Notes: generated from the sequence alone by a model not told the origin. A stretch of 64,000 nucleotides of DNA from an uncultured delta proteobacterium (GCA_963808235.1 CAWEEQ010000004.1:2912001-2976000), one strand, 5' to 3'; numbered from the stretch's first letter, positions 1 through 64,000 are shown. Program-made: numbers and translations.

Positions 1-216
1 CATTATTTCGTTCGGCACTCCGCTAACGAATACGTGCGCGGTGACGTTCACACGCAGAACATCGAATCGTTCTGGTCACTGCTCAAGCGTGGCGTGATCG
101 GAACGTACCATCACGTCAGCAAAAAGTATCTGCCGCTCTATCTGAACGAGTTTACGTTTCGATTCAACAATCGGAACGAAGCCGATATTTTCGGCAAAGC
201 AATAGGAGGGTGCTGA
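1..216 (+). CDS. IS1595-family DDE transposase, C-terminal part (truncated by window start)
   Basis: Translation ...GDVHTQNIESFWSLLKRGVIGTYHHVSKKYLPLYLNEFTFRFNNR matches the typical IS1595 C-terminus (N..E..W..LKR...G.YH.VS.K.L..YL.EF.FR.N). Confidence 0.9.
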   Translation, partial: HYFVRHSANEYVRGDVHTQNIESFWSLLKRGVIGTYHHVSKKYLPLYLNEFTFRFNNRNEADIFGKAIGGC

Positions 217-271
217 GACACGAACACTGGCGAATGTCTCAGCTATCTGAGAACGTCGCCAGCGAGACGGT

Positions 272-538
272 TCAATTGGAGCTTTCATTCAATTCAAAAC
301 GCAATTGAAAGCCGAATGTATCGCCATGAGTTAGCAGCGTATTGAGCGATTGGGCCAGCTTTTGGAGCACAAATAATTCCTTCGCATCTATCAGCGATGC
401 GGGACAATTAGGGCAGATCGTCGCTTCGGGTTTCCAATCCTTCACACGACAAGATACCCTTGCTGCGCAGTTCCTGCACTCCAATTGGATTGCTCGAATA
501 TCAGACGGCTCAAAGTAAATCTGCTTGCTGGTTGTCAC
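272..538 (-). CDS. Small hypothetical zinc-ribbon-like protein (IS passenger)
   Basis: GTG start preceded by AAGGAGG; two CxxC motifs (CRNC, CPNC). Confidence 0.6.
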   Translation of the reverse strand: MTTSKQIYFEPSDIRAIQLECRNCAARVSCRVKDWKPEATICPNCPASLIDAKELFVLQKLAQSLNTLLTHGDTFGFQLRFELNESSN

Positions 539-552
539 AACCGGATTCCTCC

Positions 553-927
553 TTAAGGAGTTGCCATCGGAGCATCGGGTGGCACGAAGTCTTGCGGCCT
601 CAAGCATTGCGGCTGCTGGTGATAATCAATCTGCGGGTTGCACCACCAACCGCCTCCTAACTCGATCCAACCCGACGCCAGCGGCTTCAATGTTTTCGGA
701 TTTAATTCCGTTCCCGCGACTGTAGGCGCTGACGATGGACGCTTCACAAGTTCAGCAACGGTTGGCACGGACATTCGCGCTCGACCGCCGAACATATATT
801 GAACGTCGCCAGTAAAACGATTGATGCGGTATCCAGAATTCGTTTCATAGATGCCGCCATTGAGACTTGCGGCCACAATCAGTGCCGCAGCGAGAATCAC
901 GGCTGCTTTCATAGTGTCCGACATCAT
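553..927 (-). CDS. Hypothetical exported protein (IS passenger)
   Basis: AGGAG RBS; hydrophobic N-terminus AAVILAAALIVAASLNGG; co-oriented with neighbours. Confidence 0.5.
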   Translation of the reverse strand: MMSDTMKAAVILAAALIVAASLNGGIYETNSGYRINRFTGDVQYMFGGRARMSVPTVAELVKRPSSAPTVAGTELNPKTLKPLASGWIELGGGWWCNPQIDYHQQPQCLRPQDFVPPDAPMATP

Positions 928-937
928 TTGCTCCTAG

Positions 938-1597
938 CTAGGAACCGGAATTGTAACCAACGGACAATTCTATTTGGTTAACAGGTAGGGCAGGGTCTAC
1001 GCCACGGCCCCATATTCTTAGTTGAGCACGGGCAAACGCGGCGTCTAATTGGTCACCATATGACGTTTTCCAATCGTTCGGACCGGCAAGCAGAAGGGCA
1101 ATGCCCGCTCCGCCATTTGCTGAATTGAAGACACCATCATCGGCTATAGTCCATCCTGCTCGCTTGAAGACCCTTTCAAAGTCGGTGGCGTATTCCCAAG
1201 CTTCGGGGTCTCGATCCGACGCCTCGATTTTAACCGTATGAACGAAAGTTATAGTTGCCAAACTAGTGGCTAAGGATTCCTCCTGGTCTGGCAACAATCG
1301 CCGACGCGCGAACATTGTTGCGGTTGACGGCGGTAAGTGTGCTGATTTTATGGCCGTTTGGTACTGCTCATCCCAAGCATTGAATCCCGCTATCAATAAG
1401 CCGACAACAAGCAACGTCCGTAGAACCACCACGCGCGTTTCTTCAACTATGTACTGATCGAGCCAGTTGCTGATCGACAAATATTGATTCTTGCGAAGCA
1501 CAAGACCACCAACGTCGAAAATCAGTGACGTTCCCCAAATGAGCGAAGCCCAATTGGAGAGAAGTGCGACGATGTACATCCAGATATCAGCAAACAT
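938..1597 (-). CDS. Hypothetical membrane protein (IS passenger)
   Basis: 219-aa ORF with two N-terminal hydrophobic segments followed by a soluble domain. Confidence 0.6.
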   Translation of the reverse strand: MFADIWMYIVALLSNWASLIWGTSLIFDVGGLVLRKNQYLSISNWLDQYIVEETRVVVLRTLLVVGLLIAGFNAWDEQYQTAIKSAHLPPSTATMFARRRLLPDQEESLATSLATITFVHTVKIEASDRDPEAWEYATDFERVFKRAGWTIADDGVFNSANGGAGIALLLAGPNDWKTSYGDQLDAAFARAQLRIWGRGVDPALPVNQIELSVGYNSGS

Positions 1598-1652
1598 GGA
1601 AATCTAACGTAGTGCGCTTGACGACAACCCACCAACTGCGGAAACTGTCGGT

Positions 1653-1817
1653 ATGGGTTCCGGCTACGCGCAAAAGATTCTGTTCTTTTTCTGCCGGAAG
1701 TGCGGCGACTACCACGAGAAAACGCACCCGCATTACAAAGCGCAGAAGCAGCGTTCCTACCGTCGCCGGAAAGCCAAAGAAGCCGCTCAGCCCGCCCAGC
1801 CTGAACAGCACGCCTAA
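1653..1817 (+). CDS. Possible 54-aa basic Cys/His protein (not in ORF track)
   Basis: MGSGYAQKILFFFCRKCGDYHEKTHPHYKAQKQRSYRRRKAKEAAQPAQPEQHA; preceded by TTGACG-N17-GAAACT at 1618-1646. Confidence 0.35.
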   Translation: MGSGYAQKILFFFCRKCGDYHEKTHPHYKAQKQRSYRRRKAKEAAQPAQPEQHA

Positions 1818-1914
1818 TACTCGACCATCGTAGCGGGGGATCGTTCGATTCTGGCCCATCGCCGGAATCATTACAGAATCCAGCCTGATAGTCTACATCC
1901 AGATAATCCCCGTC

Positions 1915-1943
1915 TTGACTAATAGCGAAGAAAAAGCGAAAAT
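1915..1943 (+). promoter_or_regulatory. Putative sigma70 promoter with overlapping AGCGAA-N5-AGCGAA direct repeat
   Basis: TTGACT-N17-GAAAAT ending 4 nt before ATG 1948; AGCGAA at 1924-1929 and 1935-1940. Confidence 0.45.
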
Positions 1944-1947
1944 AACC

Positions 1948-2979
1948 ATGCCGTCAAAGATGGATGCCGCCGCCACATTGCCCCTCTACGCCGACGGGTT
2001 GGAAAGCCCGTTGGAGGACTTGCCCGCGAGCCGCGGGGTCGAGTTTGTCGAGATGCCGGTGCGGCAGATTCTCAACCGATGCGACAGTCCGTGGATGCCG
2101 TTTCGATGGACGATCAATCCGTATCGCGGGTGCGAGTTCGGATGCGTTTACTGCTACGCGCGGTACACGCATGAGTTCCTGGAGCTGCACGACCCGATGG
2201 ACTTCGAGCGCAAGATTTTCGTCAAGCGGATGGCGGCCGAGGTGCTCGGGCGGACACTATCGCGCACGCCGATTGGCACCGACGCGATTGCAATCGGCAC
2301 CGCGACCGATCCCTATCAGCCGGCGGAGCGGAAGTACGGGCTGACGCGCTCGATGCTCGAGGTGTTCGCGCAACTTGCGGGACTTAACCTGTCGATCACG
2401 ACCAAGTCGAGCTTAATTGTTCGCGACCTCGAGCTGCTCAAGAAGATCAATCGGCGCTCGAAGCTGTCGGTGAACTTTTCAGTGATAACGCTCGATCGAA
2501 GGCTGCAACGAATACTGGAGCCGCGCGCGCCGCGGCCGGGATTGCGGCTGCGCGCGCTGTTCGAGCTGGCGCGGGCGGGTATCCGATGCAACGTGCTCAT
2601 GATGCCGATGATTCCGGGACTGACGGACGAGCCGGCGGCGATCGAGAGCGTGATTCGCGGGGCGCATCGCGCGGGCGCGTCGGGAGTATGGTGGCGCTCG
2701 CTATTTTTGAAACCGGCGGCGGCGCGCCGGTTCATTCCATATGTGAAGGAGCGATTCCCGCATCTGAGCGGACGTATCGATGCGTTTTACGCCCACGCCG
2801 AGTATGTACCGCATGCATACGACGAACGGATGGGGCGCCTGTTCGACCGGCTCCGTGCGCGATACGGGTTCCCGATCGATCACGAACGCTACATGGAACG
2901 GCCTCCGATCGCGCAGCAGTTACCGCGACAACTATCGCTTGGCGGCATGCTGGAATCGCGACCAAGCGAGGAGACATAA
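1948..2979 (+). CDS. Radical SAM protein, SplB-like / Rv2578c family (putative DNA repair)
   Basis: INPYRGCEFGCVYCYAR (CxxxCxxC) and GTATDPYQPAE, ITTKS motifs. Confidence 0.85.
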   Translation: MPSKMDAAATLPLYADGLESPLEDLPASRGVEFVEMPVRQILNRCDSPWMPFRWTINPYRGCEFGCVYCYARYTHEFLELHDPMDFERKIFVKRMAAEVLGRTLSRTPIGTDAIAIGTATDPYQPAERKYGLTRSMLEVFAQLAGLNLSITTKSSLIVRDLELLKKINRRSKLSVNFSVITLDRRLQRILEPRAPRPGLRLRALFELARAGIRCNVLMMPMIPGLTDEPAAIESVIRGAHRAGASGVWWRSLFLKPAAARRFIPYVKERFPHLSGRIDAFYAHAEYVPHAYDERMGRLFDRLRARYGFPIDHERYMERPPIAQQLPRQLSLGGMLESRPSEET

Positions 2980-2983
2980 AGAA

Positions 2984-4006
2984 ATGCCGAAATCAAAGGT
3001 GAGAATCGGAATACTGGGCGGCGGTTCGATGGGCCTTGAGCACGCGGAGTCCTTCGGCTCCATCGAAGGTGTCGAGATAGCCGGGATATTCAGCCGGACC
3101 TCAGAGCGAGCAGCGGCCGCCGCAAAGACTTGCAACGCCAGGGCCGTAACCGACCCACGCGCTCTCATCGAGGATCCGGCTATCGACGCTATCGACGTAT
3201 GCCTTCCTTCCGTGAACCACGCAGAGTTCGTGACCGCAGCTTTGTCTGCGGGCAAACATGTTTTCTGCGAGACGCCACTAGCGCTTCGCGTCGAAGATGC
3301 GGTGGCAATGATCAAGGCGGCGCACAGTTCCAGGCGGATCCTGATGGTCGGACTGCTGATGCGATGTATCGCACAGTACGAGCACGTACATCGCGCAGTG
3401 GAGTCCGGCGAACACGGCAACCTGCTTAGTGTGATGGCGTATCGGCTCGGCTCCTACCTGCGCGTCGGCGGCCAGGATCACAAGGACCACTATTCGGACC
3501 CTTCGACCGAGCTCATGACCTTCGACTTCGATTTCGCGAACTGGCTGATGGGAACGCCGGTTCGCGTTTCGGCGACCGCGGTGCGCACTGCGGCCGGAAC
3601 ACCGGGCGAGATATCGGCAATGCTCGACTTCGAAGGCGGCCGCACTGCAACCATCCTCGCCAGCGGGATCCTGCCAAAGAGCTTCCCTTTTTCTGCCGGC
3701 TTCCGAGTTCTGTTCGAGAAAGGCGCGTTCGACCTCAAGAACGTGTTCGGAGACGGTCCACCCCAGAGCACGTTTACCTTCTTTCCAGAGGAAGGCGGCC
3801 AGCAGGCCGTCTCAATCGTGGGGCACAATCCGTATGAGGAAGAACTGCGGCTCTTCGTCGATTGCGTTCGCGGCGAGGGTGACCCATCTCTGCTAGGCGC
3901 CGAGCTCGCGGTGAATGCGCTCGTCTTGTCGCTCGCAACGCAGCGATCGCTCGAAGAGCACCAGGCTATAGACGTAGCGTCGATGCGAAAATCGCTGGGC
4001 ATCTAA
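2984..4006 (+). CDS. Gfo/Idh/MocA family oxidoreductase
   Basis: RIGILGGGSMG Rossmann motif; AGKHVFCETPLA (EKP-like motif). Confidence 0.85.
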   Translation: MPKSKVRIGILGGGSMGLEHAESFGSIEGVEIAGIFSRTSERAAAAAKTCNARAVTDPRALIEDPAIDAIDVCLPSVNHAEFVTAALSAGKHVFCETPLALRVEDAVAMIKAAHSSRRILMVGLLMRCIAQYEHVHRAVESGEHGNLLSVMAYRLGSYLRVGGQDHKDHYSDPSTELMTFDFDFANWLMGTPVRVSATAVRTAAGTPGEISAMLDFEGGRTATILASGILPKSFPFSAGFRVLFEKGAFDLKNVFGDGPPQSTFTFFPEEGGQQAVSIVGHNPYEEELRLFVDCVRGEGDPSLLGAELAVNALVLSLATQRSLEEHQAIDVASMRKSLGI

Positions 4007-4042
4007 CGAGACTAGTCCGCGGTTTGTGTTGTACCTTGCCGC

Positions 4043-4073
4043 TTGACAATGCGTAACCTATTGGTTACATATT
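4043..4073 (+). promoter_or_regulatory. Promoter with palindromic operator GTAACC-tatt-GGTTAC
   Basis: TTGACA at 4043-4048; inverted repeat at 4053-4068 just upstream of the ArsR gene, as expected for autoregulation. Confidence 0.65.
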
Positions 4074-4079
4074 TTCTCG

Positions 4080-4400
4080 ATGTCGCTCGACAAGACGATT
4101 GCTGCGCTGGGTGATCCGACTCGCAGGGAGATTCTTCGCCGGTTGGCTGAGGCGCCGCATCGAGCCGGTGAGCTCGCGCATGGATTTGCGATCAGCCGGC
4201 CCGCCATTTGTAAGCATACGCGGCTGCTCACTCGCGCGGGATTGATACGGGCGAAACAGAGCGGGCGAGAGCGGATCTATGAGCTGGCCCCGTCCGGAGG
4301 CAAAGCGATGCGCGACATGATCGAGCAGATGGAAGGTATGGAGCGGTTCTGGGAAGTCGCGCTCGACGCGTTCAAGCGCTATGCGGAGAAAAAGGCATGA
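4080..4400 (+). CDS. ArsR/SmtB family transcriptional regulator
   Basis: ALGDPTRREIL...ISRPAICKH..LL..AGLI...GRERIY winged-HTH signature. Confidence 0.9.
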   Translation: MSLDKTIAALGDPTRREILRRLAEAPHRAGELAHGFAISRPAICKHTRLLTRAGLIRAKQSGRERIYELAPSGGKAMRDMIEQMEGMERFWEVALDAFKRYAEKKA

Positions 4401-4819
4401 CGATTCGCAAATCGATCTGGGTCGCACGATCGCCGGAGATTTCATTCAAGGTGTTCTGCGAGGATATCGGCGAATGGTGGCCGGGCGGGTTCGGCGGCAA
4501 GGACAGCAAGCTATCGCTCGCGCGGGAAGTAGGCGGGCGCTTTTTCGAAAGGCGCGGCGACGGCACCGAGTACGAGATCGGACGGGTGACGGCGTACGAG
4601 CCTCCGTCGCGGGTGGCTTTCAGCTGGCGCGCGCCGAGTTGGGACGTTACCACCCAGGTTGAAATTCGCTTCACCGCCGAGGCGGACGGAACCCGCATCG
4701 ATCTGGAGCATCGCGGATTCGAGCAGAGCGAGAAAACCCGCGACGCCGAGAAAAACTACAATTCAGGATGGGACGGGATACTCGGGCACTATCAGAAAGT
4801 GTTCGCGCCGGCCGCATGA
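4397..4819 (+). CDS. SRPBCC / AHSA1-like domain protein
   Basis: GRVTAYEPPSRVAFSW, TQVEIRF...GTRIDLEH, GWDGIL motifs; ATGA coupling to ArsR. Confidence 0.85.
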   Translation: MTIRKSIWVARSPEISFKVFCEDIGEWWPGGFGGKDSKLSLAREVGGRFFERRGDGTEYEIGRVTAYEPPSRVAFSWRAPSWDVTTQVEIRFTAEADGTRIDLEHRGFEQSEKTRDAEKNYNSGWDGILGHYQKVFAPAA

Positions 4820-4867
4820 CGACAAAATGCAAGCCCGGAACCAAAAAATTAGCCCAGGGGGAAGACG

Positions 4868-5482
4868 ATGAAACTCTACTATTTCCCTTCACCGAATCCG
4901 CAGAAGATTTGGTTCGCGATCAATGAGCTCGGCCTCGACTGCGAGACGGTCCCGGTCGATTTGCTCAAGCGCGAGCAACGCTCGCCCGAATTCCTGTCGC
5001 TGAATCCATGCGGTCGCGTGCCGGTGCTGGTCGACGGCGATCTCAAGCTGTGGGAGTCTCACGCGATCCTGGCGTACCTCGGCGAGAAGAGCGGGCGGCT
5101 ATGGCCGACGACTCCGGCCGGGCGCGCCGACGCATTGCGCTGGCTCTTTTTCCTGACCAGCGCGATTTCCCCGCCCGCGACGGAGGTGGCCTTCAATCGA
5201 ATCGCGGTCAAGTTGAGCGGCGGCACACCCGACGAGGCGGCGATCGCGCGCGGCGAAAAAGCGCTGCCCGATCCGATCAGAATCGTCGACCAGCACCTCT
5301 CCACCCGCAAATGGATGATGGGTGACGAATTTTCGCTGGTCGATTGCGACTATGGTCCCACCCTGAACGTTCTCGACAAGGCGGGATTCAGCTTTGGCGA
5401 TTTTCCGCGCGTTCGTGCGTACCTCGAGGCGATTCGTTCGCGGAAGGCATGGCAGGAAACCCCGAAGCTACCGGGGCTGTGA
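4868..5482 (+). CDS. Glutathione S-transferase family protein
   Basis: LNPCGRVPVLVDGDLKLWESHAILAYL; GDEFSLVDC. Confidence 0.9.
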   Translation: MKLYYFPSPNPQKIWFAINELGLDCETVPVDLLKREQRSPEFLSLNPCGRVPVLVDGDLKLWESHAILAYLGEKSGRLWPTTPAGRADALRWLFFLTSAISPPATEVAFNRIAVKLSGGTPDEAAIARGEKALPDPIRIVDQHLSTRKWMMGDEFSLVDCDYGPTLNVLDKAGFSFGDFPRVRAYLEAIRSRKAWQETPKLPGL

Positions 5483-5618
5483 ACGGCCGCACGTGCCATT
5501 GCTACGAGAGATTTGGGTCGCACTTTTGTGCGATCATTTTTCTCGCCTTAAGGATTGAGAGAACGCGAGACGCGCTCGACATCCTCACGATCGTTGGGTA
5601 AAAGGCGCCGATTTTCCG

Positions 5619-6809
5619 ATGGGAAGTGCTCACAAACATGCCGGGAACGAGATCACGACGGCTCGTCGACGCTCCTCGAGCGGCCTGATCATTCGACAGA
5701 AGGATCCGAAAAATCTGGAGACTCCGCTCGATCAGGTTGACTCCTTTATCACTCCCGCCGCGCTGTTCTACGTACGCAATCATTTCCGGGCTCCGAAGCT
5801 GGATCTCGCCGACTACCGACTGCGCATCGATGGCGCGGTCAGGAATCCGTTTTCTCTGAGCTACCAGGAATTGCGAAACATGCGGTCCGAGACGCGGGTC
5901 GCCGTTTTAGAGTGCGCAGGCAACAGCCGCGCCTTCCTCGTGCCGCAGGTCGAAGGAGTGCCGTGGGAGCTCGGCGCTGTTGGCAATGCGGAGTGGACCG
6001 GCGTGCCTCTGGCCGCTTTGCTGGAACGGGCGGGCCTTGAAAACGGCGCGTGTGAGATCGTGCTCGAAGGAGCCGATCGAGGAACGCCGAAGGAAAAGCC
6101 GATACCTCCCGGTACGATCTCGTATGTCCGCAGTTTAGCGCGTGACAAAGCAATTCAGCGGGAAGTGTTGATCGCTTACCAGATGAATGGCGGCGATCTT
6201 CCACTGGACCACGGATATCCCGTGCGTGCGATTGTCCCCGGTCACTACGGAATGGCTTCCGTCAAGTGGCTGACGGGTATCCACGCGGTACGAGAGCCGT
6301 TCCAAGGTTACTGGCAGACATCGGACTACGCTTACTGGGATTACGTGGACAACGAGCCGGTGTGGCGCCCATTGGGAGAAATAAAACTCAAGTCCGAGAT
6401 CGCCCGCCCCCGCATTTATGAAACGCTTGAACCGAACCATCTGTACGTGGTTTTCGGCGCCGCGTGGACGGGCGAGACCGAGGTAACTGAAATCGCGGTG
6501 AGCACTGACGGCGGCCAAACCTGGGCCGCGGGAGAATTTCTGGACCCCGTTCGACGGCATACGTGGCGCCGATGGAAGTTCGAGTGGCTCACACCAAACG
6601 CGGCGGGCAAATACACACTGCTGGCGCGTGCCAAAGACTCAAAGGGCCGCGTGCAGCCCGTGACCCACGATCAAAAATACGGCGGCTACGTGATCGATCA
6701 TCCTCTTCCAATAGAAGTATTCGTCGCCCCCGGAACTCGGGATGTCACAAAGAAGATGAGGCCAGAGGATCGGAAGCCGGCGAAGATTGGTGCGCGGGGC
6801 GGGACTTGA
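5619..6809 (+). CDS. Sulfite oxidase family molybdoenzyme
   Basis: FYVRNH, LECAGN (Mo-binding Cys), GNAEWTGV, HGYPVR, VKWL; C-terminal dimerisation domain. The last 22 nt overlap the tRNA 3' end. Confidence 0.85.
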   Translation: MGSAHKHAGNEITTARRRSSSGLIIRQKDPKNLETPLDQVDSFITPAALFYVRNHFRAPKLDLADYRLRIDGAVRNPFSLSYQELRNMRSETRVAVLECAGNSRAFLVPQVEGVPWELGAVGNAEWTGVPLAALLERAGLENGACEIVLEGADRGTPKEKPIPPGTISYVRSLARDKAIQREVLIAYQMNGGDLPLDHGYPVRAIVPGHYGMASVKWLTGIHAVREPFQGYWQTSDYAYWDYVDNEPVWRPLGEIKLKSEIARPRIYETLEPNHLYVVFGAAWTGETEVTEIAVSTDGGQTWAAGEFLDPVRRHTWRRWKFEWLTPNAAGKYTLLARAKDSKGRVQPVTHDQKYGGYVIDHPLPIEVFVAPGTRDVTKKMRPEDRKPAKIGARGGT

Positions 6810-6873
6810 ACCCGCACGGTATTGCTACCACCAGCCCCTCAAACTGGCGTGTCTGCCGTTCCACCACCCGCGC
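6788..6873 (-). tRNA. tRNA-Leu (anticodon GAG)
   Basis: GCGCGGG/CCCGCGC acceptor stem with A-CCA end, anticodon arm CCAGT-TTGAGGG-GCTGG, long variable arm, GGTTCAAGTCC T-loop; downstream of secG as in E. coli secG-leuU. Confidence 0.95.
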
Positions 6874-6878
6874 GCTTG

Positions 6879-7253
6879 CTACTTCTTCGTCGCGCCCGGC
6901 GTGCCTGAGCCGGCAGGATTCTGCGCCGGCGCGGCCGGGAGAGCGTTCTTGGGAATGTGCTTCGTCGACGGCATCACGGACGATCCTCCCGACGAAAACG
7001 GCCGGTCGAAGATACTTCCGGTAACGCGCTGCGCCGACGCGAGCGCCAGGAAAATCGAGGTCGCGAAAAAGATTGCCGCGAGCGACCAGGTTGCCTTGGT
7101 GAGCGCATTGCCGGCGCCGCTCGCGCCGAAGACGGTCTGGCTCGAACCGCCGAAGACCGCGCCGATATCCGCGCCCTTACCCTGCTGGAGCAGAATGATG
7201 ACGCATAGCGAGACGCATACGATCACGTGAACCGAAACTACAATTGATACCAT
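6879..7253 (-). CDS. secG: Preprotein translocase subunit SecG
   Basis: ILLQQGKGADIGAVFGGSSQTVFGASGAGNALTKAT. Confidence 0.95.
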   Translation of the reverse strand: MVSIVVSVHVIVCVSLCVIILLQQGKGADIGAVFGGSSQTVFGASGAGNALTKATWSLAAIFFATSIFLALASAQRVTGSIFDRPFSSGGSSVMPSTKHIPKNALPAAPAQNPAGSGTPGATKK

Positions 7254-7262
7254 GGGTTCTTC

Positions 7263-8042
7263 TTAACGAGTCCGCGCCCTGACGATGCGCGCGAACGAGT
7301 CAGCCTTCAAGCTTGCCCCGCCGACCAGAGCCCCGTCAATATCGGGTTTGGAGACGAGCGAGTCAACATTCTCGGGATTGACGCTGCCGCCATAGAGGAT
7401 TCGAATCGCGGACGCGCGTTCGCGGCCGTAGCGCTCGAGGATCACGCCGCGGATCGCGCCGTGAATCGATTCCGCATGCTCGGGAGTCGCGGTGCGGCCG
7501 GTGCCGATCGCCCAGACCGGCTCGTAGGCGACGGCCAGCGCGGGCATCTGAGCTTCGCCGACGCCTTCGAGTCCGCGTTCGAGCTGGCGGAGCACGACGC
7601 TGAGCGCGTCGCCGCTATCGTGCTGGGCTTCGGTCTCGCCGACGCACAGTATCGGCACCATCCGATGGTTCAGCGCGGCGAGCACTTTCTTGTTGATCAG
7701 CTCATCGGGCTCATGAAAGACGTGACGGCGTTCCGAATGGCCCAGGATGACGTGGGTAACGCCGTAAGCTTTCAGCATCGGGGGCGACACTTCTCCGGTG
7801 AAGGCGCCCTTCTCCTCGTAGAACATGTTTTGCGCGCCGAGCAGAATCGAGGAGCCCGCGAGCGCTTGCGCGACTGCGGGGATCAGGATGTCGGGCGGCG
7901 CGACCATCACGTCGCGATCTTTGGCGAGCGTGGCGGCGTCGCGATCGATGTCGGCTCGGAGCCCGGCGATGAGGGCGCGCGCCTCGACCGGAAGAAGATG
8001 CATCTTCCAGTTTCCGGCGATTAGTTTTTTGCGTGGTTCCAT
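7263..8042 (-). CDS. tpiA: Triosephosphate isomerase
   Basis: AGNWKMH, GHSERR, AYEPVWAIGTG, YGGSV, LVGGASL. Confidence 0.97.
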   Translation of the reverse strand: MEPRKKLIAGNWKMHLLPVEARALIAGLRADIDRDAATLAKDRDVMVAPPDILIPAVAQALAGSSILLGAQNMFYEEKGAFTGEVSPPMLKAYGVTHVILGHSERRHVFHEPDELINKKVLAALNHRMVPILCVGETEAQHDSGDALSVVLRQLERGLEGVGEAQMPALAVAYEPVWAIGTGRTATPEHAESIHGAIRGVILERYGRERASAIRILYGGSVNPENVDSLVSKPDIDGALVGGASLKADSFARIVRARTR

Positions 8043-8055
8043 TTTCGCGCTAGCG

Positions 8056-9240
8056 TCACTTACCTGGCGCTTCGAGGGCTTTTACGCCGGGGAGTTCGCG
8101 GCCTTCCAGGAATTCCAGGGAGGCGCCGCCGCCGGTTGAGATGTGGGTGAATTTTTTCGCCCACGGTTGATGCGCTACTGCGGCGGCGGTGTCGCCGCCG
8201 CCGATTATCGACACGACGTCCAGTTGGTTGGCAAGCGCTTCGCCGACGCGCATCGTGCCCGACGAGAACGCGGGGATTTCGAAAAATCCCAGTGGGCCGT
8301 TCCATATCACGGTTTTTGCGCGGGCGATTTCCGCGATGAAGGCGTCGATGGTTTGCGGTCCGATATCGAGGCCCATCAGCTCGGACGGAATTTCGGTGAC
8401 TGTGTTGGCGCTGGCGTTGGCTTCAGGAGCGCCTGCGACTACATGATCGACCGGCAGCACGATTCTGACATTTTTCTTCGCGGCCTCGGCCAATAGCTCG
8501 CGCGCCAGATCGATTTTATCGTCCTCAACCAGCGAGCGGCCCACCGCGACGCCCTGGGCTTTGAGAAACGTGTAGGCCATCGCGCCGCCGATCAGGATCG
8601 CGTCAACCTTGGTCATCAGATTTCTGATGACTCCGATCTTGTCGGAGACTTTTGCTCCGCCCAGGATCGCGAGCGCCGGACGCTTGGGATTTTCGGTGAC
8701 GGCGCGCAGCGCCTCGAGCTCGCGCATCATGAGGAATCCGGCGGCGCGCTCCACGATGAAGCGGGTGACTCCCACTGTCGAGGCGTGGGCGCGATGCGCG
8801 GCGCCGAACGCGTCGTTGATGAAGACTTGTTTGCCGCGCGCGAGTTCATGGGAGAAGTCGCGATCGTTGGCTTCTTCCTCGCGATGGAAGCGCAGGTTCT
8901 CGAGCAGGATCGCTTCACCGGGTTTGAGTGCCTCGATCATTTTGCCGGTGTGATCGCCGATGCAATCGGGTGCGAGCGCGACCTTCTGCCCGAGCACCGC
9001 AGACAGATATTCGGCGACCGGCTTGAGGCTCAGCTCGGCGCTGCGTTCCTTGGGACGGCCAAGATGCGAGCAAAGGACCGCGGTGCCGCCCTGCCCCAGG
9101 ATGTGGCGAATCGTGTCGAGGCTCGCGTCGATGCGCGCGGGGTCCTGAATCTTGCCTTCGTGCATCGGCACGTTGAAATCGCATCGCACGAGCGCCTTCT
9201 TGTTTTTCAACTGAAGGCTCGTGATCGGAATGACGGGCAT
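8056..9240 (-). CDS. pgk: Phosphoglycerate kinase
   Basis: [41 protein letters not shown]. Confidence 0.97.
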
Positions 9241-9285
9241 CGGCGACGATTTCTTTTCTTGAGAGACTCGATTCGACTCGGGCGC

Positions 9286-10290
9286 TTACAGCTTGCCCGC
9301 GACGAATGCGGCTATATCAGCGAGCCGGTTCGAGTAGCCCCATTCGTTATCGTACCACGAAAATATTTTCACCAGCCGCTTGCCACTGACCTTGGTCAGC
9401 GGGGCATCGAAGATCGACGAATGAGGATTGCCGTTGAGATCGGTCGAAACGAGCGGCGCCTCGCTGTATTCGAGGATGCCCTTGAGCGGGCCTTCGGCCG
9501 CGGCCCTCATCGCAGCGTTGACGGATTTTTCGTCGGCGTCTTTCTCGACCGTCGCAGTGAGATCGACCACGGAAACGTTGGAGGTTGGAACGCGAATCGC
9601 AAGGCCGTCGAGCTTGCCCTGAAGCGCCGGCAGCACCAGGCCAATTGCTTTCGCGGCGCCGGTCGAAGTCGGGATCATCGAGAGCGCGGCTGCGCGGGCG
9701 CGGCGCAAATCCTTGTGCGGGCCATCTTGCAGCATCTGATCGGAGGTGTAGCTGTGAATCGTGGTCATCAGGCCGTGCACTACGACGAATTTATCGTGCA
9801 GAACTTTCGCGATCGGCGCCAGGCAGTTGGTGGTGCACGACGCGTTGGAAATTACGTCGTGCTTTTTCGGGTCGTAGGTGTCCTGGTTGACGCCGAGGCA
9901 TAGGGTGACATCGGCGCCGTCGGCGGGAGCGCTGATGACGACTTTTTTCGCGCCCGCGGCGAGATGCATCGCCGCCTTGTCGCGCGCGGTGAAGAGCCCG
10001 GTCGATTCGATCACCACCTGCACGCCGAGCTTGCCCCACGGAAGTTTCGAGGGATCGCGCTCGGCAAGGACCTGCATCTGTTTGCCGTCGAGGTAGATGT
10101 GCCCGCCTTCGGTCTTGACCTCGTGCTTAAGGGGGCCGTGGATGGAATCGTATTTGAGCAGATGGGCGAGGGTCGGCGCGTCGGTGATGTCGTTGACGGC
10201 GACGACTTCGAGGTCCTTCTTGGTGAGGGCCGCGCGCAGGAACATCCTGCCAATTCGGCCGAATCCGTTAATCCCGACTTTTATCGCCAC
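9286..10290 (-). CDS. gap: Type I glyceraldehyde-3-phosphate dehydrogenase
   Basis: GINGFGRIGR, ASCTTNCLAP, WYDNEWGYS; GTG start after GGAGG. Confidence 0.97.
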   Translation of the reverse strand: MAIKVGINGFGRIGRMFLRAALTKKDLEVVAVNDITDAPTLAHLLKYDSIHGPLKHEVKTEGGHIYLDGKQMQVLAERDPSKLPWGKLGVQVVIESTGLFTARDKAAMHLAAGAKKVVISAPADGADVTLCLGVNQDTYDPKKHDVISNASCTTNCLAPIAKVLHDKFVVVHGLMTTIHSYTSDQMLQDGPHKDLRRARAAALSMIPTSTGAAKAIGLVLPALQGKLDGLAIRVPTSNVSVVDLTATVEKDADEKSVNAAMRAAAEGPLKGILEYSEAPLVSTDLNGNPHSSIFDAPLTKVSGKRLVKIFSWYDNEWGYSNRLADIAAFVAGKL

Positions 10291-10536
10291 CGCTCGATTC
10301 CTCCTGCCAGGCAATTCGCAATGATCATACGCCGAATAAAGAATACCAAAATTAATGACCCGAACCTTAGATAAGTCCGGGTCCGATATTCAAGGGCGAT
10401 CTATTAACTGATCTTACGCCCGGACGGAGCGCGAATCAGCAACCTAACCCGGACAATCGCGTCTAATAGGGTGTGCTGGTTTTGGGCGCGCCGATACCCT
10501 TATAATGAAACGATTCTCTGGTCGAGTGCGGAGTAT

Positions 10537-11250
10537 ATGCTCCATCAGGTGAGTGGTGCAGGCGGATTGGGGGTGGTGGATTTGGTGCTGGGCACTGGCC
10601 CAGTGGTTGCCGCTGTGCTGTGGCTGCTGGTCGCGTTCTCGGTCGGCAGCTGGGGAATTATCCTTTACAAATTGGTTCAGATATCACGGGCGCGGCGCGA
10701 GTCCGAGCGCTTTATCGCGATTTTTTGGGATTCGAAGAATCTTGCCGCAATCCATACCGCCAGCGTCAATTTCAAGCAGAGTCCGGTTGCGCAGGTTTTC
10801 CGCTCGGGTTACCAGGAGCTGCTCCAATTGACTCGAGCCAAACGGCAGGCGGTCGGCGCCGAGGGCGGCTTCTCGACGGACTTGGGCGGAATCGCGAACG
10901 TGATGCGCGCGATGAAGCGCCAGGAAAACGTGGAACTGACCAAGCTCGAGTCGGGGATAACGTTTCTGGCGACGACTGGATCGTCGTGCCCGTTTATCGG
11001 GCTCTTCGGGACCGTATGGGGAATCATGACGGCGTTTCTCGGGCTGTCGGCGTCGCATACGTCGAGTATCCAGGCGGTGGCGCCGGGTATCGCGGAGGCG
11101 CTGATCACGACGGCGGTCGGCCTGGTCGCAGCGATTCCAGCGCAGATGTTCTACAATTACTTCATTGCACGCGTGCGCGTGCTTGCAACCGAGATGGACA
11201 ATTTTACGTCAGAATTCTTGAACATCGCCGAACGTCATTTCCTTTCGTAG
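10537..11250 (+). CDS. tolQ: TolQ
   Basis: PFIGLFGTVWGIM, VAPGIAEALITTAVGL; first gene of the tol-pal cluster. Confidence 0.92.
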   Translation: MLHQVSGAGGLGVVDLVLGTGPVVAAVLWLLVAFSVGSWGIILYKLVQISRARRESERFIAIFWDSKNLAAIHTASVNFKQSPVAQVFRSGYQELLQLTRAKRQAVGAEGGFSTDLGGIANVMRAMKRQENVELTKLESGITFLATTGSSCPFIGLFGTVWGIMTAFLGLSASHTSSIQAVAPGIAEALITTAVGLVAAIPAQMFYNYFIARVRVLATEMDNFTSEFLNIAERHFLS

Positions 11251-11266
11251 AGCGAGCGGAAAACCG

Positions 11267-11737
11267 ATGGCAATGGATCCGGCACAACGCGGGCAGATGG
11301 TCTCGCAGATCAACGTCACGCCGCTGGTCGACGTGATGCTGGTGCTGCTGGTGATCTTCATGGTGACCGCGCCGATTATCCAGCAAGGCGTCGAAGTCTC
11401 GCTGCCGAAGGTCAAGGCGCAGGCGCTGCCGGGCAAGGAAGAACAGTTCGTGGTTTCGATAACGCGCGGCAGCGAGATTTATCTCAATGACTCGAAACTT
11501 TCGGCCGACGAGCTGACCGACAAGCTGAAAGCGATCTCGCAGGAGCGTCCCGACCGCCAGGTTTTTATCCGCGCCGACGACCAGGTGCCGTACGGCGAGG
11601 TGATTCGCACCATGGCGGCGATCAAATCGGCGGGGATCGAGAACGTAGGTATGGTAACCGAGATGCCGGCCGGCGCCGACGCGACGGCCCCGCCGCATTC
11701 GCGAAGTGAGCGCGGGCGTGGCAGCGCCGGACCGTAA
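11267..11737 (+). CDS. tolR: TolR
   Basis: INVTPLVDVMLVLLVIFMVTAP. Confidence 0.92.
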   Translation: MAMDPAQRGQMVSQINVTPLVDVMLVLLVIFMVTAPIIQQGVEVSLPKVKAQALPGKEEQFVVSITRGSEIYLNDSKLSADELTDKLKAISQERPDRQVFIRADDQVPYGEVIRTMAAIKSAGIENVGMVTEMPAGADATAPPHSRSERGRGSAGP

Positions 11738-12800
11738 CCGGGACGAGGGGCAGTCGCGGGCCGGATATTTCGGGGCGATTGTCGTCTCGGCGCTGGGTCA
11801 CGGTGCGGTGTTCGCGCTGATTTTCTTCGTCGCGCCGCGATATCTGCATCAACCGGATGCGCCGCCGCCCGCATACACAGTAAAGATCGTCGATAATATT
11901 CCGGCCGGGGATCTCGGCACGCGCTTGCCGCGAATCAATCGGCATCATGCGGACGAATCGAAGGCTCAGCCCAAGCCGGAGGAACCCAAGGTCAAAGTCG
12001 AGCCGCCCAAGCCGGAACTCGCGCCGAACGACGATAAAAACGCGTTGGCGCTGAATACGCTCACGACGCCGACCGAAACGCCGACGCCCGAGCCGACCGC
12101 CGCGCCTACAGCCGCGCCGACGGTCGAGGCGACGCCGACCGATACGCCAGTACCGACTCCGGAGCCGACCAAGCGGCCGACGCCGAGGCCCACACCCAGG
12201 GAGTCGAAGCGTCGCGCACCCAAGTCTGAGGCGTCGAAGATTGTGATCGCGAGAGCAAGTTCGACACCGAGCGTCGCGGAGCGGCTGGCCGCGCTGAAGC
12301 GCAGAAATTTCGAAGAGCACGTCAAGAACGTCGCCAAGATGGCGGCCGAGGCGAAAAAGAACGACGACGAGGACATGGATGACGATTCGGACGACGACAC
12401 CGACACTCCGGCGGCGTCGGCGGGCGGCGGACCCGTGGTCGGCAGCGTTGCGTCGGAGGGGCGCGGCTACGGAGTTGGGCCGGGCGAAGGCAGCGAGGGG
12501 ATTCTCAAGGACCCGGAATTTCTGCTGTACTATAAGACTGTGCAGGATCAGATTAAGAAGGCGTGGAGTTTTACCGGCGGTTCAAACGATCTGACCGCGA
12601 CAGTGGATTTCGCGATCGGCCCGGACGGAACTTTAGTCGGCGCCAAGATCGGCACGAGTTCTAATGACCCGGCCTTCGATGATTCGGTGATTCGAGCGAT
12701 CCGGCGCGCCGCGCCGTTCCCGCCGCCGCCGGATAAATTTCGCGATCAATTTTCATCAGGAATAAAAGCATTGTTCCAGCTCGGCGAACTCAAGTCCTAA
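11706..12800 (+). CDS. tolA: TolA/TonB-family energy transducer
   Basis: N-terminal anchor with SALGH (SxxxH), Pro/Thr-rich linker, C-terminal FDDSVIRAIRRAAPFPPPP domain; lies between tolR and tolB. Confidence 0.8.
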   Translation: MSAGVAAPDRNRDEGQSRAGYFGAIVVSALGHGAVFALIFFVAPRYLHQPDAPPPAYTVKIVDNIPAGDLGTRLPRINRHHADESKAQPKPEEPKVKVEPPKPELAPNDDKNALALNTLTTPTETPTPEPTAAPTAAPTVEATPTDTPVPTPEPTKRPTPRPTPRESKRRAPKSEASKIVIARASSTPSVAERLAALKRRNFEEHVKNVAKMAAEAKKNDDEDMDDDSDDDTDTPAASAGGGPVVGSVASEGRGYGVGPGEGSEGILKDPEFLLYYKTVQDQIKKAWSFTGGSNDLTATVDFAIGPDGTLVGAKIGTSSNDPAFDDSVIRAIRRAAPFPPPPDKFRDQFSSGIKALFQLGELKS

Positions 12801-12875
12801 CAGGATGATGGTGCAGGAGGTGCGGATGAGCCAGGTGCGTGGAGTTCGAGTTGGCGCGCGACTCGGTCTGAAACC

Positions 12876-14195
12876 ATGAAGCGAATCCTGTGTTGCTCGA
12901 TCATGCTCGCGGCGTTCGCTTTCGTCGCGCGTTCGTCTGCGGCTGCGCCGATCACGATGACGATCGCCGGACCGGGATCGCAACTCTCGACGATCGCGGT
13001 GTCGGGGCTGAAAAGTCTCGGCGGCGACAATGACCATCAGATAAGCAAAGATTTTATCAGCACGCTCCGGAAGGACCTCGAACTCTCGGGATATTTCAGA
13101 ATTATCGATCCGCACGCGTACATCGAGGATCCGCAGTCCTCGGGCTTTGAGCTGGGCCAGTTCAACTTCGCCGACTGGAAATCGATCAACGCGGACTTCC
13201 TGGTCAAGGGATCGATCGCCGCGGACGCATCGGGGATGAAGCTGACGGCGTACCTATACGATGTAGCGCAGCAGCGGCGCATGATGGGCAAGAACTACAC
13301 GGGCAATGCGACCGACGCGGCGCGGATGGCGCGGCGATTCGCGGACGCTATTCTGGAGTCGGCGACCGGACAGAAGGGGCCGTTCGATTCAAAGCTCGGC
13401 TTCGTCTCGACTCGCGGCGGGCGCTTCAAGGAAATTTATACGCAATCGATAGACGGTCAGAACCTGTTCAAGCTGACCGACAACCCCACGATCAATCTAT
13501 TCCCGAGTTTCGATCACAGCACGCGCTACGTCCTCTATCTCTCGTACAAGAGCCTGGAACCAGCGCTTTATCTCGCCGATCTCAAGGAACGGCGCGAAAC
13601 GCGGCTCGACAGCCCGCACGGGCGCTTGATCGGCGGCACGATTTCGCCCGACGCCGAGCGAGTGGTCGCCGCGATCGAGCGTGGCGGCACCACCAATCTG
13701 TACCTGATCACGCGCGAGGGCGCCGAGATTCGTCAGCTCACCGATACCAACGGAATCAACGTGAGCCCGGCAATTTCGCCCGACGGCGAGAGTATGGCGT
13801 TCACGTCGGATCGCTCGGGCACTCCGCAGATCTACGTAATGCCGCTCGGCGGCGGCGCGGCCAAGCGGCTCACGTTCAGCGGCGACTACAACACCACGCC
13901 GGCGTTTTCGCCCAAGGGCGACAAGCTTGCGTACCAGAGGCGTGAGAACGGACGCTTCGATATATGGACAATTTCGCTCAAGGGCGGCGAGCCGATCCAG
14001 ATCACCGACGGCAACGGTTCCAACGAATATCCGAGTTGGTCTCCCGACGGGCGTTATATCGCGTTCAGCTCGACGCGCAGTCACAACTCGCGAATCTATA
14101 TAATGATGGTCGGCAACCGGAAGATTATTTCCGCTTTGACGGAGGGCAATGGTAATGATTCCTGTCCAGTGTGGTCGTGGTGGTTGGGTGAATAA
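12876..14195 (+). CDS. tolB: TolB beta-propeller protein
   Basis: Signal peptide, TolB N-domain, repeated PD40 motifs (SPDG...AFTSDRSG, PSWSPDG). Confidence 0.93.
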   Translation: MKRILCCSIMLAAFAFVARSSAAAPITMTIAGPGSQLSTIAVSGLKSLGGDNDHQISKDFISTLRKDLELSGYFRIIDPHAYIEDPQSSGFELGQFNFADWKSINADFLVKGSIAADASGMKLTAYLYDVAQQRRMMGKNYTGNATDAARMARRFADAILESATGQKGPFDSKLGFVSTRGGRFKEIYTQSIDGQNLFKLTDNPTINLFPSFDHSTRYVLYLSYKSLEPALYLADLKERRETRLDSPHGRLIGGTISPDAERVVAAIERGGTTNLYLITREGAEIRQLTDTNGINVSPAISPDGESMAFTSDRSGTPQIYVMPLGGGAAKRLTFSGDYNTTPAFSPKGDKLAYQRRENGRFDIWTISLKGGEPIQITDGNGSNEYPSWSPDGRYIAFSSTRSHNSRIYIMMVGNRKIISALTEGNGNDSCPVWSWWLGE

Positions 14196-14724
14196 TCGTT
14201 CGACATTGGCCAAGGCGATCGCAATTGTGAGTGTTGGCGTGATGCTGATGATGGCGGGATGCTCGTCGAAGAAGCCTGCGCCAGTCGGCGATACGAATCC
14301 CAACCCAAATGGAATTGGTGAAAATGGCACCGGCTCGGGCGGTACCAGCCTCGAGGACTGGGAGAAGGGCACAGTCGGGAGAGGTGGTCCGCTCAGCGAC
14401 ATCCACTTCGGGTACAACGATTCGACGATCAATGAGCAGGACGGTAGTGTGCTGAGGTCCAACGCAGATTGGCTGCAGAAGCATCCGCAGACCAGGGTGC
14501 AGGTCGAGGGTTATTGCGATGAGCGCGGATCGGAGGAATACAATATCGCGCTGGGCGCCAAGCGTGCACAGGCCGGCAAGGACTACCTGGAAACGCTCGG
14601 AATCAGCCCCAGCAGAATGTCGACGATCAGCTACGGGAAGGAACTTCCACTCTGCCAGGATCACGACGAAAGCTGCTGGCAGCAAAACCGGCGCGATCAC
14701 TTTATGGTAAGCAGATCACAGTGA
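14188..14724 (+). CDS. pal: Peptidoglycan-associated lipoprotein Pal
   Basis: Lipobox MAGC; OmpA-like motif EGYCDERGSEEYNIALGAKRA. Confidence 0.92.
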   Translation: MNNRSTLAKAIAIVSVGVMLMMAGCSSKKPAPVGDTNPNPNGIGENGTGSGGTSLEDWEKGTVGRGGPLSDIHFGYNDSTINEQDGSVLRSNADWLQKHPQTRVQVEGYCDERGSEEYNIALGAKRAQAGKDYLETLGISPSRMSTISYGKELPLCQDHDESCWQQNRRDHFMVSRSQ

Positions 14725-14742
14725 GCGAATAGGGATTAACGC

Positions 14743-15597
14743 GTGCGAAATACCAACTGGCCGATCCGCGCCGCCATGCTTGCAGCAGCATTCGCGCTTG
14801 CGGGATGCACTCCGCAAGCCGACTTGCAGCAACTAAACCAGAACGAGTTCACGCTGCGCGGGATGATCGCGAGCGACCGCCAGCAAATCGACGCGTTGAA
14901 GGCGCAAATCGCGCGACAGAATGATCAGATCGAGGAACTCAAGCACGGCGCGGCAGGCAGCGGTCCGGAAGCATCGGCGCTGAACGACAAGGTCGCGAAG
15001 CTGGAAACCGAAGTCAGCGCGCTGCAGGCCGGGATGGCGGCGACACCGGGCATGGTGGTGCCACCGGTCGCCGATTCCACGGGTTCGACGCCGGGCGCAG
15101 TTGCGCCGGGCGCGCCGGCCGGCCCGGGACCGACGGCGCCGGCGATGCCCGCGGAAACTCCGCCATCGTGGCCGGGCGAACTCGATCAGGAGATTGCCGA
15201 CGCCGGTAGTTCGAGCGAGCCGGGAATAAAGATCTATCGTCAGGGTCTCGACGCGATGAAGGCGGGCAAGTATCCGCTTGCGGTCGCCAACTTCACCCGC
15301 CTGCAACATTCCTATCCGAAATCCGCGCTCAGCGAGCCGGCCGAATACTTCGCGGCCAACGCGCTTTACGAAACCGGCGAGTTCGACAAGGCGATTCTGC
15401 AGTTCAACGACCTGGTGATGCGCTTTCCGAAAGGCAAGTACGCCAGCGCCGCGCTGCTGCGCGAGGCGCAGGCTTTTCTGAAGCTCAACGATCGGATCGA
15501 CGCGCGTCTGACCTTGCAGAAGCTGGTCGCCGATCACGGCGGAACGCCTGAAGCGACGGCCGCAAACGGCATGATGAAAGATCTCGCGAGCGACTGA
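14743..15597 (+). CDS. cpoB: Tol-Pal system protein CpoB/YbgF (TPR lipoprotein)
   Basis: Lipobox LAGC, coiled coil, C-terminal TPRs; follows pal. Confidence 0.8.
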   Translation: MRNTNWPIRAAMLAAAFALAGCTPQADLQQLNQNEFTLRGMIASDRQQIDALKAQIARQNDQIEELKHGAAGSGPEASALNDKVAKLETEVSALQAGMAATPGMVVPPVADSTGSTPGAVAPGAPAGPGPTAPAMPAETPPSWPGELDQEIADAGSSSEPGIKIYRQGLDAMKAGKYPLAVANFTRLQHSYPKSALSEPAEYFAANALYETGEFDKAILQFNDLVMRFPKGKYASAALLREAQAFLKLNDRIDARLTLQKLVADHGGTPEATAANGMMKDLASD

Positions 15598-15599
15598 GA

Positions 15600-16523
15600 T
15601 TGGAGATAATTCGCGATCTCGAAACGCTGACGCGCCATCCTTATCCGGTCACCGCGATCGGCAATTTTGATGGCGTGCACATGGGCCATCGCGCGATCCT
15701 GAAGGCGGCGATCGATCGCGCTCGCGCGGCGGCGGGCACGGCGTTCGCACTGACGTTCGATCCTCTGCCGGCCAAGCTGCTGGTTCCGGATCGCGCCCCG
15801 CCGCTGATACTCATACCTGACGACAAGCTCGAGTTGCTGAGGCTGTCGGGAATCGACGGCGTGATCGTGCTCAAGTTCACGCGCGAACTGAGCATGCTCT
15901 CGCCGCGCGATTTTGTGCGCGACTACCTGAGCGGAAAAATCGGCGCGCGCGAAGTGGTCGCGGGGCACAGCTGGCGCTTCGGCCACAATCGCGCCGGCAA
16001 TCCGGCTGTGCTGGTCGAACTCGGGCGCGAGTTCGGTTTCGACACAACCGTGGTCGGGCCGGTCAAGCTCGGCGGCGTCGAGGTAAGTTCAACCAAGGTG
16101 CGCGAGTTGATCGCGTCGGGAGACATGCGCGCCGCAGCCAAATTGATGGGCCGTTATCATTTTTTGCACGGCCCGGTGGTGCGCGGGCGCGAGCGCGGAC
16201 GGAAGATCGGATTTCCCACCGCGAATCTCGAAAGCGAAACGGAATGCGTGCCGCCCGACGGGGTTTACGCGACGCGGGTGATCCTCGACGACGGCGCGTA
16301 CGGGTCGATCACCAACATCGGGATGCGTCCGACTTTTTCGGAGACCGCGCGATCGATCGAAGCGCACATCTTCGATTTCACCCGCGACATCTATGGGATG
16401 CGAATCAAACTCGAGCTGATCGAGCGAATCCGTCCCGAGCGCAAATTCGACAGCGCCGACGCGCTCAAGAATCAGATCGCACTCGATCTCAGCAAAGCCC
16501 GCGAAATTCTCGCCGCCGTCTGA
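15600..16523 (+). CDS. ribF: Bifunctional riboflavin kinase / FAD synthetase
   Basis: IGNFDGVHMGH, SSTKVR, GRKIGFPTAN, NIGMRPTF, EAHIFDF. Confidence 0.95.
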   Translation: MEIIRDLETLTRHPYPVTAIGNFDGVHMGHRAILKAAIDRARAAAGTAFALTFDPLPAKLLVPDRAPPLILIPDDKLELLRLSGIDGVIVLKFTRELSMLSPRDFVRDYLSGKIGAREVVAGHSWRFGHNRAGNPAVLVELGREFGFDTTVVGPVKLGGVEVSSTKVRELIASGDMRAAAKLMGRYHFLHGPVVRGRERGRKIGFPTANLESETECVPPDGVYATRVILDDGAYGSITNIGMRPTFSETARSIEAHIFDFTRDIYGMRIKLELIERIRPERKFDSADALKNQIALDLSKAREILAAV

Positions 16524-16530
16524 CTCGCCG

Positions 16531-17414
16531 CTAAATTTTCGCCGGCGGGCTCGACCCAATCGTGCGCCAGGCGCTCGACCCATCGAGCGATCTGCGCTTC
16601 GTCCTCCGGCGGATTCGCAAGCATCACGAGTTCGTTCACGCCGGCGTCGCGGTACTTCTTCAGATCGTCCGGCGTAATTTTTTTTGTATACGGGCACACG
16701 ATGATTTCGACTTCGCTCGCGGCACGGCCGTTGGCTTGCAGCATCGAGTGCAGCTTTTTCACCAGCGGCGCCGCATCGTCAGGACCAACGTTGAAGCCGA
16801 ACCATCCATCGCCGATGTCGGCGGTGCGCCTGAGCGCAGGCGCGCTTTCGCCGCCAAAGATGATTGGCAGATTGCGTCCGCGCGCAGGCTTGGGGAAACA
16901 TCGCGCGCCATCGAAGTTCACGAACTCTCCGTGGAAGCTCGAGACCTCTTCGCTCCACAGACGGCGCATCACTTCGATATATTCGCGGGTTCGATTCGCA
17001 CGCCGCTCAAATGGAATGCCGAGCGCCGCAAATTCCTCCGCCGACCATCCGATTCCGACTCCGAGCGCGAACCGTCCTCCTGCAAGCCGATCGAGACTCG
17101 CGACTTCCTTGGCCAGCACGACGGGATTGTGCTCGGGCACCAGGCAGATGCCGGTCGCGAGCCGAATCGTCTTGGTCACCGCGGCCGCATAGGTCAGCGT
17201 GATGAATGGATCGAGCCAATCCGCGCCGCCCGGCAAGCGGAAATTCGCCGCTCGACGAGTATGGATATTTCGAATCCTGCCGATCGAACAGCACGACGTG
17301 CTCTCCGACCCACAGCGTCGAGATTCCGAAACGCTCGGCAGCTTGCGCAGTCTTCGCGATCACGCCGGGCCGGGCGCCGGTGCCGATTCCAAGTGAGAAC
17401 AGTCCTACATTCAT
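16531..17414 (-). CDS. LLM-class (F420-dependent-like) oxidoreductase, with two apparent frameshifts
   Basis: N-terminus LWVGEHVV (frame of 17007-17414) joins WLDPFITL...LAKEVASLDRLAGGR (frame of 16472-17236). Shifts near 17236 and 16545. Confidence 0.8.
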
Positions 17415-18265
17415 CGCGCCGAGCCGGACGCATCTGCGCCCGCGGCAAGCGACGGCGCCTTCTCAAACTTGAGCATGAAGCGATCGGTCTCGCCGCGATG
17501 CTTGAACACGTTCCAGGTACGGTCATCCTCCGGATGACGCAGCGCGGCGGACGCACCGATCAATTTGAAGCCGGCTTTCTCGACGTCCTTGATGAGAAAA
17601 TCCTCGTCGATACGATGCAGCGTCGTCGTTTCAGTGTCGCCGGTGCCCGGCTTTGCGCTGTGATCGACGATTCCGTAAATCCCGCCCGGCTTGAGCGCCT
17701 TGTACACCGCGGCGTTCACGTTCTCGCGATTCAATTTGAAGCCGACCATGTCGTGGTAGTTGAGATGTATGATCACGGCGTCGAGCGAACCGGGCGCCAC
17801 CGGCAGCAGGTCAGGCGCATCAAATGGTTTGTTGACGGCGACCACATTTTTGAGCGCCGGTTCCTTCAGCCGTTCGTTCCAGATGTCGCCAATCTTCTTG
17901 AACTTGTCGCCGAACGGACCGTTCTGCGAATACACCATTCCGCTCGAGCCGACGATTCGCGAATACAGCTCCGTCATGTATCCGCCGCCCGCGAAAATGT
18001 CGGCAACCTTCATCCCGGGCTTGATCCCGTAAAACGTCAAAATCTGATCGGGCTTTCGTCCGGCGTCGAGCGCCTTGTCGGCGGCCGGCCGGTCGGGCGA
18101 ATTGATCGCATCGGTGATCGGTTTCGGAATTTGCGCCGCGGGAATCGGCGCGCTCTCGGTCACCGCCGCTTCGAGCGTAGTCGACAATGTCCATCCGAGC
18201 GCTACCACCGCCAGCACAATCGATAGTGCGAACCGGTATCGGCGAATAGCCATTCCGATACTCAT
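17411..18265 (-). CDS. Exported class I SAM-dependent methyltransferase-like protein
   Basis: Signal peptide; KPGMKVADIFAGGGY, ALKPGGIYGIVDH, TDRFMLKF. Confidence 0.8.
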   Translation of the reverse strand: MSIGMAIRRYRFALSIVLAVVALGWTLSTTLEAAVTESAPIPAAQIPKPITDAINSPDRPAADKALDAGRKPDQILTFYGIKPGMKVADIFAGGGYMTELYSRIVGSSGMVYSQNGPFGDKFKKIGDIWNERLKEPALKNVVAVNKPFDAPDLLPVAPGSLDAVIIHLNYHDMVGFKLNRENVNAAVYKALKPGGIYGIVDHSAKPGTGDTETTTLHRIDEDFLIKDVEKAGFKLIGASAALRHPEDDRTWNVFKHRGETDRFMLKFEKAPSLAAGADASGSAR

Positions 18266-18361
18266 TTGGATCTCTCCTTTTACGAATCAGAAAGCCTCAT
18301 AGCCGACAGCTAACATACCGGCTGCAAGACGGGCAATGTGGTTTCTTGCGGACGAAAACGG

Positions 18362-20060
18362 CTATCGCGAGGCCTCGGATTTCTGAGGCGCGGGCGCGGC
18401 ATTCGGCGCCACAGCGGGCGGCTGGACGTCTGCATGCGCCCACGCCTTCTTGAATCGATCCTCGACTGTAGCGCTCTCGTCGGACGCGTTTCTCGCGCGA
18501 AGACATATCGCAAGTTCTTCGAGCGCCCATCCATCTTCGGGATACTGCTTCAAGTCGTCGCGAAATACCTGCTCCGCGTCCGCGGTCTTGCCGTCTTCGA
18601 TCATCTCGATGCCGAGAGTCTCACGGACCGGGTAGTACCAGACCGGAGGTTCTTCGTAGTTGAGTGAATCCTGAAGCGCGACCGCATCGCGAAGAGACTT
18701 TATCGCATCGTCATGGCGGCCCTCAGCGGATTCGATCTCGCCCGTCAGCGTCGACGAACCAATCTGCAAGCAATTTTTTTCCCGAGTTGAATCCGACGAT
18801 GCGATCGTCGGGCATCGCGGCAACGATAGCGTCGAGCGCGGCCTGCTCCTTGTTCGCCCTGTCAAGGCGTTTTTTCCCGACCAGCGCGAGTCCGCGCGCG
18901 TAATGCCATATTCCAGTTGAGTACTGCAGATCGGCAGGTGGCGCGGGCTCTTTGAGAATCGCGTCCCATCGGCTGAAACGAGCCTCGGTGAAATAGCGCG
19001 ACGGTACTTCGGCCATCGGCATCTGACGGACGGTCGCGACCGGCACCGCGGCCTCGAGCAGGCGTGACGCCTTCGTCGCGCCCTTGCTGTTGCCCTCCAT
19101 CATGTACGACTCCCACAGGAACTGGATGTTGTGCGGGTAGTACATCATTGGATACATGCCGGTGGGATTTCGCGCGCCGATGTACAAACGGTCGTCCTTG
19201 ATCGCGCTCAAGTTGGCGTCGGCGGAGGCATCGTAATTGCCGACTCGAAAGTAGATGTGCGACGGCATGTGCACCAAATGGCCGGCGGCGGGCGCCAGCT
19301 TTGGAAGCCGATCGGCGCTCGCGAGCGCGCGGCCCGGATCGTTCGAAGCTTCGACCGCGTGGATGTAATAGTGATTGGCGCCGACGTGGTTTGGATACTT
19401 CGCGATCACACCCTCGAGCGTCGCGACAATTTCGTCGGTGCCCGCGGCCGGCGTGCCATCGGCGTTCCAGAGCTTCCACGGATGCAAGTCCATCATCGAT
19501 TCGGCAAACAGCGCGCCCGCGTCGGGATCGTCGGGATTGCGATGCGCCACGTTGCGCATCGCGTCGGCATACGCTTGCTGTAGCGCGTCGTTCATCTTGC
19601 CGTCCGGCGCGTAACGTTTCGCCAGCGCCTCGATGTACTGGCGCTCCGGATCGCTCACGTTCGCTTCGAGTGATTGCGCTTTTTTGATTGCCTCGTAAGC
19701 AGCTTTGCCGCGATCGGTATCTTCGGGCAGGTTGATATTGGGCCCGAGCGACAGCGCGATTCCCCAATACGCCATCGCCATATTGGGATCGAGTCGCGCT
19801 GCTTCCTTGAACGAACCCGCGGCTTCGTCGTGATTGAAGGCATAGACAAAAGTGAGTCCCTGATCGAAAAAGCGCTGCGCGAGAGGCGAATTTGTCGTGA
19901 CGGCATGATGCAGATTGCCGAGCCCGTCGAAGATCGGCTCACGCGCGGAGTCTGCCGCAGGAGACGGTTCGGACGACGGCGCAGTCTCGGCTACGGATGC
20001 GCTCGCAAACGCAATGGAAAAAATCAGGGCAGCGGCCGCAAAAACGACGCGTCGATTCAT
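18362..20060 (-). CDS. Exported TPR-repeat protein, with apparent frameshift near 18770
   Basis: Signal peptide; AQRFFDQGL..YAFNHDEA, HYYIHAVE, GHLVHMPSHIY; C-terminus YEEPPVWYYPVR continues in the 18362-18865 frame. Confidence 0.8.
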
Positions 20061-20178
20061 GGCGCTTCTCCAGCACGATTGTGGTAACACGCCGCCCGCA
20101 AATCGCAAAGCTCGCAGCGCTGGTGGACTTGCCGGCCTCGCACGCGGCAAGATTATCGAGGCGGCGCGGCCGCTCGCG

Positions 20179-22147
20179 ATGAATCCCGAAACGGTACCCA
20201 ATTCCTCCGACATAACACCCGGCTTCGGCGGGCTTCGCGTGGTCGCATTCGAGAGCCGGATGGCTACCGAAGTTGCGACCATGATCGAGCGCCGCGGCGG
20301 TATCGCGATCGTCGCGCCTGCGATGCGCGAGGTGCCGCTCGAGGACAACCACGCCGCGCTCGACTTCGCCGCTCGCCTGCTCGCGGGCGAATTCGACGCA
20401 GTCGTGTTCATGACCGGCGTCGGCACGCGTGCGCTGTTCCAGGCGATTGAAACGCGTCATCAGCGCGCCGCGATCGTGCGCCGCACTCGCGCGCCTCATC
20501 ACGGTTGCGCGCGGACCCAAACCGATTCGCGCGCTCCGCGATCTCGGCGTCGAGCCCTCGATAGTCGTGCCGGAACCGAATACATGGCGCGAGGTGCTGA
20601 ACGCGCTCGCATCGCAGGTTGATCTCAAGGGCAAGCGCGTCGCGGTGCAGGAATATGGCGTCTCCAATCATGAGCTGACCGCGGGACTCGAAGCGCGCGG
20701 CGCTCGCGTCACGATCGTGCCGGTGTATCGATGGACTTTGCCGGTTGACCGCGCGCCGCTGCGTGCGGCGATGAACGCAATCGCGTCGGGCAACGCCGAT
20801 GTCGCGATCTTCACCAGCTCCAACCAGGTCACCAACGTCATCCAACTGGCGGAAGCCGAAGGTATCGGCGCCGAGGTGAAGCGCGGATTCTCGCGCATCG
20901 CGGTCGGCTCGATCGGTCCGGTCTGCTCGGAGCAGATTCGCGCGTACGGGCTCACCGTGGACTTCGAGCCGGAGCACTCGAAGCTCGGCCATCTTGTGAA
21001 GGAGGCCGCGTCCGAGGCGCCTCGGATTCTTGCCGCGAAGCGCGATCGGAAAGTTCAGATCGAAGTTGTCGGATCGCCGAAACAGTCGCGCGCTGCGATC
21101 GCGATCCCCGAGCGTTCTCTGCTCGCCGATCATGCGATGATGAAAGCGTGCCGGCGCGAGGTAACCACCTACACGCCGATCTGGCTGATGCGCCAGGCGG
21201 GCCGTTATATGCCCGAGTATCGGCGCGTTCGCGAGCGTCACGGCTTTATCGAGATGTGCCGGCGTCCGGAGCTCGCTGCCGAAGTCACCATCACCGCCGT
21301 CGAGCGGCTCAAGGTGGATGCCGCGATCATTTTCGCCGACATCCTGCTGCCGCTGATTCCGATGGAAGTCGGACTGCATTACGAAACCGGCGACGGTCCG
21401 GTGATCGATCGTCCGATACGCACCGCCGCCGATCTCGAACGTATCCCCGCGGTCGATCCCGCCGCGCTCGGCTTCGTCGGCGAATCAATCAAGCTGGTGC
21501 ACTCCGCGATCGGCGCGACGACTCCGCTGATCGGATTTGCCGGCGCGCCATTCACGCTCGCCTCGTACCTGATCGAGGGCGGCTCGTCGCGCCAGTATCA
21601 GACCACGAAGACTTTCATGTACACGCAGCCCGAGACGTGGCATCGCCTGATGGAGATGCTCGCGCGGACTACCGCCGACTATCTGAAGATGCAAATCGCC
21701 GCCGGCGCCGACATCGTGCAGATTTTCGATAGCTGGGTGGGCAGTCTCGGCCCCGACGATTACCGCCGCTTCGTGCTGCCGCATACGGCGTCTGTGATCG
21801 CCGCGATTCCGGCGAACGTTCCCGTCATTCACTTCGGCACCGTGACCGGCAATCTTCTCGAGTTGATGCGCGAGGCGGGCGGCGACGTGATCGGCCTTGA
21901 TTGGCGCGTCGATCTCGCCGACGCGTGGGCGCGCCTCCATTACGATGTCGCGGTGCAAGGCAACCTCGATCCGATCGCACTTTTCGCCGACGTTAGCGAA
22001 ATTCGATCGCGCGCGCGCGCGATTCTCGACCAGGCAGCCGGCCGCCCCGGCCACATCTTCAACCTGGGACACGGAATCCTTCCCGAGACGCCGGTCGATC
22101 ATGTCATTGCACTCGTCGATGCGGTCCATGAAATGAGTCAACGATAG
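20179..22147 (+). CDS. hemE: Fused uroporphyrinogen-III synthase (HemD) - uroporphyrinogen decarboxylase (HemE), apparent frameshift near 20478
   Basis: HemD motifs (VARGPK, VYRW, FTSS, SIGPVC) are in one frame with HemE motifs (PIWLMRQAGRYMPEY, IIFADIL, QGNLDP, IFNLGHG). Confidence 0.9.
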
Positions 22148-22166
22148 TCATGAGTCAACGATAGTC
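22133..22166 (+). repeat. 17-bp tandem duplication ATGAGTCAACGATAGTC x2
   Basis: Exact duplication spanning the hemE stop codon. Confidence 0.9.
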
Positions 22167-22183
22167 GTCTCGACGATCTGTTC

Positions 22184-23108
22184 ATGAGCGCGAAGGCAAA
22201 GTGCGATTCGGTCTTGATGGTCGGATTCGGCGGACCGACGCGCCCAGATGAAGTGCGGCCGTTTCTCGATAACGTGCTGCGCGGACGCCCGGTGCCGCGC
22301 GAGCGCTACGAAGCCGTCGTGCATCACTACGAACTGCTCGGCGGCAAGTCACCCTACAATGAATTGACGATGCGCCAGGCGGATGCGTTGCGCATCGAGC
22401 TCGCCAGAAAAAATACAAACGTGCCGGTCGCAGTCGGGATGCGCAACTGGAATCCGTATGTCGCCGACTCGATGCGCGCACTCGCTAAGAACGGTGCTCG
22501 ACGCGTGCTCGCATTTATCCTCGCGGCCCATCGATGCGAAGCAAGCTGGGAGCGTTACCAGCAAACCGTGCACGACGCTCAGACCAACACCGGCGAGTCG
22601 GAAATCGAAGTCGTGTATCCGGAGCCGTGGCACGACCATCCCCTATTCATCAAGGCGGTCGCTTCGCGCACCCGCGAGGCCCTCGCATCGTCTCGACGCC
22701 AGTGCGCGGTCGCGCGCGATTCTCATCTTCACCGCGCACAGTATTCCGGTCGCGATGGCCGAGGCGAGTCGGTACGTCGAGCAACTTACCGAGTCGGCAC
22801 GGATGGTTGCGTCCGATCTCGGCGTTAGCGCGTGGCAGTTTGCGTATCAGAGCCGCAGCGGCAGTCCGCGCGACCAATGGCTCGAACCCGGCATCAACCA
22901 AACGATTCGCGATCTCGACGCCAATGTCGCGGTCGTCGTGCCGATCGGTTTTCTGTGCGATCACGTCGAGGTCCTGTACGATCTGGATATCGAAGCGGCG
23001 CAAATCGCGCGCGAAGCAGGAATCCGCTTTGAGCGCGCACCGACCGTCGGCGATCATCCGTTGTTCGTCGAAATGATGGCGTCGATAGTCCGCGGCCACG
23101 TCTGCTGA
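22184..23108 (+). CDS. hemH: Ferrochelatase, apparent frameshift near 22688
   Basis: FGGP, GGKSP, GMRNWNPY in the first frame; FTAHSIP, YQSRSG, WLEP, PIGFLCDHVEVLYDLD in the second. Confidence 0.9.
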
Positions 23109-23219
23109 GAGTCCGTGAGTTTTTCAAAAGTCTTTGTGTCACCCTAGAGCGCAGCGAAAGCCTGTCCTGAGCTCTGTCGATCGGAATCCCGGATCGATCT
23201 CGGCGAATGGAAAAACCCA

Positions 23220-23243
23220 GTGGCACGGGCGTCCCTGCCCGTG
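23220..23243 (+). repeat. Single GTGG/GTAG-type REP hairpin
   Basis: GTGG-CACGGGC-GTCCCT-GCCCGTG: tetranucleotide foot plus 7-bp stem. Confidence 0.55.
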
Positions 23244-23618
23244 GATCGATGCGCGAGCTTCCTGCTCGCGCCACCACCCTTTCTAGGAGACTTCTTGCAT
23301 AACTGGCTGTTGGGAATTGCTTATCCTACTGGCGCGCCTCTTTTTTGTGTCATTCTAGAGCGAAGCGAAGAATCCCGGTCTTTCTTTTCTCCCCCTCCGT
23401 CATCCCCCGTCCGTCATCTTGAGCGGAGGCTGCCGGAGTAAAATGCTCGGAGCCTGCCCTGAGTATTCTCGAAGGGCGAAGCGATGCTCTTTCTTTTTTC
23501 TTTGTGCCTTCTCCTTGTGTCATTCTAGAGCGAAGCGAAGAATCCCGGCTCCAATTTCTGCGATCTAGTCTTTGTGTCATTCTAGAGCGAAGCGAAGAAT
23601 CCCGGATCCGAAAGCTCG

Positions 23619-23918
23619 ATGCGGAAAACAGCTCACAGCAAGAACTACTACGTTTACATAATGAGCAGCCTGTCGCGTACTCTCTACACCGGGGTAACCA
23701 ATGACCTCGAGCGACGTGTGAACGAACATAGGAGTGGCGCAATACCTGGATTCACCAGACGCTACAAAATCGACCGTCTAGTTTATTTTCAGGAAACCAA
23801 CGACATCGGCGAGGCAATCGCTGCGGAGAAACAGATCAAAGGCTTGCTGCGGCCAAAAAAGATAGCGCTGATCGAGGAGGAAAACCCGACTTGGCGCGAT
23901 TTGAGTGCTGAGCCGTAA
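23619..23918 (+). CDS. Stand-alone GIY-YIG nuclease family protein
   Basis: YYVYIM...LYTGVTNDLERRVNEH...GFTRRY...LVY...AIAAEKQIK...KKIALIEEENPTWRDL. Confidence 0.92.
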   Translation: MRKTAHSKNYYVYIMSSLSRTLYTGVTNDLERRVNEHRSGAIPGFTRRYKIDRLVYFQETNDIGEAIAAEKQIKGLLRPKKIALIEEENPTWRDLSAEP

Positions 23919-24369
23919 CAAAAAACCGGGATTCTTCGCTTCGCTCTAGAATGACACAAAACTCAGAAGACAAACGGACTCAGGATCTCTGAGCAGAGTC
24001 CGATTCTTGTGTCATTCTAAGGCCAAGCGAAAGCCTGCCCTGAGCCCTGTCGGAGGGAATCCCGGATCCAATTTCTGCGATCTAATCTTTGTGTCATTCT
24101 AGAGCGAAGCGAAGAATCCCGGATCCAATTTCTGCGATCTAATTCTTTGCGTCATTACTAAGGCCAAGCGAAAGCCTGCCCTGAGTCCTGTCGACGGGAA
24201 TCCCGGATCTAATTTCTGCGATCTAATCTTTGTGTCATTCTAGAGCGAAGCGAAGAATCCCGGCTCCAAGCTCTGCGATCTTTGTGTCATTCTAGAGCGA
24301 AGCGAAGAATCCGGATCCGGAAGCTCGATGCGGAAAACAACCCGTAAGCGCTTCGCATGAGCGCTTCAA

Positions 24370-25797
24370 GTGACCTCCAACCCGAACATCAAGCTCGTCG
24401 CGATAATCGGCGCGGGAATCACGGGCCTGAGCGCGGCGTATCGACTGCGCGAACTCGCCGCTGCGCACGAACGCCCGCTCGAAGTGATCGTGCTCGAGCG
24501 CGGCGCGCATTTCGGCGGCCCGCTTGAAACAATTCGCCGCGACGGGTTCGTTATAGAGACTGGCGCCGACTCATTCCTCTCCGAAAAACCCTGGGCCGCC
24601 GATCTCGCGCGCCGACTCGGCATCGGGATCGAACTGATTCCGACCCGCGACGTTTACCGCAAGACGTTCGTCGTTCGCGCCGGGAAACTGGTAGAGATCC
24701 CCGCGGGATTTTCGCTGCTCGCGCCGGCGCATCTCGGCCCTGTTTTCAAAAGTCCACTCTTCTCGACGGCCGGCAAACTCCGCATCGCGCTTGAACCCTT
24801 GATCCCCGCGCGCGCGAGCGATTCCGACGAAAGCCTCGCATCATTTGTGACGCGAAGACTCGGGCGCGAGGTACTCGATCGCGTCGCGCAGGCGCTGGCC
24901 GGCGGAATCTACACCGCCGATCCTGAGCGGCTCAGCATCGCGGCGACGATGCCGCGATTTGTCGAGATGGAACGCCGCTATGGGAGCGTCATCAAAGGAC
25001 TTCGCGCGGCCGAACAAACTCGCGCGTCGAAAAGCGCGGAGGTGAGCGGCGCAAGATGGAGCCTGTTCCAGAGCTTCAGCAATGGAATGGCGACCTTGCC
25101 GGAGACGCTGGTCACCAAGCTCGGCGGCGCGATTCGCAAAGCGGCGGAAGTCGTCGCGATTTCGCGCAGCGGCGAGCGATGGAGGCTCGCGATCGCGGGT
25201 GGAGACTCCATCGAGGCCGACGCTGTAGTCTGCGCGGCACCCGCATTCGCCGCTTCGCGCATTCTGTCGACGCTCGCTCCCAGAGCCGCCGAGCTGCTCG
25301 GCGCAATCAGCTATGCGTCCGCGGCGACGGTCAATTTGACTTTCCGCGAGAGCGACTTCGCGCGTCCGCCCGAGGCGTTCGGCTTCGTCGTGCCGGCGTG
25401 CGAGCATCGGCGCATCATCGCGGGCAGCTTCTCCAGCTTCAAGTTCGAAGGACGAGCACCCGCGGGCGCAATCCTCGCGCGCGCATTCGTCGGCGGCGTG
25501 ATGCAACAATCGATGATGCGACTTTCCGACGACGAAATCGTCGCCGCGGTGCGCGACGAGTTTCGCGCCCTGCTCGGCGTCGAGGCCGCCCCCGGAGCGG
25601 TCGAAGTCAGGCGATGGCCCGACTCGATGCCTCAGTACGAAGTCGGCCATCTCGATCGCGTCGCCGAGATCGAACGCCTCGTCGCCGCGCTTCCCGCATT
25701 CGCAATCGCGGGCGCGGCCTATCGCGGAGTTGGCGTACCCGACTGCGTTCGCAGCGGCGAGCAAGCCGCCGACGCGATCTTTGCCGCAACACAATGA
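24370..25797 (+). CDS. hemY: Protoporphyrinogen/coproporphyrinogen oxidase (HemY-type, often annotated hemG)
   Basis: IIGAGITGL FAD motif, ETGADSF, GIYTADP, MPQYEVGH, GVGVPDCV. Confidence 0.92.
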   Translation: MTSNPNIKLVAIIGAGITGLSAAYRLRELAAAHERPLEVIVLERGAHFGGPLETIRRDGFVIETGADSFLSEKPWAADLARRLGIGIELIPTRDVYRKTFVVRAGKLVEIPAGFSLLAPAHLGPVFKSPLFSTAGKLRIALEPLIPARASDSDESLASFVTRRLGREVLDRVAQALAGGIYTADPERLSIAATMPRFVEMERRYGSVIKGLRAAEQTRASKSAEVSGARWSLFQSFSNGMATLPETLVTKLGGAIRKAAEVVAISRSGERWRLAIAGGDSIEADAVVCAAPAFAASRILSTLAPRAAELLGAISYASAATVNLTFRESDFARPPEAFGFVVPACEHRRIIAGSFSSFKFEGRAPAGAILARAFVGGVMQQSMMRLSDDEIVAAVRDEFRALLGVEAAPGAVEVRRWPDSMPQYEVGHLDRVAEIERLVAALPAFAIAGAAYRGVGVPDCVRSGEQAADAIFAATQ

Positions 25798-27030
25798 CTA
25801 TCGAAACCACCGCGCACTGGCCGCGCATCATCGCGCATGCCGACATGGACGCGTTCTACGCCTCGGTCGAGGAGCTGGATAATCCTGCGATTGCGCGGAC
25901 TCCCTGTCATCGTCGGCGGCAGCAGCGCGCGCGGCGTCGTCACCTCGGCGTCGTATGCGGCGCGCAAATTTGGCGTGCGCTCCGCGATGCCGACCGCGCA
26001 GGCGCGCAAACTCTGTCCCGACGCTGTTTTCGTGCCCGGGCGGATGTCGCGCTACATCGAAATCTCGCGCATCGTTCGCCGCGTGTTCGAAAGCTTCAGC
26101 CCGGTCGTCGAACCGCTCTCGCTCGACGAGGCCTTTATCGATCTGACCGGCACCGAGCGCCTGCTCGGACCGCCACTCGACGCCGCGCGCGACCTGAAAG
26201 CGCGCGTGCTCGAGGAAACCGGCCTGGTCGTGTCGGTAGGTATCGCGCCAACCAAGATGGCGGCGAAAATACTCAGCGACTTGTCGAAGCCTGATGGGCT
26301 GCTCTGCGTCGGGCCGGAACATCTGCGCGATGTGCTCACGCCGCTGCCCGTCGAGCGGCTGTGGGGCGTCGGCCGCGTAACACTCGTACGCATGCACGAC
26401 GCGGGGATCAAGACGATCGGCGATCTTGCGATGCGCGACGTCGGCGCGCTGAAGGGCCTCTTTGGCAGCATGGGTCCGCATCTGCACGAGCTGGCGTCGG
26501 GCCACGACTCGCGCTCGGTAATCGCCGACTGGCAGCGCAAGTCGTACGGTGAGGAAAATACTTTCGCGCACGATCATGCGCTCGATTCGCTCGAACTCCG
26601 CCGCATACTGATCGCGCACGGCGACGCGATCGCGCGGCGTTTGCGCGCCGACGGAGTGCGCGCCCGCACCGTGACTCTGAAAGTCAAACTCGCGCGTCCG
26701 CTCGGCGGCGGCCGCTATCCGCTGATCACGCGCAGCTACTCGCTCGAAAAACCAACCAACGACGGCCCGGAAATTTCAAGCGTAGCAATTCGACTATTGA
26801 AAAAAATTCGCGAGAAAGAAAAAATTCGCCTCGCCGGCGTGCAGGTGCATCAACTCGAACGCGCCAACGACGCGCAACTCGGATTGTTCGAGTCCGCCCC
26901 CGTCGACGACCGCAAACGCGACCGCCTCAATCGCGCGCTAGACAGCGTCGCAAAAAAGTTCGGCGAAGACGCAGTCACCCGCGGCCTCGCCCGCGCCGAA
27001 AAAGCCGCCCCCACCACGCGAATCAAGTGA
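25794..27030 (+). CDS. dinB: DNA polymerase IV, apparent frameshift near 25890
   Basis: IAHADMDAFYASVE, then SYAARKFGVRSAM, SLDEAF, KPDG, LWGVG. Confidence 0.92.
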
Positions 27031-27100
27031 CCTGAGCATGATCGCGGACGAACCAATCGCAGCCTGATAAGCAGACGTGCGTTTCATCTGGTCGCAGCAC

Positions 27101-27228
27101 CCGAAGCTCGCGCCGCGAGCGCAGAAGATGGAACTCGGACAGCTTCGCGCAGCCGGCATACTGTCATCCTGACCGAAGCTCGCGGCACGCGAGCGCAGGA
27201 GAAGGATCTCGGACAGCTTCGCGCCAGC
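27101..27228 (+). repeat. Degenerate tandem pair of TGTCA-type palindromic repeats
   Basis: CCGAAGCTCGCG..CGCGAGCGCAG..GA.CTCGGACAGCTTCGCGC occurs twice (27101-27153, 27173-27228); the second copy starts TGTCATCCTGA at 27162. Confidence 0.75.
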
Positions 27229-27392
27229 GAAGCCGGTACCGGTTTTGGGATCGCGAAGCGGTCCTTGCTTATGGAGTCTGTAAGCCTCCGCCATTCTTTT
27301 TGGATGCAGCGTCGCGAAACCGGAACCGGCGGGCGCATCAAATGATTGGCGCAAGATCGCGGCGACAAATCGCGGCACCCTGACGACTCCGA

Positions 27393-27770
27393 CTAGCGAA
27401 GCGTTCCGCGAGTGCCGGGGTTCCGATTGAGCCTCCATATCGTCCAGCCTAGCCCTAGGCCAATACCTGCGCAGTAACTCCACATAGCTAGCGAATATTG
27501 ACGAGGATAAGATGAGTATATCGAGGTCGCGTCAAAGTGCCATTTCAGGAAATACGGATATCCATAACCGTATGATAGGACGATGACAGGACTCGCGAAC
27601 AATAGCACTCTCTGAACCATCCGCCATCGAGAGTCACGCAGAGAATACTGACGTAATTTTTTTGCGGCTCCCACCAGAGGTAGGATAACGAGCCCCTGCA
27701 GTAACCCCAGCAACCATGACCAAGCTGTGAGCGGTTCCAGCAGTGACGCAAGGTGCTGAATTATCGGCAT
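27393..27770 (-). CDS. Hypothetical membrane protein (AT-richer than host)
   Basis: 125-aa ORF with three hydrophobic segments. Confidence 0.5.
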   Translation of the reverse strand: MPIIQHLASLLEPLTAWSWLLGLLQGLVILPLVGAAKKLRQYSLRDSRWRMVQRVLLFASPVIVLSYGYGYPYFLKWHFDATSIYSSYPRQYSLAMWSYCAGIGLGLGWTIWRLNRNPGTRGTLR

Positions 27771-27795
27771 CGTACCTTGAAGTGCGGGTTCGCGA

Positions 27796-28362
27796 TCAAG
27801 TTTTAGAATGCTCAGGCTTGGCCTCCGCCATCCCCGTTGGTAGGCCGTCGATGCTGCGCAGGTTGTGAGCCTGCTGGTACTTTTCCTTTTTTTCTTCGCC
27901 GCGTGTCGTCCAGTATTTTTCGAGCGTGTCGCGTGCTGTCATCTCGCCCATCTTGGGCACGCCGTAACCGCATGAGGTCATCGCCGATTCGACGCAGATC
28001 TCCATAATCTGGCGCACTCCCGGGAGTTTCGTGAAGTGCGCGATCAGTTCTGGCCATCGCGCATCTGTAGGACGAACTACCGCGCCGCGTCCGTAGATGC
28101 GCGCGATCGAAGCGTTCTGGTCGAACGAGCAGAACATGATCGTGATGCGGCCGTCGTGCAGTAGATGCGCCGCGGTTTCGTTGCCGCTGCCGGTCAAATC
28201 CAGGTAGGCGACGCGCTTTTCATCGAGCACCCGGAAGGTGTCCATCCCCTTCGGCGACAGGTTGATTCGCGCTCCCGGCGCCGCCGTCGCGACGAAGAAT
28301 ACCGGCTGCGCGCGTATGAAGGTCGCGAGTTCCGGAGTCATCGTGTCGAAGAAGTTGGACAT
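27796..28362 (-). CDS. Pyridoxamine 5'-phosphate oxidase-like FMN-binding protein
   Basis: FFVATA, INLSPKG, YLDLTGSGNETAAH, TSCGYGVP. Confidence 0.88.
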   Translation of the reverse strand: MSNFFDTMTPELATFIRAQPVFFVATAAPGARINLSPKGMDTFRVLDEKRVAYLDLTGSGNETAAHLLHDGRITIMFCSFDQNASIARIYGRGAVVRPTDARWPELIAHFTKLPGVRQIMEICVESAMTSCGYGVPKMGEMTARDTLEKYWTTRGEEKKEKYQQAHNLRSIDGLPTGMAEAKPEHSKT

Positions 28363-28388
28363 GCGCACTTTCCTCTTGCAAAGATTGC

Positions 28389-28402
28389 TTAACTATAGTT
28401 AA
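28389..28402. promoter_or_regulatory. Perfect palindrome TTAACTATAGTTAA, likely MarR operator in a divergent promoter
   Basis: 14-bp perfect palindrome between the divergent PNPOx-like and MarR genes. Confidence 0.65.
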
Positions 28403-28413
28403 TATCTTTCCTG

Positions 28414-28890
28414 ATGCAAGCAAATGGCCGCCGCGACCCGATCTTCCGCGCCATCGAAGCGATGACCGCGCTGGCGGAAATCTTCGAGCGCCGGCGCGAG
28501 GTGCTGGCTCGCGACGCCGGTATCACCATCGAGCAGTGGCGCGTGCTCGAGGAAATTTCGACTCAACATTTCATTCCCTCCATGTTCGCGAAGAGCCGCG
28601 ACAGCTCGGCCGCCGCGGTCTCGAAAATCCTGCGCCAACTCCTTGATACCGGACTGGTTTCCGCCGCGATAGGTAGCACCGACCGCAGAAACCGGCATTA
28701 CAAATTGACCGCCAAAGGACTTCGAACGCTCAGCGAGCTGCGCAGTGCGCGCGAGAAGGCGATCGAGGCCATCTGGACCGGATTTTCGCGCGACGAGCTG
28801 GCCGCATTCAGCAATTTCGCATCGACACTGTCAGATCGGATCGAGCACTATTCGCGCGCCAAGACTGCGCACCGCGCAGCGGCAACCTGA
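28414..28890 (+). CDS. MarR family transcriptional regulator
   Basis: ITIEQWRVL, AAVSKILRQL...GLV, DRR...LTAKG. Confidence 0.85.
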   Translation: MQANGRRDPIFRAIEAMTALAEIFERRREVLARDAGITIEQWRVLEEISTQHFIPSMFAKSRDSSAAAVSKILRQLLDTGLVSAAIGSTDRRNRHYKLTAKGLRTLSELRSAREKAIEAIWTGFSRDELAAFSNFASTLSDRIEHYSRAKTAHRAAAT

Positions 28891-28950
28891 GCCGGGTTTC
28901 CAGTTCGCCGCCGGTTTTACTAATTACTGACTATCGGGAGTTGAAACGCG

Positions 28951-30360
28951 ATGGCCGCAAAAACTTTGTTCGAAAAAATCTGGGAGGAGCATGTGGTTCA
29001 CGAGGAGCCGCATCATCCGTCCTTGCTCTACATCGACCTGCACCTGATTCACGAGGTCACCTCGCCGCAGGCGTTCGCGGGCCTGCGAGATTCGGGGCGC
29101 AAGATTCGCGCGCCGCATCGGACTTTCGCGACCATGGATCACAACGTCCCGACCACCGATCGAAGCAAGCCGATCACAGACCCCGACTCGAAACTTCAGG
29201 TCGAGACGCTGCGCCGCAACTGCGAAGACTTCGGCGTGAAGCTCTACGATCTCGGCTCGCGAGAGCAGGGAATTATCCACGTGATCGGCCCCGAGCTCGG
29301 ATTGACGCAGCCGGGGATGACGATCGTGTGCGGCGACAGCCACACCGCGACTCACGGCGCATTCGGCGCGCTCGCGTTTGGAATCGGCACCAGCGAAGTC
29401 GAGCACGTGCTCGCGACGCAGTGCCTATGGGAAGAGCGGCCGCAGACCTTTGAAATTCGCGTCGATGGAAAGCTTGGCGTGGGTGTCGGCGCGAAGGATC
29501 TGATCCTCGGCATCATCGGCAGGATCACCACCAACGGCGCGACCGGCCACGTGATCGAGTATCGCGGCTCGGCGATCGAGGCGCTCTCGATGGAAGAGCG
29601 GATGACTGTCTGCAACATGTCGATCGAAGCGGGCGCGCGCGCCGGGATGGTCGCGGCGGACAAGACAACTGTCAACTATCTGCGCGGACGCCGCTACGTC
29701 CCGCCTGGTGCGGATTTTGAGAAACTAGCCGCGCGATGGCTCCAATGCCGCAGCGACGACGGCGCGAAATTCGATCGCAGCGTCACCTTCGACGCCGCAT
29801 CGTTCGCGCCGCAAGTGACGTGGGGCACCAACCCCGGCATGGTCACCGACATCCGCGGAGTCGTGCCCAATCCCAGTGACATCGGCGACCCGGCGCAGCG
29901 TGGCACGGTCGAGCGCGCGCTCGATTACATGGCGCTTCGCCCCGGAACCCGAATCGAAGACATCAAAATCGATCGCGTTTTTATCGGCTCGTGCACCAAT
30001 TCGAGACTCACCGATCTGAAAGTCGCGGCAGGCATCGTCAAGGGCAAGCATGTCGCGGCGAGCGTGCACGCGATGGTCGTGCCGGGATCACAGGAGGTTA
30101 AGCTCGAGGCGGAGAGCCTCGGCCTTGATCGCATTTTCACCGAGGCTGGGTTCGAGTGGCGCGAGTCCGGATGCAGCATGTGTCTCGCGATGAATCCCGA
30201 CGTACTTGCGCCGGGCGAGCGATGCGCGAGCACCTCGAATCGCAACTTCGAGGGACGCCAGGGCAAGGGCGGGCGCACGCATCTGGTGAGTCCCGCGATG
30301 GCGGCGGCAGCGGCGATCGCCGGGCATTTCGTGGACGTGCGCGACTGGGCAAAGAATTAA
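28951..30360 (+). CDS. leuC: 3-isopropylmalate dehydratase large subunit
   Basis: [50 protein letters not shown]. Confidence 0.97.
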
Positions 30361-30374
30361 GAGGGAGAAGCACG

Positions 30375-30980
30375 ATGCAACCATTCAAGAATTTCACCGC
30401 GATGGTCGCGCCGCTCGATCGCGCCAACGTCGATACCGATCAGATCATTCCCAAACAATTTCTGAAGGCGGTGGTGCGCACTGGTTTGAAGAAGGGTCTC
30501 TTTTTCGATTGGCGGCTGAATCCGGACGGCAGCGCGAACAAGGACTTCGAGCTGAACAAGCCGCGCTTCCAGGGCGCGTCGATTTTGGTCGCGCGCACGA
30601 ACTTTGGATGCGGCAGTTCGCGCGAGCACGCAGTCTGGGCGCTCCGCGACTACGGATTTCGCGCCGTGATCGCGCCAGGCTTCGCCGATATCTTCCACAA
30701 CAACTGCCTCAAGAACGGCTTTCTGCCGATTACCCTGCCCGATACCGACGTCGAGCACATCTTTCGCGCCACCGGCGACTACGAGGCGTATCGGCTGACG
30801 ATCGATCTGGAAAAACAGACGGTGTCAGATGACTTCGGATGGACCGTGCATTTCGACATCGAGCCATTCGACAAGAAGTGCCTGCTCGAAGGCCTCGACG
30901 ATATCGCGCTGACTCTCTCGCACGAAGATCGAATCGTCGCGTACGAGAAAACGCGTCCGCTCCCTCATCGCTTCGAATAG
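30375..30980 (+). CDS. leuD: 3-isopropylmalate dehydratase small subunit
   Basis: NVDTDQIIPKQFL, NFGCGSSREHA. Confidence 0.96.
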   Translation: MQPFKNFTAMVAPLDRANVDTDQIIPKQFLKAVVRTGLKKGLFFDWRLNPDGSANKDFELNKPRFQGASILVARTNFGCGSSREHAVWALRDYGFRAVIAPGFADIFHNNCLKNGFLPITLPDTDVEHIFRATGDYEAYRLTIDLEKQTVSDDFGWTVHFDIEPFDKKCLLEGLDDIALTLSHEDRIVAYEKTRPLPHRFE

Positions 30981-30991
30981 AGGACGAGATC

Positions 30992-31189
30992 ATGAAATCG
31001 ATTGTGTCGATAGCTGTCGTCGCGCTTTGCTCGACCATCCTGGCCGGATGCTGGTTCTACTCGAGGCCCGTAGGTGACCCCAATGCCGGTTGCCAGAAAA
31101 CCACCTACGGCATCGTGACGGCGACCACCAGCAACACGAATTGCTCGCCTGACAACGCGCCTCCGCTACCGCCCCCTTCGAATCCGTAA
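30992..31189 (+). CDS. Small lipoprotein (65 aa)
   Basis: AGGA RBS, signal peptide with lipobox LAGC, two further Cys, Pro-rich tail. Confidence 0.6.
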   Translation: MKSIVSIAVVALCSTILAGCWFYSRPVGDPNAGCQKTTYGIVTATTSNTNCSPDNAPPLPPPSNP

Positions 31190-31219
31190 TTTTTCTCCGT
31201 TCGTGGCATAATCGCTTTC

Positions 31220-32233
31220 GTGATTCTGCCTGCTTCAATCACCGCCGATGCGGCCCACGACCGGATGCGCCTCGACGTGTTTATCTCGACGCGCCTTGCG
31301 CCGGAATATTCGCGTTCACAGGTGGCGCGGATGATCAAGGCGGGTCTCGTGACCGTCAACGGCGCTGCTGCGCGTGCGTCGAGTGGCGTCAGGACTGGCG
31401 ATCGCGTCGAGGTCGCGCCGCCGCGTGCCGGTGAGCTGCACGAAGTCCACCATCAAACGAGCGGCGCCCCCGAAATCAGCGTGATCTTTGCCGACGACGA
31501 AATAATCGTCGTCAACAAGCCCGCCGGCATGACGGTGCATCCCGCTCCCGGGCATCCCGACGGCACGCTCGTCGACGGATTGCTCGCGAGGTTTCCCGAA
31601 CTCTCGGCGATGGCCGAGCCCGACGGAGTGCTGCGTCCCGGAATCGTGCATCGGCTCGACAAGGACACCTCGGGCGTGATGGTTGTCGCGCGCACTCCGT
31701 TCGCGCGCACCGCGCTATCGCGGCAGTTCAAGGATCGCAGCGTCAGCAAAATCTACCTCGCGATTGTCAAGGGAATCGTCGCGCGCGATCGCGTTACGAT
31801 CGAACGGCCGGTCGGGCGCCATCCGATCGAACGCAAGAAAATGTCCGTGCGATCGCACATGCCGCGCGACGCGATTAGCAAGGTGACAGTGTTGCGCCGC
31901 TTCGAGCCCGCGAGTCGCGACGGTCTCGAGCTGGGCGCGTCACTGGTCCGCGTGAAGCCCGAGACCGGCCGGATGCATCAGATTCGCGTCCATCTCGCGT
32001 CGATTGGTCATCCGTGTCTCGGCGATCGCGTCTATGGCGGGGCGAAACTCGATGACGCCGGACACTTCGAGCGGCAGGCGCTGCATGCGCTTGCGCTTTC
32101 GATCACCCATCCGCGATCCCGCGAGCATCTCGAATTCCTCGCGCCGCTGCCGGCGGATTTCGTCGCGTTTCTCGCTGATAACTCGAGCGGCGTCGAGCCT
32201 GCCGAGCTTCGCCACTGGATAGAGGTGGATTGA
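31220..32233 (+). CDS. rluD: RluA-family pseudouridine synthase (RluD-like)
   Basis: S4 domain, VNKPAGMTVHP, HRLDKDTSG, TGRMHQIRVH, QALHA. Confidence 0.9.
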   Translation: MILPASITADAAHDRMRLDVFISTRLAPEYSRSQVARMIKAGLVTVNGAAARASSGVRTGDRVEVAPPRAGELHEVHHQTSGAPEISVIFADDEIIVVNKPAGMTVHPAPGHPDGTLVDGLLARFPELSAMAEPDGVLRPGIVHRLDKDTSGVMVVARTPFARTALSRQFKDRSVSKIYLAIVKGIVARDRVTIERPVGRHPIERKKMSVRSHMPRDAISKVTVLRRFEPASRDGLELGASLVRVKPETGRMHQIRVHLASIGHPCLGDRVYGGAKLDDAGHFERQALHALALSITHPRSREHLEFLAPLPADFVAFLADNSSGVEPAELRHWIEVD

Positions 32234-32238
32234 CCTCG

Positions 32239-32267
32239 TTGACAACGCCGGTATGCGCGGGTAGCGT
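32239..32267 (+). promoter_or_regulatory. Putative rho promoter
   Basis: TTGACA-N17-TAGCGT, about 270 nt upstream of the rho start. Confidence 0.5.
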
Positions 32268-32535
32268 TTTGATTGAGCTTCCGCACTGAGGACGCTGAGA
32301 CGGGTGGGTGGTGACAGAATCCCGGCTCCCGGCGGTCCGATTTTCGAGCCCAAGGCCTCGTTCCGAATCCCGACCGCTTGGGCATCAATGAATCACTAAT
32401 GGTTTCTCTCGTCACGAGAGAGTTCGCGAGATTATCTGGATCGTCAAACGCACTTAACCTGCGCCGCAGCCCGACCAGGGCCGCAAGGGTCGCAGCATTC
32501 AGATCAAGATGGAGTCAAGGTTGCGGGGAAGGCAT

Positions 32536-33927
32536 ATGAGCAAGGGCAGAGGAGTTGCGAAGAGCGACGAGGGTCGCTTCGACGACGCGCGTTCATCCAA
32601 CGGAGCGCCGCGCCAGGTGAACCTGGATGGAAATCCGAATCTTCCGCCGCCGGCGCCGGTGTTCAGCGACGATGGGGTCCTCAACCTCAAATCGCTCAAA
32701 CGCGCGAAGATAACCGAGCTGGCGCAGATGGCGCGCGAGTTGAACGTCGACAACGCCCCCAACATGCGCAAGCAGGAGATGATCTTCGCGATCCTGCAGG
32801 CGCAGGCCGCCAAGAACGGCTCGATCCTCGGCGAGGGCGTGCTCGAAATCCTCCCCGACGGCTTCGGCTTCCTGCGCGCCCCCGACTACAACTACCTGCC
32901 CGGTCCCGACGACATCTACATCTCGCCGAGTCAGATCCGGAAGTTCAATCTGCGCACGGGCGACGTGGTTTCCGGGTTGATCCGACCACCGAAGGAAGGC
33001 GAGCGCTACTTCGCGCTGCTCAAGGTTGAATCGATCAACTACGAGGATCCCGAAAAGGCACGCGACAAAATTCTCTTCGACAACCTGACCCCGCTCTACC
33101 CCGAAGAACGCATCAAGCTCGAATACAATCACGAGGATTTGACCACCCGCATAATCGATTTGGTCGCGCCGATCGGCAAGGGCCAGCGCGGGCTTATCGT
33201 CGCGGCGCCGTTCACCGGCAAAACGATGATGCTACAGGCGATCGCGAAAGCGATCGCGCACAACCATCCCGAGATCGTGCTGATCGTGCTGCTCGTCGAC
33301 GAACGCCCCGAGGAAGTTACCGACATGCTCCGCTCGGTGCAGGGGGAGGTCGTAAGCTCCACCTTCGACGAGCCCGCCACCCGCCACGTGCAGGTCGCCG
33401 AGATGGTAATCGAAAAAGCGCGCCGCCTCGTCGAGCACGGACGCAACGTCGTGATCCTGCTCGATTCGATCACTCGTCTCGCCCGCGCCTACAACACCGT
33501 GGTCCCGCCGTCGGGCAAGATTCTCTCCGGCGGCGTCGATTCCAACGCGCTGCACAAGCCGAAGAAGTTTTTCGGCGCCGCGCGCAACACCGAAGACGGC
33601 GGCAGCCTGACCATTATCGCGACCGCGCTGGTCGATACCGGCAGCCGGATGGACGAAGTGATTTTCGAAGAGTTCAAGGGCACCGGCAATCAGCAGATCG
33701 CGCTCGATCGCCGACTCCTGGAAAAACGCATTTTCCCAACTATCGATATCCAGCGCTCGACGACCCGCAAGGAAGAGCTGCTGCTGCCGCGCGCCACTCT
33801 CAATCGCGTCTGGATTCTGCGCAAGCTCCTGACCCAGCTCAACGCCGTCGAGGCGATGGAATTCCTCATCGACAAGATGGACAAGACCAAGACCAACGAG
33901 GAGTTCCTCGAATCGATGAACGCATAG
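32536..33927 (+). CDS. rho: Transcription termination factor Rho
   Basis: [43 protein letters not shown]; exact start uncertain. Confidence 0.97.
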
Positions 33928-33997
33928 GGGGCGCAACTTTCATTTGATCGCCACCCCGGAAGGCGTATAACTGCGAAAACCCTGCCAGGTGGGGAAC

Positions 33998-34318
33998 GTG
34001 AAACGCCGCCACGCCGCTGCGCTCGCAATTGTGGGCTGGTATCTGATGATGCCGCCCGACTCCGCCAAAATCCCTCATTCGGTCGATTCGAGGGCGCCGC
34101 TCTCGCGCTGGATGATCGTCGCCACCTTCGACACTTCGGAAGCCTGCGAAAAGGCGCTCGCCGACATTCAAAGCAAGGAACGCGACCCGAGCGAACTCGA
34201 TACCACCGGGAAGCTCCGGCGCCTGAAGAAAGACCCGCCCGATCCTGCGTTGGGAATTTCGCGAGCGGTTAACTCCGGATGCGTCGAGAGCGACGATTTC
34301 CGCCTTAAGAAGAAATAG
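33998..34318 (+). CDS. Small exported two-Cys protein, RHxxALAxVGWYL family, copy 1
   Basis: RHAAALAIVGWYLMMPP...W...FDTSEACE...CVESDDFRLK; TATAAC box at 33966. Confidence 0.75.
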   Translation: MKRRHAAALAIVGWYLMMPPDSAKIPHSVDSRAPLSRWMIVATFDTSEACEKALADIQSKERDPSELDTTGKLRRLKKDPPDPALGISRAVNSGCVESDDFRLKKK

Positions 34319-34436
34319 CCGACCGCGATACCCCCTCCGGTTGTCACTCTGAGGCCGCTTGATATAATCGCCGCGAAGTCTAAGGGCCCGAAACAATAGC
34401 ACCGGACTGGTGATAGCTGGCGGAGACCGGGCGTTC

Positions 34437-36367
34437 ATGGAAGCTCAAACCAAGTACGCCAAGAGTGGCGATGTTCACATCGCGTACCGCGTCTTCGGCA
34501 GCGGCCCGCGCGACATCATACTGGTGCCGGGCACCGTGTCGCACGTCGAGCTCTACTGGGAGCTGCCCGCCAACCAGTATCTGCTGAAACGGCTCACCTC
34601 TTTTTCACGCGTAATCGTTTTCGACAAGCGCGGTCAGGGTCTCTCCGATCGGGTCGCCGACCAGACGCTCGAGGAGCGGGTCGGCGACGTGCTCGCCGTA
34701 ATGGACGCGGCCGGCTCCAATCGCGCCACCATCTACGGCTGGTCGGAAGGCGGTCAGATGTCGCTGAAGTTCGCCGCGACCTGTCCCGAGCGAGTCTCCG
34801 GCCTCGTCTTGTACGGCACCTATGCGTCGATCAAGCCGGCTCCGTGGGCCGTGAGTCCGGAGCGGTTCGAGCAATTCCTCGGGGCGCTGGAAGCCCACTG
34901 GGGTGAAGGCATCCTGGTCCGTCTTAATGCGCCCAGCCGCGCGAATGATAAGGCATTTATGAAATGGTTCGGACGACTCGAGCGCGCGGTCGCGAGTCCG
35001 AGCACGATCCTCGCCCTGATGCGCGCGAATTACGAAATCGACGTCGGCCATCTTCTCCCATCGATCCAGGTGCCGACCCTGATCCTCCATCGCATTGGCG
35101 ACTCGCTCGTTCCGGTCGAATGCGGGCGCTACCTGGCTCGTAATATCCCCGGCGCCAAATACGTCGAGCTAACCGGCGACGACCATCTGCTCCAGGCCAT
35201 GGATCAAGACGTGCTGGATATCCTTCTCGACAGTATCGAGGAATTCGTGACCGGCCGATGCCATCGCGCGGAGCAGGACCCAATCCTCTCCACGGAAGTA
35301 TCCGCCGACACGCTCGACTCCGCGACGCACGCCGCCCCAGCCATGGCCCGCGCGGATTGGGGAAGTCCAAACGAGGCCATCGCCGAACTCGAAAGATGCC
35401 GTGAGATTCTAGCTTCCGCAGAGGACGGGCGCGGGCTTGCCGCAGTGGTCGCGCGCGCTGAAGCGGTTGCCGCTGCGGCACGAGGTTCGTGGGAGGAATC
35501 GGAAGCACAATTCATCAAGGCCGCAGAGACCTTTCGACGCCTTGGTATGGTCTGGCAGGAGGCGCAGACGTTTCAAAGTTGGGGCCACGCCTTGCGCGCC
35601 GGCGTCGATCGTCACGCGGCGATCGAAAAGCTCGACAAGGCAATCGAGATCTATCGCAAGCACGGCGCGGATCAGAGTTGGATCGACAACGTCAAGGGCA
35701 ACTTCGCGCGCACTGACGGTACCAATGGTTCATCTGGAGCGCGCGCAGAAATCCCAAAACGGCCCGCCGCGCCCGAGGCAGTGTTTCGTCGCGAAGGCGA
35801 CTATTGGACGGTGACATGGGATGGGAACGTGGTCCGCCTCAAGGACGCCAAGGGCCTTCACTACATCTCCTACTTGCTCGCCAATCCCGGCCGGATGATC
35901 CTGGCCTGCGAACTCGCCGCAACTGGAAAGTCAAACGGCAGCGATCGTGGCGGCAACCGTCGTGATTCGATCGATCCGCTCGGCACCGCGCCAGACCTCG
36001 GCGATGCCGGCGCGATGCTCGACGCGAAGGCCCGCCTGCAATATCGCGCCCGCATCAGCGAGCTCGGCGAGGAAGTGGCGCAAGCCGCTCAGCTCAACGA
36101 CACCTTGCGCGCGTCACACCTGCGCTCCGAGCTGGAGTCGCTTCGCGAGCAGATTGTCGCCGCAGTCGGGCTCGGCGGACGAAACCGCAAGGCTGCGTCG
36201 CATCTGAACGGGCGCGCCTGATGGTGACCAAGGCAATCAAGGCCGCGATTGCGAAGATCCGCTCGAGCGACCCTGTGCTCGGCCGCTATCTCGCGACGTC
36301 CATCAAGACCGGCAACTGCTGCGCCTACGATCCCGGCCCTGACGCTCCCATCGCCTGGCAGTTGTAG
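34437..36367 (+). CDS. Alpha/beta hydrolase fused to a helical/TPR-like region and a regulator-like C-terminal domain; apparent frameshift near 36205
   Basis: YAKSGDVHIAY, FDKRGQGLSDR, GWSEGG elbow. C-terminus FRREGDYW..LKDAKGL..LLANPG continues after the shift as ERARLMVTKAIKAAI...SIKTG..CAY. Confidence 0.8.
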
Positions 36368-36557
36368 GACTCCGCGCGCCACGATTCGGCCCGCGCTTTT
36401 ATTTGTGCCGAGCGTCGGCACATCGTTCCCGTATTTTTCACGCTTCTAATGTTAGGAAGATTCGCTTTACCGGGCGGGAATAAGACCTGCCTTCGTGAAT
36501 CGCGGCAATGGTCTCGCGTTCGCACCGCTGGAAGCGCCTAACAGGGAGGAAGTAGTA

Positions 36558-37106
36558 ATGAAAAAAGTAGCGGCTCTGACTTTGCTGGCTGGGTGCATGA
36601 TCTTGGCCGGCGCGCACCCACGCGATCGCGCAGCCAGGACTCCACCGAGCCTCGCCCAGGTCGTGGTATTGGACGAATGCGATCCGACCACGTTCAACGC
36701 GGCGATTGGCCCTGACTTTTGCAAGAACGTCACGCTTGGAGCGTTTACCACGTTGTCCGATCTATTTGCAGGTGCGGAGGCTGGAACCCCCGATCCGGGC
36801 TGGGACTTCGAACCCGACACTTTGACGATCAAGCAGGGGACCATCGTTTCCGTGGTCGACCAGGGCGGTGAGCCTCACACCTTTACCGAAGTGAAAGCGT
36901 TCGGCAACGGATTCCTGCCGCCGCTCAACCCAGGCAGTGCGACGAGCGTTATCCCGGAATGCGCGGGCGGCTTTTCCACCGTCGCCGTGGCCAGGACCCG
37001 AATTCTTCAAGGCAGTCATCTCGATGTCGTCGGTCTCTCGAAGGGAAAGCATCTGTTCCAGTGCTGCATCCATCCCTGGATGCGCATGGAAGTCGACGTG
37101 AAGTAA
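36558..37106 (+). CDS. Exported cupredoxin-like (type 1 copper) protein
   Basis: GGAGG RBS, signal peptide, GGEPHTFT...FQCCIHPWM (H, C, H, M ligands). Confidence 0.8.
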   Translation: MKKVAALTLLAGCMILAGAHPRDRAARTPPSLAQVVVLDECDPTTFNAAIGPDFCKNVTLGAFTTLSDLFAGAEAGTPDPGWDFEPDTLTIKQGTIVSVVDQGGEPHTFTEVKAFGNGFLPPLNPGSATSVIPECAGGFSTVAVARTRILQGSHLDVVGLSKGKHLFQCCIHPWMRMEVDVK

Positions 37107-37236
37107 TCCGCACCGGAATGCACTCGCGTCTGAGGTGTTTGGAACAACCGGGCTCTCGATGGAGCCCGGTTGAATTAAGCGACATTTTGTATTACAGCGA
37201 GATTCGATAGAGACATTCCCGTGGGAGGGAAAGCAG

Positions 37237-38766
37237 ATGCGTCTGGGCCAAGTTGTCGGCTGTGGCGTGATTCTGTGCTTGGGGACCTTCTCCGCTAGCG
37301 TGTCGGCGCAATCGGATCCGCCCGGGATTCCCAAATGGGCTGCCGAAGTCCATCGGCTCGCCATGAAGGTTCATGACACCGGCCCCGCGAGCGATTCGAC
37401 GGGAATCTTTCCTTCTGTAATCCCGCAAGCCCTCCCTAATCCCGATCCCACCGGCGTGGTCGAGACCTTCAACACCGGCGCGCCAACCGACACCTCGTCC
37501 AATCCATTCTTCCAGAGTCTCGGGACCAACGGGCGCGCCTGCGCCACCTGCCATGAACCCCGCAGCGCATGGGGCGTCAGCGCAGCTTCCATTCAACAGC
37601 GTTTTGACGAAAGCAACGGCACCGATCCGATTTTCCGTCTGGTCGACGGCGCGACCTGTCCGAGCGATGACGTTAGCTCGCTCGCGGCGGAACGCGACGC
37701 GTACAAACTCCTGCTATCCAAAGGCCTGATCCGTATCTTCCTGCCGCTGCCCGCAACTCAACTCGGAACCGCGACACCCAGGGACTATGAAATCACCTCG
37801 GTCACCGATCCTTACGGTTGCACCACTCTGTCTTCGATCCCGCCGGTTATCTCGGTTTACCGGCGCCCGCTGCCATCGGCGAATCTGCGCTTCCTGATTG
37901 GTTGCCCGCCGGGTCAGACCACGTGCGCGCCGCTATCGATCATGTGGGATGGACGAGAGCCGTCGCTGCAAAGCCAGTCAATCGACGCAACGCTCGGCCA
38001 TGCGCAAGCGACGAGCAAACCCAGCGACCCACAAGTCGCGCAGATCGTGGCCTTTGAAACCGGCATCTTCGACGCGCAGGAATTCGACAACGACGCGGGT
38101 ACTCTCCATGCACGACAGGCAAGCGGCGGACCGGCGGCGCTCTCGCAGCAGCAATTCTTCATCGGAATCAACGACTCTCTCTCTCCCGGATTCACCTCCG
38201 ACATTTTCACCCTCTACGATCCATGGGAGAACCTCCCGCCGGACGGCCGCAACGCGGCACGCGCGTCCGTAGCGCGCGGAGAGATTTTGTTCGACACCAA
38301 GCCGATCACCATCAGCGGCGTGAACGGGCTCAACTTGTTTGCGAGCGATCCGCTCGGCGCGAACACGATCGTCGGTACCTGCGGCACCTGCCATGATTCG
38401 CCCAACGTCGGCAACCATTCGAAGAAGCTCGCGCTCAATATCGGGATCGCGGACGCGACTCCGCCGGTGCTCGACGTTTCCGGTTTGCCGGTTTTCACGG
38501 TGCAATGTACCGAGACCACCGGTCCGCTCAAGGGGCAGACGTTTACCGTGACCGATCTGGGCAAAGCGCTTATCAGCGGGAGTTGCGCGGATGTCGGAAA
38601 GGTGAAGGGACCTATTCTGCGCGGACTCTCCGCGCGTGCGCCCTATTTCCACAACGGCTCCGCCGCCACCTTCGACAACGTCGTGAATTTCTACGACCAG
38701 CGCTTCGGAATTGGTTTTACAGATCAGGAGAAGGCAGACCTGATAGCGTTCCTGCAGACGCTGTGA
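37237..38766 (+). CDS. Exported di-haem c cytochrome, CCP/MauG superfamily-like
   Basis: Signal peptide; CATCH and CGTCH; IMWDGR; KGPILRGLSARAPYFHNGSAATF; EKADLIAFL. Confidence 0.8.
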   Translation: MRLGQVVGCGVILCLGTFSASVSAQSDPPGIPKWAAEVHRLAMKVHDTGPASDSTGIFPSVIPQALPNPDPTGVVETFNTGAPTDTSSNPFFQSLGTNGRACATCHEPRSAWGVSAASIQQRFDESNGTDPIFRLVDGATCPSDDVSSLAAERDAYKLLLSKGLIRIFLPLPATQLGTATPRDYEITSVTDPYGCTTLSSIPPVISVYRRPLPSANLRFLIGCPPGQTTCAPLSIMWDGREPSLQSQSIDATLGHAQATSKPSDPQVAQIVAFETGIFDAQEFDNDAGTLHARQASGGPAALSQQQFFIGINDSLSPGFTSDIFTLYDPWENLPPDGRNAARASVARGEILFDTKPITISGVNGLNLFASDPLGANTIVGTCGTCHDSPNVGNHSKKLALNIGIADATPPVLDVSGLPVFTVQCTETTGPLKGQTFTVTDLGKALISGSCADVGKVKGPILRGLSARAPYFHNGSAATFDNVVNFYDQRFGIGFTDQEKADLIAFLQTL

Positions 38767-38881
38767 GCAACGACCGGAATTCCTGAAACCCAGGCACTTC
38801 CGGCGCAAAGAAAAAAATGGTCTGAAGGTAAATGTCGGGTAATAATAGTAAGAGCACAACCGCTGCCTGGAGGACCTTCCC

Positions 38882-39022
38882 ATGTCGCCACTCATTCTGA
38901 TCTTGATCCTGTTGCTACTCTTCGGCGGTGGCGGTGGTTATTACGCCTACGGACCCGCCGGCGGAATCGGCATCGGCGGAATTATTCTGATCATCCTGAT
39001 CGTGATGCTGGTCAGAAGGTAG
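38882..39022 (+). CDS. 46-aa Gly-rich membrane protein (DUF3309-like)
   Basis: GGAGG RBS; MSPLILILILLLLFGGGGGYYAYGPAGGIGIGGIILIILIVMLVRR. Confidence 0.75.
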   Translation: MSPLILILILLLLFGGGGGYYAYGPAGGIGIGGIILIILIVMLVRR

Positions 39023-39108
39023 TCAAGCTTCGAGAAGCACTGCTGACTGCTTCCCTCGCCCGTCTGCTCGATAAGTGAGGGGACATCCGTGCGGCGCGTT
39101 CTCCGAGC

Positions 39109-39417
39109 TTAGTGCGGAGGCGGTGGCGGGTGATGCGGATGGCCCGGCCCTTCCTCGAGGCCGGGATCGTCGGTAGCGATACAAACCGCAAAGAGTACCG
39201 ATTGCAGGCCGGGTTCCGCGGACTCGCTTTTGGTAGCCGAATCGGCGGCGCGCTTCTTTACCGATGCGCGTTCCGCCTCGCATTCCTTGGCGGAATCAAA
39301 ACTCGACAAGATCTGCCAGCGGCGAAGCCCTTCAGTTTCACCGGGCGGAGACCCAGGCGGCGGAACCATCAGGTACCATCCCACAAGCGCAAGCGCAGCG
39401 GTATGCCGAATTTTCAT
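39109..39417 (-). CDS. Small exported two-Cys protein, RHxxALAxVGWYL family, copy 2
   Basis: RHTAALALVGWYLMVPP...W...FDSAKECE...CIATDDPGL. Confidence 0.75.
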   Translation of the reverse strand: MKIRHTAALALVGWYLMVPPPGSPPGETEGLRRWQILSSFDSAKECEAERASVKKRAADSATKSESAEPGLQSVLFAVCIATDDPGLEEGPGHPHHPPPPPH

Positions 39418-39469
39418 GGCGATGTTCCTACCACACTCATCGCCCGTCTGGGAACGCCCGCCCTAATAG

Positions 39470-39521
39470 CCTCGCCCTGACAGGGAGAGGCCGACGCTCG
39501 TCCCCGAGCGGCGGGTGAGGG
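39470..39521 (+). repeat. CCCTC...GGGAGAGG...GGGTGAGGG-type palindromic repeat
   Basis: CCTCGCCCTGACAGGGAGAGG hairpin followed by GGGTGAGGG. Confidence 0.5.
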
Positions 39522-39574
39522 TCCGCATTCCAAATTCCGCGCACACTAAACGTCATGCAAAGCTCTGAGTCGAC

Positions 39575-39709
39575 GCATCGATCGCATTGAACTACGCCCA
39601 ATACAATTTCGTGCGGATTCACCGGACGCTGAGGATGACGCCCGCGATGGCCGCTGGCGTAACGGATCGGCTATGGTCCGTCGAGGATCTATTGGGGGCG
39701 GTTATATGA
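39575..39709 (+). pseudogene. C-terminal remnant of an IS1-family transposase
   Basis: ASIALNYAQYNFVRIHRTLRMTPAMAAGVTDRLWSVEDLL* matches the YNFxRxHxTLxxTPAMAAGxTDxxW tail of IS1-family transposases; no upstream ORF. Confidence 0.8.
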
Positions 39710-39960
39710 CGGAAAGACAATTGTTCGGGGTGGTTGTTCGAGCGTTCGGCCTTTGGTCTATCGTTCTCGGTGTCTCCGCGATCCACGGGATCATACAGAT
39801 TTTCGGCGTTCGAACGATAAATAACTTTGATTGGCAACCGGCAGTTGCGTTTGCAGCCCTCTATCTTGCTGCCGGTCTTGTCGTACTGCGAAAGTCGGAA
39901 ATGATCGTGCAATTCGCTTACGTAACGGAAGGCTCCAGACCCCCTGGCAATTCAAATTAG
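39706..39960 (+). CDS. Small two-TM membrane protein (IS1 passenger)
   Basis: MTERQLFGVVVRAFGLW...; start overlaps the transposase-remnant stop (ATGA). Confidence 0.65.
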   Translation: MTERQLFGVVVRAFGLWSIVLGVSAIHGIIQIFGVRTINNFDWQPAVAFAALYLAAGLVVLRKSEMIVQFAYVTEGSRPPGNSN

Positions 39961-40049
39961 GGTGCCACCCGCCGATTCATGGGGCTAGCCCCTTCCATCA
40001 CGGCCTGATATTTTGGGTGGATCACTAAGAGGCGCAGGAACAAAATTCT

Positions 40050-40835
40050 ATGACTGAAATCTCCATGAAGCAGCTGCTCGAGGCCGGCGTCCATTTCGGC
40101 CATCAGACCAGCCGCTGGAACCCGAAGATGAAGCAATACATCTTCGGCGCACGCAACGGAATTTACATCATCGATCTTCAGCAGACCGTCAAGATGTTTC
40201 GCGCGACCTTCGATTTCGCACGCGACGTCGCCGCCGCCGGCGGCACGATGCTGTTCGTTGGGACCAAGAAGCAGGCCCAGGACATCGTCAAAGAGGAAGC
40301 CGAACGCTGCGGGATGTTCTACGTCAACAACCGATGGCTCGGCGGGATGCTGACCAACTTCCAGACTATCCGCGCCTCGATCGAGCGGCTCAAGAAGCTC
40401 GAAGAGGTGATGGCCGATCCGGAGATGATCCGCGCGCTCACCAAAAAAGAAATGAGCGACAACGCGCGCGATCACGAAAAACTGATGAGCAACCTGGCCG
40501 GGATCAAAAATATGCGCAAGCTCCCGGACGCGCTCTGGGTTATCGACACCAAGAAGGAAGATATCGCGGTCGCCGAAGCGAACCGGCTCGGTATCCCGGT
40601 CGCGGCGGTGGTCGATACCAACTGCGACCCCGATCTGATCGCTTATCGAATTCCCGGCAACGACGACGCGATCCGCGCAATCAAGTTGTTCACGGCGGCG
40701 GTCGCCGACGCGATTATCGAGGGCAAGCAAATCGCCGAAGAGCGCGCCAAGGGACAGCGCGACGGGGGCTCTGACTCGGGCGCCTCGAACGGCAGCGGCG
40801 CAAACGCGCCGGCGCCCGAATCGCCAAGCGTCTAA
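40050..40835 (+). CDS. rpsB: 30S ribosomal protein S2
   Basis: [32 protein letters not shown]. Confidence 0.98.
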
Positions 40836-40869
40836 GCTCTCGCGGTGCTAGCTGAATTGGTTCCCCACG

Positions 40870-40911
40870 CGCCGGGGGCGATTCCCTCGAGGGAAGGGGT
40901 TAGGGTCAGGT
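40870..40911 (+). repeat. Intergenic palindromic repeat, copy A
   Basis: CGCCGGGGGCGATTCCCTCGAGGGAAGGGGTTAGG; near-identical copy at 41640-41675. Confidence 0.75.
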
Positions 40912-40979
40912 AAGCGGAGCGCGATGGCCTTGCCTAAGACCGACTTCACAAACAATACTGGTCACGCTTAGGAATTCCG

Positions 40980-41594
40980 ATGGAAGTAAATTCGAATCTG
41001 GTTAAGGAACTGCGCGAAAAGACCGGCGCCGGCGTGATGGATTGCAAGAAGGCGCTCGCCGACGCCGCCGGCGATCTCGAAAAGGCGGTCGCCGCGTTGC
41101 GCGAAAAGGGAATGGCGGCGGTGGCCGGCCGCGAGGACCGCGTCGCATCCGAAGGATCGGTCGGTTCGTATATACATGCGGGCGGAAAGATTGGGGTGCT
41201 GATCGAAGTCAATTGCGAAACCGACTTCTGCGCGAAATCCGAAGCGTTCCAGGCGCTGGTGAAGAACCTCGCGATGCAGGTGGTGGGGTCGAGTCCGCGC
41301 TGCGTCCGCCGCGAGGAGATTCCCCCCGCCGTCATCGAGCAGGAGCGCCAGATCTTCGCCTCGCAGGCCGAAGGCAAGCCGCCCGCGGTGGTCGCCAAGA
41401 TCGTCGAGGGCAAGCTCGAGAAGTTTTTCAAGGAATCGTGCCTGCTCGAGCAGCCCTACGTGAAGGATCCAAACAAGACGGTGAACGACTTGCTGGTCGA
41501 GGCCGCGCTCCAGATGCGCGAGAAAATAGCGGTGCGCCGATTCGCCCGCTTCCAGTTGGGCGAAGCGCTCGAGGCCAAGTCCGGACCGGCCTAG
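40980..41594 (+). CDS. tsf: Elongation factor Ts (short form)
   Basis: VKELREKTGAGVMDCKKAL, EVNCETDF, CLLEQPYVKD. Confidence 0.96.
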   Translation: MEVNSNLVKELREKTGAGVMDCKKALADAAGDLEKAVAALREKGMAAVAGREDRVASEGSVGSYIHAGGKIGVLIEVNCETDFCAKSEAFQALVKNLAMQVVGSSPRCVRREEIPPAVIEQERQIFASQAEGKPPAVVAKIVEGKLEKFFKESCLLEQPYVKDPNKTVNDLLVEAALQMREKIAVRRFARFQLGEALEAKSGPA

Positions 41595-41639
41595 AGATGG
41601 AAGCGGCGGAACCACCCCCCCACGCAATTGTTCCGCCCG

Positions 41640-41675
41640 CGCCGGGCGCGATTCCCTCAAGGGAAGGGGTTAGGT
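41640..41675 (+). repeat. Intergenic palindromic repeat, copy B
   Basis: CGCCGGGCGCGATTCCCTCAAGGGAAGGGGTTAGGT, directly before the pyrH start. Confidence 0.75.
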
Positions 41676-41677
41676 AA

Positions 41678-42421
41678 ATGGCTGATGTCCAAGCCGCCTC
41701 GAACGGGAAGCCGCGCTTCAGCCGTATCCTGCTGAAACTATCCGGAGAGGCGCTCGCCCCGGCTCAAGGCGCGGGACTCGACCTCGACGTGCTCGCCGAA
41801 ATCGCGCTCGAAATCAAGGAAGTTGCGGAGCTCGGAGTTCAGCTCGCCCTGGTGATCGGCGCCGGCAACTACATCCGCGGAATCGACTACGAAGGACGCG
41901 GGATGGATCGCTCGACCGCCGATCAGATGGGGATGCTGGCGACGGTTATCAACTCGCTTGCCCTGCAAAACGCGCTCGAGCACGTCGGTATCACGACCCG
42001 GGTCCTGTCCGCGATCGAGATGCAGGCGTTGTGCGAGCCATATATCCGCCGGCGCGCAGTCAGGCATCTCGAGAAAGGCCGCGTCGTGATCTTCGCCGCG
42101 GGCACCGGAAACCCGTACTTCACCACCGATACGGCCGCGAGCCTGCGCGCGATGGAAATCGGCGCCAAGGTAATCTTGAAGGCGAGCCACACCGTCGACG
42201 GGGTCTACGACCGCGATCCGGTTCGCGAACCAAACGCCAAACGCTTCGAACGCCTCACCTATATTGAGGTGTTGCAGAAGAATCTTAAGGTGATGGACTC
42301 GACGGCAATCTCGATGTGCATGGACAACCGGCTGCCGATCATCGTTTTTAATTTGCGCAAACCGGGTAATATAAGAAGGGCCGTGATGGGGGAGCCAATC
42401 GGAACCTGGGTGGAGAGCTGA
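41678..42421 (+). CDS. pyrH: UMP kinase
   Basis: [30 protein letters not shown]. Confidence 0.97.
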
Positions 42422-42429
42422 TCGTGACT

Positions 42430-42987
42430 ATGCTCACCGAAACAATCGAAGGCGCGCGCAAGGAAATGGACAAGACGGTCGAGGCGTTCCGCCACGAGCT
42501 CGCGCGAGTCCGCACCGGCCGCGCATCGACCGCGCTGGTCGAACATCTCCAGGTAAACTACTACGGCTCGAAGACTCCGCTCCGCCAGCTCGCCGGCCTG
42601 TCGGCACCCGAGCCGCGGCTGATAGTGATCACGCCTTACGATAAAGGCGCGATGCATGACATCGAGAAGGCGATTTCAACTTCCGATCTCGGGCTGACGC
42701 CGATGAACGACGGCAAAATAATCCGGATTCCCATTCCGGAGCTTACCGAAGAGCGCCGCCGCGACCTGGTCAAGCACGTGAAAAAGATTGCCGAGGAGTT
42801 CCGCGTCGGCATCAGGAACCATCGCCGCGACGCCAACGACATGCTGAAGGAACTGCACAAGGACAAGCAGGCCACCGAAGACGAAATGCGCGCCGGAGAG
42901 GCCAAAGTGCAGCAGTTTACGACCGAATTCATCGAAAAAATTGACAAAGTGCTCGCTGGCAAAGAAGCCGAAATCATGGAGGTCTGA
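42430..42987 (+). CDS. frr: Ribosome recycling factor
   Basis: RTGRAS, YYGSKTPL, PELTEERR, RNHRRDAND. Confidence 0.96.
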   Translation: MLTETIEGARKEMDKTVEAFRHELARVRTGRASTALVEHLQVNYYGSKTPLRQLAGLSAPEPRLIVITPYDKGAMHDIEKAISTSDLGLTPMNDGKIIRIPIPELTEERRRDLVKHVKKIAEEFRVGIRNHRRDANDMLKELHKDKQATEDEMRAGEAKVQQFTTEFIEKIDKVLAGKEAEIMEV

Positions 42988-43131
42988 GCTCGTCCCGAAC
43001 CGCGGCGAATCGCGGTTTCGGCAAAAATATTTTTTGACGGATCGAAGCTACCCATAGAGCCTATCGGCCCAAAACCACAAGGGGTGGTATAAATTGCTCT
43101 TTTCGGCCCACTTCGACCGGTCAGAATTTGG

Positions 43132-43935
43132 ATGAAACCAGAACACCAAGTGGCAATCTCACTACCGCTAAACGACTTCCCAAATCTCTCTCTCGATCCG
43201 TCGCGGATGCCGCGTCATGTGGCCATCGTGATGGACGGTAACGGGCGCTGGGCCAAACGGCGCGGACTCTCCCGCCACGAGGGTCATCGCCGCGGCAAGG
43301 ATTCCGTCCGCGCGGTCGTCGACGCGGCTCGCGAGGTCGGCATCCCGTATCTCACCCTCTATGCGTTTTCGAGCGAGAACTGGGGACGGCCGACGACCGA
43401 AGTCAGCTTCCTGATGGGACTATTTCATCGCTATCTCATCACTGAGACCAAGCGCCTGATGAAGCGCGATATCCGCGTGGTGGCTCTGGGAGATACCGAG
43501 CGGCTGCCGCCGCGCGTGCGAGAGGCGCTCGCCAAAACTGTCGAGGCGACTCGCGGCAACACTGCGATGACGGTTGCGCTCGCGCTGTCCTACGGAGGAC
43601 GCCAGGATATCGTCAATGCGGCGCGAGCGATCGCGCGCGCAGTCGCCGACGGCGCGATCTCTCCCGATGAAATCGACGAGCAGCTCTTGGCGCGCGCACT
43701 CACCACCAGCGACCTTCCCGATCCCGATCTTTTGATTCGCACTTCTGGCGAGCTTCGCGTCTCGAACTTCTTTCTCTTCCAGCTCGCCTACACCGAGCTC
43801 TACTTCACCGACACCCTGTGGCCTGACTTCCGCGAGCGCGAGTTCTTAAGTGCGCTCGCCGCGTACCAACTTCGCGAGCGCCGCTTCGGCGCAGTCCCGA
43901 ACGGCACCGTCCAGCGCCTGCGTGCTCAGAACTAG
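43132..43935 (+). CDS. uppS: Isoprenyl transferase (undecaprenyl diphosphate synthase)
   Basis: HVAIVMDGNGRWA, YAFSSENW, IRTSGELRVSNF. Confidence 0.96.
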   Translation: MKPEHQVAISLPLNDFPNLSLDPSRMPRHVAIVMDGNGRWAKRRGLSRHEGHRRGKDSVRAVVDAAREVGIPYLTLYAFSSENWGRPTTEVSFLMGLFHRYLITETKRLMKRDIRVVALGDTERLPPRVREALAKTVEATRGNTAMTVALALSYGGRQDIVNAARAIARAVADGAISPDEIDEQLLARALTTSDLPDPDLLIRTSGELRVSNFFLFQLAYTELYFTDTLWPDFREREFLSALAAYQLRERRFGAVPNGTVQRLRAQN

Positions 43936-44707
43936 GATTCTGACCGCGGCGGTTCTCCTGCCCGCGGTCCTGGCCGCGATCGTCTTCACGCCCAACTGGT
44001 TCTTCACCGCGTTCATCGCCGCGCTTGGACTATTCGGTCTCTACGAGATCGCCGCGATGACCGGGACGCTGAAGCTCGTCGCAATCCCGCTCTACGCGGT
44101 GGTCGGCGGAGTGCCCCTCTTCGGACTCCTTTACGGTGACGACCCAGGATGGTGGCTGCCCGCGATCATCATCGTCGTGATGCTCGTGCTGGTCGCGCGA
44201 ATCGCGCTCGCCGGACGCGACGGCGCGCCGAGTGTGCCCGCTCTCGCCTTCACCGGCGCCGCCTATGTCGGCGCGCTGTTCCCCTACTTCGCGATGCTTC
44301 GCAACCGGCCCGGCGGCGTACAACTGGTTATCGTTGTTGTGCTGCTCGCCGTCGCGAGCGACAGCGGCGCGTACTTCATCGGGCGTCGTTTCGGACGGAC
44401 CAAGCTCGCCGAGAATGTAAGTCCGCAAAAGACAGTCGAAGGAGCACTAGGCGGAATGCTCGCGACGATCGCGGCAGGTATGATCCTGTTCTCGATGCTG
44501 GCGTTGCCGTGGCGCTTGGGCGCGGTGGTATTTTTTTCGGCTATGATTTCCTTATTCGCGCAACTGGGCGACCTCGCCGGTTCCGCACTCAAACGCGCGG
44601 CCGGAGTCAAGGACTCGGGATGGATTTTTCCGGGCCATGGCGGGCTGCTCGATCGAACATGTTCCCTAGTCTTCGCGATGGTTTTCACCTACTATTGGTC
44701 ACGTTGA
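43922..44707 (+). CDS. cdsA: Phosphatidate cytidylyltransferase
   Basis: SDSGAYFIGR, SPQKTVEG, GDLAGSALKR..GVKDSG...PGHGGLLDR; likely GTG start at VLRTRIL. Confidence 0.93.
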   Translation: MLRTRILTAAVLLPAVLAAIVFTPNWFFTAFIAALGLFGLYEIAAMTGTLKLVAIPLYAVVGGVPLFGLLYGDDPGWWLPAIIIVVMLVLVARIALAGRDGAPSVPALAFTGAAYVGALFPYFAMLRNRPGGVQLVIVVVLLAVASDSGAYFIGRRFGRTKLAENVSPQKTVEGALGGMLATIAAGMILFSMLALPWRLGAVVFFSAMISLFAQLGDLAGSALKRAAGVKDSGWIFPGHGGLLDRTCSLVFAMVFTYYWSR

Positions 44708-44781
44708 CGCGATCTCAGGGGCGGTGAAATAGTTTTCAAAATGCTTGGGCTGATCGCGGCCAGGAATCTCACCGGCAGGTC

Positions 44782-46128
44782 TTGATGATACACTCGATTG
44801 TTTCCTTTGCGCTCGTCTTCGCGGTTCTCGTGGTTGTGCATGAGGCCGGGCATTTCGCGATGGCGAAGAAGGTGGGAGTCCGCGTTCTCAGATTCTCGAT
44901 CGGCTACCCGCCAAGGCTATTCGGAATTCGGCGCGGTGAGACCGACTATGCTTTGGGCGCAGTTCCGTTCGGCGGCTACGTTCGGATGCTTGGCGACGAA
45001 GTCGGCGAAAATGCGAAGCCCGAAGAGCTCACCGTCTATCTGCACGAAGTCGGGCTCGATCTTATCGGCGCCGCGCGTGAGCATGGACCGATCCACACCG
45101 GGTTGGAATTCGACGATGGGTTGCGCGCGATTGCGGATCGACTCGCGACGGCCAGTCCCGCAAGCGTAATCGGGCGCGACATCAAACCCGATGAAGCGCT
45201 CCTGGTAAACGAACTCCGCCATCAAGCCAAAGTTGAAGACGTAATTAAATCGCTCGCCGAGAAACCTCCGGCGGCGCTCCTGGAATCGTTCCGGCAGCGC
45301 GCGTTCCCGACCCAGTCACTTGGCAAGCGGGTGCTGATAGTGCTCGCCGGCCCGCTTGCGAATCTCCTGTTCGCGCCCGTGCTGCTCACCTTGGTTTTCA
45401 TGACGGGCGTGCCCCAGCTTTTACCGGTAGTCGGTAAGGCCACTAAAGATCTTCCCGCGGCAAAGGCCGGACTTCTCGCCGGCGACCGGATTTTATCGGT
45501 CAACGGTCAGCCGGTGGAATCGTGGGATGATTTCTCGCGGACGATCAAGGCTGGCGACGGTTCCCCGATCAAGCTCGAGGTCACCCGGACGCAGGCCGGT
45601 TCGAGCCAGCCCACGACGGTACTGATAACGCCGACCCGGCTCGATCAAAAGACAGTCTACGGCACCAGCGCGACGACCTGGGTTATCGGCGTTCAGCCGC
45701 GCGGCGATGAGATAACGAAGCACTACGGCCCATTCGGCGCGGTCAAAGAAGCCTGCACGACCGCGGTCGAAATGACCTCTCAGATGGTGCTTGGTATCGC
45801 CAGCATCGTAGCCGGCTCGGTTCCGGTTAAAGATGCGCTCGGCGGGCCGATCATGATCGCGCAGATGGCGGGTAAGGAAGCGCACGAGGGGTTTGCGAGC
45901 CTCGCGATGTTTACCGTAATGCTCAGCCTGAATCTTGGTATAGTAAATCTGTTGCCGGTGCCGCTGCTCGACGGAGGGCATCTGCTGTTCTTTGCTTTCG
46001 AAGGTGTGCGCGGGAAGCCGCTGGAACTTCGCTATCGGGAGATGATGCTCCAGGTGGGTTTATTTTTGCTAGTGGCGCTGATGGCGTTTCTGATTTTCAA
46101 TGACATCTCGCGTGTTGTGCAGGGTTAA
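44782..46128 (+). CDS. rseP: RIP metalloprotease RseP
   Basis: HEAGH, GGYVRM, AGPLAN, PDZ domain, NLLPVPLLDGGH. Confidence 0.95.
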   Translation: MMIHSIVSFALVFAVLVVVHEAGHFAMAKKVGVRVLRFSIGYPPRLFGIRRGETDYALGAVPFGGYVRMLGDEVGENAKPEELTVYLHEVGLDLIGAAREHGPIHTGLEFDDGLRAIADRLATASPASVIGRDIKPDEALLVNELRHQAKVEDVIKSLAEKPPAALLESFRQRAFPTQSLGKRVLIVLAGPLANLLFAPVLLTLVFMTGVPQLLPVVGKATKDLPAAKAGLLAGDRILSVNGQPVESWDDFSRTIKAGDGSPIKLEVTRTQAGSSQPTTVLITPTRLDQKTVYGTSATTWVIGVQPRGDEITKHYGPFGAVKEACTTAVEMTSQMVLGIASIVAGSVPVKDALGGPIMIAQMAGKEAHEGFASLAMFTVMLSLNLGIVNLLPVPLLDGGHLLFFAFEGVRGKPLELRYREMMLQVGLFLLVALMAFLIFNDISRVVQG

Positions 46129-46927
46129 CCGGCTGCTCGAGCAAGCGGCCGCGACGGGCCCGGTCCTGGGACTCGATACCTCCACTCAAATCGCAAGCCT
46201 CGCGATTGTTGCCGGCGGCCGGGTGGCCGGCTCGCGATCGCTCGCCCGTCCCCTGAGCTCGCACGCATCGTCGCTGCCCGGCGTCGTCGATGAACTCTTA
46301 TCGGTGTCGGGCTTGAAGATTCGCGACCTCAAAGCGATCGCGGTTGGAATCGGCCCTGGCTCGTTCACCGGTCTTCGTATCGGCCTCAGCTATGCCAAGG
46401 GAATCGCGATGGCGTCGGGGTGCGCGACGCTCGGCGTGCCCGGGTTTGACGCGATGGCGTTAACTGCGCTCGAGCGCGACAATATCGACTGCGGCCGGCT
46501 GGTCGCCGTCGTTGTGGATGCCCGCAAGGGCGAAGTCTACGCGGCCCTTTACCGGGTCGTGAAAGATGGGCTAGAGAAATTAACAGAGGAGCTGGTAGTC
46601 ACGCTCGAACACTTGGCATCGCGCATCACCGAGGACGTAACGTTCATTGGTGATTCAGGAGCGAAGGATGCGGCGGCCTTGATCGGCAAGCGGGGCCATA
46701 TGGTGGCGGTTTTCGAAACAGGAACGCTCGATTTGCGCGGAGTCTCGATCGCGGCGATTGGCGCCGCGCGGTTCGCCCGTGGCGAAATTGATCCGGCGGC
46801 TCTACTCGAGCCGCTCTACATCAGAACGCCGGACGCAACTTTCAAGCCCAACTTGAAGGGTCCGGCGCTCACTAGCACGGAGGGCGTATGGAGCATCGAG
46901 AGGAAGAACTCATTCGGCAGCATCTGA
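46100..46927 (+). CDS. tsaB: tRNA threonylcarbamoyladenosine biosynthesis protein TsaB
   Basis: LGLDTS, GPGSFTGLRIG, DARKGEVY, EPLYIR; start uncertain. Confidence 0.92.
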   Translation: MTSRVLCRVNRLLEQAAATGPVLGLDTSTQIASLAIVAGGRVAGSRSLARPLSSHASSLPGVVDELLSVSGLKIRDLKAIAVGIGPGSFTGLRIGLSYAKGIAMASGCATLGVPGFDAMALTALERDNIDCGRLVAVVVDARKGEVYAALYRVVKDGLEKLTEELVVTLEHLASRITEDVTFIGDSGAKDAAALIGKRGHMVAVFETGTLDLRGVSIAAIGAARFARGEIDPAALLEPLYIRTPDATFKPNLKGPALTSTEGVWSIERKNSFGSI

Positions 46928-47118
46928 CCCACGACGAGGATTTGAGGGCCCTCTACGTCGAGCACCAGGAGCTCAAACGCAAGCTCGAAACCTTTAGAAG
47001 TAAACACTACCTGACCAACGAAGAGGAAATCGAAGAAAAACGAATCCAGAAGCTCAAGCTGGCCTCGAAAGATCGCATGATGGCGATCCTCGGGCGCTAT
47101 CAGCACGAGGCCCGCTGA
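46888..47118 (+). CDS. DUF465/YdcH-family coiled-coil protein
   Basis: EHQEL...YLT.EEE.E.KRIQKLKLASKDRM; GGAGG RBS. Confidence 0.8.
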   Translation: MEHREEELIRQHLTHDEDLRALYVEHQELKRKLETFRSKHYLTNEEEIEEKRIQKLKLASKDRMMAILGRYQHEAR

Positions 47119-47155
47119 ACCACGGTCCCGGCCATGAGCGCGCGCACTCCACCGC

Positions 47156-47689
47156 ATGACAAGTCACACAATATCGGTCCTGGTAGAAAACGAATTCGGC
47201 GTGCTCGCGCGCGTGGCCGGGCTTTTTTCCGGCCGCGGATATAACATCGAGTCCCTCACCGTCAACGAGGATCCCCTCGACCCGACGGTGTCGAGAATCG
47301 TGTTGGTCACCAGCGGTGACGACCAGATCGTCGAGCAGATCAACAAGCAGCTCAACAAGCTGGTCTCGGTAATCAAAATTACGGACTTCAAGGACGTCGA
47401 GACGATCGACCGCGAGATGGTCATCGTAAAGGTCGCGGTCGACGAGCGCACCCGCTCGGAACTCGACTCGATCGTGACCGCGTTTCGCGCCCACGTGATC
47501 GATATCGGTCCTCGCGCGATCGCCGTCGAGCTGACCGGCGACTCGGAAAAGATCAAGGCGTTCATCTCGATCGTGCGGCCGCTCGGAATCAAGGAAGTGG
47601 TGCGCTCGGGCAAGGTCGCGATGGCGCGCGCGGTCCAGCCGAACACCGACAACAACAATAATGGCCGCCGTAAGCGCGACGCGGAATAA
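47156..47689 (+). CDS. ilvN: Acetolactate synthase small subunit
   Basis: HTISVLVENEFGVLARVAGLFSGRGYNIESL, EQINKQLNKL. Confidence 0.95.
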   Translation: MTSHTISVLVENEFGVLARVAGLFSGRGYNIESLTVNEDPLDPTVSRIVLVTSGDDQIVEQINKQLNKLVSVIKITDFKDVETIDREMVIVKVAVDERTRSELDSIVTAFRAHVIDIGPRAIAVELTGDSEKIKAFISIVRPLGIKEVVRSGKVAMARAVQPNTDNNNNGRRKRDAE

Positions 47690-47722
47690 TCTCAGCGCAG
47701 AACAACTCGGGAGAACATCGAA

Positions 47723-48739
47723 ATGAAGGTTTTTTACGACCGCGACGCGGACTTGTCCGCGCTCAAGGGAAAGAAGATCGCGGTCATTGGCTTTGGAAGC
47801 CAGGGCCATGCGCATGCGCTCAATCTGCGCGACAGCGGGATGGACGTATGCGTCGGGCTCGGCAAGACTTCCGCCTCGCGCGAAAAGGCAACTAAGCAGG
47901 GTCTCAAGGTCTTCGATACCGCCGACGCCGCAAAGCATGCCGACGTGATCATGATCCTGGTGCCCGACGAAATGGGCTCGGAGATTTACGACGCGGAGAT
48001 CAAGCCGCATTTGACCAAGGGCAAGTATCTCGCCTTCGGCCACGGCTTCAATATCCATTTCAAATTCATCAAGCCGCCGGCCGACGTGAACGTCTTCATG
48101 ATCGCGCCCAAGGGACCGGGCCACCTGGTCCGCTCCGAGTACGTTAAGGGGCGCGGCGTTCCGTGCCTGCTCGCGGTGCAGCAGGATCCCTCCGGCGACA
48201 CCGCCAAGGTCGGGCTTGCGTACGGAAGCGCGATCGGCGGCGGACGCGCGGCGATTATCGAAACGAGCTTCAAGGAAGAAACCGAAACCGACCTGTTCGG
48301 CGAGCAGTCGGTCCTGTGCGGAGGCCTTACCGAACTGATTCGCGCCGGCTACGAGACGCTGGTCGAAGCCGGCTACGCGCCCGAGATGGCTTACTTCGAA
48401 TGCCTGCATGAAGTGAAGCTGATCGTGGACCTGATCTACGAGGGCGGAATCTCCAACATGCGCTACTCGATCAGCAACACCGCCGAGTACGGCGACATGA
48501 CGCGCGGCAGCAAGGTGGTCGGCAAGGAGTCGCGTGAAGCGATGAAAAAGATCCTCGCCGACATCCAGTCGGGCAAGTTCGCCAACGAATGGATCGGCGA
48601 CTACAAGGCCGGGCTCCCGAGTTTCCGCGAGCATCGCAAGGAAGCCCAAAACCATCCGATCGAGGAAGTCGGCCGCAAGCTGCGCGCCTTCATGCCCTGG
48701 CTAGCCAGCGACCGCCTGGTCGACAAGTCGAAGAACTAG
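47723..48739 (+). CDS. ilvC: Ketol-acid reductoisomerase
   Basis: [39 protein letters not shown]. Confidence 0.97.
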
Positions 48740-48811
48740 GCGGCTGTTAAAATAGTGGCCCGGTGGACGGACCTCTTCCGCTGATGTACACTTGTGCATA
48801 TTCGGACCGGC

Positions 48812-49084
48812 GTGGATTTTGAATGGGACGAGCGGAAGGCGCGGACGAATCTTCGCAGGCACCGGGTCGACTTCGCCGACGCAGCCACGGTTTTCGAGGA
48901 TGATCGCGCCGTGACGGTCGCTGACGAGGACTCGGATGAAGAACGCTACTCAACGATAGGCTTGGACGCGCTCGGCAGGGGGTTGGTCGTGATTTACACC
49001 GTGCGTGGCAAGCGGATTAGGATCATCTCCGCGCGACGAGCCACGCGGCGCGAGCGCGCGGAGTACGAGAAACGTGATTTATGA
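48812..49084 (+). CDS. BrnT family toxin (DUF497)
   Basis: FEWDERK..NL..H.VDF, EERY..IG, RIISARRATRRE. Confidence 0.9.
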   Translation: MDFEWDERKARTNLRRHRVDFADAATVFEDDRAVTVADEDSDEERYSTIGLDALGRGLVVIYTVRGKRIRIISARRATRRERAEYEKRDL

Positions 49085-49362
49085 AACGCGAATACGATTT
49101 CAGCAAGGGCAGGCGTGGTCCCGTGGTGCCACTCGAGCTGGGCAAGACCAGGATCACAATCCGGCTGGACAACAAAGTTCTCGATCACTTCCGCAAGCGC
49201 GTCCATGAAATGGGCGGTGGCAACTATCAGACCCTCATCAACGACGCGCTTCGCGAGCACATCCGACGCGGCGGCATCGAGGCGGCAGTTCGTCGCGCCG
49301 TGCGCGAGGAGTTGAAGGACGCGGGCCTCAAACGCGCCGCAGGCAATGGCGGGCGAGACTGA
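49081..49362 (+). CDS. BrnA family antitoxin
   Basis: EYDFSKG, KTRITIRLD..VLDHF, NYQTLINDALR; coupled to the toxin gene. Confidence 0.9.
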   Translation: MKREYDFSKGRRGPVVPLELGKTRITIRLDNKVLDHFRKRVHEMGGGNYQTLINDALREHIRRGGIEAAVRRAVREELKDAGLKRAAGNGGRD

Positions 49363-50045
49363 TAGTGGACGCCCTCAGCCGGGCGCCGTGATTGGGCGAA
49401 TCGCGCGCGCGATCGGAATCGCTGCGGAAGGCGCGATGCTGTCGTTAGGATTGGCCGCTGCCGGAATCGTCCTCATCGTGCTCGGGCTGAAGATCGTCGG
49501 CGCGATCGTTGTCCTGATCGCGTTGCCAATAGCGCTCTTCTTTCGCGATCCGGATCGCTTCCCCACCAAAACCGAAAATGTCGTGATTTCCGGCGCTGAC
49601 GGCAAAGTCACCGACGTCTCCGAGGTGCCGTTTCCCGGCGGAACCGGCCAACTCTACCATCGCGTGTCGGTCTTCATGTCGCCGCTCAACGTTCACGTCA
49701 ATCGCGCCCCGGTCGGCGGCGAAGTCACGATGGTCGAGCACACGGCGGGCGAGTTCCGCGCCGCGTTTCGCGACGACGCGAGCGAGCACAACGAGCGCAA
49801 TATGATTGCGATGACCGACGCCCAGGGACGCATCTTCGCGATGATCCAGGTCGCCGGATACCTCGCGCGGCGGATCATATGCCGGCTGCGCGCCCATGAT
49901 AGAATACAAGCCAGGGCAGCGGATCGGCCTGATCATGTTCGGAAGCCGGGTGGATCATTTCTTCCCGTCCGAATATCGGGTCACGGTCGCAGCCGGTCAA
50001 CGGGTCCGCGCCGGAGTGACGATTATCGGAGACGTCGAGCAATGA
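49346..50045 (+). CDS. psd: Phosphatidylserine decarboxylase, apparent frameshift near 49913
   Basis: FFRDPDR, SVFMSPLNVHVNR, QVAGYLARRI; after the shift, GQRIGLIMFGSRVD (GS cleavage site). Confidence 0.88.
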
Positions 50046-50979
50046 GCCGCAATTCACGCCGCTCGCGCGAAGAACGCGCACGGATGGAAATGATCACGGG
50101 CGAGGTCGCGAGCAGGGACGCGCACCAGAACCGTTCCGCAAACCGGACAGCGCGATTCGCCGCGGCGTCTACCTGGTTCCCGCCACGATCACGTCGATCG
50201 GCCTGCTCTCGGGCTTCTACTCGATGGTCTCCGCGGTGACGGGCCACTTCGAGGTGGCGGCGGTGATGATCATCATCGCGTTCGTGTGCGACGGCCTCGA
50301 CGGTCGCATCGCGCGCGCGTCGCGCACCTCGAGCCAGTTCGGCGTCGAGTACGACAGCCTGTCCGACGTGGTCGCGTTCGGCGTGGCGCCGGCGATGCTC
50401 GCATTCTCGTGGGCGCTCAAGCCAATAGGCTCGCTCGGAATCGGCGTGGCCGGACTCTTCGTGCTGTGCGCTGCGCTGCGATTGGCGCGCTTCAACGTCC
50501 AGACCGCGAGCGCGGACAAGAGCCGCTTCGTTGGATTGCCGGTGCCAGGCGCGGCAATCATGATCTCCGGACTCTCGCTCGCATATAGCTACTTCGAGCT
50601 CGATTCGCCGCGCACGCTATGCACCCTGATGGTGCCGATCACTCTCGCACTCGGCGGCCTGATGATCTCGCGGGTACCCTACCCCAGCTTCAAAACGATC
50701 AAACTCGAAAAGCGCGCTCAGGTCGAAGTGGTGATCGCGATGATGGTGTCCGTGGCAATGCTGGTCGTCATGTTCCATCTCACCGCCTTCCTGCTCTCGA
50801 CCGCTTATGTGCTCTCGGGGCCCGCGTTGATGCTGCGTGGCGAACAGATGAGCGCCAAGGTCCCGGTGCTGCGTCCGGTCGCTGCGGCAAAACCGCAAGA
50901 CGCAAATGGCAGTGCGCCCGGCGCCGCCGCTGCTCGACGCACCGGCAGCCTGCGCGAGCATCCACCGGAGCATCGATAG
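50042..50979 (+). CDS. pssA: CDP-diacylglycerol-serine O-phosphatidyltransferase, apparent frameshift in the 5' part
   Basis: RRGVYLVP..IT, DGLDGRIAR....SSQFGVEYDSLSD, LRLARFN, FVGLPVP. Confidence 0.9.
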
Positions 50980-51009
50980 AATCGCGCTCGGTTTGGGGGG
51001 ACTGACGTA

Positions 51010-51285
51010 ATGAATCTGCGCCACGCAACTGCGCTCGCGCTTGTGGGCTGGTATCTGATCGTGCCTTCCAAAGAGGAGAAACCACCATACTGGGCGGGCA
51101 CGGGCGAGATGTTTATGGACCAACGAGACTGTGAGAAGGCGGCGGCTCGCTTACGGCAAGACGCCTACGGCCAGTCGGCTGTAGATCATGCCCAATCAGA
51201 TCAAGACGCTTTAGAGCAGGCGCTCACTATTTGGCAAATGGAGAATGCCGCGTGTTCCGACGATCCGCGCCTCAAAGGAAATTAA
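51010..51285 (+). CDS. Small exported two-Cys protein, RHxxALAxVGWYL family, copy 3
   Basis: RHATALALVGWYLIVP...W...F....DCE...CSDDPRLKGN. Confidence 0.75.
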   Translation: MNLRHATALALVGWYLIVPSKEEKPPYWAGTGEMFMDQRDCEKAAARLRQDAYGQSAVDHAQSDQDALEQALTIWQMENAACSDDPRLKGN

Positions 51286-51337
51286 GACACTCGCGTTTTC
51301 AAATTCAGACACTCAACCCCAAATTAAGACAGCACCC
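51279..51337 (+). repeat. Three stacked AAATT(A/C)AGACA(C/G) motifs, resembling IS1-like terminal repeats
   Basis: AAATTAAGACACT at 51279, TTCAAATTCAGACACT at 51298, CAAATTAAGACAGCACCC at 51320. Confidence 0.7.
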
Positions 51338-51352
51338 TTGGGTTTTACTCGC

Positions 51353-51382
51353 TTGACTGTGCTCTCTGCGCGCGCTTAGAAT
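51353..51382 (+). promoter_or_regulatory. Putative leu leader promoter
   Basis: TTGACT-N18-TAGAAT, 9 nt before the leader ATG. Confidence 0.6.
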
Positions 51383-51391
51383 CCATACACT

Positions 51392-51475
51392 ATGTTTTGC
51401 AACCTGCTACCGGAGCTGCTGCTTAGCCTGGCCCTTACAAGGGCCCACGCCAGGCGCGCGTCCGGACAGGTCTGA
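51392..51475 (+). CDS. leuL: Leucine-rich attenuator leader peptide
   Basis: MFCNLLPELLLSLALTRAHARRASGQV*: 7 Leu within codons 5-15, upstream of a terminator and leuA. Confidence 0.75.
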   Translation: MFCNLLPELLLSLALTRAHARRASGQV

Positions 51476-51498
51476 CAAGCCTGATTAAACTGAGACAC

Positions 51499-51548
51499 AC
51501 GCCCCGGGCAGTGGGCCGATTGGAAGCCGCCCGGGGCGTTTTCTTTTT
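51499..51548 (+). terminator. Attenuator terminator hairpin upstream of leuA
   Basis: ACGCCCCGGGC / GCCCGGGGCGT 11-bp stem followed by TTTCTTTTT. Confidence 0.8.
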
Positions 51549-51608
51549 CCGCTCGGGCACTTTCGTCGGCTGGCTTGACCGAGGGCCGCGAAACGAGAGG
51601 TACTGATA

Positions 51609-53195
51609 ATGGCAACCGCAATGGCGAACGCAGAATCGCACCAGAACAATCGCAAGGACGATTACGTCCGAATCTTCGACACCACGCTCCGCGACGGCGA
51701 GCAGTCGCCCGGATGCACGATGAACGTCGAAGAGAAGATCGCTCTCGCCCGCCAGCTCGAACGCCTGAACGTCGATATCATCGAGGCCGGCTTCGCCGCG
51801 TCTTCTCCCGGTGACTTCGAATCGGTGCATCAGGTCGCGCAGGCGGTTAGCGAACCGATCGTGCTGAGCCTCTCGCGCACTCGCGAGGAGGACGTCGATA
51901 GCGCTTTGCGCGCGGTCGACAAGGCGGCGCATCCGGGGATCCACATCTTCATCGCGACCTCGGAAATCCACTTGAAATACAAGCTCAACATGAATCGAGA
52001 GGACGTGCTCGATGCCGCCACCTGGGCGGTCACGCGCGCCAAGAAGCATCTCGACTACATCGAGTTCTCCTGCGAAGACGCCTCGCGATCCGACTGGGAT
52101 TATATGGTTGACGTTTGCAGCGAAGTAATTCGCGCTGGCGCAACCGTAATCAATCTGCCTGATACCACCGGCCATTCGATTCCGGAAGAATTCGGCCGCA
52201 TGTTCGCGTACATGCAGAAAAAAGTTCCCGGCGCCGACAAAGTCATCTGGAGCGCGCATTGCCACAACGATCTCGGCCTCGCGGTTGCCAATTCGCTGGC
52301 TGCGGTTCGCAATGGCGCGCGCCAGATCGAATGCACGGTAAATGGAATCGGTGAGCGCGCGGGCAACTGTTCGCTGGAAGAAGTCGTGATGGCCATGAAG
52401 ACTCGTTACGACCTGATGGGCGTGCAGTCACGCATCAACACGACGCAGATCTACCCGGCCTCGCGCCTCCTGTCGCAGGTGATCGGACAGCCGGTGCCCG
52501 CCAACAAGCCGATCGTCGGCGACAATGCGTTCGCGCACGAGGCCGGAATCCATCAGGACGGCGTGCTGAAGTACAAGCTCAATTACGAAATCATGAAACC
52601 CGAAGACATCGGGATTCCTTCGAACAAACTCGTGATGGGCAAGCATTCGGGGCGCCACGCGTTCGTGAATCGGCTGAAGGAACTCGGCGTCGATACCGAA
52701 GGCCTCGACGTCAACAAGGCGTTCGCCGAGTTCAAAACGCTCTGCGACAAAAAGAAAATCGTCTACGACGACGACATCCTGGCGCTGATCACCGAGGAAG
52801 CGCGCCGCACTGTCGATCACTTCGAGCTGGTCGATCTGAAAGTCGCCTCGTCGAGCAGCGCGACGCCGCATGCCGAAGTCACGATGCGCGTCGAAGGAAA
52901 AGAGTGCTCGGCGGACGGCGACGGCGACGGGATGGTCGATGCGTGCTACAAGGCGATCTACAAAATCGCCGGAATCAATCCGGCGCTCGAGCGCTATGCG
53001 GTCAAGGCGATCACCGGCGGCACTGACGCGCTCGGCGAAGTGAGCTGCATGATTCGCGAGAACGGCGTGACCGTGGCCGGACAGGGAGCGCATAGTGACA
53101 TCGTGATGGCGAGCGCGCTCGCGCTGGTCAACGCGCTCAACCGGCTGAAGGCGCGCAAGGTCGTACCCTTGAAGCCGACTACCGATGTTCCGTGA
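51609..53195 (+). CDS. leuA: 2-isopropylmalate synthase
   Basis: FDTTLRDGEQ, HCHNDLG, GIGERAGN, HEAGIHQDG, C-terminal regulatory domain. Confidence 0.97.
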   Translation: MATAMANAESHQNNRKDDYVRIFDTTLRDGEQSPGCTMNVEEKIALARQLERLNVDIIEAGFAASSPGDFESVHQVAQAVSEPIVLSLSRTREEDVDSALRAVDKAAHPGIHIFIATSEIHLKYKLNMNREDVLDAATWAVTRAKKHLDYIEFSCEDASRSDWDYMVDVCSEVIRAGATVINLPDTTGHSIPEEFGRMFAYMQKKVPGADKVIWSAHCHNDLGLAVANSLAAVRNGARQIECTVNGIGERAGNCSLEEVVMAMKTRYDLMGVQSRINTTQIYPASRLLSQVIGQPVPANKPIVGDNAFAHEAGIHQDGVLKYKLNYEIMKPEDIGIPSNKLVMGKHSGRHAFVNRLKELGVDTEGLDVNKAFAEFKTLCDKKKIVYDDDILALITEEARRTVDHFELVDLKVASSSSATPHAEVTMRVEGKECSADGDGDGMVDACYKAIYKIAGINPALERYAVKAITGGTDALGEVSCMIRENGVTVAGQGAHSDIVMASALALVNALNRLKARKVVPLKPTTDVP

Positions 53196-53472
53196 ACCGG
53201 TATTCCATGCAATGATCGATGGGGCTTGCCGCGAAATCTCAACTGGGCTAAGTGCTTGGTAGGCTTGAGTTTGAATTTGAATTGGCTCTTCACTTTGCGC
53301 CACTGGCGACTTGATGCGGACCTCGCCGCCCAGGCGGGGTTTGCCTCAACGTCAACCCATCGACTCACTCAACTATCTTCGCGACTAATCGTCGAGGCGA
53401 TTCACTGACGGGTTGAACTGCTCACCACGTTCTTCCCGACTGCTCACGTGAGGCGCCGCCGCGCGCTTTGGC

Positions 53473-54582
53473 ATGGCCTACAAAATTCTAGTTCTCAAAG
53501 GTGACGGCATCGGCCCAGAGGTCGTCGGCGAGGCTCTGCAGATTCTCAAGATCATCGCGCGGCTCTCCGCGGTCGATCTGGAGTTCAAGGAAGGCATGAT
53601 CGGCGGTCATGCGCTCGACACCGCGGGCACGCCGCTGCCCGACGAAGTCGTCAAACACGCGCAGGATAGCGATGCGATTCTGCTCGGCGCCGTCGGCGGA
53701 CCCAAGTGGGACAATCCCAACGCCGAGCAACGGCCCGAGCAGGCGCTGCTCGGACTGCGCAAACTGCTCGGCCTGTTCGCGAACGTGCGCCCGGTCAAAA
53801 CCGTCAAAGAAGTGATGGCGGCATCGCCGCTCAAAGCCGAAGTGCTGAACGGCGTCGACGTGGTTATCATTCGCGAGCTGACCGGCGGCATCTACTATGG
53901 CAAGCCGAGCGAAAAACGCGCGGGCAAGGACGGGCGGGAGGCGGTCGATACCTGCTTCTACACCGAAGCCGAGATCACCCGCGTGCTGAAGTTCGGTTTC
54001 GAGATGGCGCGCGATCGACGCAAGAAACTTACCTCCGTCGACAAGGCCAACGTGCTCGCGTCATCGCGGCTATGGCGCGAAATCGCAACCGAGCTGAGCG
54101 CGCAGTTCAAGGACGTCGCGTTCGAAAATCAACTGGTCGACTCCATGGCGATGCATCTGATCCGTCGCCCCAAGGACTTCGACGTCGTCGTCACGGAAAA
54201 TATGTTCGGCGACATTCTCACCGATGAAGCGTCGGTGCTGGCCGGCTCGATGGGCCTGCTGCCGTCGGCTTCGCTCGGCGAGGAACTCAACAGCGCCGGC
54301 TACCGGGTTGGATTGTACGAGCCGATTCATGGCAGCGCGCCGGATATAGCGGGCCGCGACGAAGCGAATCCGCTCGCGGCAATATTGTCGGCGGCGATGC
54401 TGCTGGAGCATTCGCTCGGCATGCGCTCCGAGGCGGAGCTTATCGCCAATGCGGTCGATTCGGTGCTGCGCGACGGCTATCGAACTCGCGACCTTCACGG
54501 CGGCGCCGGAACCCAGACCATCGGATGCAAGGCGATGGGCCGGCTGGTGCGCGAAAAGCTCGAAAGCACAGAGGGAGAATGA
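53473..54582 (+). CDS. leuB: 3-isopropylmalate dehydrogenase
   Basis: GDGIGPEV, RELTGGIY, NMFGDILTDEA, YEPIHGSAPDIAG. Confidence 0.97.
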   Translation: MAYKILVLKGDGIGPEVVGEALQILKIIARLSAVDLEFKEGMIGGHALDTAGTPLPDEVVKHAQDSDAILLGAVGGPKWDNPNAEQRPEQALLGLRKLLGLFANVRPVKTVKEVMAASPLKAEVLNGVDVVIIRELTGGIYYGKPSEKRAGKDGREAVDTCFYTEAEITRVLKFGFEMARDRRKKLTSVDKANVLASSRLWREIATELSAQFKDVAFENQLVDSMAMHLIRRPKDFDVVVTENMFGDILTDEASVLAGSMGLLPSASLGEELNSAGYRVGLYEPIHGSAPDIAGRDEANPLAAILSAAMLLEHSLGMRSEAELIANAVDSVLRDGYRTRDLHGGAGTQTIGCKAMGRLVREKLESTEGE

Positions 54583-55553
54583 GCATCTCGCGCGAGCCGA
54601 GAGTGGCGGTTGTGGGCGCCACCGGCGCGGTCGGGAACCAGCTTATCGAACTGATCGCGGCGCGCGGCTTCCAGTTGAGCGAGCTGAAACTGTTCGCGAC
54701 TGAATCGGGCGCGATGCAGACCCTCGACGCGGCCGGCGAGGAGCGCCTGGTAGAAGCGCTCGAAAATCCCGACGGTCTGCGCGAGTTCGACCTCGCTTTT
54801 CTCGCGATTCCCGCCCCGCGGGCCGCTGAAATTGTGGCCGCGCGGCCGGGGCCGCGATTGATCGATCTCAGCGGAGCGGGCCAGGCGCATCCAACTGTTC
54901 CGATGGTCGCGCCCGGACTAACTTCGCGCGAGGCCCTCGCGCGGTTACGCGACGCGATGGTCTTCACAACGCCGCATCCTATGGCGCACGTTCTCGCCAC
55001 CTGCCTCAAGGCGTTAGGCCCGACGACGGGCTTCGTCGCGGCCACCGCGATGCTTGGGGCGAGCGCCGGCGGCATGGACATGCTCACCGCTACCGTCGAT
55101 CAGACGACCGATCTGTTGAGCGCGCGGCTCGAACTCGACGACGAAGAGGTTCAGCGCGGCTTCAACGTGTTCGTGCGCGAGCACGAGCGCTCGGTAGCCG
55201 GCGCGATCGAGGCGCAAGTCTCGGCGCTGCTGGAAAATCCTCCAGTGCTGTCGGTGCAGGCCGTCGCGATCCCGGTGCTGCACGGCTCCGCGCTGACCAT
55301 CGACATCGAGACGACGGGCAACGGCCGCGACGCTCGCGAACTGTTGCGCGCTGCACCCGGCCTTCTGGTCGTCGAAGAAGGCGAACCGCTGGGAGTGATC
55401 GACGCGGTCGGCCAGGAAGCGATCATCGTCAGCGTCGAGACACGGCCCAAATCAATTTCATTGTGGTGCGTGTTCGACAACACCCGGCTGGCCGCTCTGG
55501 GCGCTCTCTGGATCGCGGAGGCGCTCGCGCCAACCTCGCCCACACTCGCCTGA
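54579..55553 (+). CDS. Aspartate-semialdehyde dehydrogenase-like (Usg-like) protein
   Basis: VAVVGATGAVG, IDLSG, FNV, PVLHG, LWCVFDN; the NPNC catalytic Cys motif is absent. Confidence 0.75.
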   Translation: MSISREPRVAVVGATGAVGNQLIELIAARGFQLSELKLFATESGAMQTLDAAGEERLVEALENPDGLREFDLAFLAIPAPRAAEIVAARPGPRLIDLSGAGQAHPTVPMVAPGLTSREALARLRDAMVFTTPHPMAHVLATCLKALGPTTGFVAATAMLGASAGGMDMLTATVDQTTDLLSARLELDDEEVQRGFNVFVREHERSVAGAIEAQVSALLENPPVLSVQAVAIPVLHGSALTIDIETTGNGRDARELLRAAPGLLVVEEGEPLGVIDAVGQEAIIVSVETRPKSISLWCVFDNTRLAALGALWIAEALAPTSPTLA

Positions 55554-55562
55554 ACCGGCCCG

Positions 55563-56294
55563 ATGGTTCTCAAGCTCACGCTCGAGTACGACGGCAGCAA
55601 CTATTCGGGATGGCAGCTTCAGCCGCGTCACGACTCAATTCAAGGTCGAATCGAAGCCGCGCTCGAGAAGATATTCGCGGCACCGGTACGAGTGTTTGGC
55701 GCAGGCCGCACCGACGCCGGAGTTCACGCCCGCGGGCAGGTCGCCTCGATGACGATTCCACGCCCCTTCGATCCGAACGAATTGCGTCGCGCGCTGAACG
55801 CGATGCTCCCGGCCGATATCGTCGTGCGCGATCTTGTCGCTGCGCCCGATAGTTTCGATCCGCGCCACGACGCGCGCTCGCGCGTGTACGAATATCGGGT
55901 GCTCAACCGCAAGGTCGCGTCCGCATTCGAATATCGTTACAGCTGGCTGGTCCGCGATGAGTTGGATCTTGCCGCTATGAACGAAAGCGCCCAGGTGTTT
56001 GTCGGCGAACATGATTTCGCCGCATTCCGCTCACTCGGCTCGGAAGTGAAGTCCACTGTCCGCCGCGTGATCGCGAGCGGATGGACGCGCGACGCGGATG
56101 TGCTCACTTACGTTATCGAAGCGAACAGTTTTCTGCGCCACATGGTGCGCGCGATGGTCGCGGCGATGGTCGATGCGGGACGCGGACGGCTCGACGCCGC
56201 TGAAATCGCAATCATTCTCGAAGGACGAGACCGTCACGCGGCGCCCGCCAACGCGCCTCCGGGCGGTCTCTACCTGGTCGAGGTGCGTTACTGA
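55563..56294 (+). CDS. truA: tRNA pseudouridine(38-40) synthase
   Basis: YDGSNYSGWQ, AGRTDAGVHARGQ, GEHDFAAF, FLRHMVR, GLYL. Confidence 0.95.
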   Translation: MVLKLTLEYDGSNYSGWQLQPRHDSIQGRIEAALEKIFAAPVRVFGAGRTDAGVHARGQVASMTIPRPFDPNELRRALNAMLPADIVVRDLVAAPDSFDPRHDARSRVYEYRVLNRKVASAFEYRYSWLVRDELDLAAMNESAQVFVGEHDFAAFRSLGSEVKSTVRRVIASGWTRDADVLTYVIEANSFLRHMVRAMVAAMVDAGRGRLDAAEIAIILEGRDRHAAPANAPPGGLYLVEVRY

Positions 56295-56534
56295 ATTCGA
56301 ACTTCGGTCAGATATTCACATTATCGAAGTCTGCTCCTGACGCGCGAATCGCGTCGGTCGGCTCCGAAAGAGCGCTTGAACCCCTTGGGGGCCAAGGCTC
56401 CGCGAGGTTGCCTGTGCAGAAATCATCACGATCCCTAGAAAAAGTAGCGATTTTTTGACCGCGCGCACTTGAAATTCGTGCGCCACTGGTTCACGCTCTC
56501 TGCAACCCGGAAACCGGGAACGCTAAGGAGGCGG

Positions 56535-56819
56535 ATGATGACGCAGTCGCAAGTGGCATCTTATATGGCCGAGAAAATCGGTCTCACCAAGAAGCAGGCC
56601 AAGACCGTGCTCGAAGAATTGAACGCGCTAGTCGTGCGCGAACTCAAGAAGGAAGGATCGCTGCGCCTGGCCGGGCTCGGCATCTTCCGCAAGCGCAAGA
56701 CCAAGGCGCGGATGGGTCGCAATCCGGCGACCGGACAGGAGATCAAGATACCGGCGCGCACTCGGCTTCGCTTCACGGCGGCCAAGGCGCTTAAGGACTC
56801 CGTCCTCGGCACGAAATAA
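56535..56819 (+). CDS. hup: HU family DNA-binding protein
   Basis: AAGGAGG RBS; GLGIF...ARMGRNPATGQEIKIPA...F.AAKALKD. Confidence 0.9.
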   Translation: MMTQSQVASYMAEKIGLTKKQAKTVLEELNALVVRELKKEGSLRLAGLGIFRKRKTKARMGRNPATGQEIKIPARTRLRFTAAKALKDSVLGTK

Positions 56820-56885
56820 CTGGCGCCCGACTTTAGTGACCCGCGGGAACGGACTATGTCCGTATCTCGCGGTTTGCTTTTTGCC

Positions 56886-58268
56886 TCAGTCTTTGCGATC
56901 GCGATCGACGCCCTTGCGGTGCGGCGCGGAGTTGCGTTTTTCTCGTTTTTCACGCGCCCGCGCGAGAAATTCGCGAATCCGGATTTCATATCCACGTTCG
57001 GAAGGCTCGTAGTAAATCTTCTCGCCAAGCTCGTCGGGCAGGTAGCTCTGCGCGACCAGCGCGTCTTCGAAGTCGTGCGGATACCGATAGTCCTTGCCGT
57101 AGCCGAGTCCTTTCATCATCGGGGTCGGCGCGTTGCGCAAATGAAGCGGCACCGGTAGCGCGCCGAGATTCTTCGCATCCTCGCCCGCCTGACGCATCGC
57201 GCGATACGACGCGTTGGACTTCGGCGCGCTCGCCAAGTACGTGACGCCCTGCGCTAACGGAATCACGCCTTCCGGCATCCCGACGAAATCCACCGCTTCC
57301 TTGACCGCGATCGCTACCTGCAAGGCGCGTGGGTCGGCGTTGCCAACATCTTCCGACGCGAAGATCACCATCCGGCGCGCGATGAACAGCGGATCCTCGC
57401 CGGCCTCGACCATCCGCATCATCCAGTAGATCGCCGCGTCGGGATCGCTGCCACGCATGCTCTTGATGAACGCCGAAATTACGTTGTAGTGCTCGTCGCC
57501 GGCGCGATCGTAGAGCAGCGCCTTCTGCTGCGCCGACTCGCGAATATGTTCGGGCGTGATCAGCGTCGCGCCCGCGTTCTGCGCGAACTCGGCTGCGATT
57601 TCCAGAGTGCCGAGCGCGCGGCGCGCATCGCCGCCGGCGTTTCGGATGATCTCGTCGATTGCGCCTACGCCGAGTTTGAGCCCGCTCGCGCCGAGACCAC
57701 GCTCGTTGTCGCTTAGCGCGCGATGCACCAGCGTCGAGATGTTTTCTTCCGAGAGCGGACGCAGCACCAGCAGGCGCATCCGCGAGAGCAGCGCCGAGAT
57801 CACTTCGAACGATGGATTCTCGGTGGTCGCGCCGATCAGCGTGATGAGTCCGCTCTCGACGTGGGGCAGAAAAGCGTCCTGCTGCGCGCGGTTCCATCGG
57901 TGGATTTCGTCGATGAAGACCACCGTGCGCTTGCCCGCGTCGAGATCGCGACGCGCGGCTTCGACCGCCTCGCGCAAGTCGGCAACGCCCGAGGTAACCG
58001 CCGCGAGCTTGCGGAAGACCGCGCCCGACTGTTCGGCCAGCACGATCGCGAGCGTAGTCTTGCCGGTGCCCGGCGGACCCCACAGGATCATCGAGTGCAG
58101 CACGTGCGCCGAGACCATCTGGCTGAGTATCTTGCCGGGCGCCAGCAGATGCTCCTGGCCAACGACCTCGTCGAGCGTACGCGGACGCATCCGATCCGCG
58201 AGCGGCTGGCTAAGCGGAGTGCGTGGTGGAAACAGGCTCTGCGAATGATCGCTTTTGCGCCGTGGCAT
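56886..58268 (-). CDS. rarA: Replication-associated recombination protein A (MgsA)
   Basis: PLADRMRP, WGPPGTGKTT, DEIHR, ATTENPSF, SAFIKSMRGSDPDAA. Confidence 0.95.
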   Translation of the reverse strand: MPRRKSDHSQSLFPPRTPLSQPLADRMRPRTLDEVVGQEHLLAPGKILSQMVSAHVLHSMILWGPPGTGKTTLAIVLAEQSGAVFRKLAAVTSGVADLREAVEAARRDLDAGKRTVVFIDEIHRWNRAQQDAFLPHVESGLITLIGATTENPSFEVISALLSRMRLLVLRPLSEENISTLVHRALSDNERGLGASGLKLGVGAIDEIIRNAGGDARRALGTLEIAAEFAQNAGATLITPEHIRESAQQKALLYDRAGDEHYNVISAFIKSMRGSDPDAAIYWMMRMVEAGEDPLFIARRMVIFASEDVGNADPRALQVAIAVKEAVDFVGMPEGVIPLAQGVTYLASAPKSNASYRAMRQAGEDAKNLGALPVPLHLRNAPTPMMKGLGYGKDYRYPHDFEDALVAQSYLPDELGEKIYYEPSERGYEIRIREFLARAREKREKRNSAPHRKGVDRDRKD

Positions 58269-58398
58269 CAAGCAAAAACGCTAGCACACGGCGTCGGCAG
58301 CATCTAAACCATGCTGCGCCCTTGCAAATTGGTGGCGTTGCGCGCGCGATAGCGGTGATCTAGCTTCAAGGCGGGCTGGACAGGAGCCGGCACCACCT

Positions 58399-59211
58399 AT
58401 GATCGTCGGAATCGATATCGGCGGTTCGACCACAGACGCCGTCATCCTCGAGAACGGCGGCTTGCACGTCGTCACTATCGAGGCCAACGACCCGGTCGCT
58501 GCGGCCGCCGGCGCGCTCGGAAAACTGGTCGCGGATTTCGGAATCAAGCTCGAAGATGTGGAACGCGTCGCCGCCACCGGCGCGGGTTCGCGGGTGCTGA
58601 CCGACTCGCTGCTCGGCAGGCCGGTGGTGAAAGTCAACGAGTTTACCGCGATCGGAATCGGCGGCACTTCGCTCGCCGGCAAGAAAAGCGCACTGGTCGT
58701 ATCGCTGGGCACCGGCACCGCGATCGTCTCGGTCACCGACGACAAAATCGCGCACTTCAGTGGCACCGGCGTGGGCGGCGGCACTCTGCTCGGACTCGCC
58801 AAGCACATGCTCGGCGTCTCGACGATCGAGCGGCTCGAGAAGCTCGCGCGCAAGGGCGATCTGCGGCGAATCGATCTGAGCGTCCGCGATATCGCAGGCG
58901 GCGCGATCGGCGATCTGCCGCCAAACACTACCGCCGCCAACTTCGGCAAGATCAGCGCCGACTCCACGCCCGAGGACAAGGCTCTCGCGATCATGAATAT
59001 GATCGTCGAGTCGATCGGCGTGCTCGCGCTCGCGAGTGCGCGGGCCTGCGGCCAGGAAAATATCGTTCTTACCGGCAAGCTGTCGCGCCTGTTCCGATTC
59101 ATGCAGGAGATGAAACGGCTCGACTTTCCATTCGGGCGCCGCTTCGTGATTCCCGAGCATGCGGATTTCGCAACCGCGATCGGCGCCGCGCGCCACGCGC
59201 GTCAGCAGTAG
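58399..59211 (+). CDS. Type II pantothenate kinase-like (CoaW/Fumble family)
   Basis: GIDIGGSTT, TGAG, VNEF, SLGTGT, GTGVGGGTLLGL, GD...IDL.V.DI, AANFGK. Confidence 0.8.
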   Translation: MIVGIDIGGSTTDAVILENGGLHVVTIEANDPVAAAAGALGKLVADFGIKLEDVERVAATGAGSRVLTDSLLGRPVVKVNEFTAIGIGGTSLAGKKSALVVSLGTGTAIVSVTDDKIAHFSGTGVGGGTLLGLAKHMLGVSTIERLEKLARKGDLRRIDLSVRDIAGGAIGDLPPNTTAANFGKISADSTPEDKALAIMNMIVESIGVLALASARACGQENIVLTGKLSRLFRFMQEMKRLDFPFGRRFVIPEHADFATAIGAARHARQQ

Positions 59212-59228
59212 CCCGCGCCCAATCCACA

Positions 59229-60489
59229 ATGCCATCAGAGTTGCTCAATGGACTTCGCCTCCTCGACCTGACTGACGAGAAAGGCGCGCTGGCGGGAAAA
59301 ATTTTCGCGGACCTCGGCGCTGAAGTTATCAAGGTCGAGCCGCCCGATGGATGCGCGACGCGGCGGATTCCGCCCTACCTCGACGACGTGCGCGACGCCG
59401 AGCATTGTCTTTATTCGCTCGCCTACCACGCCGGGAAAAAATCCATCACCGCAAATCTCGCGAGTCGCCGACGCCCGCGAACTCGTCGCCGGTCTCGCCG
59501 CCCGCTCCGACTTTATCGTCGAGTCGCATCCGGTCGGCTATCTCGAATCGATCGGACTCGGCTACGACGCTCTCGCGCGGAGAAGTCCGCGTCTCATCTA
59601 CACCTCGATCACGCCTTTTGGCGATACCGGTCCCGGCAAAAATTACAACTGGGCCGATATCGTGACCTGGGCTGCGGGCGGAATGATGTACCTGATGGGC
59701 GAGGAGGGGAAGCCGCCGCTCCAGATGAGCCTGCCGCAAGCCGGCCTGCACGCCGGTGCCGAGGCCGCCGTCGCGTCATTGCTCGCGCATTATCCGCGGC
59801 AGATCGACGGACTCGGCAATCGAATCGTCGTGAACATGCAAGCTTGTATCGTATGGACGCTGATGAACGAGCAGGCGATGCCGTTCCTGCACGGCAACCA
59901 TCTCTCGCGCACCGGCGTTTTCGTCGGCTCGGCCGACGCGCGCCGCAAGATGGTTTACGAGTGCAAGGACGGATTCATCTCGACGCTGATCGCCGGCGGC
60001 CCAACTGTCGGCGGCTCGACGCGCGCGCTTATCGGATGGATGGGCGAGCGCGGACCGGTGCCGGAGTGGATGCGAGTCAAAGATTGGCTTTCATGGGTGC
60101 CGGGAGTTTTCATGAAATTGACCGATCAGGACCACAAAGAAATCGCGGAACTTGAGAGCACCATCCAGAGTTTTTTTCTCACCATGAACAAACGTGAAAT
60201 TTATGCGGAGGGATTGAAGCGCCGAATTTTTCTCGCGCCGGTCGCGAACGCCGCCGATATCGCTGCTGACCAACAACTGAAATCCCGCGATTTCTGGGTC
60301 ACCGTGCCGCATGACACGCTCGGCCGCACGCTCACGTTTCCCGGTCCGTTCGCAAAAATGACCGCGACGCCGATCGGCGCGACCACTCGCGCGCCGCGAA
60401 TCGGCGAGCACAACGACGAAATCTATCGCGGGCTGCTCGGCCTCGCGCCCGATCGGATCGCATCGCTCCGCGCCGCGGGTGCAATCTAG
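59229..60489 (+). CDS. Family III CoA-transferase (CaiB/BaiF), apparent frameshift near 59467
   Basis: GKIFADLGAEVIKVEPPDG, GKKSIT, SITPFGDTGP, APRIGEHN. Confidence 0.85.
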
Positions 60490-60508
60490 CTGTCATGAGA
60501 ACTTTGCG

Positions 60509-61726
60509 ATGAGCCACTTCGCACTGGAAGGAATCCACGTCCTCGATTTCGCCTGGGTCGGCGTCGGTCCGATCACCACCAAGTATCTCGCCGACAATGG
60601 CGCCGAGGTTATTCGGGTCGAGTCCGCCGCGCGCCCGGACGTGCTCAGAATCGGGCCGCCGTGGAAAGACGCTCAGCCCGGAATCAATCGCAGCCAGTTC
60701 TTCGCGAGCTTCAACACTTCGAAAAAGGGAATCACGCTGGATCTGAGCAAACCCAAAGCGCGCGAACTCGTGAAACGGCTGGTGCCGTGGGCCGATATCA
60801 TCGTCGAGAGTTTCACTCCGAAGGCGATGCGCAATTGGGGACTCGACTACGAAAATTTGTGCGCGCTCCGTCCCGACCTGATCATGCTCTCCACTTGCAT
60901 GCAGGGGCAGACCGGCCCCAACGCGCTCTACCCCGGCTTCGGGCAACTGATGGCGGCGCTGTCGGGCTTCTACCACATCTCCGGCTACGGTCCGGGTTCA
61001 TGCGCGCCGCCATACGGAGCGTACTCGGATTTCATCGCGCCGCGTTTTTCGACCTGCGCGCTTCTCGCCGCGCTCGATTATCGCCGCCGCACCGGCAAGG
61101 GGCAGTACATCGACATGTCGCAGTACGAGGCCGCGATGCAGAATCTCGTGCCGGCGCTGGTTGACTATTATGCGAGCGGCCGCGTGCTCGAGCCGCGCGG
61201 CAATGACTCGGACCGCTATGCTCCGCACGGCGCTTATCGATGCGCCGATGAAGACGGCACCGAGCGATGGATCGCGATCGCGGTCGCGGACGACGACAAT
61301 TGGCGCGCGATGCTGACGTCGCTGGGCGCGACTTCGTCCGACGAACGCTTCAGGACAATGCCGGCGCGCATCGAAAACGCGCGTGCGCTCGACGAGTTCG
61401 TGGGCTCGCTCACGCGCAGCCACAACGCGCACGAACTCACTATCCGCTTGCAGGCCGCGGGAATCGCTGCATATCCGGTTCAGAACTGCGTCGATCTTCA
61501 CCAGGACGACAACCTCGAATCGTTCGGCTTCTGGCATTGGCTCGATCACAAGGAGATGGGGGCGTCGCCGTACGAAGGACTGTCGCATCGGATGAGCCGC
61601 ACGCCCGGCACGCTGCGCTCGCCGGCGCCGATCCTCGGCCAGGACAACGACGAGATTTTCCAAAAGATGCTCTCGCTCAGCGCGGAAGAAATCGAGCAGC
61701 TAAAGAAAGAGAACGTGATATTCTGA
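60509..61726 (+). CDS. Family III CoA-transferase (CaiB/BaiF)
   Basis: LADNGAEVIRVES, NTSKKGITLDL, GQTGP, GAYSD, APILGQDN. Confidence 0.9.
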   Translation: MSHFALEGIHVLDFAWVGVGPITTKYLADNGAEVIRVESAARPDVLRIGPPWKDAQPGINRSQFFASFNTSKKGITLDLSKPKARELVKRLVPWADIIVESFTPKAMRNWGLDYENLCALRPDLIMLSTCMQGQTGPNALYPGFGQLMAALSGFYHISGYGPGSCAPPYGAYSDFIAPRFSTCALLAALDYRRRTGKGQYIDMSQYEAAMQNLVPALVDYYASGRVLEPRGNDSDRYAPHGAYRCADEDGTERWIAIAVADDDNWRAMLTSLGATSSDERFRTMPARIENARALDEFVGSLTRSHNAHELTIRLQAAGIAAYPVQNCVDLHQDDNLESFGFWHWLDHKEMGASPYEGLSHRMSRTPGTLRSPAPILGQDNDEIFQKMLSLSAEEIEQLKKENVIF

Positions 61727-61767
61727 GCCGTGAAAAAGGCTTGGCGCTTCGCCTGGCCACCTGATAA

Positions 61768-63018
61768 GTGCGATACGAACTCAAAATTGCGCTCCGATAC
61801 CTGCGCGCGCGCCGCAAGGACGCATTCATCTCGATCACGACGATCTTCACCGCCGTCGGCGTGATGATCGGCGTCGCCGCGCTTATCGTCATGTTGTCGA
61901 TCATGAATGGCTTCGCGCAGAGCATCAGGGCGCGCGTGCTCAGCCTTAGCCCTCAAGTGCAGATCCTCAATTCGCAGGGGTCGATCGACAACTACGCCGA
62001 GATCCAGTCCAGGGCCAACCGGGTGCCGGGCGTCAGCGGTTCAGACGCCTACATCGTGGGACAGGCGATGCTGAGTTCCGGACGCGGAATCGGCGGCGTC
62101 GTGGTGCGCGGCGTCGAGCCGAAAAATCCGATCGTACAAAATGAATGGAACCGTTTCATGACCAGCGGCAGGCTGGACAACCTGGCTCGCGAATATGCGT
62201 TTCCCGCAAGCGGCACGACGCCCGCGGTTTCCGGATCCGGCATCGCAGTCGGCGCTCTGCTGGCAAAAAAGCTCAAAGCAAAAACCGGCGACTCGGTTCG
62301 CCTGGTCGCGCCGGTCATCTCGCCGGACGGATCGCTCTCGACCAGGAGCGGCGAATTTGCGATCGGCGCAATTTTCGATTCCGGAGCGAACTTCATCGAT
62401 ACCAACATGGTGTTCATGGACCTCGGACATGCGCAAGATTTCTTCGGCCGCACGGCAAAGGCCGACGGCGTCGATATCCATTTGACCAATCTCGACCAGA
62501 CCGACGCGGTGACCGACGCGATGCGCAAGCTGTTCGCGAGCCCATACCGCGTGCGCAACTGGATGGAGTTCAACGAAGCGGCGGCGGGCGGATTCGAACT
62601 GCTCAAGCGCATCTACGCCCTGGTCCTCATGCTGCTGGTCGGGGTGGCGGCGTTCAATCTGGTAGCCACTCTGATCATGGTCGTGATGGAGAAGCGCAAG
62701 GATATCGCGGTGCTGATTTCGATGGGTGCGACGCGGCGCGAGGTCCGCCTGATATTCGTGATGAAAGGCCTGATCGTGGGCGCCGCAGGCACCTCGGCGG
62801 GCCTTATTTTGGGCGCGGTCGGATGCTTCCTGCTCGAGCACTACCACTTCATTCACATCCAGCGCGAAATCTACGAGACTTCGACGTTGCCGATCTCCGT
62901 CGAGCCGTCCAGCTTCGTGCTGGTCGCAATCGCGTCGCTATTTCTCTGCCTGCTGGCCACAGTCTATCCGGCCCGTCAAGCCTCGCGAGAAATGCCGGTC
63001 GAAGTCTTCCGCTCCTAA
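61768..63018 (+). CDS. LolC/E-family ABC transporter permease
   Basis: IALRYLRA, GVAALIVMLSIMNGF, VAAFNLVATL.M.VMEKRKDIAVL.SMGA, YPARQAS. Confidence 0.88.
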   Translation: MRYELKIALRYLRARRKDAFISITTIFTAVGVMIGVAALIVMLSIMNGFAQSIRARVLSLSPQVQILNSQGSIDNYAEIQSRANRVPGVSGSDAYIVGQAMLSSGRGIGGVVVRGVEPKNPIVQNEWNRFMTSGRLDNLAREYAFPASGTTPAVSGSGIAVGALLAKKLKAKTGDSVRLVAPVISPDGSLSTRSGEFAIGAIFDSGANFIDTNMVFMDLGHAQDFFGRTAKADGVDIHLTNLDQTDAVTDAMRKLFASPYRVRNWMEFNEAAAGGFELLKRIYALVLMLLVGVAAFNLVATLIMVVMEKRKDIAVLISMGATRREVRLIFVMKGLIVGAAGTSAGLILGAVGCFLLEHYHFIHIQREIYETSTLPISVEPSSFVLVAIASLFLCLLATVYPARQASREMPVEVFRS

Positions 63019-63073
63019 GCGCTGCGCCCCATCCACCCCACATCCGCGGCCGCTTCGATTATTTATTTATTGA

Positions 63074-63391
63074 TTATTTGGGGTGTGATTCGTTCGTGGG
63101 AGTCTTGGCCAATTTCGGTTTGCGAACGACCAGGGTTTCGTGACCGCGAACCTTGATCGTGCGGGCAGGTTCCGACTGGAAGTTCTGCGCCGCTCCGTCC
63201 GTGTGCTTGGGCCTGGACGAAGTGCGCTTGCGCCGCCAGTTACTCAGCTCCTGCGACAGTTTTGAGGCCAGCGAGTCATTGTTCTCGCCAGTCTCGGTGG
63301 TTTCGGCGCCGTCTTTGTCGGGTTCGCCTTCAAAGTCGGCGGGACTCGTTTGCGCTCTCGGTTCTTGTGACGTGGATTTGTCCTCCTTCAT
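63074..63391 (-). CDS. Possible hypothetical low-complexity protein
   Basis: 105-aa hydrophilic ORF with no recognisable motif. Confidence 0.3.
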   Translation of the reverse strand: MKEDKSTSQEPRAQTSPADFEGEPDKDGAETTETGENNDSLASKLSQELSNWRRKRTSSRPKHTDGAAQNFQSEPARTIKVRGHETLVVRKPKLAKTPTNESHPK

Positions 63392-63584
63392 CGGACTGTT
63401 TGGGAAACTTAAATTTTGCTTTTCAGAAAATTTACTAACGGTATCGGCGCTCGCGTTCGCGGACTCAGGTCGTTAATGCGTGGAACAGGTTTACGTCTGA
63501 TTCTCGCGTACCGACTTGGAAAACTATCGGCGCATTGAAACTTGGAATGGCTGTATGTGGGATATTTTGCAGGCGGATTTGTCG

Positions 63585-63609
63585 GCCGGGCCCGGAGTTC
63601 GGGCCCGGC
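63585..63609. terminator. GC-rich hairpin downstream of the SCP2 gene
   Basis: GCCGGGCCCG-GAGTT-CGGGCCCGGC perfect 10-bp stem; no clear U tract. Confidence 0.4.
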
Positions 63610-63635
63610 GCCAATCAATTCATCGATGTGCTGGT

Positions 63636-63965
63636 TTAAGCAAACAGTTGCTGCATCTTAAGCGCGAGACCCATGTCGCCCGCAATCCGGAGCTTGCCGC
63701 TCATAAACGCGACCTGCCCGTTGAGCTTGCCAGTCGTCATATCAACGTAGTCCTGCGCGGTCATCGAAATCGTGATGCTCGGCGAAGCGGCAGGGCCTTC
63801 CTTCACCTGGCAGGTCTCATTGTTGATGACCACATGCCATTTGCCGCCGTTATCTCCCGAGAGATCGAACTGGTAAGTGGCATTGAGGCCCTTAGCTGCC
63901 TCTTTGTTGAAACGACTGGGCATCGCCGCAAAAATCTCTTTTGGTGTAGTTGGTGTTTCGGCCAT
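63636..63965 (-). CDS. SCP2 sterol-binding domain protein
   Basis: AGGAG RBS; YQFDLSG..GGKW, G.LNG..AFMSGKLRIAGDMGLA. Confidence 0.9.
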   Translation of the reverse strand: MAETPTTPKEIFAAMPSRFNKEAAKGLNATYQFDLSGDNGGKWHVVINNETCQVKEGPAASPSITISMTAQDYVDMTTGKLNGQVAFMSGKLRIAGDMGLALKMQQLFA

Positions 63966-64000
63966 GAAAAACAGACTCCTCCTGGTGGGAGCGGCTTTCG

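Follow-up and report, generated by a model that had tools for sequence, protein, structure and literature searches.

A hairpin-flanked GIY-YIG nuclease gene of the Ssn type as a candidate mobile cassette between two haem genes of an uncultured delta proteobacterium

Results

Organization of the hemH–hemY interval

The locus studied here lies between two haem genes in a 64-kb window, the term we use for the whole stretch of DNA that was analysed, from an uncultured delta proteobacterium. The upstream neighbour, assigned from its open reading frames and Pfam matches, is hemH (22184–23108, plus strand), encoding ferrochelatase. It is split over two reading frames (22184–22828 and 22383–23108) by a +1 nt frameshift near 22685, relative to the hemH of relatives. 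Downstream, an open reading frame with a Pfam match to the Amino_oxidase family (24370–25797, plus strand) encodes a 475-aa protein that we read as a HemY-type protoporphyrinogen oxidase; this name is our interpretation, and no tool assigned HemY.

Between these genes, at 23619–23918 on the plus strand, an open reading frame encodes a 99-aa protein that matches the Pfam GIY-YIG family PF01541 over residues 9–81 (E 5.9e-16). The gene, referred to here as ssn, was further characterized by a homologue alignment and a pairwise comparison with Neisseria. It is bracketed by two 35-nt arms with 100% complementarity, the left at 23571–23605 (plus strand), ending 13 nt before the start codon, and the right at 23926–23960 (minus strand). 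A first-pass annotation of the window had described a lone 99-aa GIY-YIG gene in the hemH–hemY cluster with a perfect 35-bp inverted pair around it, and both features are as it described them.

The arms are part of a larger array. Repeat analysis and core counts place direct copies of the short hairpin unit (SRM type A) on the plus strand at 23344–23378, 23514–23548, 24088–24122 and 24229–24263. A partial 5′ copy of the cassette on the plus strand, consisting of a hairpin unit one C shorter, the leader 5′ of the gene and 12 nt from the start of ssn, occupies 24281–24339 and is 90–95% identical to the 5′ ends of cassettes in relatives. Seven matches to the 27-nt core of the unit are present in the window, six on the plus strand (the left arm and the five further direct copies claimed in the first pass) and one on the minus strand, compared with no occurrence in 100 shuffles. 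The three long variants, at 23134, 24007 and 24148 in the repeat analysis, span 23133–23195, 24006–24068 and 24147–24209 on the plus strand. The first has further copies at C4:1603673, C4:1604245 and C3:46019, and the third lies within a 141-nt tandem duplication of the right-hand units (24017–24140 against 24158–24281, 94% identical).

The near-constant linker of the earlier description was also recovered, with four copies at three mismatches or fewer: an exact copy at 24066–24088, one with a single mismatch at 24207–24229, and two with two mismatches at 23549–23571 and 24123–24145, all on the plus strand. A whole-genome scan located all four at this locus. Because of the 141-nt tandem duplication and the uniqueness of the linker to this locus, we infer that the array expanded through tandem duplication of hairpin-plus-linker units rather than through repeated insertion. 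At the paralogous locus next to uvrB, the 5′ and 3′ ends are both tandemly triplicated.

The remainder of the 1.25-kb block outside the cassette consists of other small dispersed repeats. One of about 70 nt (23210–23281), unrelated to the hairpins, has copies of 88–90% identity at C4:2382187, 2454274, 661601 and 634836. Another (23410–23506), a degenerate long hairpin-like unit from a dispersed repeat family, has copies of 86–98% identity at several C4 sites. None of the public short soil-metagenome contigs spans the stretch. One soil-metagenome contig in X4 joins 23607 to 23920, the arrangement of a gene-less hairpin pair; the shorter side of this junction comprises 27 letters and the contig was left uncounted.

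Pairing within the hairpin unit

The short unit has the layout TGTC-ATTCT...AGAAT-C, and so retains both the GTC head and the C that follows the stem. The bases after the stem are TC in 32 of 47 units and CC in a further seven. The loop is a GNA-type mini-hairpin bordered by GA/GA, with GCGAAGC as its core and GCGCAGC or GCGTAGC in other copies. GNA mini-hairpins with GA/GA flanks are stable, and the folding energy model has no terms for GNA hairpins or for tandem G·A pairs. In a nearest-neighbour DNA fold, the short unit reached −1.2 kcal/mol, no better than shuffled sequences (z +0.8), and one of the three long variants folded well (z −2.6) while the other two did not.

Since the folding program has no model for GNA/GA motifs, stem pairing was tested by covariation, using 58 units selected solely as inverted repeats flanking ssn genes. 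In 43 of the 58, the 4-mer after GTCA recurs as its exact reverse complement, followed by A, C or T and then C, compared with 204 of 2802 (7.3%) when units with different 4-mers were cross-paired; 13 stem types are represented. This covariation points to a stem that has been kept paired by compensatory change across relatives. Use of the non-reversed complement as a control was dropped, being confounded by purine runs (27/61).

Hairpins of this kind could also work in RNA, either by terminating or stabilising transcripts or as a small RNA, with a regulatory link to the gene. The presence of hairpins downstream of genes and the short distance from the left arm to the ssn start codon are compatible with such a role. 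Against it, an Rfam scan of the window gave two chance-level matches, far under gathering scores, and promoter-like or terminator-like sites did not exceed those in shuffled sequences. The units also occur in either orientation relative to neighbouring genes, and an interaction of SsnA with RNA was found to be absent, according to PMC11893778. We consider an RNA-level role very unlikely.

Assignment of the nuclease to the Ssn family

A Pfam search of the 99-aa protein gave one GIY-YIG domain and no second domain above threshold. Six positions (Y13, Y23, G25, R33, H37 and E70) are invariant across 11 aligned homologues, and we take the conserved Ssn-type residues of the window protein (two Tyr, an Arg and a metal-binding Glu) to be catalytic. 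Sequence searches of the PDB identified only the UPF0213 entries 1zg2 (E 5.6e-8, 36 bits) and 1ywl (E 1.2e-5) as solved relatives. Although UPF0213/YhbQ-type proteins are similar in size and fold, 1zg2 is a weaker match than the best Neisseria match (E 7e-15, 75 bits), and we know of no hairpin-repeat partner for that group. Searches of NCBIfam, PADLOC and PHROGs with the protein matched no family.

The Neisseria match came from tblastn against a plasmid collection and lies in a Neisseria gonorrhoeae record. It corresponds to an unannotated 94-aa ORF with 13 NTS copies inside 1.7 kb, and the window protein shares 46% identity with it over 85 aa (pairwise E 2e-23). On the basis of its length and NTS context, we infer that this ORF is an orthologue of SsnA. 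The tblastn E value is below the 1e-10 limit by which Chenal et al. 2025 (Nat Commun 16:2388, PMC11893778) recognize homology. The same collection contained 39 matching 'plasmid' records, many of them megabase-sized, and phage matches were weak (34–42% identity); no clear plasmid or phage vehicle for the cassette emerged from these searches.

PMC11893778 defines Ssn proteins as GIY-YIG proteins with a single domain and a length of about 94 aa (CDD cd10448) that bind an oriented hairpin repeat, named NTS in Neisseria and SRM elsewhere. SsnA of Neisseria meningitidis binds the folded NTS hairpin solely as single-stranded DNA and cuts a few nucleotides upstream, and the family members tested there neither bind nor cut double-stranded DNA, duplex cleavage being absent for the Neisseria and Wolbachia enzymes. 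Mutagenesis assigned the GTC ahead of the palindrome to cutting and the C after it to binding. At least one SRM lies near 71% of homologues, and SRMs flank 42% on both sides. Modulation of natural transformation is the sole biological role tested in the family, according to this paper. Within the literature collection searched, no subsequent study of SsnA turned up.

Against this background, membership of the 99-aa protein and its flanking hairpins in the Ssn/SRM system is well supported by sequence comparison. The protein size (about 94–99 aa, one domain), the oriented hairpins on both sides of the gene with a GTCA head, a Y-rich stem and a C after the stem, and the dispersed, mostly intergenic copies are all shared. 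The hairpin differs, however: its outer stem is 4–5 bp long, its internal loop is GA/GA and it contains a GCGNAGC mini-hairpin. None of four units typed from this genome matched the degenerate SRM motif of the paper; the 26 matches of that motif genome-wide include none near an ssn gene, and it occurs in the flanks of only 3 of 78 diverse ssn loci. The motif thus misses most hairpins of this branch, and motif-based surveys would therefore undercount the system. Near-canonical NTS arms are present at two ssn loci, L050 (same class, another family) and L124 (Cloacimonadota), which bridge the gap between the canonical NTS and the variant described here.

Census of hairpins and paralogs in the genome

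A genome-wide count of the repeat, as proposed in the first pass, gave only 10 occurrences of the exact 27-mer, seven at this locus and three outside. A structural pattern search identified 86 members of the hairpin family, compared with three in the reversed genome; 18 of the 86 have an ssn gene no more than 1.5 kb away. By our tally, the subfamilies comprise about 10, 35, 25 and 13 copies. GC skew is weak in this genome, and the excess of hairpins on the plus strand keeps one sign throughout.

The genome contains four full ssn paralogs and two 5′ fragments, and every full paralog lies between copies of a hairpin variant specific to it. Stem differences between these variants are compensatory (TTCT/AGAA, TTCC/GGAA and TCCC/GGGA). 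The TTTGTGTCA head in short arrays forms two clusters genome-wide, each adjoining an ssn gene, with none in the control. Gene-less derivatives that run from repeat to repeat are also present. Both the low copy number (86 family members, 10 of them type A) and the occurrence of four paralogs in one genome, each with its own variant, set this system apart from the published Ssn/NTS/SRM examples. One hairpin pair encloses a small ORF other than ssn (C4:570611-571123), an arrangement that resembles the NTS-gene-NTS units of Neisseria.

An HUH transposase encoded elsewhere could in principle move the repeats, as in classical REP/RAYT or IS200/IS605 systems, leaving the GIY-YIG gene as a bystander. 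The repeats are indeed palindromic, form BIME-like mosaics and are mostly intergenic (63 of 82 short units, with crude ORF calls), and 23 of the 63 intergenic ones lie between convergent genes, an enrichment over the 19% background. However, a profile search for Y1_Tnp (PF01797) gave no match in this 93%-complete genome, with control genomes positive, and the repeat variants co-vary with the GIY-YIG paralog that they flank. A bystander role is therefore highly improbable. The proposal that a GIY-YIG rather than an HUH enzyme recognises or nicks the hairpin gains from the same search and from the biochemistry reported for homologues in PMC11893778, and probably holds for the window protein.

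Association of the nuclease with flanking repeats in relatives

The association was examined in two sets of ssn loci. The close set comprised 38 loci (34 from relatives and four from this genome), two of an original 40 having been dropped as too short a match. A flanking inverted repeat scoring at least 13 was present at 28 of the 38; among about 164 displaced control pairs, scores did not exceed 12. The wide set, with one genome per species, took the best 80 of 591 relatives from many phyla (52–78% identity), and 78 were usable; 51 of these 78 had a flanking inverted repeat at the same threshold, against 6 of 296 controls. The test of homologues suggested in the first pass thus gave flanking inverted repeats well above background; 10 of 38 loci in the close set and 27 of 78 among the best 80 of 591 have no such repeat. 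The commonest arm arrangement is heads-out, at 17 of 37 loci in the one set and 27 of 78 in the other.

One syntenic clade of seven ssn genes does not carry the flanking inverted repeat; the tails of its ORFs suggest a hairpin on the 3′ side only. Among congeners, ssn is present in 19 of 24, or in 18 of 22 leaving aside two genomes flagged as unpublished. Four congeners with no ssn match still hold 3–20 hairpins each, and hairpin count is weakly related to ssn count (rho 0.34, p 0.11, n 23, in genomes that are kin and not independent).

Insertion of the cassette and its sites in the genus

In 19 of 20 congener junctions, no more than 67 nt separate hemH from hemY and ssn is missing; the twentieth junction yielded hemY only. 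Alignment with the closest relative (G019, HemY 90% identical) and 18 others delimits a block of 1249 bp, 23107–24355, that their spacers do not contain. Since the two haem genes are direct neighbours in 19 of the 20 congeners, this block is regarded as an insert, and the comparison clearly indicates that the gene-plus-hairpin unit was inserted between the two haem genes. The relatives thus provide the empty site for which the first-pass annotation had suggested a search.

Within the block, homology to the closest cassettes elsewhere begins at 23567–23572, at the left arm, and ends at about 23937–23968, most close cassettes stopping at 23958–23960, at the right arm; the exception is L052 (G010), where it extends to 24031. 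As judged from these boundaries, the hairpin-gene-hairpin unit of about 390 bp is shown to be a discrete cassette. Cassette copies in the genus map to about eight sites. This genome and 10 congeners carry a copy between prkA and a DUF444 gene, with flank identities confirmed, and this genome and three congeners carry one after uvrB. Five further sites are filled in relatives and have no gene here. One of them, in G006, is a single-cassette insertion right after a stop codon and is empty in this genome. At hemH–hemY and at a further four filled/empty pairs, no target-site duplication is evident; two of these alignments were too diverged to read.

The placement of a gene between two inverted hairpins would also be expected of a double-strand homing endonuclease. 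Such an enzyme would cleave duplex DNA wherever a hairpin pair lacks the gene, and repair of the break would copy the gene into that site, as happens with the GIY-YIG homing enzymes of phages and introns. Gene-less hairpin pairs are known, including one on contig C123 of G010, and the site filled in G002 is a solo hairpin in this genome. On the other hand, no hairpin is present in the compact hemH–hemY spacers of the 19 congeners, nor at four of the five sites that are filled in relatives and gene-less here. The protein is a 99-aa catalytic core with no added DNA-binding domain, and family members tested in PMC11893778 left double-stranded DNA unbound and uncut. Duplex homing is thus improbable.

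In a tree of 34 Ssn proteins, from which four truncated rows were omitted, the hemH–hemY copy falls inside the prkA-site clade (support 99/98). It groups there with the prkA-site copy of another genome (93/82) and not with the prkA copy of its own genome.

Discussion

We assign the 99-aa nuclease and its hairpins with good confidence to the Ssn/SRM system. The cassette probably is, or recently was, a selfish mobile or homing-like unit that spreads through breaks at hairpins and host repair, its local array having probably arisen by tandem duplication. By homology, the nuclease would bind its cognate hairpin only in single-stranded DNA and would cut the bound strand on the 5′ side of the conserved GTCA head, a few nucleotides away. 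Because the hairpin copies are arranged heads-out, each strand would have a single cleavable site immediately beyond the gene. Hairpins that become exposed as single-stranded DNA, during replication or transformation, would then give rise to nicks or breaks, and host repair or recombination at these breaks may copy or relocate the cassette, now or in the recent past.

GIY-YIG enzymes are hydrolytic nucleases, and we know of no strand-transfer step in their reaction. The nuclease alone, being hydrolytic and with no known strand transfer, therefore cannot account for integration. A stronger version, in which the cassette is an autonomous element with a bare GIY-YIG single-stranded DNA nuclease as its mobiliser, and in which hairpin nicks lead host repair to copy both the cassette and its gene-less derivatives, is possible but tentative.

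A comparable, likewise doubtful, degree of belief attaches to a domesticated host function with no autonomous mobility, in which the nuclease would modulate single-stranded DNA 'restriction' or recombination and the patchy distribution would reflect homologous exchange, with hairpins serving as portable homology. A host role at hairpin-marked loci was proposed for Neisseria (PMC11893778), and the one role tested in the family, modulation of natural transformation, is of this kind. Several observations made here are compatible with it: the hemH–hemY copy is nearer to the prkA copies of other genomes than to its own, as strain exchange would produce; no target duplication was seen; hairpins persist in the four congeners with no ssn match; a hairpin pair flanks a non-ssn ORF; and the seven-gene syntenic clade does not carry the flanking inverted repeat. 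Homologous exchange is, however, difficult to reconcile with inter-site homology that ends at the repeats and does not extend into the flanks, with compact spacers in 19 of 20 congeners that hold no hairpin to serve as homology, and with the gene-less repeat-to-repeat derivatives.

The cassette resembles several other systems and differs from each of them. REP/RAYT (REPIN) systems and BIMEs share the inverted palindromic extragenic repeats around an associated gene, the mosaic arrays and the gene-less doublets, but the flanked gene here encodes a GIY-YIG hydrolytic nuclease in place of an HUH Y1 transposase. The 'peel and paste' elements of the IS200/IS605 family are likewise very small and have subterminal hairpins recognised in single-stranded DNA. 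Both of their ends are processed on one strand, whereas the cassette ends are inverted copies and the cuttable strand would differ between them; a covalent intermediate is also not expected from a GIY-YIG enzyme, and the genome lacks a Y1_Tnp match. GIY-YIG homing endonucleases such as I-TevI, I-BmoI and the Seg proteins, which reside in introns or phages, share the catalytic fold and selfish-element behaviour. In those enzymes the catalytic domain is joined to a distinct DNA-binding domain and the substrate is double-stranded, in contrast to the window protein, which is a bare 99-aa domain with no PHROG match.

The first-pass annotation had proposed both mobility of the nuclease gene and amplification of its repeats, and had regarded the mechanism as not worked out. 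Mobility of the cassette is supported by the empty sites and the repeat-to-repeat homology. Amplification fares poorly, given the 10 copies, the apparent origin of the array in tandem duplication and the weak correlation with ssn count. The view of the mechanism needs correction, since PMC11893778 had already published both the pairing of nuclease with hairpin and the comparison with REP/RAYT and BIMEs. The Discussion of that paper calls the NTS-ssnA-NTS layout IS-like, likens it to IS200/IS605, REP, BIME and domesticated transposases, and puts cassette mobility forward as a hypothesis only.

Our analysis adds comparative evidence for that hypothesis by presenting the hairpin-gene-hairpin unit as a discrete insertable cassette whose insertion polymorphism, only hypothesised there, is documented here. 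New in this respect are the filled and empty sites within one genus, the boundaries at repeat ends, the gene-less derivatives and the multiple nuclease/hairpin pairs per genome. If their specificities differ, the matched pairs could serve as orthogonal reagents for cutting single-stranded DNA. Were the autonomous reading to prove correct, the incomplete copies of the 5′ and 3′ ends, together with the head stutter arrays, would be traces of copying that was broken off. The cassette would then represent a new minimal class of prokaryotic mobile element, one that operates without a DDE, HUH, serine or tyrosine recombinase.

Cassette ends and hairpin pairs in the host genome

The ssn gene, which encodes a single-domain GIY-YIG nuclease, has a paralog after uvrB in the window's own genome (L139; contig C4, from 1749200 to 1750550). 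Here one intact ssn lies amid ends that are each tandemly triplicated: a 5′ unit of ~210 bp, made up of the hairpin and about 29 codons, and a 3′ unit of ~190 bp, made up of the last codons and the hairpin. Arrays of four 12-13-nt heads in tandem (TTTGTGTCA plus 3-4 nt), the head being the conserved GTCA of the hairpin unit, are present at C4:1750453-1750550 and C4:1803815-1803904. These are the only two head clusters in the whole genome, and both adjoin ssn genes; the reversed-genome control gave none.

Hairpin pairs also occur without ssn. At C4:570611-571123, a type-C pair with extended arms and outward-facing heads encloses about 430 bp, in which a ~75-aa hydrophobic ORF takes the place of ssn. 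The gene-less cassette at C4:1002100-1002693 consists of a hairpin, ~107 nt and an inverted hairpin, repeated 2.5 times with a period of 283 nt, and its ~107-nt middle resembles the 3′ leader of an ssn cassette. Among hairpin units distant from ssn genes in C4 2.0-3.44 Mb, 19 lie on the plus strand versus 3 on the minus strand, a bias that matches neither the orientation of neighbouring genes nor the weak GC skew.

A syntenic clade and the hemH-hemY insert

Seven ssn genes forming a syntenic clade (L038, L041, L042, L044, L045, L046 and L048) have no flanking inverted repeat at a pair score of 13 or more. Their ORFs share a conserved C-terminal tail, ...RDSSLRSE in six of the seven and ...RDSSPRSE in L045, which we read from the sequences as probable read-through into a 3′ hairpin. 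The site corresponds to C4:3288645-3289034 in the window's genome, which lacks ssn there.

Within the hemH-hemY insert, two more small dispersed repeat families (window 23210-23281 and 23410-23506) have copies of 86-98% at several C4 sites, bringing the kinds of repeat gathered in this spacer to at least four. Compared with three congeners, the adjacent hemH has one additional base (window 22680-22690) that splits ferrochelatase over two frames (22184-22828 and 22383-23108); it reflects either a genuine frameshift or a mistake in the assembly. A 572-aa ORF at 20429-22147, combining HEM4 (uroporphyrinogen-III synthase, residues 15-190) with URO-D (decarboxylase, residues 235-568), looks like a HemD-HemE fusion.

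Homologues across phyla

Among the best 80 of 591 relatives (L057-L136), homologues from Cyanobacteria, Chloroflexota, Planctomycetota, the candidate phyla radiation, Bacteroidota, Firmicutes and further groups share 52-68% identity with the window's Ssn. Such cross-phylum identity is unusually high and suggests that ssn is often transferred horizontally.
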